Below the pieces are notes generated by a model. The model was not told where the DNA came from, ran no database searches, and saw nothing but the letters and a program-made list of their open reading frames with translations. A DNA stretch of 43,290 nucleotides. Source: a virus. Taxonomy: Duplodnaviria > Caudoviricetes. Positions within the stretch are counted from its first letter, which is position 1, and each line of letters begins with the position of its first letter. This document shows, one piece after another, positions 1 to 43,290 of this stretch. A program made the position numbers and the translations under genes. The DNA is taken from positions 1 to 43,290 of IMG/VR virus record IMGVR_UViG_3300030397_000037, one strand, 5' to 3'.

Positions 1-2274
1 CTGCTCTAGTTTCCATTGAGTAAACCCAATGATATTACCTTTGAATCGTGACCCATCGATTGCCGCAGTAAACTTAGACCCGCTACGTTTTAGTTTGTCA
101 GCAATATCCCCGACCGATACAACCCCATCCCTTTTCATCTGTGGAGTAAATGAATTAGCGTTCTTACCCGAAGTAAAGCCGCCATGCTTAGCCGTAAACT
201 TACATAAAATGTCTACCAGTTTCGCTTCTATGAAATCGTCTACTGTGGCCATCTCGCCAGACTCAAGGTGCGCAATAATCTTACCAATCGAGTGCTCGGC
301 TACCGTTAAGCCCCAATCCCAATATTCCTTTGTTAGGACTGGATTGTCTGGGTTGTCGATGACCGCGCATAGTCCGGCGATGCGTTCTGCCATCTGAGGA
401 GTACGAGCCCAAAGTGGACCAACCACCTTATCCTCTTTCATGCGTGGAGTAATTACGTTGTCCTCATAGTCGAATTTGATTTGCTTCATCTCCGCTGACT
501 CAGAAATCGGGATAGTTTCAATGGTGGTCGATGGGCTGATAATATCTTGGCCTACAGCAGGTTTCGCTTGCATCTGTTTGTTCATGCGGACGTGCATTAA
601 CGTTTCGACTTGCTTTTTCACGTCAACTGGTACAACGTAGTCATCACAGTTGCGGTTAACCTTGGAGCGTTCGCCGATATGCTCGAAGATGGTGAAACGG
701 GGCAGTAGACCAGATTCAATATCGTTAGGCGTCAACTTGTCGAAGAACTTGAGTTGCGTTGATTCGCCGAGTATGGTAAAGCTCGGGCTCATAACCGATG
801 GCATATTTTTTTCCTTATCCGAGTAGGCGTTACCGGATAGGCGTCCGTTCTTACCGTTGGCCGTGTAGAGCTTTAACATCATACCACTAAGGTCGACTAA
901 GTATTGCGGGGCGCGGCTACCGGCCATGGCTCCCATTAAGTAACCCACCTCGTCAAAGACCGAGACAAAGCAAGGGTTCGCTCCAAGCATCTTGGCTAGT
1001 GCTGGCGCTGACTTAGGTTCTTGGTTGTTACCCATTACTAGATCCTCTACAGAGAATTGCGGGAACTCGGATTCGATAGCTCTCAGGATATTACGGACAC
1101 CACTTTTGCCGCTTTCCTTACCAGTACCAGAACTAGCGAGCAATGCAATATAAAGGTTTAGGCCTTGACTTCCGATACGATAGTTACGCCCTGCGATACC
1201 GGCCACAAGTCCGAGTGCCGAACCTACCGCGATAGCTGCCGACTGATAGCGCGCACCATGGTAGACCGATTCTGCAATCTTACCCATAAATCCTGGTGGC
1301 CAAGGCACGTTGCTCTTTGGCTCAATTTCTTTGTTGATTATTTCTTGAGCTTGTTTCTGTATCTTGCTTATGTCCACAGAGTTGACTGCTTCACGGCGCT
1401 CACGCTGCTCGGCTTCCATGGCCACCTTGTTCGAGAAATACTTACGCAAAGTATATTTCAACTTCTTAGGGTTCTTGAGGTGCTTGGTACGACTACCGAG
1501 TGGCGTGCGTAGGAACAGGCGCTCAATTTGTTCGTAGTTTTGTGAATAGCGTCCTAACATATCTATCAATGCCATATCTAGCAGAGAGTCGTCACCTAGA
1601 TATTTATGACCTAGTTTTTCTAGTGACGCATGGTCACCTGCGCATAGGTACTGGAATTTAAGGTGATCCTTGTCTTCTAGTAATTTGTTGATTAGCCAGT
1701 TATCGCTATATTGCTCATCCTCTGAGTATTCGTAGACCTTGTCAAAATCGATCAGTGTTCCTGACTGCGAGGATGGTGCGATCATTTCGTATACGAAGTC
1801 AACTAAATCTTGGTATTCCTCGACCGCTCTATCTTTAACGACATTGCCCGTACAAATAATGAAACGCTCGGACGAATAGATTTCGACCGTATCCTTCTTG
1901 CGTCCAGCTTCGGTTGACGCTCGGACGATAATATGGCAGCCTTTACCGCTACGCGAAAGCTCGGTATAGGAATCGAATTTGTTGACGATTCGTTCCATGT
2001 TTCGGATTAGTACGGCTTTCTGTTCCTCGGTATATTTCTCTGGTTTAGGATCATCGAGGTCAATTACCGTATAAGGATCATCCTTTGAAAGCATGAAACC
2101 GACATTCTCGTACTCGCCTGAGACTACTTTACTATATGCCTCATTGAAACTTACCCAAGTGGTCGGGTCGTTTGGTTTAGCAGGTTTACCAGTGACTGGG
2201 TTATAAGGGATTTTGTTTGCACCAGCTACTGCCCACTGCTTGAGTTCTTTTAACCCCTGTGGAAACTTTTGCAT
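1..2274 (-). CDS. Primase/polymerase (N-terminal) fused to a DUF3987-like P-loop helicase; 3' end runs off the window
   Basis: Not in the ORF track. Manual translation from ATG 2274 (MQKFPQGLKELKQWAV...) stays open to position 1 (758 codons). Prim-pol motifs GFML..DPYTVIDLD and YTELSRSGKGCHII; Walker A ASSGTGKES; Walker B VFDEVG; SGLLPRF. Confidence 0.85.
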   Translation of the reverse strand, partial: MQKFPQGLKELKQWAVAGANKIPYNPVTGKPAKPNDPTTWVSFNEAYSKVVSGEYENVGFMLSKDDPYTVIDLDDPKPEKYTEEQKAVLIRNMERIVNKFDSYTELSRSGKGCHIIVRASTEAGRKKDTVEIYSSERFIICTGNVVKDRAVEEYQDLVDFVYEMIAPSSQSGTLIDFDKVYEYSEDEQYSDNWLINKLLEDKDHLKFQYLCAGDHASLEKLGHKYLGDDSLLDMALIDMLGRYSQNYEQIERLFLRTPLGSRTKHLKNPKKLKYTLRKYFSNKVAMEAEQRERREAVNSVDISKIQKQAQEIINKEIEPKSNVPWPPGFMGKIAESVYHGARYQSAAIAVGSALGLVAGIAGRNYRIGSQGLNLYIALLASSGTGKESGKSGVRNILRAIESEFPQFSVEDLVMGNNQEPKSAPALAKMLGANPCFVSVFDEVGYLMGAMAGSRAPQYLVDLSGMMLKLYTANGKNGRLSGNAYSDKEKNMPSVMSPSFTILGESTQLKFFDKLTPNDIESGLLPRFTIFEHIGERSKVNRNCDDYVVPVDVKKQVETLMHVRMNKQMQAKPAVGQDIISPSTTIETIPISESAEMKQIKFDYEDNVITPRMKEDKVVGPLWARTPQMAERIAGLCAVIDNPDNPVLTKEYWDWGLTVAEHSIGKIIAHLESGEMATVDDFIEAKLVDILCKFTAKHGGFTSGKNANSFTPQMKRDGVVSVGDIADKLKRSGSKFTAAIDGSRFKGNIIGFTQWKLEQ

Positions 2275-2276
2275 AT

Positions 2277-2510
2277 TTATTTACCTGCTTTGCGGATTAC
2301 TTCTTCAAGAGTGAAGCCAGCCAAGTGCTCGTATATAGAAAGCACACGGTTAATATCAGGGCGACCGATCTCACCAATAGCGAACTTGCGAAGCCATTGC
2401 TCCTGAACTTCGATTTGTAGGCTTAGCGTGAAATAGGACTTTCCTTCTTCCTTTATATAGGTAAGGATTAATTCTCGTGTCTTGGACGTAATAAAGTGTT
2501 GGTTACTCAT
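2277..2510 (-). CDS. Small putative HTH DNA-binding protein
   Basis: 77 aa with GGAGG SD; WLRKFAIGEIGRPDINRV resembles an XRE/Cro-like recognition helix; directly upstream of the primase. Confidence 0.55.
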   Translation of the reverse strand: MSNQHFITSKTRELILTYIKEEGKSYFTLSLQIEVQEQWLRKFAIGEIGRPDINRVLSIYEHLAGFTLEEVIRKAGK

Positions 2511-2604
2511 AATTCCTCCGATTAAGGTTGTTATAAATATTAAAGTAAAATTTTAAGTTTTCCTACCCGCTTCAAAATATTTTTTAATTTTTTAAAGAAC
2601 CCTG

Positions 2605-2632
2605 TTGACCTATTCTCGTTTTGCCTGATAAT
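2605..2632 (+). promoter_or_regulatory. sigma70-like promoter of the rightward replication arm
   Basis: TTGACC-N16-GATAAT with an AT-rich upstream tract; GAGG SD before ATG 2666. Confidence 0.6.
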
Positions 2633-2665
2633 TAATCCAGAACTTAACGCAAACGAGGAAAAACA

Positions 2666-3109
2666 ATGTCACATAAAGCTTCAGCCATCTTTAAAGCAAC
2701 CGCAGCCATGCAACGCCGTATTAAATCTGATATGGAAGAGTCGTTGATCGACTATGGTAAGTTGATCCGCGATAAGGTGGTGGACACTAGCCTTATATCT
2801 ATTAATGCTGAAGACCAGCGCGGCACGGCTGATACTGCTTACGAGCTTATCAACGACTATCGTTTCACGGTCTCAACCACAATGGATGGCTCGCACCCAA
2901 CTGACCCTGTCAAGGTTCGTACTGTCTTAACCGCTTACCACGATGGTAACCTAGTAGGCCAAAAGCAAGTAGAAGGCACGCTGCTAGATAAGACGGCTAC
3001 GACTGGTTACTTGGAAGAAGTTAAGATTGGCTTCTCCTATATGTTCGACCTAATCTGGTTGGCCAATATGAACCTAACTCCTAAAGGTACTGAATGTGCG
3101 AAACACTAA
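2666..3109 (+). CDS. Hypothetical protein
   Basis: 147-aa ORF, GAGG SD, first gene after the promoter. Confidence 0.75.
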   Translation: MSHKASAIFKATAAMQRRIKSDMEESLIDYGKLIRDKVVDTSLISINAEDQRGTADTAYELINDYRFTVSTTMDGSHPTDPVKVRTVLTAYHDGNLVGQKQVEGTLLDKTATTGYLEEVKIGFSYMFDLIWLANMNLTPKGTECAKH

Positions 3110-3449
3110 TCTTAACCGTGCTGATGCCTTTCACGTTGGAATGGCGCAAAGATTACGAATCCGGTCTCGATTGCTTGTGGCAGTCAATAGCGGTGTCCTC
3201 ATATTTGGAAAGCCGTACTCTATTGGACGAGCGTATCGATTACTTCGTGATGTGCTTACCGTGCGATTCAGAAAACCTCGACCTGAGCTCTATTTAGTCA
3301 GAACCGAGAAGTTGGACGGCACGATGCTTACCTTTGGCCATGCTAAGAGCCTGCTCTCTGCTTTGATTTGCAAAGAGATGCACGAGCGAGTAGCGCCGGT
3401 TATGTATAGCGGCCAGCATCTTAACTTTACATTAAGGCAGTTAAAGTAA
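3096..3449 (+). CDS. Hypothetical protein
   Basis: 117-aa basic ORF overlapping its neighbours; TAATG junction with the next gene. Confidence 0.55.
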   Translation: MRNTNLNRADAFHVGMAQRLRIRSRLLVAVNSGVLIFGKPYSIGRAYRLLRDVLTVRFRKPRPELYLVRTEKLDGTMLTFGHAKSLLSALICKEMHERVAPVMYSGQHLNFTLRQLK

Positions 3450-3852
3450 TGGCTTACATCAAGGATCTGGTCGACCATAGTCACCACGAGCGCCGAGCAT
3501 GGGCGCGTGAGAAAAAAGCAAAGAGCTGCGGCCGAGAATCGAACTCGCGCTAGCAGTAACTTTGCCAATAAGGTAATCAAGGCCATCTTAAAAGCTGGAC
3601 TTAAACCTTACATTTATCATGAAAGCTGCTATAATTCAGTTTATGTCAAGTTTCACGATTTGAAGCATAGTTTGCGCATCGGGGATCATTTTTGGTCGGG
3701 ACTACCCATATAAATACCAAATCAGTCCGCATCTAGAAACGGGAACTGATATGGCTGGTCATAATGACTGCTGTGAGGTAAACTTATTTCATTCCGATGA
3801 CTTGGAATTATTAATTAAACAACTCAAAGAGGATAAATCATGTCGCAAGTAG
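3449..3852 (+). pseudogene. Hypothetical gene split by two +1 frameshifts in homopolymer runs
   Basis: Removing one base from A6 (3512-3517) and one from T5 (3689-3693) gives one 133-aa ORF from ATG 3449 to TAG 3852 (MAYIKDLV...SVYVKFHDLKHSLRIGDHFGRDYPYKYQI...CRK). Confidence 0.6.
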
Positions 3853-4253
3853 ATATGCAAAAGGTAATTGTTTGGGACACGTTGAAGAAAGAGATCGCGG
3901 CTTTGCAGATCCAAGAACGTGCACTTCGTGTGGAACTAGCGCAACAAGGCTTCGAGGGTGCTACCCTTAAAGAAGGTACGAACCGTTGCAAGCTACCCGA
4001 CCACAAGGGGCAGACCGCTTCACTAGTTCTTGATAATAAGATCGACCGCAAGGTGGATGAAGCGTCTTTGGAAGCGGTCACGGGCATCGAAGGTAAAGAA
4101 TACTTTGCGGATCTAATCCGTTGGAAACCTGAACTTAAAGCGCGAGAATATAAGAGCTTGTCACCTGAAGATAAGGTATTATTCGATCAGTGCTTGGTAA
4201 TCAAACCAGCCAATCTTCCTACCATCAAATTTGAATTGAAGGATAAGAAATAA
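3840..4253 (+). CDS. Hypothetical protein of the recombination module (N-terminal coiled coil)
   Basis: 137 aa, GAGG SD, TAATG coupling to the ATPase. Confidence 0.75.
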   Translation: MSQVDMQKVIVWDTLKKEIAALQIQERALRVELAQQGFEGATLKEGTNRCKLPDHKGQTASLVLDNKIDRKVDEASLEAVTGIEGKEYFADLIRWKPELKAREYKSLSPEDKVLFDQCLVIKPANLPTIKFELKDKK

Positions 4254-4936
4254 TGGCCTTAACCTTTTCTACTACGCGAGAGCAAGCAGCCGTTCATGGC
4301 GTCAAATGTCTCGTATATGGTAAGGCAGGTGTGGGTAAAACCACCCTGTGCGCTACGGCGCCTACCCCTATCATCTTCTCAGCGGAAGCAGGCTTGCTTT
4401 CGTTGGGTGCCCATGATATTCCGGTAGCCTTGATCAAGACGATTGACGACTTAGAAGATGCTTACCGATGGGCGACCGAGTCCCATGAAGCCTCTCAGTT
4501 CGAGACCGTCTGCTTGGATTCTATTTCGGAGATTGCCGAAGTGGTTCTATCCAATGCGAAGAAAACTTGCAAGGATCCTCGTCAAGCTTACGGTGAACTT
4601 GCTGATCGTATGGGCGTCACGATTCGCTCGTTCCGAGACTTGCACGGCAAGAATGTCTATATGGCAGCTAAGCAAGTTATGAATAAAGATGAGAATACTG
4701 GTATCCAGTCCTATGGTCCGAGCATGCCAGGAAAGTCCTTGACTCAGGGGATCTCATATTTCTTTGACGAAGTGTTTAATCTTGGTGTTAATAAAGACCA
4801 AGAAGGTAACGCTTTCCGTTACTTGCGTACTCGTCCTGATTTCCAGTACGATGCGAAAGACCGCTCAGGTCGTTTAGATGAATTTGAACCGGCAGACTTA
4901 ACTGCCATCTTTAATAAAGTAAAACTAGGAGCATAA
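4253..4936 (+). CDS. Sak4-like (AAA_24) ATPase / single-strand annealing protein
   Basis: Walker A YGKAGVGKT, LDSISE Walker B, C-terminal AKDRSG; followed by an SSB gene. Confidence 0.8.
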   Translation: MALTFSTTREQAAVHGVKCLVYGKAGVGKTTLCATAPTPIIFSAEAGLLSLGAHDIPVALIKTIDDLEDAYRWATESHEASQFETVCLDSISEIAEVVLSNAKKTCKDPRQAYGELADRMGVTIRSFRDLHGKNVYMAAKQVMNKDENTGIQSYGPSMPGKSLTQGISYFFDEVFNLGVNKDQEGNAFRYLRTRPDFQYDAKDRSGRLDEFEPADLTAIFNKVKLGA

Positions 4937-4940
4937 TCCA

Positions 4941-5690
4941 ATGGCATCATTAAACTTTAACGCAGCAGAAGTAGCACCATCAGCGCCTCGCGATCCGTTA
5001 CCGACTGGCTGGTATAACATGCAAATTACGGGTTCAGAAATGAAACCAACTAACTCAGGTACGGGTTCGTACTTGCAGTTAGAACTTACGGTATTGTCTG
5101 GCCAGTTCCAAGGCCGTAAGGTTTGGGATCGTTTAAACCTTCAGAATCAAAACCCTGTTGCCGTACAGATCGCGCAAGAAACTTTGTCTGCTATCTGTCA
5201 CGCTACTGGCGTAATGCAGGTTCAGGACTCAAGCCAGTTACACGGTTTGCCAATGGAAGTCAAGGTGCAATATAAAGACGCAGAAGGCAGCTACGATGCA
5301 AGCAATGATGTGAAAGGTTACGCTGCAGCGGGTACAGGTAACGTGAAAGAGTTAGCGGCTCAAGGCGCACCTGCCGGTGTACCCTCAATGGGCGGAGCAC
5401 CAGCTTCAGCGCCAGTGGCCGCACCAGCCGCAGCACCTCAACCCGCACCTGCAGTACAACCAGCCGCTGCCCCAGCAGCCCAACCAGCTCCAGCCGCCGC
5501 ACCCGCTCCGGCGCCAGAGCAGCAAGCTACACCAGTGGCTCAACCAGCCGCTCAGCCTCAGCCTGCTGCTGAAGCTGCCCCTGCGACTGCTGCTGCACCT
5601 CAGCCTGCTCAGTCTGAGGTACCTGCTGCTACTGCTGCTCCTGCTGGTGGCGGTGCTACTCCTCCTTGGATGAACCAAGCTCAGCAATAA
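4941..5690 (+). CDS. DUF669-family single-stranded DNA-binding protein
   Basis: PLPTGWY, GRKVWDRLNL, LSAICHATG motifs; long Ala/Pro/Gln linker; PPW near the C-terminus. Confidence 0.8.
   Translation: MASLNFNAAEVAPSAPRDPLPTGWYNMQITGSEMKPTNSGTGSYLQLELTVLSGQFQGRKVWDRLNLQNQNPVAVQIAQETLSAICHATGVMQVQDSSQLHGLPMEVKVQYKDAEGSYDASNDVKGYAAAGTGNVKELAAQGAPAGVPSMGGAPASAPVAAPAAAPQPAPAVQPAAAPAAQPAPAAAPAPAPEQQATPVAQPAAQPQPAAEAAPATAAAPQPAQSEVPAATAAPAGGGATPPWMNQAQQ
5365..5660 (+). repeat. Low-complexity imperfect repeats encoding the Ala/Pro/Gln linker of the SSB
   Basis: Recurrent cagccgc/ctgctgc/cagcctg units giving AQPAA/APAPA repeats. Confidence 0.7.
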
Positions 5691-5695
5691 TCCAC

Positions 5696-5718
5696 AAGGG
5701 GCTTCGCGCCCCTTTCTT
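5696..5718 (+). terminator. Intrinsic terminator after the SSB gene
   Basis: AAGGGGC-TTCGC-GCCCCTT followed by TCTT. Confidence 0.7.
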
Positions 5719-5741
5719 CCCCTAGCAAAGAGACCATTACC

Positions 5742-6755
5742 ATGCAATTAGCGCAAGAACTACTCGACCGTATTAACCAATCAATCGAAGATAATCAACC
5801 AGTAAGTTTCCGCAACCATTTGGGAGCATCCCTAATTGGTGACGAATGTTTGCGAAAGCTTTGGTATACCTTTCACTGGGCAAAGCGTGTTAAACACGAT
5901 GGGCGTCTGTTGCGTCTTTTCTCTCGCGGCCATGAGGAGGAACCACGTTTAGTTAAGTGGCTTAAGGGTACTGGTATGTCGATTTGGGAAGTTAACGAGC
6001 ACGGTAATCAGTTCAAGTGCGTAGGCTATAAAGGGCACTTTGGCGGGTCGCTGGATGGCGTTGGTATGTTCGAGGGCGAGCCGCCATTCCTATTAGAGTT
6101 CAAGACTAGCGGTGACAAGCCATACGCTAAACTAGTCAAGGAAGGGGTAGCGAAAGCTAAGCCAGTCCACTTTGCCCAGATGCAAATCTATATGGGCGCT
6201 TATAGCTTGACCCGAGCTTTATATGTCGCGGTTAATAAGAATAATGATGACTTGCATCTGGAATGGGTAGACTTCGATCAAGCCGAGTGCGACCGTCTTA
6301 ATCAACGTGCGCAGTGGGTTATCGATGCAAATGAAGCACCGGAACGTATCGCAGGCGCAAGCACCGGTAACTTTATCTGCCGATTCTGCGACTTTAAGAA
6401 TATCTGTTTTGCCTTTGAAGCTCCTGATCGTAATTGCCGTACCTGCGCTCATAGCACCCCTGTGGCCAATGGGGAATGGTCATGCGTTAAGGATGGTTAC
6501 ATCGATTCGCGTATCATCGCTAAGACAGTTAATGACGAACTATTACCATCTAAGTGTAATGAGTATTTACTCAACGGTACCATGATCGGCCGTATCGAAG
6601 ATGTCGAAGATCGTCCGCTAAGCGAGCGAGTGGCAGAGCAACTACCGACTAATCACGTTAGAGTACCAAGCCGCTTGTTAGTTAAGACTATTCAAGGTAA
6701 AATGGTCACGCTTGAAACTGGTATGGGCAAAGAGGAGGTAGACGAACTATTATGA
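5742..6755 (+). CDS. Cas4-like PD-(D/E)xK exonuclease
   Basis: HLGASLIGDEC, GSLDG...LLEFKT, QMQIYM, C-terminal CRFCDFKNIC cysteines. Confidence 0.85.
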   Translation: MQLAQELLDRINQSIEDNQPVSFRNHLGASLIGDECLRKLWYTFHWAKRVKHDGRLLRLFSRGHEEEPRLVKWLKGTGMSIWEVNEHGNQFKCVGYKGHFGGSLDGVGMFEGEPPFLLEFKTSGDKPYAKLVKEGVAKAKPVHFAQMQIYMGAYSLTRALYVAVNKNNDDLHLEWVDFDQAECDRLNQRAQWVIDANEAPERIAGASTGNFICRFCDFKNICFAFEAPDRNCRTCAHSTPVANGEWSCVKDGYIDSRIIAKTVNDELLPSKCNEYLLNGTMIGRIEDVEDRPLSERVAEQLPTNHVRVPSRLLVKTIQGKMVTLETGMGKEEVDELL

Positions 6756-8347
6756 AATTGCGATACTATCAAGAAGAAGCCGTCCAATCAATCTGGACAT
6801 ATTTTCAGGGTAGCTCTGGGAATCCGATCATCGCGCTCCCTACCGGAACAGGAAAAAGTATTGTCATCGCCGAGTTGGTTAAGCGCATCTGTACCCAATA
6901 CCAAGGCCAGCGAATAATGAAGCTGACCCACGTTAAGGAGTTGATTGAGCAGAACTTCGAGAAGCTGATCTCGCTATGGCCTTCTGCGCCTGCGGGTATC
7001 TACTCGGCGGGCTTGAACCGTAAAGACGTAGACAAGCAAATCATCTTCGCTGGTATTGCTTCGGTGGCCAAGTGCCCTGAAGCTTTCGGTCATATCGATC
7101 TGATCATTATTGACGAATGTCACCTAGTTTCCCCTAATCAGGAGACTATGTACCGAGCGTTCATTCAGAAGCTGCTATCCGTTAATCCCTACCTAAAAGT
7201 AATAGGGCTAACGGCCACCCCGTATCGATTAAAAACGGGAGTCCTCACGGAGGACGGGATCTTTACCGACATTTGCTATGATCGTACCACAATGGCTGCG
7301 TTCAACCAGTTGGTAGACGATGGTTTCCTGAGTCCGCTAGTACCGAAGGCGACTAAAACCGAATTGGATCTGGAAGGCGTCCGAACTACGGCAGGCGAAT
7401 ATAATCAGAAAGACCTAGCGGCCAAAGTCGATATTGACCTGATCAATAACTCTGCGGTCAACGAGATTATGACTGCATTAGAAACTCGTAATAAGTGTTT
7501 AATCTTCGCTACCAGTATCGAGCATTGTATCCACCTAGTCGACCTGTTCGATAGTTATGACATCCCCGCTAAAGCCGTGCATTCCAAGATGAAAGCCGCC
7601 GAGCGAGACCAAATACTTAGGGACTTTAAAATGGGGAGAATCCCCGTTTTAATTAACCGTGACATTTTGACTACCGGCTTCGATTGCCCAGACGTTGACC
7701 TCATTGGCGTACTGCGTCCAACCAAGTCTGCTTCCCTTTGGGTTCAGATGCTGGGTCGTGGTACCCGTATCGCAGATGGTAAATCCGATTGCCTAGTCTT
7801 GGACTTTGCTGGTAATACAGCTCGCCTTGGTCCAGTTAATGATCCGGTAATTCCTAGATCGCGCAAACAAGGTAAAGGTTCTCCTAGCGATGCTCCTGTC
7901 CGATTATGCGAGGAGTGCAATACCTATGTTCACGCTAGTCTTAGAGTCTGCCCACATTGCGGCCACGAGTTCCCAGTTAATAACAAGCTTAGCGTGATGG
8001 CATCGACCCGAGAACTTATCAAGCGAGATGATACGCCTGAGGTAGTCGACTTGCAGGTAAGCCAATTGACGTTCCGTCCATACGTAAAGGCAGGGCGACC
8101 TACCAGCTTGAAGGCAACCTACCATTGTGGATTGCGCACGTTCCATAACTACATCTGCTTGGAGCACCAAGGCTATGCGCAGGTTAAAGCTGGCAAGTGG
8201 TGGAAAGAATTGGGCGGCTTAGATCCAGTACCTAAGACCGTGAACGAGGCGCTTGAACGTGATAAGGAGCTAATGGTTCCTGCCACTATTCGAGTTTGGA
8301 TCAATAAGAAATATCCGGAGATAATGGGTCATGGATTCGCAGAATGA
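6752..8347 (+). CDS. Superfamily 2 helicase (RadD/YejH-like) with Zn finger
   Basis: LRYYQ Q-motif, PTGTGKS, DECH, TATP, LTTGFD, QMLGRGTR, CEEC...CPHC. Confidence 0.92.
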   Translation: MKLRYYQEEAVQSIWTYFQGSSGNPIIALPTGTGKSIVIAELVKRICTQYQGQRIMKLTHVKELIEQNFEKLISLWPSAPAGIYSAGLNRKDVDKQIIFAGIASVAKCPEAFGHIDLIIIDECHLVSPNQETMYRAFIQKLLSVNPYLKVIGLTATPYRLKTGVLTEDGIFTDICYDRTTMAAFNQLVDDGFLSPLVPKATKTELDLEGVRTTAGEYNQKDLAAKVDIDLINNSAVNEIMTALETRNKCLIFATSIEHCIHLVDLFDSYDIPAKAVHSKMKAAERDQILRDFKMGRIPVLINRDILTTGFDCPDVDLIGVLRPTKSASLWVQMLGRGTRIADGKSDCLVLDFAGNTARLGPVNDPVIPRSRKQGKGSPSDAPVRLCEECNTYVHASLRVCPHCGHEFPVNNKLSVMASTRELIKRDDTPEVVDLQVSQLTFRPYVKAGRPTSLKATYHCGLRTFHNYICLEHQGYAQVKAGKWWKELGGLDPVPKTVNEALERDKELMVPATIRVWINKKYPEIMGHGFAE

Positions 8348-8522
8348 TAGTCCTGATAAGCAAATACGGCGGGTATTAGACAATAGCGGCTTAGTCCGCA
8401 CCTGTCTTACCTGCGAGTGGTGGGATAAGAGCAAGCAGCAATGCGGCACTTATAACTCAGTTCCGCCACCCGAGATCATAGCCTACGCTTGTCCCGAGTG
8501 GCAGCAGGAAATACCTTTTTGA
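8331..8522 (+). CDS. Small Cys-rich protein ending in EIPF
   Basis: 63 aa, CLTC...C...C; overlaps the helicase stop and fills the gap before the next promoter. Confidence 0.65.
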   Translation: MDSQNDSPDKQIRRVLDNSGLVRTCLTCEWWDKSKQQCGTYNSVPPPEIIAYACPEWQQEIPF

Positions 8523-8553
8523 TGTTTTTCTGCCTTTTCTTTAGCAAAAGGTG

Positions 8554-8582
8554 TTGACGCATCCCTCAATAATCATGATAAT
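8554..8582 (+). promoter_or_regulatory. sigma70-like promoter
   Basis: TTGACG-N17-GATAAT. Confidence 0.7.
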
Positions 8583-8639
8583 GTTTATAACAAATGAGGG
8601 ATGACTACCTTCGTAATCACAAGCAAAGAGGAAATAAAA

Positions 8640-9218
8640 ATGTCATTATCTACTAACGAAGTAACAAAATTCGCAATCGACTTCACAGCGTTACAATTGC
8701 TTCCTTTATATAACCACACTCAAGCGGCACTAGGTGGTAAAGAGTTAAAACGCTTCCGTTCAAACATGCAGGCTCGCGAGCGTATCGCTGAAGCATTAAT
8801 GGCTTGGCAAGAAGCGAACCCTGAGCAAGACGTATTGATCAAAGAGTCAATCGAGTTGGGCGAAGTATTAGCCGCTGAAGTTGAAGTGGAAGACGATTTA
8901 GATACTCCGAACCGCCGTGAAATGACTTATACTGAAGCAGGCGATCCAATCGCAGTGGAAGACTTAGAGAAGCAGCAAGCGGAAGAAGTTAAAGAAGAAG
9001 TTAAAGAAGAAGCTCCGAAGAAAGAACGCAAGAAAGGTTCGTGTGCGGAGTTATGGGAAATCTTTGATCGCTTATGGAACGAACACTTCGCTGACGGTAC
9101 GGCGACTAAGAATCCAAGCCGCAAAGCAATCATTGATAAATGTGTAGAGTTAGGTTATAATAAGTTTACGGCTCGAACACAATACCAGCAGTTCTTTAGC
9201 CATAAGACATCAAAATAA
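8640..9218 (+). CDS. Putative DNA-binding protein: acidic linker plus C-terminal helical domain (paralog 1)
   Basis: Start ATG 8640 after AAGAGG (ORF track starts at 8601); C-terminal GSCAELWEIFD...RKAIIDKC...GYNKFTARTQY. Confidence 0.7.
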   Translation: MSLSTNEVTKFAIDFTALQLLPLYNHTQAALGGKELKRFRSNMQARERIAEALMAWQEANPEQDVLIKESIELGEVLAAEVEVEDDLDTPNRREMTYTEAGDPIAVEDLEKQQAEEVKEEVKEEAPKKERKKGSCAELWEIFDRLWNEHFADGTATKNPSRKAIIDKCVELGYNKFTARTQYQQFFSHKTSK

Positions 9219-9224
9219 TTACTT

Positions 9225-9245
9225 GGCCGGATCAAAAGTCCGGCC
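9225..9245 (+). other. Intergenic hairpin (terminator or processing site)
   Basis: GGCCGGA-TCAAAAG-TCCGGCC, no clear U-tract. Confidence 0.45.
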
Positions 9246-9306
9246 TAAACCTCTAGCAATATGTCGAAATTGATATATACTAGATAATCTAAAGTGGAGA
9301 AAGCAC

Positions 9307-9984
9307 ATGGTACCGGAAGCAAAGCTTGTTTTGATTCGTACTAAGGACATGGTCATAATCGGTTCTCATACTGACGTTGACTATTTAGTCGCCATGGCCG
9401 ATGCGAAGATACCGCACGATGATTATTACATCTGCGATTGCACAGAGAAATATTTGAAACCGTTTCACGGTCAAGAAGTTCTTCTACTCGCGGCGCGTAA
9501 TAAGCCTGAAGGGCAAGGTAAATATAACTTCAAGACAAAGGCCGAGATCAGAAAAGCAGCCATCGAAGCTATGTACAAGTATCCGATTTCAAATGAAAGC
9601 CTTGATGGGTTCAAGGCTAAAATAAGTCAAAGACTGGGGAATGTAACCATGACTGAACAAGTAAACGAAGTAGAAACTGCAGAAGTAACTGAAACTGTAG
9701 CAACTGAAGCGGTAGCGGAAGCGCCAGCTGCGGAAGCGAAAGTTGAAAAAGACATCCAAAATGGCGTAACTCGTCCTAAAGCTGGTTCTAAGACTGGCCG
9801 TGTATGGGAAATCGCTGATTCGCAAGGTACTGAAAACGCGGTTCGTAAGACTGTTATGGACTTGTGCGTTGCTGAAGGTATTAACGCTTCAACTGCTTCT
9901 ACGCAGTACGGCAAGTGGCGTAAGTACAACGGCTTAGGTAAAGAAGTTAAGCCAGCAGAAGTAGTTGATCAAGCTGCAGAATAA
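9307..9984 (+). CDS. Putative DNA-binding protein (paralog 2), possible internal start at 9649
   Basis: GGAG SD; C-terminal GSKTGRVWEIAD...RKTVMDLC...GINASTASTQY aligns by eye with paralog 1. Confidence 0.7.
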   Translation: MVPEAKLVLIRTKDMVIIGSHTDVDYLVAMADAKIPHDDYYICDCTEKYLKPFHGQEVLLLAARNKPEGQGKYNFKTKAEIRKAAIEAMYKYPISNESLDGFKAKISQRLGNVTMTEQVNEVETAEVTETVATEAVAEAPAAEAKVEKDIQNGVTRPKAGSKTGRVWEIADSQGTENAVRKTVMDLCVAEGINASTASTQYGKWRKYNGLGKEVKPAEVVDQAAE

Positions 9985-9991
9985 TTTGATC

Positions 9992-10160
9992 AGGGGCGAG
10001 AGCCCCTAACCTTAAACCTAAACAGTTTTTAAGGTTGCAATAATTAACACCGGTCGCCAGAACCTATCTGGCTACCACCTGAAAGCGCCTTCGCAGTCAC
10101 CCAATTCCTTTCCTCTTTGCGGAATTGGATGAGGGCGCTTCCAAGTGGTTCAACTGGAGA
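9992..10160 (+). promoter_or_regulatory. Structured RNA leader upstream of queE
   Basis: Several complementary stems visible in the sequence (see findings); the outermost stem overlaps the GGAG SD. Confidence 0.5.
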
Positions 10161-10165
10161 AAACA

Positions 10166-10876
10166 ATGAAACCAAACACCCAAAAGCCTGAGAAGGTTAT
10201 CTTTTCCGATTCCGGATCTGTCCTGCAAGTTCATCATTTCTTTCATAGCATCCAAGGCGAAGGTATTTTTGCTGGAGAACCTGCGCTATTTATTCGCTTA
10301 GCTGGTTGTAATATCCAATGTCCTGGCTGCGATGAAACTTATGCGGATCGCCGCGACTTCATGGACATGGAATCTATCCTAGCTGCCATTAAGAAGATGA
10401 AACCTGAGTCCACAAACTTAATCGTTATCTCAGGTGGCGAACCAATGCGTCAGAACTTACGCCCATTGATCGGCTTGCTTCTGAACCAGCAATGGAACGT
10501 GCAGATCGAGACCAACGGCACGGTATGCGACCCTGAATTTGATTTCGACCTAGACGGTTTATTTGTGGTCTGTAGTCCTAAGACGGCTAAGATCCATGAG
10601 CGCATTATAGAGAATGCAGACGCCTTTAAATATGTCGTGGAATGCGATAAAATTAGTGGTGACGATGGTTTGCCGTTGCAGGCTCTGCATATGCCTTCCA
10701 AGCGTCCGGTGGCTCGTCCGCCAGAAGATTTCCCCTTGCACCGTGTCTTCGTTCAACCGATGGACGTACACGATCAAGCGCAAAATAGTCGTAATACAAC
10801 TGCGGCAATTAACTCGTGTCTGGAGCATGGTTACACCCTTTGCTTGCAGATGCATAAACTAGTCGGATTGGAGTAA
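10166..10876 (+). CDS. queE: 7-carboxy-7-deazaguanine synthase (radical SAM)
   Basis: FHSIQGEG, FIRLAGCNIQCPGCD (CxxxCxxC), SGGEP, IETNG, VCSPK, LQMHK; ATG 10166 after GGAG. Confidence 0.95.
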   Translation: MKPNTQKPEKVIFSDSGSVLQVHHFFHSIQGEGIFAGEPALFIRLAGCNIQCPGCDETYADRRDFMDMESILAAIKKMKPESTNLIVISGGEPMRQNLRPLIGLLLNQQWNVQIETNGTVCDPEFDFDLDGLFVVCSPKTAKIHERIIENADAFKYVVECDKISGDDGLPLQALHMPSKRPVARPPEDFPLHRVFVQPMDVHDQAQNSRNTTAAINSCLEHGYTLCLQMHKLVGLE

Positions 10877-10880
10877 TACC

Positions 10881-11582
10881 ATGACACAACAATCGTTAGA
10901 TCTTAAAGTAAACCAAAAAGCCTTAGTAGTATTATCTGGAGGACAGGACTCCGTAACCTGTCTAGGCTGGGCGTTGGAAAATTATAGCGAGGTAGAGGCC
11001 ATCGCTTTCCATTACGGCCAGAATCATTCTGTCGAGTTGGAGCAAGCCAAGAAGATTTGCGAAGATCGCGGCATTAACCTAATGATCGCTAAGACAGATA
11101 TCTTGTCCACAATTGCTGACTCGGCTTTAGTGACTGGCGGCGATGTGAACGTGCAGCACGAGCGTAATGACAAACTACCAGCAAGCTTTGTCCCAAATCG
11201 CAATGCAATGTTCCTAACCTTTGCTCATGCATGGGCGCAGAAAATTGGTGCATTGCATCTGGTAACTGGCGTCTGCCAAACTGATTATTCAGGCTACCCA
11301 GATTGCCGTGAAGAATTTATCAAGCGTTTCGAGCGTGCATTGAATGTGGGTTATGAGACCCATATCATCATCCATACTCCGCTTATGCACTTAACCAAAG
11401 CAGAAACTTTCCAGCTTGCCGAAGATTGCGGTATCCTAGATACGGTGATTGAAGATAGTCATACATGTTATAATGGTGATCGTGAGCACAAACATGACTG
11501 GGGTTTTGGTTGTGGTAAGTGTCCTGCCTGCGAATTACGCGCTAAAGGTTGGGACGAGTTTCAAGCGGGTAAAGGTGAGTAA
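10881..11582 (+). CDS. queC: 7-cyano-7-deazaguanine synthase (no Gat domain)
   Basis: SGGQDS PP-loop, FVPNRN, DYSGYPDCR, TPLMHLTKAE, TCY...GCGKCPAC. Confidence 0.96.
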   Translation: MTQQSLDLKVNQKALVVLSGGQDSVTCLGWALENYSEVEAIAFHYGQNHSVELEQAKKICEDRGINLMIAKTDILSTIADSALVTGGDVNVQHERNDKLPASFVPNRNAMFLTFAHAWAQKIGALHLVTGVCQTDYSGYPDCREEFIKRFERALNVGYETHIIIHTPLMHLTKAETFQLAEDCGILDTVIEDSHTCYNGDREHKHDWGFGCGKCPACELRAKGWDEFQAGKGE

Positions 11583-11584
11583 TA

Positions 11585-12202
11585 ATGAAAATCCGTAAGT
11601 TGTTTAAATTCGAGAATGCGCACGTAGTTCGTAACTGTTCGAGCGACCGTTGCAAGTTCTCTATCCATGGCCACAGTTATAAGGTCGAAGTCATTTTACA
11701 AGGCGATGGCCATAACTTAGATAATGGCCAGATGCTTTATGACTTTGGCCTTATGAAAGGTACGATCAAAGACTTTATTGACTCTTTCGATCACGCGATC
11801 ACTTTATGGGCGGATGACTCCGACTCTTATGTGACAGATATGATTGCTCATTCTGCGCGTTGGATCTCTTTACCTGTATCTCCAAGTGCGGAGCAGTTCG
11901 CTCGTTTCTTCTACCTATTGGTAGAACGTGTATTAGAGAATACTGATACCAATAATGGTGAAGCGGCTATCGGAGTTCATAGCGTAATCGTGCATGAGAC
12001 TGACACTGGTTATGCGGAAGCAGAGCTCGGTGACGTCTATAGCGGTTTTGAAGAAGGCGAGATGATCCCATTCATGGATCTAAGCGAAGTGGTCTTCAGC
12101 GATCAAGTTATGATAGAATGGTCGGATCCTGATATGTTCGATAAGTTATTGAACAAGGTTCCTTTCGTAAATCCAGTAGTGAAGCAGCAGGTGGTAAAAT
12201 GA
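11585..12202 (+). CDS. queD: 6-carboxytetrahydropterin synthase (long QueD type)
   Basis: FENAHVVRNCSSDRCKFSIHGHSY, DFG, FDH, PSAE, VHET. Confidence 0.92.
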   Translation: MKIRKLFKFENAHVVRNCSSDRCKFSIHGHSYKVEVILQGDGHNLDNGQMLYDFGLMKGTIKDFIDSFDHAITLWADDSDSYVTDMIAHSARWISLPVSPSAEQFARFFYLLVERVLENTDTNNGEAAIGVHSVIVHETDTGYAEAELGDVYSGFEEGEMIPFMDLSEVVFSDQVMIEWSDPDMFDKLLNKVPFVNPVVKQQVVK

Positions 12203-13266
12203 GCAATAAGAAAGTTTTCACCCATAATGAAACACGCGAGTTAATGGTTGCGATGTACGCCCAGATTAGTCGCATGTTTGAAGGCGAAGCAGAAGTTGCG
12301 GTTTATGGTATCGCTCGCGGTGGTGTTCCTGTCGCCTATGGCCTAGTCGGTGTCGCGGCAGTCGTAACCGTTGGTCCTAAGATCATGATTGCTGAGCGCC
12401 CTGAAGATGCGGACTTGCTTGTGGACGATATTATCGACTCAGGTAATACCATGGAACTTTGGACTAAGCAATACGACCTACCTTTCATGGCCTTGCTTGA
12501 TCGCGTTGGCGATGATTTAGGTACTGAGACTTGGTTCGAGTTTCCATGGGAAAGCGTTCAACGCGATACTAAGAAATCCCACGATGATTCCATTGTCGGG
12601 ACTATTAAGAATCGTATCCGAGAAAAAGGTGCACCGTTTAAAGCGAATGACAATATCTCGGAGTTCATCTCCGAGAATGAATTGTCTATGCTCCAAGCGG
12701 AATTGACCACCCGTTGCCGTAGCGTCCTAGAAGGTTTAGTTATCGATATTGATAATGACCATAATACTCAGGATACTGCGGCTCGTATGGCTAAGATGTT
12801 TTTGCGTCAGATCTATAAGGGTCGTTATGAACCGAAACCAAAAATCACCTCATTCCCTAACGAGAAGAATTTGGATGAAATGTTTGTTACTGGTCCAATT
12901 ACCGTCAGATCTGCGTGCAGCCATCATTTTGTGCCTATTGTTGGCCAATGCTATATTGCTGTTATTCCTAGCGAAGATATGGTCATCGGACTTTCCAAGT
13001 TTAATCGAATCGTTGAGTGGATAGCTCGCCGTCCTCAGATCCAAGAAGAGATGACGGTTCAGATTGCAGACGAATTGGAAGAGTTAATGCAACCTAAAGG
13101 TCTAGCGGTAATTGTAGACGCTGAGCACCTTTGCATGACTTGGCGCGGCGTAGAAGAAACTCCAGGCCAGGCGAAGATGACCACAAACGTAGTTCGCGGT
13201 ATCTTCCGCAACGACCCAACAGCCCGCGCTGAACTTATGGCGACCCTAAACCGTCAACGAGGATAA
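12199..13266 (+). CDS. folE: Type I phosphoribosyltransferase fused to GTP cyclohydrolase I
   Basis: N-terminal YGIARGG, LLVDDIIDSGNT (PRPP loop) and WFEFPWE; C-terminal TAARMAKM, SACSHHF, GLSKFNR, RPQIQEEMT, HLCMTWRG. Confidence 0.93.
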   Translation: MSNKKVFTHNETRELMVAMYAQISRMFEGEAEVAVYGIARGGVPVAYGLVGVAAVVTVGPKIMIAERPEDADLLVDDIIDSGNTMELWTKQYDLPFMALLDRVGDDLGTETWFEFPWESVQRDTKKSHDDSIVGTIKNRIREKGAPFKANDNISEFISENELSMLQAELTTRCRSVLEGLVIDIDNDHNTQDTAARMAKMFLRQIYKGRYEPKPKITSFPNEKNLDEMFVTGPITVRSACSHHFVPIVGQCYIAVIPSEDMVIGLSKFNRIVEWIARRPQIQEEMTVQIADELEELMQPKGLAVIVDAEHLCMTWRGVEETPGQAKMTTNVVRGIFRNDPTARAELMATLNRQRG

Positions 13267-13268
13267 GC

Positions 13269-14177
13269 ATGCACCTATATCTGGCAGGTACTTACACGTC
13301 CAGCTTCGGCGAACGAAGCACGGCGTTTAATAGGCTGACAGATAGCGAGCGGGAAAAACGGCTCCAAGTAGATCATTTCTTGGAGTCGTACCACTATATT
13401 CACAAAGAAGGTTTCGTAGAGCAGATTCGAGAAGATGGTAAAAAGGTCTTCTTGGACTCCGGAGCTTTCTCTGCTTTTACCAAAGGCGTAGAAGTAGACC
13501 TGCCAGCTTTCTGTCGTTACATCCATGATAAAGCGGATATCATTCTTTTCCCGTCCGTGCTGGACGGTATTGGCGATCCGTTAAAGACTTACGAGAATCA
13601 AAAGCGGATGGAGGATTTAGGGGCACCACCACTACCCTGTTTCCACTATGGCGAGGACGAGCGATACCTTGAATACTATATCGAGAATTATGAGTATATG
13701 ACTCTCGGTGGTATGGTACCAATCTCGACACCTCAACTCCACCATTGGCTTGACCGCATGTGGGGCGAATACCTGACTAATCCGGACGGGACGCCTAAGA
13801 TCAAAGTTCATGGTTTCGGTTTAACCTCGGCTGAGTTAATGGTAAAATACCCTTGGTATTCGGTGGATTCTTCCTCATGGGTACAGGGCGCTGCGAACGG
13901 TAACGTGTTCTTCCCAGACATCGGGATGATCCCTATATCTTCGCAAAGTTATATGCGCAAGAACTTTGGCCAGCACTTCACGACCTATCCGCAGGCATGG
14001 CAAGACCATTTGCGGGAACGGATTGAGGCGCTTGGTTTCGATGTGGAACGACTGACCACATTATACCAATGTCGATGGGCTTTTAATGCCTATCAGTTCG
14101 CTGAATTTGGTAGACAGATTACCAAAGACAAAGGGGCAAATCCAACTTTCCAAGTTGGGCAGATGGGGTTATTCTGA
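13269..14177 (+). CDS. dpdA: DNA 7-deazaguanine transglycosylase (TGT-like)
   Basis: FLDSGAFS, LDGIGD, PCFH, LGGMV, VHGFG, SVDSSSW motifs; last gene of the que cluster. Confidence 0.88.
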   Translation: MHLYLAGTYTSSFGERSTAFNRLTDSEREKRLQVDHFLESYHYIHKEGFVEQIREDGKKVFLDSGAFSAFTKGVEVDLPAFCRYIHDKADIILFPSVLDGIGDPLKTYENQKRMEDLGAPPLPCFHYGEDERYLEYYIENYEYMTLGGMVPISTPQLHHWLDRMWGEYLTNPDGTPKIKVHGFGLTSAELMVKYPWYSVDSSSWVQGAANGNVFFPDIGMIPISSQSYMRKNFGQHFTTYPQAWQDHLRERIEALGFDVERLTTLYQCRWAFNAYQFAEFGRQITKDKGANPTFQVGQMGLF

Positions 14178-15154
14178 TGCTATATGCTTTAAAGTTTGTT
14201 CAGGGCGCGGTCGCTAAAAAGGATTTTGTCCCTGAACTAACTCACTACCTGATCCGCGATAAGCGGATCACTGGTTACAATGGGCGCATTGCGTTAAGCT
14301 GCAAGATCGAAACCGATCTAGACTTAGCGCCTAAAGCTCAGCCATTCATCAAGGCAATCGAACGTTGCCAAGATACCGTTAAAATGCACGTGACGCCAAC
14401 GGGTAAGATCTCGATCAAAAGCGGTAAGAAGCGGTTCCTGATCGATCAAATGGAAGAGAATGTTTTTCCAGAAATCTCGCCGCCGGAATCAAAAATGATC
14501 GACCTACCTGAGGGTAGTTTTATTGGCGTATTAAAGGAATTAATGCCATTCATCGCCGAGGACGCCTCACGTCCATGGGCGAAGGGGATTTTGTTTAGAA
14601 ATGGGTTTGCCCATGCTACCAACAATATTATCCTAGTTCAGAAGTGGTTGGGATTTACGCTTCCATTCGAGATCAATTTTCCACAACATGCGATTCGCGA
14701 ATTAATGCGCATTAAGCGTGACCCAGTTCGCATCCAGTTAAGTGAGTCTACCGCTCGCTTTTGGTTTGACGATGATACTTGGATGCAGACAAACTTGTAC
14801 GCTACCGAGTGGCCTGATATGGATACCTTGCTAAATACTTACGCAGCGTCTCCAACTGGTAATGGCGTGAAGCTGGATGACGTTACCTTGCAGGCAGCGG
14901 AAGACCTAGTCCCGTTCGCCAACGAACTAGACGCCATACACATTCGCAATGGTTGCCTTTGCACCTCGGCCATCGATGATGAAGGGGCGCAGATCGAAGT
15001 AGGGGATCTTGGTATCGAAGGGGCTTGCTTTAATGTTAAACAGTTTATAAAATTACATTCGATAGCAAACGAGGTCGACTTCACAACCTTCCCCAAACCT
15101 TGTGGATTCTTTGGGGATAGCCTTCGAGGCGTATTTATAGGTATGCGAGTATGA
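14177..15154 (+). CDS. DNA polymerase III beta-clamp-like sliding clamp
   Basis: 325 aa; ALKFVQGAVAKKDFVPELTH, FIAEDASRPWAKGILF, ATN, WPD, GVFIGMR echo DnaN patterns; directly upstream of the polymerase. Confidence 0.8.
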   Translation: MLYALKFVQGAVAKKDFVPELTHYLIRDKRITGYNGRIALSCKIETDLDLAPKAQPFIKAIERCQDTVKMHVTPTGKISIKSGKKRFLIDQMEENVFPEISPPESKMIDLPEGSFIGVLKELMPFIAEDASRPWAKGILFRNGFAHATNNIILVQKWLGFTLPFEINFPQHAIRELMRIKRDPVRIQLSESTARFWFDDDTWMQTNLYATEWPDMDTLLNTYAASPTGNGVKLDDVTLQAAEDLVPFANELDAIHIRNGCLCTSAIDDEGAQIEVGDLGIEGACFNVKQFIKLHSIANEVDFTTFPKPCGFFGDSLRGVFIGMRV

Positions 15155-17145
15155 GGTTTGATAATATTGGCCTATTCTGGGAAGATATCCCAGCAGCGAA
15201 AGGCAAGTCAAACGTAGTCCGTCCAATTGCGCCTATCCCTGATACTGGATGGACGCCACCTACCTACCTACCTGATCTTAGCGCGGCCAAGATGATTTGT
15301 ATTGACTTGGAGACCTATGATCCCGAGCTGATCGAAAATGGACCAGGATGGGCGCGTGGCGTAGGTCATATTGTTGGGGTTGCTATCGGAACCGAGACAG
15401 GCCGGAAATGGTACTTCCCAATCCGCCATGAGATGGAACCTGGAATGAATTGGGATCCTGAAGTCGTATTGAAATGGTGCCGCCAAGAATTAGGTCGACC
15501 ACACCAGCCCAAACTAGGTGCGAACATTACTTATGACTATGGCTGGTTCCTTCAAGAAGGGGTCGAAGTAAAAGGACCCCTTTTAGACGTTCAGTATGCA
15601 GAAGCCTTATTGGATGAAACCGCTAGCGTTGAATTAGAAACCCTTGGTCAGAAATATTTGGACGAGGGTAAAAAGTCAAACGTGTTCTATAAGTGGGCTG
15701 CGGATTCTTATGGCGGTAAGGCCAACGGTCGCCAACGTGCGAACATTTACCGTTCCCCGCCAAGATTAGTCGGTCCTTATGCCGAGAGCGATGCCGACTT
15801 GCCTACCCGAGTCTTTGCCAAGCAGCTCCCACTATTGCAGCGAGATGGACTGATCGAGATCTTCGATTTGGAATGTCGTCTTATTCGCTGCCTAGTCGAG
15901 ATGCGCTTTGCTGGTGTTAGCGTTGACATCGAGAAGGCTGAGCGAACTCGTGAAGCACTTATGGTTAAAGAGCAAATGGCTCAGCAACAGTTGGATAAGT
16001 ACGCTGGCTTCCAAGTGAATACGAACTCCTCTGAGCATTTGGCGCGGGCTTTCGATACTTATAAGATTCCTTACCCTAAGACGGCCAAAGGTAATCCATC
16101 ATTTAAAGGCGCTTTCCTTGATAAGGTTAATCACCCAATGGGCGATCTAATCCGAACAGTTAAGAAATATGCGAAAGCACGTTCAACCTTTGTGGAAGGC
16201 TACATTTTAGATAAACATATTAACGGGAAATTATATGGTCAATTTCATCAACTTAGAGGTGATTCTGGCGGTACTCGTTCTGGGCGCTTCAGCTCGTCTG
16301 GTCCGAACCTCCAGAACCTGCCATCAAGAGACCCAGAACTCGGACCAATGATCCGAGGACTATTTGTCCCAGACTATGGTCACGTTGCTTGGCGCAAATA
16401 CGATTACTCTCAGATCGAGTATCGCTTCCTTGCTCACTTCTGTATCGGTACGGGATCGGACAAGATTCGTCAAATCTTTATTGCTAACCCTTACGCTGAC
16501 TTCCATACGGCAACGCAGGAGCTAATCAAGAATACCACAGGTATCGAACTGCCCCGCAAGAATACGAAAAATATTAACTTCGGTTTATGTTATGGTATGG
16601 GCGTGAGCACTTTATCGGAAGGCCTAGGTTTGACCAAGGCTGAAGGCAATAAACTCTTTGAGGCATATCACTTAGGTGCTCCATTTGTAAAGGCCACATT
16701 TGACGCTTGTGTCTCGCAGGCTTTAACGGACGGAACGATCACTACAATTCTAGGGCGAAAATCTCGCTTTGACTATTGGGAACCGGCTGGATTCCAAAAG
16801 GGCGCGCCCGCCTTACCTTACCATAAGGCCTTGGCGACTTACGGCTCTATCAAGCGAGCGGCAAGCCATAAAGGTCTCAACCGTTTACTGCAGGGTTCGG
16901 CAGCTGACCAAATGAAGAAAGCCATGGTCGATTGCTATGAACAAGGCGTATTTGCCGAGACTGGTATCCCACGTCTAACTGTGCACGATGAATTGGATTT
17001 CTCTGATCCTGGTGGTAAGTCTGAAGCGTTTAAAGAGATGAAGCGTATCATGGAGACCACTATCACGTTACGGATTCCAGTAGTAGCGGATGGCGAAATT
17101 GGACCAGATTGGGGTAACGTAAGAGATTTGGAAGAGGGCGAGTAG
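15151..17145 (+). CDS. Family A DNA polymerase with 3'-5' exonuclease
   Basis: DLET exo I, SGRFSSSGPNLQN, motif A DYSQIEYR, motif B KNINFGLCYG, LQGSAAD, motif C VHDE. Confidence 0.96.
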   Translation: MRFDNIGLFWEDIPAAKGKSNVVRPIAPIPDTGWTPPTYLPDLSAAKMICIDLETYDPELIENGPGWARGVGHIVGVAIGTETGRKWYFPIRHEMEPGMNWDPEVVLKWCRQELGRPHQPKLGANITYDYGWFLQEGVEVKGPLLDVQYAEALLDETASVELETLGQKYLDEGKKSNVFYKWAADSYGGKANGRQRANIYRSPPRLVGPYAESDADLPTRVFAKQLPLLQRDGLIEIFDLECRLIRCLVEMRFAGVSVDIEKAERTREALMVKEQMAQQQLDKYAGFQVNTNSSEHLARAFDTYKIPYPKTAKGNPSFKGAFLDKVNHPMGDLIRTVKKYAKARSTFVEGYILDKHINGKLYGQFHQLRGDSGGTRSGRFSSSGPNLQNLPSRDPELGPMIRGLFVPDYGHVAWRKYDYSQIEYRFLAHFCIGTGSDKIRQIFIANPYADFHTATQELIKNTTGIELPRKNTKNINFGLCYGMGVSTLSEGLGLTKAEGNKLFEAYHLGAPFVKATFDACVSQALTDGTITTILGRKSRFDYWEPAGFQKGAPALPYHKALATYGSIKRAASHKGLNRLLQGSAADQMKKAMVDCYEQGVFAETGIPRLTVHDELDFSDPGGKSEAFKEMKRIMETTITLRIPVVADGEIGPDWGNVRDLEEGE

Positions 17146-17150
17146 CCCTC

Positions 17151-17822
17151 TTACTTGGATGCGAAGTATGTTTCACCAACTTCATTGTAGGCCATTTTCA
17201 TTCCTGCCATCTCTTCAGGGGAAAATTCCTTTTCCATCATGCAATACTCGATCACGCCTGCGCCGTATAGTTCGCCCTTCGGAGTATAAAGGCCAACGAC
17301 ATAAACTGATCGAACATTGTGCAGAGCCAAAAATTGATAACGGCCACCATTTCTTTCCTTTAGGCTCCCTGCCCCTTCCGCATGAATATCCACCACTCCA
17401 ACCATTTGGCCTTGCATTAAGACCTCGACCCAATCATGGTAGAACATTAGGGGAATGCTTTGGATTGAGTTGGCAATCGGGTGCACGTTCATTGCGGTCG
17501 CTTCCGAGCGAACCGACATTTTCATCCGTGGGATATGGGCGATGTTATAATCTCCATTGTGGAACTCACAAAGGAAAGCTCTATCAGCACCAAAGTCGTT
17601 TAGGATCTCCGTCAACTTGTGCTGCACCTGAATATCGTCTTGAATCGTCTTTTGATGATCGACTGGTTCCTTATCTAAGATACCAGCAATCTTCTCGATT
17701 AATGATTCTCGCTTCTTTAATAAAACGGTGGCCACTAATACGATTAAAATAGTCAGGGCGCCCATATAGTCGCCGGCTTCCAAAGACTGGATTAGTTTTT
17801 CTAATAGAGCTGTCTCACCCAT
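17151..17822 (-). CDS. Putative holin: one TM helix plus GAF-like domain
   Basis: TM segment GALTILIVLVATVLL, then ADRAFLCEFHNG ... VRSVYVVGLYTPKGELYGAGVIEY; in the lysis cassette. Confidence 0.65.
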   Translation of the reverse strand: MGETALLEKLIQSLEAGDYMGALTILIVLVATVLLKKRESLIEKIAGILDKEPVDHQKTIQDDIQVQHKLTEILNDFGADRAFLCEFHNGDYNIAHIPRMKMSVRSEATAMNVHPIANSIQSIPLMFYHDWVEVLMQGQMVGVVDIHAEGAGSLKERNGGRYQFLALHNVRSVYVVGLYTPKGELYGAGVIEYCMMEKEFSPEEMAGMKMAYNEVGETYFASK

Positions 17823-17825
17823 CGG

Positions 17826-18053
17826 TTACTTCCAGATTTGCTTAATTAAAGCTTGCGCTTCTTTTTTAAGATCAGGAATTTCCTTATCAACAGAACGTAA
17901 TTGAGCAACGCCTTTGTCGTCCAACTTAGTTGGGGTCAACTCGGCTAGGTCTGCCATTACGTCTAGAACTTGGTCAGCCACTTCTTTTCCTTGCTGGGCT
18001 GCTTTATAGATTTGGTACGCTTTAAAAGCGAACTTTAAAAACTTCATCCACAT
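17826..18053 (-). CDS. Small amphipathic lysis-cassette protein
   Basis: Start probably ATG 18053 after GGAG; MWMKFLKFAFKAYQIYK amphipathic helix; TPTKLDD. Confidence 0.6.
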   Translation of the reverse strand: MWMKFLKFAFKAYQIYKAAQQGKEVADQVLDVMADLAELTPTKLDDKGVAQLRSVDKEIPDLKKEAQALIKQIWK

Positions 18054-18058
18054 GGGTA

Positions 18059-18517
18059 CTACTCCGGCCATTTAGCCAAGGCGTCTTCCAGCCCTGTATA
18101 TACATGGTCACCACCTTTACCAACGTCACCCCAAGTCGCCTGACCTTCCTTATTAAGACGGCGGCAACCTAAGTGGAAGCCAGGAATTGGATTCCAATAA
18201 GGGTAAACACCGATACCGGTGAACCCAATAGCTTTGGCTAAAGCGATAAATTTTGTAGCTTGGCTTTTAGTTAAAGCCTCGCCCTTGTTACGAACCAATA
18301 CGTCAATGCCGCGCACCTCATGGTTTGGCTGAACATCGACATTATGTTCGCTGTGGCTAGTTATCCCTGCATGGCGACCAATCGCGCCATTGACAGGACT
18401 AATCTGAATCGAGTAACCGGAACGATCACGCAACTCGTCTAGCATGGCTACCAGTAAAGCGCACATGCTCCAACCTCGGAACTCACTTGGAGAGAAGTGG
18501 TGTATGTTTAGCTCCAT
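18059..18517 (-). CDS. Endolysin, peptidase M15 family
   Basis: HFSPSEF, LDELR, SEH...GIDV, GFTGIGVY...FHLG Zn-ligand pattern. Confidence 0.85.
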   Translation of the reverse strand: MELNIHHFSPSEFRGWSMCALLVAMLDELRDRSGYSIQISPVNGAIGRHAGITSHSEHNVDVQPNHEVRGIDVLVRNKGEALTKSQATKFIALAKAIGFTGIGVYPYWNPIPGFHLGCRRLNKEGQATWGDVGKGGDHVYTGLEDALAKWPE

Positions 18518-18935
18518 ATCGGAACCTCCTATAGATACCGTATAAATTTACTGCTACCCAAATAAATGGTAACTTCCATTTTGGGATCTCGCAAATAGAT
18601 TTTAAAACCAAAAGGAACCTACCAGTGGATTCAAACCAACCAACCCTTCGACCTGAGGTTAGGTCTTCGTGTCCGTGCGATCCAGTAAGGTAGATTCTTC
18701 TCGTAATTACTAAGCAGTCGTGTAATATAGCTCCCTCAAATGCTTGGCCAAATGGTGATAGGAACCACCACATGAACCAAGGCAAGGAGACTCCATCAGT
18801 AATGAAGCCTGCCTTGACAGTAACACGCCAGCCATCAACGAATATAAAATGCAAGTCTGCTAGAAGCTGTCTTTGGCTCTTACTAATCTTCAGGACTTTT
18901 ACATCGCCTACCATAATGACTTGATGTTTACTCAT
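18483..18935 (-). CDS. DUF1353-family protein
   Basis: VKAGFITDGVSLP...AILHDCL signature. Confidence 0.8.
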   Translation of the reverse strand: MSKHQVIMVGDVKVLKISKSQRQLLADLHFIFVDGWRVTVKAGFITDGVSLPWFMWWFLSPFGQAFEGAILHDCLVITRRIYLTGSHGHEDLTSGRRVGWFESTGRFLLVLKSICEIPKWKLPFIWVAVNLYGIYRRFRYGAKHTPLLSK

Positions 18936-18937
18936 TT

Positions 18938-19300
18938 TTAAGGTTCCCAGCTTACCGCATCAACACCAGTTTTATCGGTAGCCGCATAGACGTCATTGAT
19001 TGCTACTTTAACCGAGTGGCGTAGGTCGTAGACGTGAACTGCAGCGGCCATAGCTAGAGCATCTAGCATTGACCAATCGTGCTGAACCTCTTGCCATTTA
19101 CCATCTTTCTTACAGGTGATCCCTATAGTGCCGCCAGTCGAGGACTGGACTGCTTTGGCGCTGGTATAGTTCAGCTGATCGGTTACTGCGCAACCATAAT
19201 GGTTACCATTGGCTGCGAAACCTTTGCCGATTTCTCGTGCGAGTTCTCCTGTAAGACCTCGGACACGGTTAGCTTTGTATGCTTCTAAATCGAATGACAT
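18938..19300 (-). CDS. Tail-fibre-associated protein (DUF4376-like)
   Basis: Start ATG 19300 after AGGAG; follows the fibre gene; C-terminal AATDKTGVDAVSW. Confidence 0.6.
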   Translation of the reverse strand: MSFDLEAYKANRVRGLTGELAREIGKGFAANGNHYGCAVTDQLNYTSAKAVQSSTGGTIGITCKKDGKWQEVQHDWSMLDALAMAAAVHVYDLRHSVKVAINDVYAATDKTGVDAVSWEP

Positions 19301-19310
19301 TTTAATACTC

Positions 19311-20948
19311 CTAAGCAATACGGATTAGTTCCCAGAAAAATCCGCGAACTGTTGGGTTAGTAGTTGCGTTGCTAGTGATGATAGGGATCAGCTTCTCACC
19401 AGCGACTAAATCAATCTTGCCTTGCACGTTTAATTGGTAATACTGGCTTGCATTATCTGCTACCCCAAAACCAATAAGATCAGAACGCTCGGGCGCTGGG
19501 GTCGTTGGTTCGGTTCCGGTAAAAGCGTCAACTGATAGGACAATATCACTAAGAGGCGCATCCAAAGCAATCTCGGCTTTCATATTTAACTTATACGTAC
19601 CTGCATTATTGACCTGAAAGGTCGAGTTCGCTAAGTCCGAGATACAGTTAACTACGTTGACTGTATTATCGAAGATCGTACCACCGCCAGATGCTTTCTC
19701 AACTTTTTGCCATTGGTTAGCCGAGATTAAGTCTAGAGCTTCAGCGTTTAGATTATTCTTGGACATATCCACTTGGTCTTGAGTCGCGCTGCCGCCGCCG
19801 CCACCAACCTCACGCCATGTAGACCATTGATCTGTAGCCTTTATCCAGTAACGGAACCAAAGCTTATCTTCTGAACCATCCGCTTTAACGGCTAACTGCC
19901 ATGAACCGGAATCGACCGACTCGTCCGCTAATTCGTTAACCGTGTGGACTAGGAAGTCTTCACCGAAGTTAGGAACATTGGAAGAACAGATATAATAACC
20001 TGAATAATCACCAGCAAGGTTTGCGTTGGTATCGATAGCAGCGCCACCTAGACCCCAGTCACCGTTCTCGGTTAATAGACGCCATTGACCATAAGCAGGA
20101 GCAGCATCATACTCAGAACGACCGCGCACCCAGATGCGGCGAACCGTACCAGACGAACCGGCCGGAGCATTAGCAAAAGCGAATAGGATCTGAGTGGTCT
20201 GAGCTTCGATATTAGGGTTCACAGTCCCGTCAGTTTCATCGTAGATATTACCACTGATAACTTTTAACGTGACGTAAGGCTGAACCGCTCCAGCATATTC
20301 GTCTGGGAAAGTACCTGCGTTATCGTAGTTCAGAATATAAGATCCAGCTTGGGTAATATTATCCATATTGGTTGGAGTATATTCTGAGTACGTCAGATCA
20401 TTAAATGTGACATTATCGATCAGCCAAACTGACCAGTCGCCAACTCCGCGCCAGCGCATATAACGTAGACCGCTTGCATGCACGTACTGGACTTGGCCGC
20501 TTGCCCCATCGTTCGAGATCTGGTAACCACCACCTGCAATGCCAGGAATTGGAGCATTGTTGGCTGAATCGGAATAGTAAAAGAACCCGTCATTGGTATT
20601 GTCGAGATCCGTTGTGGTCGGGATATCCCCTGAGCCACCACCGCTATTCTCATAGAGCAACCAGTTGTCGACATCATCTTGGAAGTTTGAGCTTGAAGTA
20701 TGAGCAATTTTAAGCTTATACGTCAGACCACCATTTTCCACAAGCTGCTGAAAATCGTTATATTCTGTCGATGGTTGCCAAGCAATAATTTCTGGGTAGA
20801 AGCCAACCGACTGGATGGCCTTTACCAAGGTGGAAATGACCGTCCCTAGACGGGAGGTCACGTTCTTAACTTCATCAGAGTTGATTACCTCGGAGATGGT
20901 ATCCAAATCTAAATCAGCGTTGTCAAAGTCTTGCACGGTTAAGGGCAT
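19311..20948 (-). CDS. Tail fibre / receptor-binding protein
   Basis: N-terminal anchor (VTSRLG), three knob-like repeats ending WSVW/YGQW/WSTW, Gly linkers, beta-rich C-terminal domain. Confidence 0.8.
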   Translation of the reverse strand: MPLTVQDFDNADLDLDTISEVINSDEVKNVTSRLGTVISTLVKAIQSVGFYPEIIAWQPSTEYNDFQQLVENGGLTYKLKIAHTSSSNFQDDVDNWLLYENSGGGSGDIPTTTDLDNTNDGFFYYSDSANNAPIPGIAGGGYQISNDGASGQVQYVHASGLRYMRWRGVGDWSVWLIDNVTFNDLTYSEYTPTNMDNITQAGSYILNYDNAGTFPDEYAGAVQPYVTLKVISGNIYDETDGTVNPNIEAQTTQILFAFANAPAGSSGTVRRIWVRGRSEYDAAPAYGQWRLLTENGDWGLGGAAIDTNANLAGDYSGYYICSSNVPNFGEDFLVHTVNELADESVDSGSWQLAVKADGSEDKLWFRYWIKATDQWSTWREVGGGGGSATQDQVDMSKNNLNAEALDLISANQWQKVEKASGGGTIFDNTVNVVNCISDLANSTFQVNNAGTYKLNMKAEIALDAPLSDIVLSVDAFTGTEPTTPAPERSDLIGFGVADNASQYYQLNVQGKIDLVAGEKLIPIITSNATTNPTVRGFFWELIRIA

Positions 20949-23900
20949 TAGTCTAACTCCGTAGTGATGATTGAATCAAGAGCATCGGTGCGATAAAATA
21001 GGTCGCTGTACTCGATTAATTTTAATTGTACCTCATGGTTTGAGGATGGATCAACTGAGACAATTAAGTAATCGTCTAATTTGGAGGCTTCCGAATCCTG
21101 CGTGCCTTGGAATATAGGGGTCAGGTTAAGTCGCGCACCAATCTGGCTATATCCTTCAGTAGAAGAAATAAGTTGATTACGGTAATGAAGCTGATTAGTA
21201 AAACCAGCGCCCACACGTTCGATTTTGATTTTCTTAGTTTCATAAGGTTCGCCATCAGCTGGATAGACGTAGAAGTCCGAGGTAATAATATCCCCGTACT
21301 CGTCAGTGATGGATGCTTCCATAATACCAGCCGCATAACCTGAACCGCTATCTGGGAAGACTAAGATCTCAGAAGCCGTGTAGGTTGGTGGGTTCGTACC
21401 ATTATCCAAAGCAATTAACTCGCACTCTTGAGAGGCGATGGTCGACCCATTATAGCTACCGACCGTACCATTAATGGTTGTCTGCGTGCTGAAGTTTGCA
21501 GGATCAGTTAACTTAACTCGGTCAAACGGTAAGGCGCTAGCCATGCTTGAATTGGTCTTCACCATTGTGGACTTGCGCTGCAGTACCATTTTATTAAATA
21601 GCACCCGAGCGTAGGCTTCCACATAAGTCGCATCCTTAATACCATCTAGCTTAATATTCTTGAAATTAAGTTCGCTAGTCGGTATATTGTTAGGGTAGAT
21701 CTTGAACGTGCGTAACTTATAAGTATTATCAGCCGAATCGTTAAACTGCACCTTGATCGCGTTATAGTTATCCGCCGCTACGAATCGGTGGGTCTTCTTC
21801 ATAGAATTAAGGAATCCGATACGTCCGGTAATAACGCTGGTAAGTGGTTTACTTGTATCGGAATACTCGTAGCCGAAGGTATACGTCTGGCCAGATTGGA
21901 TGACATGGGTAAAGAATGGCGAAGCCATCGTGTTGAGCTCTTGCGCCAAGTCGTTTGCTTTGTTTGATAAAATCAAATTCAAAGACGTAAAGTCATCTGG
22001 AGTCTCAGCAGCATAAAGCGCCTCGTAGTCGATATACTCCAACGGGATATCATTCTTATATACCAAATGGAACATAATAATATCACGGTAGTCGTCCGTA
22101 AATTGAGTACCCTCGAAAGAGCCCGTATTCGGGTTAAACTTGCGAATCCAAGATTTGAATACCAGATTAAGTTGATCAGTCGGGACTGGGTTAGTATAAA
22201 TAGCTTCAGTAAACGTGCTACGAATCCAAGCAAAGTCGCGGACAAATTTACGCTCGATAACTTGTTGAATACGAATCAAGGTAGCATCGGATACATACTT
22301 GACGTTCGTACCAGTAACTGACCACGGAGTTAAGTCCGCAGGAACAACCGTAATACCATCTAGCCCAGTAACTGGAAAACTGTAAGGGGTCACGTAACCG
22401 ATTGACCCATCCCTATCAGCAATTTTGGTGCGGTGGAATGAGATAGCTATGCGCTCAGCGGTGTCCAAATTATCTGATAGCTCATGCTGGATCATACCGC
22501 TTAGATTACCGTCACCTTCTCTTTGCCAACCGTTATATAAGTATCGTTTCTGGTTATTAGCTCCACCGATATTCAGATCCCATTGCTCAAGGGTAGGGTT
22601 CCAGCGCCACTCATAGACCCTGATAAATACTCCAATATTAGGTTCCGGATCGTTTGGGTCTCCGACACCTTCACTATCCAGACCGCCAGCAAAGTTAAAT
22701 GAGATATTGACGTAGTTCTGAACCGTGAATGTATCGTGAGTCCCATACCTTTGTGGTAGTTCGTAGAATGGGAAGCGGTCTACCAAATCAGAGCCGTCAT
22801 GGAGATCCCCTCGGACAAATTCCGATTCAAGATAAGGACCTTCTAATACGTTACCCGCTTGAATCAGCTCTCCGTTAATAACAGATGGTGGGTTATTGCC
22901 GTCAATCTTTTGGAAGTTGACTCGTAAGTCTTCAAACAGACCACCATTGTCGCCAATAGCAAGGTTCTTAAACTCGTAAGTACCCTCAATATACTGGCCG
23001 CTAGGTTGACCTGCCTCCATGTTAGCGATCTCAAATTCATCCCCTGAGTTTAGTAAGGCCATCTGGTACCCGAAGAACTGGCAGTCATCATCGTTAGCTG
23101 CACCGGTCTGGCCAGGAGTAATTGAAATATAGCCTTCGCCATTGATGCCAATAGTGATCGCCATAACCGCATAGTTGGTGCCTGGAGTATCGCTACCTTG
23201 CGTACTTGAGCGGCGATAAAGAGCGGCGCGCTTATAGATTAAATAATCAAAAGGAATTAACTTACCGCCAGAAATATCCACATTAAAGGCGCACTTACTT
23301 ACTACGTCAGTCCCAGACCCGTTGACCTCGAAATCTACTTCTGAGGTACCGGAGTTGTCGCCAAAGCGGATGGTATCTTCGACCGCTTCGCCCCATGTAT
23401 CTGAGATCATAAATTCCTGCACCACCTCTTTACGGCTATTAGCAAAGACGGTGATACCGGAGATTTCTTGAACACCAATAGTGCCGTCAGTCGCCAAGTA
23501 TTCGATCAAAGGGTTCTGAAGCAAGTCAGGATAGATACGGTTTGTCCCATAGGCCACAGGTAGGCGCTCGCCAAGTCGGGCGACATTACGCTGGCCGGTG
23601 AACGAGTTAGACGAGTTACTAGTTAAGCCTCGCAGTTCAGGGTTCTCGGCCGCAATATCGTAATTGACGGCAATTGGGTCTGAACCGAAAATGAAATCAA
23701 TACCAGCTGAGATCAAACGCGCCGGAGCAGTTACCACCGATAAGAAAGCGTCCCCGACACCACCAGCTGGATAATCAAAGACGAATAGGTCGCCATCCAC
23801 TACCGCTTCTTCGCTAGCAAGGTATTCATAAGTAAGCGGATATCCAGCAGCGTTTTTCACCACCGCTTTACTACCTAGGCCATTGGGAAATATTTTTAAA

Positions 23901-23980
23901 ATGGATTCCGCAATGCTTTCACCCTCGGTAATATCGTAGATAAATGGTTCGTCAGGATTCTTGTAATAATAAAGTTTCAT
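20948..23980 (-). CDS. Central tail tip / host-specificity protein (J-like)
   Basis: 1010 aa; NVARLGERLPVAYGTNRIYPDL; position after NlpC/P60. Confidence 0.8.
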   Translation of the reverse strand: MKLYYYKNPDEPFIYDITEGESIAESILKIFPNGLGSKAVVKNAAGYPLTYEYLASEEAVVDGDLFVFDYPAGGVGDAFLSVVTAPARLISAGIDFIFGSDPIAVNYDIAAENPELRGLTSNSSNSFTGQRNVARLGERLPVAYGTNRIYPDLLQNPLIEYLATDGTIGVQEISGITVFANSRKEVVQEFMISDTWGEAVEDTIRFGDNSGTSEVDFEVNGSGTDVVSKCAFNVDISGGKLIPFDYLIYKRAALYRRSSTQGSDTPGTNYAVMAITIGINGEGYISITPGQTGAANDDDCQFFGYQMALLNSGDEFEIANMEAGQPSGQYIEGTYEFKNLAIGDNGGLFEDLRVNFQKIDGNNPPSVINGELIQAGNVLEGPYLESEFVRGDLHDGSDLVDRFPFYELPQRYGTHDTFTVQNYVNISFNFAGGLDSEGVGDPNDPEPNIGVFIRVYEWRWNPTLEQWDLNIGGANNQKRYLYNGWQREGDGNLSGMIQHELSDNLDTAERIAISFHRTKIADRDGSIGYVTPYSFPVTGLDGITVVPADLTPWSVTGTNVKYVSDATLIRIQQVIERKFVRDFAWIRSTFTEAIYTNPVPTDQLNLVFKSWIRKFNPNTGSFEGTQFTDDYRDIIMFHLVYKNDIPLEYIDYEALYAAETPDDFTSLNLILSNKANDLAQELNTMASPFFTHVIQSGQTYTFGYEYSDTSKPLTSVITGRIGFLNSMKKTHRFVAADNYNAIKVQFNDSADNTYKLRTFKIYPNNIPTSELNFKNIKLDGIKDATYVEAYARVLFNKMVLQRKSTMVKTNSSMASALPFDRVKLTDPANFSTQTTINGTVGSYNGSTIASQECELIALDNGTNPPTYTASEILVFPDSGSGYAAGIMEASITDEYGDIITSDFYVYPADGEPYETKKIKIERVGAGFTNQLHYRNQLISSTEGYSQIGARLNLTPIFQGTQDSEASKLDDYLIVSVDPSSNHEVQLKLIEYSDLFYRTDALDSIITTELD

Positions 23981-24362
23981 GCGTATAAAATTCCGTATGT
24001 TTAAAAGACTTGGTTAAGACTGCGCTACGATCAAAACTAACTCCCCGTTTCTGCGCTGCGTGCAATACGCGACCTTTGTACCATATCCCGCAATGGTTAT
24101 CACCTACATCACTATAATAGATAGCAAGACATAGTGGCTCAGGTTTATCTATCCTTTTCCATTGTGGACGGTCGCAGAATCGTTCTGCTTCATTGCGGTG
24201 GGGTTTTTGATAATCGACTTGGAAGTCTAGGTCAAGGCCTAATAATTGATAAGCCGCTTGGACTAGCGTCCAGCAGTCAAAGGCGTCACCGGACGCCCCT
24301 AGCTGGTAAGGGCGACCGACAACCTGATTAATATAATCCGAGAAAGTCTTCTCTGCCTTCAT
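23952..24362 (-). CDS. NlpC/P60 tail-tip assembly protein
   Basis: GRPYQLGA...FDCWTLV, HCGIW, VLHA; start probably MKAEK at 24362. Confidence 0.85.
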   Translation of the reverse strand: MKAEKTFSDYINQVVGRPYQLGASGDAFDCWTLVQAAYQLLGLDLDFQVDYQKPHRNEAERFCDRPQWKRIDKPEPLCLAIYYSDVGDNHCGIWYKGRVLHAAQKRGVSFDRSAVLTKSFKHTEFYTHETLLLQES

Positions 24363-24873
24363 AATAATTAAACTTATTTCTGATAGATGAATTAAAAGGA
24401 GCAAACCGTAATTGGACACCTTTACTAGCGGAGATAGCAATACTCTTCAAAGCAGTCTCAGCTTCCTCGAAACCTAGAGTGGCTATCCCAGTAAAGTCAA
24501 GGTTGCCGCTATCCTCCGGTGGTTCCCCTTCCACAATATAAGTCTTGACTTTTAAGGTCAGCGGCTTTAAGTAATCGCCGCCGTTGATCTGCGCCATAAT
24601 ATCAGTAATATACTGAACTGTAGAAAAGTTAAAAGTCAAGATAATATCGGACAGGTCTCCAGTCTGGGTTAGCTGCGGCAGATCGATAGTGAACCAAGCG
24701 GGGTCGAATTGCACCCCATCGATGGTTGCTGTCTGATCCCCAACATTACGAAAATACTTGTCATTGAAAGTAAAATCATCGCCTTGGAAATCAAGCTCAA
24801 TTGTCGGCAAGCGCCAAGTCTTATCCGGTTGAGTATTGAATAGTTTCTTGGCTGCATCTTGATACTTAGACAT
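24328..24873 (-). CDS. Minor tail protein (DUF1833/L-like position)
   Basis: Synteny between distal tail and NlpC/P60; FDPAWFTIDLP. Confidence 0.65.
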   Translation of the reverse strand: MSKYQDAAKKLFNTQPDKTWRLPTIELDFQGDDFTFNDKYFRNVGDQTATIDGVQFDPAWFTIDLPQLTQTGDLSDIILTFNFSTVQYITDIMAQINGGDYLKPLTLKVKTYIVEGEPPEDSGNLDFTGIATLGFEEAETALKSIAISASKGVQLRFAPFNSSIRNKFNYYEGREDFLGLY

Positions 24874-25391
24874 TATGGTTTGTCCTCGTCATTTAGCTTG
24901 GCCAAATCTACGTTAGCAAACTTCTCTAAGCGATCAAACAACGGTTCTGGGAATGCACCATTCTCAAGGGTAGGTAGCATATTATCCAACCACTCTTGGT
25001 CATATTCTTCCTCAGGTAGGTTGAAGGCTACGACCGAGAACTCGATCATATTAAACACGCCCATATATCGCTTGAACTGCGGACGCTTACCAGCGAAGTT
25101 GACGTCAAGAACTACGTTCTGACCTCGACCGGTAATATAGTACGGCAGCTCCATTTGGAAGTTAGCTGAAGCATTATTCAATTGCAGGTCGACCCATACT
25201 TGCAGCGCCGTCCATTGGGAATCGGTCATTTTAAATTCCATCTTCCATAGGACGGTATTATCAACCGTGTAGCGTTCAGTAACGACAGGACCCCGATCAG
25301 ATCCTGTCGATAGTGTCCCACTACTTTTCTTGTATGAGATCGAGCTTTTCAGCGGATACCCAAACGAAGCATGTGGAAATTCAATAGCCAT
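24873..25391 (-). CDS. Distal tail protein
   Basis: Directly follows the tape measure gene; WVDLQLNNASANFQMEL. Confidence 0.65.
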   Translation of the reverse strand: MAIEFPHASFGYPLKSSISYKKSSGTLSTGSDRGPVVTERYTVDNTVLWKMEFKMTDSQWTALQVWVDLQLNNASANFQMELPYYITGRGQNVVLDVNFAGKRPQFKRYMGVFNMIEFSVVAFNLPEEEYDQEWLDNMLPTLENGAFPEPLFDRLEKFANVDLAKLNDEDKP

Positions 25392-28081
25392 TATGTTCTC
25401 CGAGCTACTTGATAATTGTCGCGCATAGCTCGCGCAACGGTACCTTGGTTGGAGCTGAGGCTATCGGCCACAAGATCAACGGCTTGTTCGACCGCTCGGC
25501 TCATGGTGACTTGGAACTCATCACGACTAACCATCTCGACCTGCGCTTCTGCTTCGACTCCGGTATTGTTAATTATATTAACAACTGGTGCGGATCGTCC
25601 AGTGCTACCAGCTTTTTCAAGATCATTGTTCGAGGTTACGCGCATACCATCTTGGCCAGGAATTAGGAACTGTTCCCCTGCCGCATTGGTCAATAGCTCA
25701 GAAGCACCATTCTCGTTAACGGGAATCAAATTATTACGAACCATAGCACCACCCGACTGACGACCTTGGCCGTAATTCGTAGGCGAGACTGCTACTGCCG
25801 CTGCCACTTGAGCCGCGCCCGAGATTGCAGCCGCTACACCCATAGGAGTAGTTAGACCACCTTGCGCTGTCACGTTCTCGATAGTACCAAGCACGATGTT
25901 CGCAATCTTAAATGCACGAGCCGCTAGCCAAGCAGCTTTTTCCATTTTAGTTTGCTTAGCCGCCTGTTCTTCCGCATCCGCAATTAGCTTTTTCTTCTGC
26001 TCCTCGGACAAGTCTTTGCGAGCATTGATCTGCTGCTTAACTGCGGCCAATTCGCGTTGACGGTTGTTGCGAGTGATACTTGCAATCGCGTTCAAGCCGC
26101 CCATGACCGAGCCTTCGATCTGCGATAGAGTTTCTTGCCATAAAGCGATCTTCTCCATCATGGCTTCTCGGTCTTGCTCGGCTAAAGCCTCGTTGAGCTC
26201 TTGGTTAATACGCTTGACTTCTTCAGCGTAAGTATCTTCAAGGTACTCAAGGTGGGTTTCTAAAGTCTCGCGTTGAGCCTCGGTCAAGTTATCGCCAGCT
26301 AGCAAGTCTTTAATTTCTTGCATCGCAGGGTTGATAACCGACTTCATGTCATCCATTGCCGCTGACCATTCAGCAATCAAGGCTGCGCCACCTTCTGCTG
26401 TATCCATGTGCATCTGTAATACTGCGTCACGGTTCTTAGTCACGACTTCATCGATTGCATCCGATACTGCCTCAACTGCGGACTCGTCCACATTAGCCGA
26501 AGACCCAGATCCCAACGTGCGAGAAATATCCGAACCTTCACGGTTAGCTTGTGCAGCTGCGCGAGCTTTGCGGCGTGCTTCCAACTCTTCTTTATACTTG
26601 GCGATCCGTTCGTCAGATGCCTTGTTAAAGTTTTCGTTGATCTCATTGTTGTCATCGATCATGGAAGTTACGATGTCACGAGACATAGTCTTATGAGCTT
26701 CGTTCTCTTCCCAAAGCTTAGCCACTTTAGCATCGATGCCGTCAATAGTTTTCTGACGAGCTTCTTGCTCTGCCTTCAGATTATTTTCCATCTGAACCGC
26801 ACTATCCGAAACCGCTAGCATTGAATCCGCCATGGCCTGAATACTTTCGGCAGTTTCGTCCGCGCCAATCGCATCCATTGCCCCAGCAATATCAACTAGC
26901 ATAGACGCCACTTGTTTCTGAACTGCGTTAATTGCCGAAGTGAAGCGGATACGAAATACCGCTGCCGCATCGGTTAATGCGCCTTTCATTTTTGCGGTAA
27001 ACTCTTCAACGCGCAAGCCAGCAACTTTCATACCGGTCTTGATCGTATTGAAAAGGATATCCGCCTCGCCAATAGCAATCGCAAAAATGGATCGCAAGTT
27101 GGCAGGTAACTCAAGAACCTTCTCGATAATGAACCCAATGATATTGCTAATGGTATCCAATACCGATTGCATGTGCGATGCCTCGACACCGGCTTCCTCG
27201 AAACCGCCAATCATGAAATCGACTCGGTCTGCAATATCTTGGAATAGGTTTGCTATCTCAAGAATCACAATTTGGATATCGCCATCGAGTAAGTCGGCTA
27301 GCCCGTCCATAGCACCCACGATTCCATCGGTGATACCTAGGATATCATCAAGGTCAGCAGCGGCAATACCTAAAGACGTTTGCAATGAGGTAGCAGCCTG
27401 ATCCATCTGGCGACCCATCTGGCCAAACTGTTCGTTGACTTTGTCGGTTTGCTTGAGCAAGGCCTCGAACACGTCTTTAGAAAGCAACTCGCCATCGAGC
27501 ATCATTTGGCGCAACTCGGCTTGGGACTTACCCATACCTGCGGCAATCTCGGCCATAATGGCTGGAGTGTTTTCTAAGATCGAGTTAAATTCTTCCGCTC
27601 GGATTACGCCACCCGCCATACCTTGACTGAACTGTAATAATGAATTAGACATCTGGTCAGCGGTAGCGCCCGAGATAGTGCCGAGCTTACTAATGTTTTC
27701 CACAAGCAAGGTCACTTGGTCGGTGGTAGCGCCAACCGATTCTTTTGACCGTTCGATACTTTGGAAAGTGGTTACTAGCGCGCTCATTTCAGAACCGGTC
27801 TCTTTAGAGATGCGAATCAAATCTGATTGGACTTGTACGAACTCTTCCGCGGAGTCGGTCGCTAGTTTGATGCGGGCATTTAGTTTTTGAAAGTTGTCCG
27901 CCATCATAAGGACTCGGCGAGCTGACTCAACAGCCAGCACGCCTGAGATGGCAGGACCAAGGGATCGCAAAGCGGCGGTTACACCGCGCACTTCGGACTT
28001 GACTTTTTTAGTAGATCGTTCTAGGTCTCGGGTATCCCCGCCAAAACGAACTACTAGTGAACCAAGGGATAAAGCCATCAC
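25391..28081 (-). CDS. Tape measure protein
   Basis: 896 aa helical; QFSQGMAGGVIRAEEFNSILENTP tape-measure motif; C-terminal GRQSGG...VNENGASE. Confidence 0.95.
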   Translation of the reverse strand: MMALSLGSLVVRFGGDTRDLERSTKKVKSEVRGVTAALRSLGPAISGVLAVESARRVLMMADNFQKLNARIKLATDSAEEFVQVQSDLIRISKETGSEMSALVTTFQSIERSKESVGATTDQVTLLVENISKLGTISGATADQMSNSLLQFSQGMAGGVIRAEEFNSILENTPAIMAEIAAGMGKSQAELRQMMLDGELLSKDVFEALLKQTDKVNEQFGQMGRQMDQAATSLQTSLGIAAADLDDILGITDGIVGAMDGLADLLDGDIQIVILEIANLFQDIADRVDFMIGGFEEAGVEASHMQSVLDTISNIIGFIIEKVLELPANLRSIFAIAIGEADILFNTIKTGMKVAGLRVEEFTAKMKGALTDAAAVFRIRFTSAINAVQKQVASMLVDIAGAMDAIGADETAESIQAMADSMLAVSDSAVQMENNLKAEQEARQKTIDGIDAKVAKLWEENEAHKTMSRDIVTSMIDDNNEINENFNKASDERIAKYKEELEARRKARAAAQANREGSDISRTLGSGSSANVDESAVEAVSDAIDEVVTKNRDAVLQMHMDTAEGGAALIAEWSAAMDDMKSVINPAMQEIKDLLAGDNLTEAQRETLETHLEYLEDTYAEEVKRINQELNEALAEQDREAMMEKIALWQETLSQIEGSVMGGLNAIASITRNNRQRELAAVKQQINARKDLSEEQKKKLIADAEEQAAKQTKMEKAAWLAARAFKIANIVLGTIENVTAQGGLTTPMGVAAAISGAAQVAAAVAVSPTNYGQGRQSGGAMVRNNLIPVNENGASELLTNAAGEQFLIPGQDGMRVTSNNDLEKAGSTGRSAPVVNIINNTGVEAEAQVEMVSRDEFQVTMSRAVEQAVDLVADSLSSNQGTVARAMRDNYQVARRT

Positions 28082-28700
28082 TAAGCCTCTTGTAGTTCTG
28101 CTTTTCTTTTTCTCTGTTCCATGACCCTAGCTTCTAGGTCGTTTAACCACTCCCGTTTCTGTTCGGCTTCTGCCTTTTGGTCTTCAGGGTGGACACCGTG
28201 CCGCCTCATCCAGCTATCTTTAACGCTAAGAAAGCCGTACATGCTGAGATCCCAGAAGTCAGAAAAAGATATACCCATGGATAGGGCTGCTTCCAAGAAT
28301 CGAGAGACGTCAAACCTTTTGCCTTTAGCATTAGGTACACTATCACTTTTGGCTGGAACAGAAACTGCTTTTTTGCGGCACCATAGAAAGCTAGATCAAT
28401 CATGGTCATGCAAAGAGCCCAAGATTCTTGCATACCGTTAACCGTAGCGACATACGCGGCCTCAGCTTCTAAATCTTGTGGATCAATTTCTTTACCGTTC
28501 TTCAACTTCAATGCGCATTTAATTACGTCACGAATCATTGAAGGTTGGACATGGCCAGCCCCTAGACGATCTAGGAGCGCAGCCAAGTCTGGGTAACCGG
28601 AATCCTCAAGTGCCTGAGTGAAGGCGAAGTCGCACTTGACAAGGTATTTGTCCTTACCAACTACGACAACTTCTTCTCCTGTGAATCGGTTATTTTTCAT
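28081..28700 (-). CDS. Tail assembly chaperone G-T, produced by -1 frameshift (about 206 aa)
   Basis: A-AAA-AAG at 28374-28368; the -1 frame is open into ORF 28081..28296 (GISFSDFWDLS). Confidence 0.8.
28206..28700 (-). CDS. Tail assembly chaperone G (zero-frame product)
   Basis: 164-aa ORF between tail tube and tape measure. Confidence 0.8.
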   Translation of the reverse strand: MKNNRFTGEEVVVVGKDKYLVKCDFAFTQALEDSGYPDLAALLDRLGAGHVQPSMIRDVIKCALKLKNGKEIDPQDLEAEAAYVATVNGMQESWALCMTMIDLAFYGAAKKQFLFQPKVIVYLMLKAKGLTSLDSWKQPYPWVYLFLTSGISACTAFLALKIAG

Positions 28701-28707
28701 AAGTCAC

Positions 28708-29160
28708 CTATGGCGATACGGTTGGCGGAGTCACAGTCACTAGGATATCTTCCGCTGACTGGATGCTCATCTCAAAGTTAATAAAACCTTGCTGGTCCGC
28801 AGATTCTGAGATCGATACGATCACAAAACGACCTTCCAGTTCCATACCAACACCGTCTTCAAATTTCAAGAAGTCAGTACGGTCACCTGAAGTGGCTTTA
28901 TCCAGTAGTTCATAAAAGGTAGCGGTATTCGTTTCTTTACGCGTATCCACAACGCCAGAAACTGAGCCATTGACCGCCGAGTAACCAGTCCAGCAGTTTT
29001 CGGTATAGTCACCGGCTGTCGCTGAGTTGGTGTTATCGGCCACGTTGTTATCAATTGTCAAGTTACGAGTTTGGATACCACCAATAGCTAAAAGAGTAGT
29101 ACCATCATCGTCTGAACGCGATACTAGAAACTCGCGACCTTGAATGTTATTGCTAGACAT
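28708..29160 (-). CDS. Major tail tube protein
   Basis: IQGREFLV...IGGIQTRNLTI...SVSGV...GRFVIVSISES...FEMSIQS pattern of TP901-1/GTA-like tube proteins. Confidence 0.85.
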   Translation of the reverse strand: MSSNNIQGREFLVSRSDDDGTTLLAIGGIQTRNLTIDNNVADNTNSATAGDYTENCWTGYSAVNGSVSGVVDTRKETNTATFYELLDKATSGDRTDFLKFEDGVGMELEGRFVIVSISESADQQGFINFEMSIQSAEDILVTVTPPTVSP

Positions 29161-29165
29161 TTTGT

Positions 29166-29573
29166 CTACCTCGCTGCTGAGAAATTAGTCGAAATTAGTG
29201 GTCGGCCTTCATCATCACGACCTAAAATGGTCGGATCAGTTAGCAAGAAGACTTGCACATATCGGTTATTGTTTACAGTGAACGATGCGGAGTTAACTAA
29301 GAACTCGCACACCGCATAAACTCGCTGAGACATATCCTTATGTCCCTCGTCCTTTGACCCGCGGAAAAGAATCTGGAAAGTATTCATTCTCGCGGACTCA
29401 GGTACTTCAGAAGCGAACCCACCATTATCCCTAATTAGTATCTGCTTATCTTGGCCGCTTTTCCACTCGAAACATTGGGAGTCCCCTATATTTAAGATCC
29501 CGTTATCTACGAGATAGTCTTGGATATCATCGCAGACAAAGTTGGTCGGCCATTCGTAGGTTTGTACTGGCAT
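29166..29573 (-). CDS. Tail terminator / minor capsid protein
   Basis: DNGG, FQILFRG, LGRDDEGRPLISTNF; synteny. Confidence 0.75.
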   Translation of the reverse strand: MPVQTYEWPTNFVCDDIQDYLVDNGILNIGDSQCFEWKSGQDKQILIRDNGGFASEVPESARMNTFQILFRGSKDEGHKDMSQRVYAVCEFLVNSASFTVNNNRYVQVFLLTDPTILGRDDEGRPLISTNFSAAR

Positions 29574-29986
29574 TATGCACCCCTCTTGTTAAATGGGTTA
29601 TTCAAATCTTCCCTAGCCTGATCTCGAATAGCTTTCAAGATGTTTTGCTGTTCACGCTGCAATGTTTTCAATAGCCATTGGCTTTCTGCTTGAGGCTTTT
29701 GGAAGTTGGTGCTATCTGGCATTTCGTGAACGTAGGCTGCATACTCTTTTTTATAACCGAAAATTACGCTTGTCATACCATCGATGGTTGGTTCAGTTTC
29801 GGCGAATGCGGAGCCAGCTAGGAAGCCGGTATTACGTGGAACGGTATCTTCAGCTTTCTCTAAAGTATACCAAGCACCGGCTAATAGTGCGGCAGGGGAT
29901 TTAAGCTTCATGCGCTTAAGAACTTGTTCGATATTCTGGACTACTTCTTTTTCGCCCAGAATTTCGACATAATCCTTCTTGGCCAT
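29573..29986 (-). CDS. Neck / tail-completion protein (HK97 gp10-like)
   Basis: VPRNTGFLAGS, YAAYVHE. Confidence 0.8.
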   Translation of the reverse strand: MAKKDYVEILGEKEVVQNIEQVLKRMKLKSPAALLAGAWYTLEKAEDTVPRNTGFLAGSAFAETEPTIDGMTSVIFGYKKEYAAYVHEMPDSTNFQKPQAESQWLLKTLQREQQNILKAIRDQAREDLNNPFNKRGA

Positions 29987-30300
29987 TAGTAGACGGCCTT
30001 TGCTTCGTCCGGAAAGAAATCTGACTTAACTACGTTCTTGACTTCTACGGAACTTTCTGGAGGATTCTGCACTCCGGTAAAATCGCCAAGGGCAATATAG
30101 TGGCCTAAAGCGATGTCCCAATAAGAGGTATAGAGTACTTTATTAGTTTGATAAGTCGCACCCTCATCATTACGGAAGATCTGGACTTTATCATATTCAC
30201 GAGCTGGGAATACTCCAAGGTTAGTAAAGGTACGTTGCCCTTTAGCATTAACCTCAAATTCCCAGATGGTGACTTCTTGCGTGTAATCTGTTACGGCCAT
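29986..30300 (-). CDS. Head closure protein
   Basis: Size and synteny between adaptor and neck genes. Confidence 0.65.
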   Translation of the reverse strand: MAVTDYTQEVTIWEFEVNAKGQRTFTNLGVFPAREYDKVQIFRNDEGATYQTNKVLYTSYWDIALGHYIALGDFTGVQNPPESSVEVKNVVKSDFFPDEAKAVY

Positions 30301-30680
30301 TAGAAACGATCCACTGTGGTATTACGCAATTGCAATTCTACCAAGCATCCACAAGACAGGTTATCAGCCGTTTGGCCGTAACGAGTCGACAGAATGCCTT
30401 CGCCTGAAGATTGGGCAATCGCATATTTCTTCATGGAACCCTCAAACTTAACTTCGGTAGCGCCAGCAGCATTTGGATCTGCTACAGTAGCATAATGCGC
30501 TGCTAACCAAGTCTCGATTTGAGTCAAAGTCTCGTCCGATAACGAGGAACCGCAGTCGCTCTCCGCTAGCTTGTTCACCATAGTATTAGCCGCAGAGATC
30601 ATCGCATCCAAGGTGGCATCAGGCATTGACTCCAAGGACGGGTTGACGGTGCGTACTTCTTCTTTAGTTGTTCTTGCCAT
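30300..30680 (-). CDS. Head-tail adaptor
   Basis: IETWLAAHY, LSTRYGQ. Confidence 0.75.
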   Translation of the reverse strand: MARTTKEEVRTVNPSLESMPDATLDAMISAANTMVNKLAESDCGSSLSDETLTQIETWLAAHYATVADPNAAGATEVKFEGSMKKYAIAQSSGEGILSTRYGQTADNLSCGCLVELQLRNTTVDRF

Positions 30681-30696
30681 GCGGAGAGCTCCTTAT

Positions 30697-31011
30697 TTAC
30701 TTCTTAGCTGGCGCTGCTGGTGCTGCTGGAGCGGCAGGTGCTGGAGTCGCTTTAGCCGCAAGGTCAGCTTCAAGCTTCTTTACCTGTTCTTTCAACGCTG
30801 CATTTTCTTCTTCCAACTTAGCGATGCGCGGATCTTCTTTGCTAGTTACTAAGTTTTCTTCTAAGTCCAATTTACCAGTATAGAAACCAGTTTCAAACTT
30901 AGCTTTAGGAACTTCTACTTTTGCGCCTTTCTTAAAGTGTTCATCACGGAAAGTGAAACCCGAGTTTGCAATTACGACTGCAACTACTGTTGCTACTTTT
31001 GCTTCAGACAT
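30697..31011 (-). CDS. Hypothetical virion-module protein with coiled coil and Ala/Pro tail
   Basis: 104 aa, directly after the major capsid gene. Confidence 0.7.
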   Translation of the reverse strand: MSEAKVATVVAVVIANSGFTFRDEHFKKGAKVEVPKAKFETGFYTGKLDLEENLVTSKEDPRIAKLEEENAALKEQVKKLEADLAAKATPAPAAPAAPAAPAKK

Positions 31012-31038
31012 GATAATTTACCTGATTAAAAACTTGAG

Positions 31039-31065
31039 AAAAATAATGGGGCGCGAGCCCCATTA
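31039..31065 (-). terminator. Intrinsic terminator after the major capsid gene
   Basis: Minus strand TAATGGGGC-TCGC-GCCCCATTA-TTTTT. Confidence 0.85.
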
Positions 31066-31066
31066 G

Positions 31067-32047
31067 TTATACTGTTGTACCGTGGATAATCGCTAAGCGA
31101 TCATTGCGGTCAACTTTAAGTAACGGAGTACCTAATGCGTAAGTCACGAAGTTAGAAGGATCTAACGGATTGGATTTATCGTAAGGAACTGTTGTAATGT
31201 CTTGCGCTTCTACCCACTCAACGGTACGCGCATCCATTTCAACCATTACCACTTCACCATCGTTCAAGTCACGAGATGCTTTAATGCCGCCAACTTCTTT
31301 GATCGCCATTAAACGCTCCATGATTGTACGATCACCTTTCTGCGCAGAATAATCTTCTTGCATAACAGTTTGGTAATCGAATGGAATGTAAAGCATCAAA
31401 GAGTTTTCACGGATGTCTTTAACCTGAGTAACCAACTGGTTAATCATACCTAATACGTCATCAATGATTTGCTCTGGGTTCGCATTCCAGTCTGCAATCG
31501 TGTAAGTTTGGCGTTCTGGGTGAGTCGTGTAACCGTAGATGGTTACTGAGCTGCCGCCTGAAGTTGGAACTACGATGTTCGAGTCACCGCGCATTACCAA
31601 GTTGTCCAACGACTCGCCAACCACACGTACAGAAGCACGTAAAGAGTTAGACGATTTGTAGCCGAATGAACCTTGACGGTAAGGGATAGACCAGCCAGCG
31701 TGTGTGATTGGTAATGGAGTATATACCAAGTCGTAGTCTGTTTGATCGTTGTTAACCGCTGTTGGGTTCATGCTACGTTGAGCAGGACCGAACTCGTTAA
31801 TATCTTCAACACCAACTAGCATATCGCTAATTGACGCAGATGCCACTAAGCCAGCTGCTTTTAAGTCAGCTACCAAAGTTAAAGAGTTCTGACGTACTTG
31901 AGTCAAGTCGGCCATAATCTTCCTGTGGTCTTCATGGCGTAACGTGCCATTAGCGCGCAATACTTTACCGGTCGGGTCATCCGAGAATGCTTGCTTCCAG
32001 TGGCCGTTTGCGTTTTGGACCATACGGTATAGTTCTTGTTGGTTCAT
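31067..32047 (-). CDS. Major capsid protein (HK97 fold, encapsulin/linocin-like group)
   Basis: 326 aa; NGTLRHED, LVADLKAAGL, PLPITH, IYGYTTHP; follows protease and decoration genes and precedes a terminator. Confidence 0.85.
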   Translation of the reverse strand: MNQQELYRMVQNANGHWKQAFSDDPTGKVLRANGTLRHEDHRKIMADLTQVRQNSLTLVADLKAAGLVASASISDMLVGVEDINEFGPAQRSMNPTAVNNDQTDYDLVYTPLPITHAGWSIPYRQGSFGYKSSNSLRASVRVVGESLDNLVMRGDSNIVVPTSGGSSVTIYGYTTHPERQTYTIADWNANPEQIIDDVLGMINQLVTQVKDIRENSLMLYIPFDYQTVMQEDYSAQKGDRTIMERLMAIKEVGGIKASRDLNDGEVVMVEMDARTVEWVEAQDITTVPYDKSNPLDPSNFVTYALGTPLLKVDRNDRLAIIHGTTV

Positions 32048-32499
32048 TACAAGATCTCCACAACGATACGAACTGGCTCTGAGCCGCTCGTGTTATCTAC
32101 GATTTCAGTTGCACGCGCAACAATTTCTTTGCCCGTTTCACCAGCGATAGGCGTCAAGGTACCGTTACCGGAAGCAGACGCTTTTAAGAAGGTTGACAAA
32201 TCAGTTACGTTACCAGCGCCATTATCCAAGAAAGCGTAAACACGCTCACCTCTTTGGAAAGCACGAGAACGAATAGTCGCACCTACAGGGTAGACATCAT
32301 CGATGCCGCCTGCGTCCGCTACATTCTCAACTGCGAATAACGGTTGGTTGACGCCATCGCCCGCCAATTGGTAGTCGCCGTTATTGCCAACAAGCAATAA
32401 TGAACCTGGCTTGATTTCGGCACCTGCGTTCGCTTCACGATAAATCGGATCTGCTGGCAATGGTGATTGTTCAATGCGGTTGTGATAAGTTGCAGCCAT
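32047..32499 (-). CDS. Capsid decoration / cement protein
   Basis: EANAGAEIKPGSLL, FLKASASGNGTL; between protease and capsid genes. Confidence 0.75.
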   Translation of the reverse strand: MAATYHNRIEQSPLPADPIYREANAGAEIKPGSLLLVGNNGDYQLAGDGVNQPLFAVENVADAGGIDDVYPVGATIRSRAFQRGERVYAFLDNGAGNVTDLSTFLKASASGNGTLTPIAGETGKEIVARATEIVDNTSGSEPVRIVVEIL

Positions 32500-32510
32500 T
32501 GTCTGACCCC

Positions 32511-33776
32511 TTATGCTTTGTCTGCGAAAGCAGATGGATCGGTGTAATCAATCGCTGTGCTTTCAGTGTTATGTTGATGAACTGTGCCATCTTCGCCTTG
32601 CTTGCCTGCGCCAGCGCCAACGATAGAATGATCAGTTTCGCCTTGTTGCTTATTAGCAAGCATCTCAGTCATCTTGGCTAACATAGGCTCGCCCATAGCG
32701 TCCACTTCTTCCTGAATTAACTCTGAATTGGCAACTAAGTTGTCACGAAGTTCTTTTAACTTAGCTTCGTCCGCTGCTAATAATGCAGAGATCTTAGCTT
32801 TGTTGGTACGGTAAAATTCCAAGTCAGCTTGCGCTGCCTCGTCCTTCTGGTTTACTTGGAAGCCTTTCGCTTCAAGCAATTCGATAGCTGAGTCAATAGT
32901 CAACTCTTTGCTATCTGCAGTTTTCTTAGGATCTGGCATTTCTGCGTCCTCTTGATTGGTTTGAAGTGATTTATCACTATAGGTTACTGATCTCACTACC
33001 GGTTTAGTTTCGGTAGAGCTAAAAGTCGCTACTCCGTTAGAAGTAGAGAACGGTCGTGATACCAATTCACCCGATTCCATTTCTATTATAGCGCGAGAAC
33101 CTGAAAGGTCAATATCGGAAATAAAACCATTTGATCCTTCCGAGCGCATCTCAGAAATTAATTGGCTAAAGGTATTGTTAACCGAGCTGTTGACCATTAT
33201 AACCTGATCTGAGTTATAGGTCAGTTCCGTTCCGAAGTCCGCACCGGCGGCATCTTCGTTTAATAAGATGGCGACATGATCAAACTTATAATCAACGCCA
33301 ACCCATGTGTAGTCGTGACCCGAGATGGAACCATTTGCCGTAAGTTGCTTGAGCATCAAGCCCGTACTTACCCCGACTGGTTCTGAGTTCTCGATTCGGC
33401 GGATCAATTCCAAACCGTCCTCGGTCTTCTCGGCAACTTCTTTATTTAACCAGAACTCGCACGTAACGACTCGGCCACTCTTCTTAGGATTCTTAATGAA
33501 ACCACCGAAGTTGTTAGCATTAATGGCCGCAGGGTCGTATGCAGAAACGTGCTGCCCATCCACAGTAGGATGGCCATTTGGAGCTAGGATATTATCCAGC
33601 TGGTTAAAAGTCGCCTCGACTTGCGAGTCAGGATACAGGCCTTGGTTCATCACGGAGTCACCGACAATTGGAACCATCTCTGTCACGATATGGGTAGCCC
33701 CGTTGAACTCTTCTTCACGGTAGTTAGCCGTCATGGTAGAGTTAACTAGGACTTGCTTAGTTATTTCTTGAGGCAT
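32511..33776 (-). CDS. Head maturation protease / scaffold (DUF2213-like)
   Basis: VMNQGLYP, GHP, VSTG, DHVAILLNEDAA; helical acidic C-terminus. Confidence 0.85.
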   Translation of the reverse strand: MPQEITKQVLVNSTMTANYREEEFNGATHIVTEMVPIVGDSVMNQGLYPDSQVEATFNQLDNILAPNGHPTVDGQHVSAYDPAAINANNFGGFIKNPKKSGRVVTCEFWLNKEVAEKTEDGLELIRRIENSEPVGVSTGLMLKQLTANGSISGHDYTWVGVDYKFDHVAILLNEDAAGADFGTELTYNSDQVIMVNSSVNNTFSQLISEMRSEGSNGFISDIDLSGSRAIIEMESGELVSRPFSTSNGVATFSSTETKPVVRSVTYSDKSLQTNQEDAEMPDPKKTADSKELTIDSAIELLEAKGFQVNQKDEAAQADLEFYRTNKAKISALLAADEAKLKELRDNLVANSELIQEEVDAMGEPMLAKMTEMLANKQQGETDHSIVGAGAGKQGEDGTVHQHNTESTAIDYTDPSAFADKA

Positions 33777-33807
33777 TTTAAAACTCCTAAGTTTTAATTA
33801 GTTTAAA

Positions 33808-34812
33808 TTAATCATCGATAAGTTTCAAACCTTTTTCTCGTGTTCGGGATCTACCTTCTTGGCGCTCTTTATTATCAGTAGCAGGGAAGAATAGTTGCAC
33901 CGCGCAACGACAGTTTGGTTCTCCGATTAAAGGGGCAATGGTCGCTCGGCTTTTATAAACCTTTCGATTCCTTTCGGCGTGACTATGGCGAACTCGGCTA
34001 TCCATAGACGTGATCCATAGATACTGAACTTCGGCACCTGTGGTCTGCTTTATCCACTCGCCTTGGTTAATGTTCGCCAATTGGTGAGCGCGGACGGTTT
34101 CGGTCTGCGCTAAAAGCTTGGAACGAGATACGCCCACCTTGTCAACTCGGTCTAGGATACGAGCAACTAGCTCTCGCTTACCAACACCTTCATCCATACC
34201 ATCTGCAAGCACACGAGCGATCTGCGCACTCATGGCTTCAGTGATACCTTTCAACGCTGCGAAGTCTCGCGCATATAAAAGTTGGACGGCCTCACGGTGG
34301 ATTACCAAACCCAAGGCTCTTTCCACAGAAGGGGACAAAGCCGCCCCTGCCGCCAAGCCGGTTAAGCTTTCCGTAGCCTGAAGGTCTGTGAGCGGCGCCG
34401 TTGATAGCAGCTCTGCCGTAATATTTGCTCCGACTGTGTTTTCCGCGAACTGCAAACCTCTTGCGTAGGCTTCTGTGAGGTATTTGTTTTGCCAGCTGTC
34501 ACTTGGTCCACCTTCTAAGATGATTTCGTCAATACGAGTTTGCAGCCATGCCATAAACTCGACCGCTTTTGACTGGTCATAGGTATACTCATACGTGGCC
34601 AAGTTTCGGATAATCTTCTTTTTAGTAAGAGGATCAAACTCGGCTTTCGCATACTCGACAATCTCTTTAGCTAGACGCCCATAGCGGGCATCTACCTCTC
34701 TTGACCATCGGTCACGAATATCCTGCGTTCTTGTAGGGTCGTCCCGAGTAGGGGAACGAACCCTACTCTTGCGCGTCTTGCTCTGATTGATCTTCAGGAT
34801 CTTCATCGCCAA
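33808..34812 (-). CDS. Head morphogenesis protein (SPP1 gp7 / Mu F family)
   Basis: LLAQTETVRA, WITSMDSRVRHSH, PNCRC. Confidence 0.9.
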   Translation of the reverse strand: MAMKILKINQSKTRKSRVRSPTRDDPTRTQDIRDRWSREVDARYGRLAKEIVEYAKAEFDPLTKKKIIRNLATYEYTYDQSKAVEFMAWLQTRIDEIILEGGPSDSWQNKYLTEAYARGLQFAENTVGANITAELLSTAPLTDLQATESLTGLAAGAALSPSVERALGLVIHREAVQLLYARDFAALKGITEAMSAQIARVLADGMDEGVGKRELVARILDRVDKVGVSRSKLLAQTETVRAHQLANINQGEWIKQTTGAEVQYLWITSMDSRVRHSHAERNRKVYKSRATIAPLIGEPNCRCAVQLFFPATDNKERQEGRSRTREKGLKLIDD

Positions 34813-36202
34813 CGTCCTCGTCAGTTAACTCTGCTGCCATCTGACGCACATCGCGCCCTTGCTCGTCAATGATTTCATCGACAATAGAATCTGGATCGTA
34901 ATCCATCCCGAACACATCTTCAATCCATTGCTGGAATGTGACTTCGCCGAATAATGGAGCACCAACGCCAATCGCCTGAGCCGTGTTTTGCAAGGCTTGG
35001 GATTTCTTGAGGATGATGTCCGCTTCTTCGGTTTCGTTCAATGCGCTAGAGATTGGGAACACGATCTTGGCTTCTTCCGGAATGTCAAGCAGGTTAGCTT
35101 CCGATAAGATCTCAAGCAATCGGGTAACCACTGGAACGCAGAAGGAGTTTTGGCGATCATAGATTACCGCATTATAAGCCGCTTTGTCTTCGTTGCCAGC
35201 ATACTGTCCTGAGCCTTCACCCGTTAAGATACGAACTGGAATACCTGTGGCCGAGGAAACCTCAGCGATATTGACATCAAAGGTTCCTTTAGGATCGTGC
35301 TGCGGAGTATTAAGTACCTTTGCTTCGGTACCGGATAGACGCATGAAATCGTTCCATTCGTTTTGGAATGCTTCAAGCTCGTCCTTCATCTTCTCGCGGA
35401 CAGTATCGTCTAGAATACCTTTAAAGTCTTTGTCAACTTCTAATGCGATCTTACCGCGAGCATTACGGAAGTAAGCCTCGGCCGCTGAGTAGTTAGTCTT
35501 CTCAATGGAATAGATTGCATTATAGACTGGGGATAGTGCTGATACACCTTCCACAGGATTATCCAAAGACCCTTCAGCCAGATGGACGACTCGCGACCAA
35601 TGCACCTTGCGGCTCATGGTATTAACTTGCTCTTCCTCGTCACCGCGAGATACGACATTAACTTGATACATGGTCGGCAGACCAAAACGCTCGTTAGTTG
35701 GATCAGTTTCGCGCTCAACGATATCAATACCATCTTCGGCAAATGGCGAGAAGTAGACTTTGCTGAGATCCCCGCTCGAAACAGGCTGCAAAGGTTCTTC
35801 CGGTTTCTGGCCAGGAATGCCGACATAAAGGATCGAGTAGTTACCGATACGGTTTAGGACATCGGCTTTACCGGTTTGCGCTAGCATACGGCGATCATTG
35901 AAAAGGAGCTTTAACTCGTCCTCAAGGATCTGCTCGTCATCTACTTCTAGCGTGAAACCGGCCTTCCAGCAGCGATCAGAAATACCCGCCACTACACGGT
36001 TTGCGAAACCGTTGCGGCGGAAAAGTGAGTACAGTTCCTCGAACTGCAGCTCCTCTGGGAACTTGAAGATGTCATAAAGCGAGCGTTTACCATCGCTAGA
36101 GACACCGTGATTATAGCTGCGCAGTTCTCGGCGTAAGGTCGAGAGCTGGTTTACCACCAGCATCTGTTCAGCCGTCAATTTGACTTCGGTTTTTGCGTTC
36201 AT
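34763..36202 (-). CDS. Portal protein (DUF1073-like)
   Basis: DPTNERFGLP, VHWSRVVH, IPVRILTG; position. Confidence 0.88.
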   Translation of the reverse strand: MNAKTEVKLTAEQMLVVNQLSTLRRELRSYNHGVSSDGKRSLYDIFKFPEELQFEELYSLFRRNGFANRVVAGISDRCWKAGFTLEVDDEQILEDELKLLFNDRRMLAQTGKADVLNRIGNYSILYVGIPGQKPEEPLQPVSSGDLSKVYFSPFAEDGIDIVERETDPTNERFGLPTMYQVNVVSRGDEEEQVNTMSRKVHWSRVVHLAEGSLDNPVEGVSALSPVYNAIYSIEKTNYSAAEAYFRNARGKIALEVDKDFKGILDDTVREKMKDELEAFQNEWNDFMRLSGTEAKVLNTPQHDPKGTFDVNIAEVSSATGIPVRILTGEGSGQYAGNEDKAAYNAVIYDRQNSFCVPVVTRLLEILSEANLLDIPEEAKIVFPISSALNETEEADIILKKSQALQNTAQAIGVGAPLFGEVTFQQWIEDVFGMDYDPDSIVDEIIDEQGRDVRQMAAELTDEDVGDEDPEDQSEQDAQE

Positions 36203-37002
36203 ACGTTTTTCACCAATAGGATTGAGTAGCGGACTAAGATAGGATCACCGCCTTGAGAGGATAAACCTTTCGCCATAATTCTAATATCCGATAATTCAGG
36301 GAATCGTTCACCAGTGCCCATAACCTGAGTTGGAACCTCGAAAGAATTAATCACGGCTTCACCAACGAATACTCCACCAAAAGGACGCACTTGGAATGAG
36401 ATAGCAACTTCGTCCCATTTGCCAGGAAATGCTTGCGCCTGTAAAAAGAAGCCTTGCCAGCCTCTAGGGATGGTAAAGGAACCTTCATAGCTACGTTCGC
36501 CAGCCATACCGACACCTGAGGCAAGGCCTTCCATTGCAGCTTGAGTAGCTGGATCGTTTGGTAAACCTGATTCCCCTGTTGGATAAACAGTGACTACACC
36601 CTGCGTAGATGCTACAGGTTCGTAGATACCGAAATAACTAGCGTTTTCTATACTGTAGATCCGATACCATAAACCGTCCAATGCGACTGGAGTTGTTCCG
36701 TCAAGTTTGATACGTTCCGTTTTTATTTGGTACTGATCATCTAGACCAGTGATCGCTACCCAATGAACGTCTGACGCATTGTCAGATTTAACTTCCATAG
36801 CAACAAAGTTTTCTGGAACGGTTAAGTCTCTAGTTACGTCATATGGATTGATTTGAGTTGGGGATGTCTGAGCGTCTGGTGAGTAACCAGAAATCGAGAC
36901 TACTCGTACATCGTCACGCAAGCCCATTCGAGCATGCGCAACTAAGTCGTTAAACTCAGTAGGAAAAGTGCGAGAGCGCAGTTGGTTATGTGGATCGGCC
37001 AT
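36199..37002 (-). CDS. Hypothetical beta-rich protein, probably structural
   Basis: 267 aa, AGGAG SD, ATGA overlap with the portal gene. Confidence 0.7.
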   Translation of the reverse strand: MADPHNQLRSRTFPTEFNDLVAHARMGLRDDVRVVSISGYSPDAQTSPTQINPYDVTRDLTVPENFVAMEVKSDNASDVHWVAITGLDDQYQIKTERIKLDGTTPVALDGLWYRIYSIENASYFGIYEPVASTQGVVTVYPTGESGLPNDPATQAAMEGLASGVGMAGERSYEGSFTIPRGWQGFFLQAQAFPGKWDEVAISFQVRPFGGVFVGEAVINSFEVPTQVMGTGERFPELSDIRIMAKGLSSQGGDPILVRYSILLVKNV

Positions 37003-37037
37003 TTTAAGTCTCCTAATTAGACTTTATTATAAGCCTA

Positions 37038-38618
37038 TTAGTCCCAAATTCCAACAAATCCATCATTGCCACCGAATAACATTGTCTCAGCTGCATCGAA
37101 GCAGGTATCAGCAATGTCGTCATGCGCATGGGTATCGTCAGGTGTGAAACCAATATGCTCCTCTATTAAATCCGTCATATGAGGGTTTGCGGATACTGGT
37201 AAAAATTTTAAACGGCCACCCGAATAAAAGCCAGAAACATCATTCGCTCTCGACCATTTATCTTTCGTCCGTGTGAGCCCCTCCACAGGAACGGGGCTAT
37301 TCCCCATTACTTGTTGAATGAAGATCGATCCGTAGGCGGCATCTTCCACCTTAGCCGAGCGACATCTGGAATTGGTGTGATATGTTTTCGCATGCTTTTT
37401 AAAAAAGTCAAGAAGTACGTTTTTGCATTCATCTGGAGTCCATTTGCCTCTTAATATATCTATCAAGTAAATGCAACCATCATAATAACCCCAACAGGTC
37501 GCAGCGGTATAGTCGCTCGATTCCTTGGCCTTCATTGCCGTATCGACAAAGATCATGGTATACTCGAACGGTGGCGGTTGGTTCGGGTCATATACGTTAT
37601 CAAGGAAAAAGGATTCTTTAAATAAACCAGCGTTGGCGCTTGGTGGTCGCTGTTGGTACTGGGATAGCCAAGTGTAGTTATGGTGCTTTAGTGCTTCGAT
37701 ACGATCTTCACTAACTTTCTGAGCCCATAGCGGTTTGTTTAACGGAGGTCTAATATTCTCAGGGATCTCCATTGGTCGGCCGTGCGTCCATTCTTTAGGA
37801 TAAGCACGTTCCTCGTAATACGCAGGCAATTCCAAATGATCCCAAACCTCGCCCGAGCCACCTTTGAGTAGATAACCGGATAGGTCGTTATCGTGGATGC
37901 GCTGCATAATGATGACCACAGGAGTATTGGTATCATCCGCCAGACGCGACATAACCGTGTTGTTGAATCGGTTGTTGACTTTTTCGCGTTCTGCGGTAAA
38001 GGCATCGTCCGGTTTGTTCGGGTCATCGATAATAAGCAGACCATAATAATGGTTGACATCATCTTCTTGTTCAAGTAAGCGCCCAGCACGGAAACCAGTC
38101 ACCTGACCGGATAGAGTACGCGCACCGAACTCGCCGTAGCTGTCAGTTTTCCAAAGACCTTTTGATTGGGCATCTTTCTTCAACTCCATTGACCACTTAT
38201 TCTGGAACTGCGGCGACTGGATAATGGAGCGCACTTTCGATGAACAGTCATCTACCAGTGTTTGGGAATAGGATAGGTACAGGAATCGAGAACGAGGCTC
38301 AATTGCCATCGAGCGAGCGGCCATGGCCACCCCTGCCTGAATGGTCTTGAAGAATCCTGGTGGGATATTAATGATAAGGCGCTTGCTCTTACCATCGATT
38401 ACCCGTTGTAGTGCCCAGTCGACAATCATATTGTGACGGGCTACGATCATCTTAGTCCCTTCCAGCACGTCCTTAAAAAAGTAGCGCGTGAAATGGATAC
38501 CGTCAGTTTCGCAACGATGCTTGTGGTATTTCTCCTCAAGCACCAGTTGCTCTGCGTCTTGCTCGGTTCGGATTTCTCGATCAGTAATCATTATCAAATT
38601 TCTTGTCGAAAGCTGCAA
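37038..38618 (-). CDS. terL: Terminase large subunit
   Basis: LIINIPPGFFKT, LIIDDP, IIMQRIH, YQQRP, nuclease VDTA...SDY...HDDIAD; true start may be ATG near 38591. Confidence 0.93.
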   Translation of the reverse strand: MQLSTRNLIMITDREIRTEQDAEQLVLEEKYHKHRCETDGIHFTRYFFKDVLEGTKMIVARHNMIVDWALQRVIDGKSKRLIINIPPGFFKTIQAGVAMAARSMAIEPRSRFLYLSYSQTLVDDCSSKVRSIIQSPQFQNKWSMELKKDAQSKGLWKTDSYGEFGARTLSGQVTGFRAGRLLEQEDDVNHYYGLLIIDDPNKPDDAFTAEREKVNNRFNNTVMSRLADDTNTPVVIIMQRIHDNDLSGYLLKGGSGEVWDHLELPAYYEERAYPKEWTHGRPMEIPENIRPPLNKPLWAQKVSEDRIEALKHHNYTWLSQYQQRPPSANAGLFKESFFLDNVYDPNQPPPFEYTMIFVDTAMKAKESSDYTAATCWGYYDGCIYLIDILRGKWTPDECKNVLLDFFKKHAKTYHTNSRCRSAKVEDAAYGSIFIQQVMGNSPVPVEGLTRTKDKWSRANDVSGFYSGGRLKFLPVSANPHMTDLIEEHIGFTPDDTHAHDDIADTCFDAAETMLFGGNDGFVGIWD

Positions 38619-39063
38619 CGTCTTGCTCAGTCAAATTGACATTGATAGCGCCACCATCCTTACCCGTAACTTCTGTCTGAACCTTATCGCCCCACTGGAA
38701 GCGGTTGGTCATTTGGAACTTGTACATATTGGCGTTGACTTCTGCCTCGCCGAAGGTTCCTTCTTTACCCTTGCGCGACCAGAATGCTTCAGCATTAGTC
38801 TTAGCTAATTCGTAGGCTTCTTGGAGCACTGGATACATACGGCGGTAGTTAGCAAAGGTTTGTTTAGAGATGCCCATAGCTGCGCAGACTTCTGAATCTG
38901 ACTCACCCTTCAGATAATACTGCGGTAGCTTATTGGCTAAAGCTAGGACTTCTTCTTCGGTTGATAGCCATGCTTGCTGGCCACCCATATCCTTCCACTT
39001 TTTGCTTCCGTCTGAATTAGATGGCAGATTGCCACCCTTGTGTTGCTTGGTCATATAATTCAC
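38581..39063 (-). CDS. terS: Terminase small subunit
   Basis: HTH EVCAAMGISKQTFANY; C-terminal EVTGKDGGAI; directly upstream of terL. Confidence 0.85.
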   Translation of the reverse strand: MNYMTKQHKGGNLPSNSDGSKKWKDMGGQQAWLSTEEEVLALANKLPQYYLKGESDSEVCAAMGISKQTFANYRRMYPVLQEAYELAKTNAEAFWSRKGKEGTFGEAEVNANMYKFQMTNRFQWGDKVQTEVTGKDGGAINVNLTEQDVAAFDKKFDNDY

Positions 39064-39083
39064 CCTCTGTGCCTGATAGCTAA

Positions 39084-39113
39084 ATTATATAACCGTTCCT
39101 ATTGGAATTTCAA
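39084..39113 (-). promoter_or_regulatory. sigma70-like promoter for the packaging/structural arm
   Basis: TTGAAA-N18-TATAAT upstream of terS. Confidence 0.6.
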
Positions 39114-39116
39114 CCC

Positions 39117-39563
39117 CTATTTTTGGGTTGGGATATGCTTGCGTAATCGGCTAACCCACCAGTACGTGAACGTCTTGGTATCCATCTCGATATACTCAGG
39201 TATGCTTTCGCAGCCTTCTAAGAATGCCGCAGGGATAAGAACCTTCCATTTTGCGCGAGCCTTACGCCAAAAGACTACCGGAGTAAGTGGATCGTCTGGG
39301 AATGCTTCGCAGTGCTGGAGTGCTTGCTTATACGCTTGGTTCCAGTAAGATTTGAAATTTGGGGTTTCTTGGTACTTCACTTCCACAGCTAGCAAGGGCA
39401 CATTCTCGATATCAAATCCGCCACCGCGAGTCTGAGACAAGTTACGTCCGATGTTCTCTGCACTGAAATGATCGGTTAGCTTATTGGCTTGCAAGATGCC
39501 TTGCAATAGTACCACCACTTCGCGCTCCCCGCGCTTGCCTTTGTTACGAGCGTGTGCAGTCAT
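39117..39563 (-). CDS. Holliday junction resolvase (PD-(D/E)xK)
   Basis: RNKGKRGERE, RNLSQTRGGGFDI, AVEVK, PVVFWRK. Confidence 0.8.
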   Translation of the reverse strand: MTAHARNKGKRGEREVVVLLQGILQANKLTDHFSAENIGRNLSQTRGGGFDIENVPLLAVEVKYQETPNFKSYWNQAYKQALQHCEAFPDDPLTPVVFWRKARAKWKVLIPAAFLEGCESIPEYIEMDTKTFTYWWVSRLRKHIPTQK

Positions 39564-39735
39564 TTAAGATCTCCTCACAGAATTTAAGCTTACCCTTATT
39601 AAAGACTAGGTCTTTACCGCCGTGCATCTCGACTTGGGTTTGGATAGCTTTGATGGATTTACCGTTGAAGTAGGCTTGCTTTACGGCCTTATAACCGGCT
39701 TGGAAAATATCTTTGTCATTTGCTGGAGCTGGCAT
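39544..39735 (-). CDS. Hypothetical protein
   Basis: 63 aa, GAGGAG SD. Confidence 0.65.
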   Translation of the reverse strand: MPAPANDKDIFQAGYKAVKQAYFNGKSIKAIQTQVEMHGGKDLVFNKGKLKFCEEILNDCTRS

Positions 39736-39934
39736 TGGTGCTCTCCTCTGACGCTGCGGGTAGGTTCTGACCGTTTTTGATTCGATTGTTTGCCACCAAA
39801 GGCTGCTGCCCTTTATCTAGGTGCCATGGTTCCTCGCAACCACAATCAGCGCACTTCCGCATATTAATAGAACGCAGCGAGACAATTGCCGTCCCGCCGC
39901 ACTTACTGCATTTCTTACCCGTCAATGAACTCAT
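39716..39934 (-). CDS. Small Zn-ribbon protein
   Basis: CSKC...CADC; ATG 39934 after AGGAG. Confidence 0.65.
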   Translation of the reverse strand: MSSLTGKKCSKCGGTAIVSLRSINMRKCADCGCEEPWHLDKGQQPLVANNRIKNGQNLPAASEESTNASSSK

Positions 39935-40121
39935 CTTTCGACTCCTGACTAAATGCGCGTTTAACTGCAATCCCGCTAAGGATTACAAGCATTATATACC
40001 AGAACAGGAAACTAGTCCAATCGTTAAACCAGAACCCCATGATATCCCCAATGGTTTTGGTTAGCATCCAGCCCATGACGTACAGGATAGCCGCTAAGGC
40101 CACCATGATTAAATCTACCAT
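39915..40121 (-). CDS. Small two-TM membrane protein
   Basis: Two hydrophobic segments; GGGAG SD. Confidence 0.6.
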   Translation of the reverse strand: MVDLIMVALAAILYVMGWMLTKTIGDIMGFWFNDWTSFLFWYIMLVILSGIAVKRAFSQESKDEFIDG

Positions 40122-40372
40122 TCTTTGCTCCCATCTTCAGTAGCTTTATTAAATTTGGTTACTACCGCGATTGCTTCATCTTCGAGATAGCCACCATCGG
40201 TGTATACCGATTTAAGGATTTTCCCACCTTTGCCCACTAAATGCACCGTGATTCTACAGAACTTAAAGATCTCGTCCTCGATTGCATAGGTCGCTATATA
40301 CAAGCGACCCTTTGGTAAGTTGATGCAAGCGCCATTGTATCTGACGGTGCGTCGCTTAGGATCTTTATTCAT
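40115..40372 (-). CDS. Hypothetical protein
   Basis: 85 aa, overlapping neighbours in operon. Confidence 0.65.
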   Translation of the reverse strand: MNKDPKRRTVRYNGACINLPKGRLYIATYAIEDEIFKFCRITVHLVGKGGKILKSVYTDGGYLEDEAIAVVTKFNKATEDGSKEW

Positions 40373-40721
40373 GCTCTGTCAATGCCTCGAAAAGAACTTC
40401 TAGAGCAATATCCACCAGCTCGGCTACTACCACCTTGTTTTTGATTTCGCTACGGTGGAACTTAGGACTATTATTCTGCTTGGCCATAATGAAGCGACCC
40501 AAAGAGCAATCCACAATATGAATGGTGGCAATCGTAGCGCCCTTATTGTCGACAAAGCCAAAGTTCATCGCGGCAAGGAACTCGGTACGGTTATACTGCA
40601 TACCTGCCTTTAAATCAGGCACGTAAGTATCATCTAAGCCGTGCGCGTAATTGGTCATATACTTCTGTGCGAACTCGCTTGTGAACTGGTTGGCGATAAT
40701 TTCCTGAAACATGTTTTGCAT
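40365..40721 (-). CDS. Hypothetical protein
   Basis: 118 aa, GAGG SD. Confidence 0.7.
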   Translation of the reverse strand: MQNMFQEIIANQFTSEFAQKYMTNYAHGLDDTYVPDLKAGMQYNRTEFLAAMNFGFVDNKGATIATIHIVDCSLGRFIMAKQNNSPKFHRSEIKNKVVVAELVDIALEVLFEALTEHE

Positions 40722-40733
40722 TTTGCTTTCCTC

Positions 40734-40892
40734 TTAGTTTACGAACTGGTCAGAGAATACCATGAACGTATCTTCGCCAACGCGAACTTCAACTGCACAC
40801 TTAGGATCTGAATCCATATCCCATACTGTACCAGTTAAGATTTCGCCGTTCCAGTTTTGGAATTTAACTACTTGGCCGATAACTAATTTCAT
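40734..40892 (-). CDS. Small hypothetical protein (SH3-like beta pattern)
   Basis: MKLVIGQVVKF... 52 aa; ATG 40892 after GAGGAG. Confidence 0.65.
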   Translation of the reverse strand: MKLVIGQVVKFQNWNGEILTGTVWDMDSDPKCAVEVRVGEDTFMVFSDQFVN

Positions 40893-40917
40893 AACACTCT
40901 CCTCAAACAATGAATAT

Positions 40918-41029
40918 ATTATCTGACACCTTTGCCTATTAATCACCATAGTTAAGCAAAATAATTTAACATTTATTTTAAGAAAAAGGTTCAAAAGGTG
41001 CTGATCCTAAGCACGACCTGTTTGATAAT
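40918..41029. promoter_or_regulatory. Divergent promoter pair
   Basis: Minus: GTGATT-N17-GATAAT (40946-40918). Plus: CTGATC-N17-GATAAT (41001-41029). AT-rich spacer; both are followed by TTGAGGAGA SD. Confidence 0.55.
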
Positions 41030-41054
41030 ATTTATATTGATTGAGGAGATAGAT

Positions 41055-41108
41055 ATGAAAGCAATGGTCGCAAGGTTAAGTCTAAAGCAAGCTATGCAGA
41101 ATGCCTAG
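41055..41108 (+). CDS. 17-aa peptide MKAMVARLSLKQAMQNA
   Basis: GAGGAG SD, upstream promoter-like element, downstream hairpin. Confidence 0.4.
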   Translation: MKAMVARLSLKQAMQNA

Positions 41109-41136
41109 AATATTTAGCAAAGAAAGGTTGATAATA

Positions 41137-41162
41137 GGGGTGATCTTTGATCCCCCTTTATT
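41137..41162 (+). terminator. Putative terminator
   Basis: GGGGTGATC-TTT-GATCCCCC-TTTATT. Confidence 0.5.
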
Positions 41163-41219
41163 AGATAATATCTTTGTTGGTTGGGATTGGCCTGACCAAT
41201 TAAGCAAAGAGGAAAGCTT

Positions 41220-41369
41220 ATGTGGAAATACAAGATCATCGCTCCTAACTTGGAGTACCTAAGCATACAAAAGTTCGAGACTGCGGACGAGGCTTGGGCA
41301 GCTGGATGCAAGATGGTCATGGACGTATGGCCAACAAGGGCATGCGAAGTCTATCTTTATAAAATCTAA
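41220..41369 (+). CDS. 49-aa hypothetical protein
   Basis: MWKYKIIAPNLEYLSIQKFETADEAWAAG...; AAGAGG SD; followed by a terminator; below the ORF-track cutoff. Confidence 0.7.
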   Translation: MWKYKIIAPNLEYLSIQKFETADEAWAAGCKMVMDVWPTRACEVYLYKI

Positions 41370-41370
41370 A

Positions 41371-41396
41371 AAAGGGGAGCTACGGCTCCCTTTCTT
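41371..41396. terminator. Bidirectional intrinsic terminator
   Basis: A-tract, GGGGAGC-TACG-GCTCCC, then TTTCTT. Confidence 0.8.
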
Positions 41397-41598
41397 AGTA
41401 TCGGTTCTGAGTAATCATAATACTAATTGAAATTCCGACCCAAGAAAAGTCCTCATATCTCCCCATAAGAGCCCCTAAATGCGACTATAGGGTTTTTAAT
41501 TTTATCATCTAGGTATACCTAGCGTATCACGTTAGGACACCCCATAGCGCCATATAGCCCTATGTAATGGCGAGGACGTTTGGAATCCTCGCTTATAT

Positions 41599-41766
41599 TT
41601 AGGATTTCTTGCGATACTTACGGCTAGCACTGAGGAAATCGGCTCGGCTAGGGAAAAGCAAGAAATTAATGGCTGACATCGGTTGGTTCGTCACTTCCGC
41701 AACCTCTTTGCGACTCAGCCCGTTGGTGTAGCGTAAACGGTTCACGCGATATTGCAACTCACTCAT
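41599..41766 (-). CDS. 55-aa HTH protein
   Basis: MSELQYRVNRLRYTNGLSRKEVAEVTNQPMSAINFLL...; overlaps the upstream gene stop; below the ORF-track cutoff. Confidence 0.65.
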   Translation of the reverse strand: MSELQYRVNRLRYTNGLSRKEVAEVTNQPMSAINFLLFPSRADFLSASRKYRKKS

Positions 41767-42145
41767 TGTTCTCGAGCCACCCTAGTAAGCCGACCGTGAC
41801 CATGTCTTGGATATCCACAATAGCTGGAGTCTCCGCTCGCCCGATCAGCAGGTAGGTTACGGCTTCACGGATCTTGGTCAGCAAGGTATTGAGCCACTTA
41901 TAGGTGACAACGAAGTCTTTATTCTTGCCTTCGCTAAGACCTTGCGCTGCAAGCAAAACACCGCCCAAGTCAATGACCGTAGCTGACTCTGCATCGAAGG
42001 TTCCGAGATGCAGCTCTAGTTGGTAGTCCTCTTTGATTAGGTCTTCATTATCGTAGACCAGCGCCCACTCGGCTACCTGCTCAGGGTTAATCATCACCGG
42101 CACGTCTGAGTGCTTCTGATGCGCTAGAATATAGAATGGTGGCAT
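41759..42145 (-). CDS. Hypothetical protein
   Basis: 128 aa, GAGGAG SD. Confidence 0.75.
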   Translation of the reverse strand: MPPFYILAHQKHSDVPVMINPEQVAEWALVYDNEDLIKEDYQLELHLGTFDAESATVIDLGGVLLAAQGLSEGKNKDFVVTYKWLNTLLTKIREAVTYLLIGRAETPAIVDIQDMVTVGLLGWLENNE

Positions 42146-42163
42146 TCTTATCTCCTCTTAAAC

Positions 42164-42412
42164 TTATAAACAACGTAGACGGCTATTATAGGCCAAAACA
42201 GGACTAACATGCACCGCCAAATGTACTCCTTTGCAGGATCGTTGCGGTGGAATAGATAGTCGTGCGGGTACGAGAGCAGCAACCTCTTGTTCCATGTCCT
42301 CGTAAGGCAAGGTCACAGCCGAACCTCGCTGCACGCCAGTTAGAGGTTTGCCGTTAACCATGATGATTACATCTCGGCCTTTATCTACGGTCATTGATCT
42401 TTCCTCGTTCAC
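42164..42412 (-). CDS. Hypothetical protein
   Basis: 82 aa; start may be ATG 42394 after GAGG. Confidence 0.55.
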   Translation of the reverse strand: MNEERSMTVDKGRDVIIMVNGKPLTGVQRGSAVTLPYEDMEQEVAALVPARLSIPPQRSCKGVHLAVHVSPVLAYNSRLRCL

Positions 42413-42549
42413 TTATATCTTACTGGTCGATTATAATCAACGCACAAACGATAACCGCACTTCCAGCATCGACCCTCTGCTTTATAGCCATTCTTAAAAC
42501 CGCAACGCTCACACGGGTAATAGTAATAAGTTGGTTTCTTTCTGCTCAT
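42409..42549 (-). CDS. 46-aa Zn-ribbon protein
   Basis: MSRKKPTYYYYPCERCGFKNGYKAEGRCWKCG...; GGAGG SD; TAATG coupling. Confidence 0.65.
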   Translation of the reverse strand: MSRKKPTYYYYPCERCGFKNGYKAEGRCWKCGYRLCVDYNRPVRYK

Positions 42550-42773
42550 TATCTCACCTCCACTTTGCTATCTTCTTCACTGAACACTATCTCTAATCGG
42601 CAGTACCGCTCAGGGTCAGTAACTACGTCCCCTCTCATTTCAATCATGGCTCGAACATCCTTTAAATACTTTGCCTGCCCCTTACCTAGGATCACCTGAG
42701 TAGGCTTCTCGCCATTATGGCTTAACTGGTAAGTAGCAATCTTGCCTTCGACAATATCGGATAAACTATCCAT
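42549..42773 (-). CDS. Hypothetical protein
   Basis: 74 aa, AAGAGG SD, first gene after a promoter. Confidence 0.7.
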   Translation of the reverse strand: MDSLSDIVEGKIATYQLSHNGEKPTQVILGKGQAKYLKDVRAMIEMRGDVVTDPERYCRLEIVFSEEDSKVEVR

Positions 42774-42804
42774 TACTCTTTCCTCTTTGATTTAACTATA
42801 CCTA

Positions 42805-42833
42805 ATTATCAGACATAACTAGGCATAGTTCAA
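42805..42833 (-). promoter_or_regulatory. sigma70-like promoter
   Basis: TTGAAC-N17-GATAAT. Confidence 0.65.
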
Positions 42834-42838
42834 CATGT

Positions 42839-43018
42839 TTAAACACCTTTTGGTTCATACCATCCGTATGCCCAGTAATCGACATGACCGCACTTCTTGC
42901 AGTGGGTTTCGCACTCGTTGATACGACCATCGACAATGGAGGTGACTTTTAGATCGTTCCAGCCATTGCAGATCGGGCGAGCGTCCTTGTTATCGTAGTT
43001 TGGTTTCTCTTTGCTCAT
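42839..43018 (-). CDS. 59-aa Cys-containing hypothetical protein
   Basis: MSKEKPNY...THCKKCGHVDYWAYGWY; GAGG SD; below the ORF-track cutoff. Confidence 0.65.
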   Translation of the reverse strand: MSKEKPNYDNKDARPICNGWNDLKVTSIVDGRINECETHCKKCGHVDYWAYGWYEPKGV

Positions 43019-43048
43019 TTTGTTTGTCCTCAGCCTCGTAGTAGGCCT

Positions 43049-43240
43049 CTAATACTCGGTTTTTTTTAGATCTAGGATAGATAGGCATTCTTCATCGATT
43101 TCGTGCTTACGCTCGTCAGGTAAGTCATTCTGAATATTACGCAACTCGATCATATAGCAAGATAAGGCTTCTTGCATACTAAGATGATTCAATCCGTCCA
43201 TTTCTAGTTCAATTTTAACTTTTTCTGACATCGTGTTCAC
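43049..43240 (-). CDS. Hypothetical protein
   Basis: 63 aa; start GTG 43240 or ATG 43231. Confidence 0.6.
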   Translation of the reverse strand: MNTMSEKVKIELEMDGLNHLSMQEALSCYMIELRNIQNDLPDERKHEIDEECLSILDLKKTEY

Positions 43241-43290
43241 CTTCTATTTTTCCACAATGTGAAGTCCGCCTGCCTGCGTTCGCCTCCCCC

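Follow-up and report, generated by a model that had tools for sequence, protein, structure and literature searches.

The locus considered here raises the question of why a phage DNA-guanine transglycosylase ends in a peptide resembling a clamp-binding motif, directly ahead of a sliding clamp gene. The window (the whole 43,290-nucleotide stretch analyzed) is a 67%-complete contig, the gene content of which points to dPreQ0 as the modification product. On its plus strand, dpdA (13269..14177), encoding a DpdA1-type transglycosylase of 302 aa, is clustered with genes for preQ0 synthesis, namely queE, queC, queD and a phosphoribosyltransferase-like/FolE fusion (10145..13266; Pfam and PHROG matches, with NCBIfam matches of the FolE part slightly below cut-off), and is followed on the same strand by genes for a phage beta-type sliding clamp (14177..15154, 325 aa) and a family A DNA polymerase with a 3'-5' exonuclease domain (15151..17145, 664 aa; PF00476, E 1e-59, and PF01612). 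As the earlier note had read from the sequence, the last five residues of DpdA are QMGLF (14160..14174), the dpdA stop overlaps the clamp ATG (TGATG, 14175-14179), and the clamp ORF overlaps the polymerase start (ATGA, 15151-15154). The phages of Queuovirinae and their relatives that encode DpdA1, such as 9g, CAjan and Iggy, have the same order, queE-queC-queD-folE-dpdA followed by the clamp and a polymerase, and their DpdAs likewise end in LF tails (QDLFDE, VMELF and IQELF, respectively); the module is paired with PolA in the window phage but with a PolB-type enzyme in these three (PMC6884629, PMC7544227, PMC10484667, PMC10516641). The four papers term the modification post-replicative, the word "clamp" does not occur in their main texts, and no description of a clamp-docking tail on a phage DpdA was found in the literature searched.

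DpdA itself is predicted to replace guanine in DNA with a 7-deazaguanine that has a protective role. It matches phrog_887 (E 6e-76), is 45-47% identical to the DpdAs of 9g, CAjan and Iggy, and has a TGT-like barrel, with TGT fold matches at E 1e-5 and TGTs as the best fold matches of its AF2 model (pLDDT 94). The protein scores far under the cut-off of the bacterial DpdA model NF041059; a single-protein sequence search gave no match to a solved phage DpdA structure, and a profile search for solved DpdA returned only the bacterial DpdA 7UI4, at E 0.3. The last helix of the AF2 model spans residues 266-288 and is followed by coil, comprising a variable linker (residues 289-297, 14133..14159, plus strand) with one conserved aromatic residue, F294 (14148-14150), and the QMGLF pentamer. 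Separately, matches to Qxx[LM][FY] are found inside other ORFs of the window, at position 130 of the helicase, 204 of the clamp and 3 of the capsid protein.

A single sighting of QMGLF is not compelling, because a Qxx[LM][FL] match in the last six registers is expected by chance at ~0.003 per gene, i.e., ~0.18 over the ~55 genes of this genome; the compelling part is conservation. Relatives in viral contigs were recovered by an alignment-based scan (a single-protein scan gave none), and the tails of the most distant ones come from such viral-contig scans only. Among 120 DpdA homologues, the tail Q is kept in 113, L in 113 and F in 117, position 294 is F or Y in 119, and the linker ahead of the motif shows ~15% pairwise identity. 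Qxx[LMIV][FYW] lies inside the last 10 residues of 109 of the 120 homologues, compared with 4 of the 1517 distinct ends of other ORFs in related loci, a background that includes spurious ORFs; the alignment of C-termini proposed by the earlier note thus bears out a conserved QxxLF-type tail. The published clamp-motif pattern, Q-aliphatic-x-[L/M]-[F/L] (PMC11139829), is matched by QMGLF provided that Met counts as aliphatic. Of these tails, 49/120 fit Q[LIVMA]x[LM][FL], 105/120 fit Qxx[LM][FL] and 0/120 have the exact QL[SD]LF, and motif position 2 is Pro in 42/120, a residue reported to be unfavourable for binding of the Gln by the E. coli clamp (PMC11139829). The DpdA of Dp-1, 29% identical to that of the window, ends in QRRLF, and Dp-1 encodes DnaN. 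The idea that the enzymes of the pathway share a clamp tag is rejected on the basis of the QueC proteins from the same loci, only 3 of 67 of which end in such a motif.

The overlap of dpdA with the next gene suggests another origin for these residues, as a by-product of an overlapping ribosome-binding site and start codon. In 48 tails with the QxxLF register, both Q codons, all six L codons and both F codons are used, and this free synonymous choice indicates that selection acts on the protein; furthermore, the motif persists with 1-10 residues after it (16/70) or where the next gene is other than the clamp. The one trend in the opposite direction is that E or G precedes LF in 45/55 start-coupled but 8/14 uncoupled tails (Fisher p 0.075), an excess that fits a purine-rich Shine-Dalgarno constraint at motif position 3 alone. 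Codon usage thus largely refutes the by-product reading where Q, L and F are concerned; it could apply at position 3 alone, and as an account of the tail it is very improbable. Taken together, these comparisons support the interpretation of the DpdA tail as a conserved, protein-level motif of the clamp-binding type.

It is also conceivable that F294 and the LF terminus have a structural role, packing against the DpdA barrel or within a DpdA dimer, and only resemble a clamp motif. The pLDDT of 87 for residues 291-300 in the AF2 monomer suggests that some of the tail may pack against the rest of the protein, F/Y294 is conserved as strongly as the motif, and the pattern could be plain inheritance inside one large clade. 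Against this, the pLDDT drops to 71 at L301-F302, the terminal LF persists in lineages that have diverged in the sequence and length of the helices and linkers ahead of it, and there are functional DpdA relatives without the tail. Moreover, the same pentamer terminates proteins other than DpdA in clamp phages: Suba, a related phage with a clamp, has a family B polymerase whose last residues are QPTLFA, containing a pentamer seen in DpdA tails, and gp53 of phi3ST:2, unrelated to DpdA, also ends in a tail pentamer. We consider a purely structural role improbable.

The tail travels with the phage clamp gene, as supported by two sets of genomes. The clamp gene is present in 76 of 80 related loci; in two further contigs it lies elsewhere or is cut, and two end inside dpdA. 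One locus retains the tail though its clamp gene is far off. In a broader comparison, with clamps called by phrog_947 (detected in 13 of 14 control genomes), the LF tail is found in 44/60 clamp-positive rows versus 0/24 clamp-negative rows; the 16 clamp-positive rows that fail the strict tail rule include Cellulophaga phi3ST:2. The co-occurrence envisaged by the earlier note holds by row counts; over the phylogenetically independent contrasts, of which there are 3-4 (FastTree, with a long-branch warning), the sign test is not significant. DpdAs without the tail often adjoin ParB-like genes, and none of these was found in the window or in the 80 close loci.

The clamp ORF matches phrog_947 (E 5e-57), and its AF2 model (pLDDT 94) has the three-domain beta-clamp fold, with Foldseek matches to DnaN (TMq about 0.71-0.81, E about 1e-18). 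It scores 24 on TIGR00663 (E 1e-5), below the cut-off of 137.65, which indicates a divergent phage form. The predicted peptide pocket (residues 132, 148-153, 213, 218, 286, 306, 308 and 319-324) is more conserved than the clamp overall (0.78 vs 0.66, p 0.02), with R132, T148, P213, M323 and R324 conserved at the aligned positions; an equivalent of His175 is absent from the alignment, where the register is ambiguous. The modeling of clamp and peptide proposed earlier gave a positive result. DpdA residues 295-302 are placed in the canonical pocket with ipSAE 0.66, the best of three controls reaching 0.00, and the ipSAE mark is passed by 116/157 solved pairs vs 2/215 mismatched ones; the runs share at least 82% of contacts, with partner pLDDT of at least 44, and the residues in contact correspond in the alignment to those of the E. 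coli pocket. This result may reflect prior exposure of the modeling method to solved complexes of beta clamps with peptides, and the fold of the partner in the model is uncertain. On this evidence, we propose that QMGLF is probably a clamp-binding motif that is predicted to dock DpdA in the phage clamp pocket and would likely enrich the enzyme on replicated phage DNA.

The same peptide might instead bind mainly host DnaN, with the phage clamp serving the polymerase only. Plasmid modification by the 9g DpdA in E. coli proceeds without a phage clamp, and no clamp loader (PF13177) was found in the window (67% complete) or in 9g, CAjan, Iggy or another searched genome (G105); Dp-1 does encode one. 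In addition, a remote provirus family of DpdA-like proteins ends in the hexamer Q-x-E-[LM]-x-[LV] (78/80 loci), and 0/33 searched contigs of this family encode a clamp. However, the pentamer tail is missing from all clamp-negative rows, the motif departs from the host consensus in its lack of exact matches and its frequent Pro at position 2, the phage pocket has an invariant Gly in place of E. coli Pro363, and the docking model, run on the phage clamp only, places the tail there. We regard host DnaN as an unlikely main target.

The earlier note had likened QMGLF to NIGLF near the polymerase N-terminus. These letters are indeed present (15163-15177), but they do not form a Gln-type clamp motif, and this assignment is rejected: they belong to RFDNIGLFWED (15154..15186, plus strand; consensus RxD[SA]xG[ML]FWxD), in which N is an outlier (the column has S in 54, A in 53 and N in 5 of 119 matched homologues, with no Q). 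All 119 PolA homologues that matched, out of 120, share the R, D, G, F, W and D, and the motif is present in 67 of 70 large ORFs 3' of the clamp, PolA and non-PolA alike, so that a near-invariant RxDxxG[LMF]FW survives the PolA/PolB swap. The polymerase N-terminus may still work as a clamp ligand and is a candidate polymerase-clamp contact.

In E. coli cells provided with the 9g DpdA and Gat-QueC but no phage clamp gene, 9-18% of plasmid G became modified (PMC6884629), which rules out clamp tethering as an essential step in modification. Rosebush also argues against it: its DNA carries 96,530 modified bases per million (PMC6884629), and Hedgerow, of the same species, has neither tail nor clamp. 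In the tailed Dp-1, about 1.7% of G is modified (PMC6884629). The suggestion that a DpdA-clamp link directs modification to phage DNA runs counter to the plasmid result and is rejected, whereas the idea that DpdA rides the clamp retains the conserved tail, clamp linkage and docking model in its favor, except that the link is not required. We hypothesize that tethering would be an efficiency aid rather than a requirement: the tail would dock in the peptide-binding pocket of the phage clamp and likely raise the DpdA concentration on replicated phage DNA; the dimeric ring could hold DpdA beside the polymerase, with the RxDxxG[LM]FW N-terminus of the latter as a candidate occupant of the second pocket, or on clamps that stay on the DNA after the fork has passed; and DpdA would then exchange G for preQ0 at its target motif.

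Known systems offer partial parallels. Sliding clamps carry DNA-acting enzymes via short terminal motifs in DNMT1-PCNA (maintenance methylation) and T4 gp45 clients, an analogy only, as clamp class, motif and chemistry differ. The bacterial beta-clamp clients (Pol II, Pol III alpha, Pol IV, Pol V, Hda and MutL; PMC11139829) are closer, having in common a terminal Q-x-x-L-F on coil and a pocket (R152, T172-L177, P242, V247, M362-R365) whose equivalents the DpdA tail is predicted to use; here, however, the client is a base-exchange enzyme, the clamp is phage-encoded, and P, M or I predominate at tail position 2. Bacterial DpdA is likewise aided by a partner, the ParB-like ATPase DpdB, whose model surrounds a tunnel of 20 A, through which DNA could fit, with no stable DpdA-DpdB complex seen (PMC10164549); the predicted partner in our case is a replication clamp. 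More tentatively, phage DpdAs might ride interchangeable DNA-encircling partners, i.e., their own beta clamp via QxxLF, the host clamp via the hexameric tail in proviruses, and ParB/DpdB-like proteins if tail-less; the clamp could then be a tool-belt that brings DpdA along behind the fork, together with DpdM in the case of Cellulophaga phages.

The phage DpdA literature, in the parts consulted, offers no explanation of how a single transglycosylase reaches almost every target site in a rapidly replicating genome before it is packaged, and a clamp-docking tail would be a concrete mechanism for such genome-wide coverage. If the proposal is correct, a base-exchange enzyme joins the list of clamp clients, a role is suggested for the uncharacterized phage beta clamps that adjoin 7-deazaguanine modules, and docking would likely tie the anti-restriction modification to newly copied DNA.

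The window, a linear virus record of 43,290 bases with an estimated completeness of 67%, carries structural genes of the siphophage type. On its plus strand, queE, queC, queD and a phosphoribosyltransferase-like/FolE fusion gene lie upstream of dpdA (13269-14177), after which come the clamp gene (14177-15154) and then a gene for a polymerase of family A (15151-17145); the adjacency of the modification module and polymerase genes is also noted in the available text of PMC10484667. The AlphaFold models of DpdA and the clamp gene product are a TGT barrel and a DnaN-type clamp fold, respectively. The features reported in the earlier note are all present: QMGLF at the DpdA terminus (14160-14174, plus strand), the TGATG overlap of dpdA and the clamp gene, and the letters NIGLF in the polymerase (15163-15177, plus strand).

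Several other features of this region were observed. In the fusion protein (12199-13266), FolE is joined to a phosphoribosyltransferase-like domain at its N-terminus (Pfam PF00156, E 3e-5). Two related acidic proteins encoded upstream of queE (8601-9218 and 9307-9984) both match phrog_7864, and genes resembling this pair recur 5' of queE in related loci. The top NCBIfam score of the polymerase (15151-17145) is to phage_DpoZ_1, at 292 bits against a cut-off of 500, and assignment to DpoZ was not accepted.

With a loose pattern, about 0.18 QMGLF-like endings are expected by chance over the ~55 genes of the window, so the tail of a single genome is too common a sighting to convince. The motif is, however, conserved in related DpdAs. 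Among the best 120 of 4,826 homologs (the 119 non-query members being 54-63% identical), Qxx[LMIV][FYW] occurs within the final ten residues in 109, and Q298, L301 and F302 are retained in 113, 113 and 117, respectively, whereas residues 281-293 and 295-297 show ~15% identity; F/Y294 is retained in 119 of the 120. The exact QL[SD]LF motif was found in none of these 120 tails, and position 2 is Pro in 42. The window and the top 80 among 573 viral loci together yielded 70 distinct tails, 48 of the QxxLF type, 17 of the QxLF type and 5 without Q. The full sets of synonymous codons are in use for the tail Q, L and F, which indicates selection on the protein. The residue preceding LF may be biased by the ribosome-binding site of the next gene (p 0.075). 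Such a motif terminates only 4 of 1,517 other ORFs and 3 of 67 distinct QueC proteins; these three QueCs (L016:7791-8555, L019:7683-8555 and L063:7077-7871, in close viral loci) have canonical-looking QL[SPD]LF ends.

The clamp gene is present in 76 of these top 80 loci. Two of the remaining four break off within dpdA, a third has a clamp gene truncated at the contig edge, and the last encodes the clamp at another site of its contig. Among cultured phages, the DpdAs of 9g, CAjan and Iggy have LF tails, and that of Streptococcus phage Dp-1, which encodes DnaN, is 29% identical and ends in QRRLF; neither tail nor clamp was found in Hedgerow, Cracklewink, StAugustine, Sonali, Megan or phiFN37. 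In a sample of distant DpdAs (67 contigs picked by hand, mostly for length, among 160 returned loci; one truncated ORF uncounted), a strict LF ending occurs in 32/50 clamp-positive versus 2/16 clamp-negative contigs, the latter two being cut directly after dpdA and 19% complete, respectively. Once these two, two more contigs less than 50% complete and near-duplicates were dropped, and cultured and close representatives added for the tree, the LF tail was found in 44/60 clamp-positive versus 0/24 clamp-negative rows. Only 3-4 contrasts are phylogenetically independent, and a sign test did not reach significance, so that the association fits the idea short of statistical proof.

When the clamp alignment was folded together with DpdA residues 273-302, the tail was placed on the clamp with a score of 0.66 (best of three controls, 0.00), a mark attained by 116/157 solved and 2/215 mismatched pairs. 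The runs agreed in at least 82% of contacts, with partner pLDDT of at least 44. In the model, DpdA 295-302 contacts clamp residues 132, 148, 150-153, 213, 218, 251, 286, 306, 308, 319 and 321-324, most of which align with Escherichia coli pocket residues in the available text of PMC11139829 (C-terminal register matched by hand). Conservation is higher at these contact residues than at other clamp positions (0.78 versus 0.66, p 0.02). Given that the PDB is rich in beta-clamp-peptide complexes, this result denotes likeness rather than binding. The monomer model gives tail residues 291-300 a moderately high pLDDT of 87, so part of the tail could possibly pack on the DpdA barrel.

The polymerase NIGLF, which had been considered similar, does not hold up as a clamp motif of the Gln type: its first column is S or A in 107/119 homologs and N in 5/119. 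The conserved N-terminal unit is RxD[SA]xG[ML]FWxD, found in 67/70 large ORFs 3' of the clamp in loci chosen by DpdA; its carriers comprise 42 PolA and 27 non-PolA ORFs, and it also starts the family-B-like polymerases of 9g, CAjan and Iggy. Across the close loci (L001-L080), family A and family-B-like polymerases alternate 3' of the clamp with this peptide constant. Because the peptide survives a polymerase-family swap beside a constant clamp gene, it would most simply be a clamp contact. The family B polymerase of Xanthomonas phage Suba, in whose clamp region dpdA was not seen, lacks this start and ends in QPTLFA.

Tail-less DpdAs often have a ParB-like gene beside them. No more than 3 kb from dpdA, such a gene was found in 0/50 clamp-positive versus 11/14 clamp-negative contigs; among distinct distant tails, it adjoins 0/59 tailed DpdAs, and 18/18 ParB-adjacent DpdAs are tail-less (counts from an HMM built on neighbors of tail-less DpdAs, same-strand ORFs only, non-independent kin included). 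In L186-L344 and the cultured phages (L085-L092), this neighbor is usual for tail-less and never seen for tailed DpdAs of this sample. These genes recall bacterial DpdB, a ParB-like ATPase required by bacterial DpdA and modelled as encircling DNA (PMC10164549, available text). Cellulophaga phage phi3ST:2 is a clamp-positive exception with a tail-less DpdA, adjoined by gp53, a CxxCxxCC protein ending in QVNLF (L105:13400-14053), and a ParB-like protein ending in SVNLF (L105:12216-12680); by gene order, gp53 is likely the DpdM described in the available text of PMC10516641. A remote family of DpdA-like proteins, grouped with that of Pseudomonas phage Epa33 (L106-L185), has the hexamer end Q-x-E-[LM]-x-[LV] in 78/80 loci. 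A clamp gene was found in none of 33 searched contigs of this family, mostly proviruses, so this tail points to the host clamp. Near the Epa33 DpdA-like gene (L091:2465-3190), a D12-class adenine methyltransferase (L091:1366-2223) has QLDIF close to its C-terminus; both proteins are candidate host-clamp clients.

We found no published DpdA-clamp link in the mostly open-access literature covered, including the available text of PMC7824862 and bioRxiv 2025.02.15.638363, and the word "clamp" does not occur in the main texts of PMC6884629, PMC7544227, PMC10164549, PMC10516641 and PMC10484667. According to the available text of PMC6884629, 9g DpdA with Gat-QueC exchanges 9-18% of the G in plasmids for dG+ in E. 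coli lacking the phage clamp, versus up to 27% in the phage itself; DpdA is thus not confined to phage DNA. The same source gives for Rosebush, a same-species relative of Hedgerow, a value of 96,530, read here as modified bases per million, and ~1.7% of G for Dp-1, with its tailed DpdA. A tether is therefore neither required for modification nor a predictor of its level. No clamp loader was detected in the window (67% complete; clamp and polymerase at 14177-17145), 9g, CAjan, Iggy or G105, which all encode a beta clamp; Dp-1 has a loader. The tail motif is genuine and probably a clamp ligand; it likely binds some beta clamp, and there is a good chance that the phage clamp serves as an efficiency tether for DpdA.
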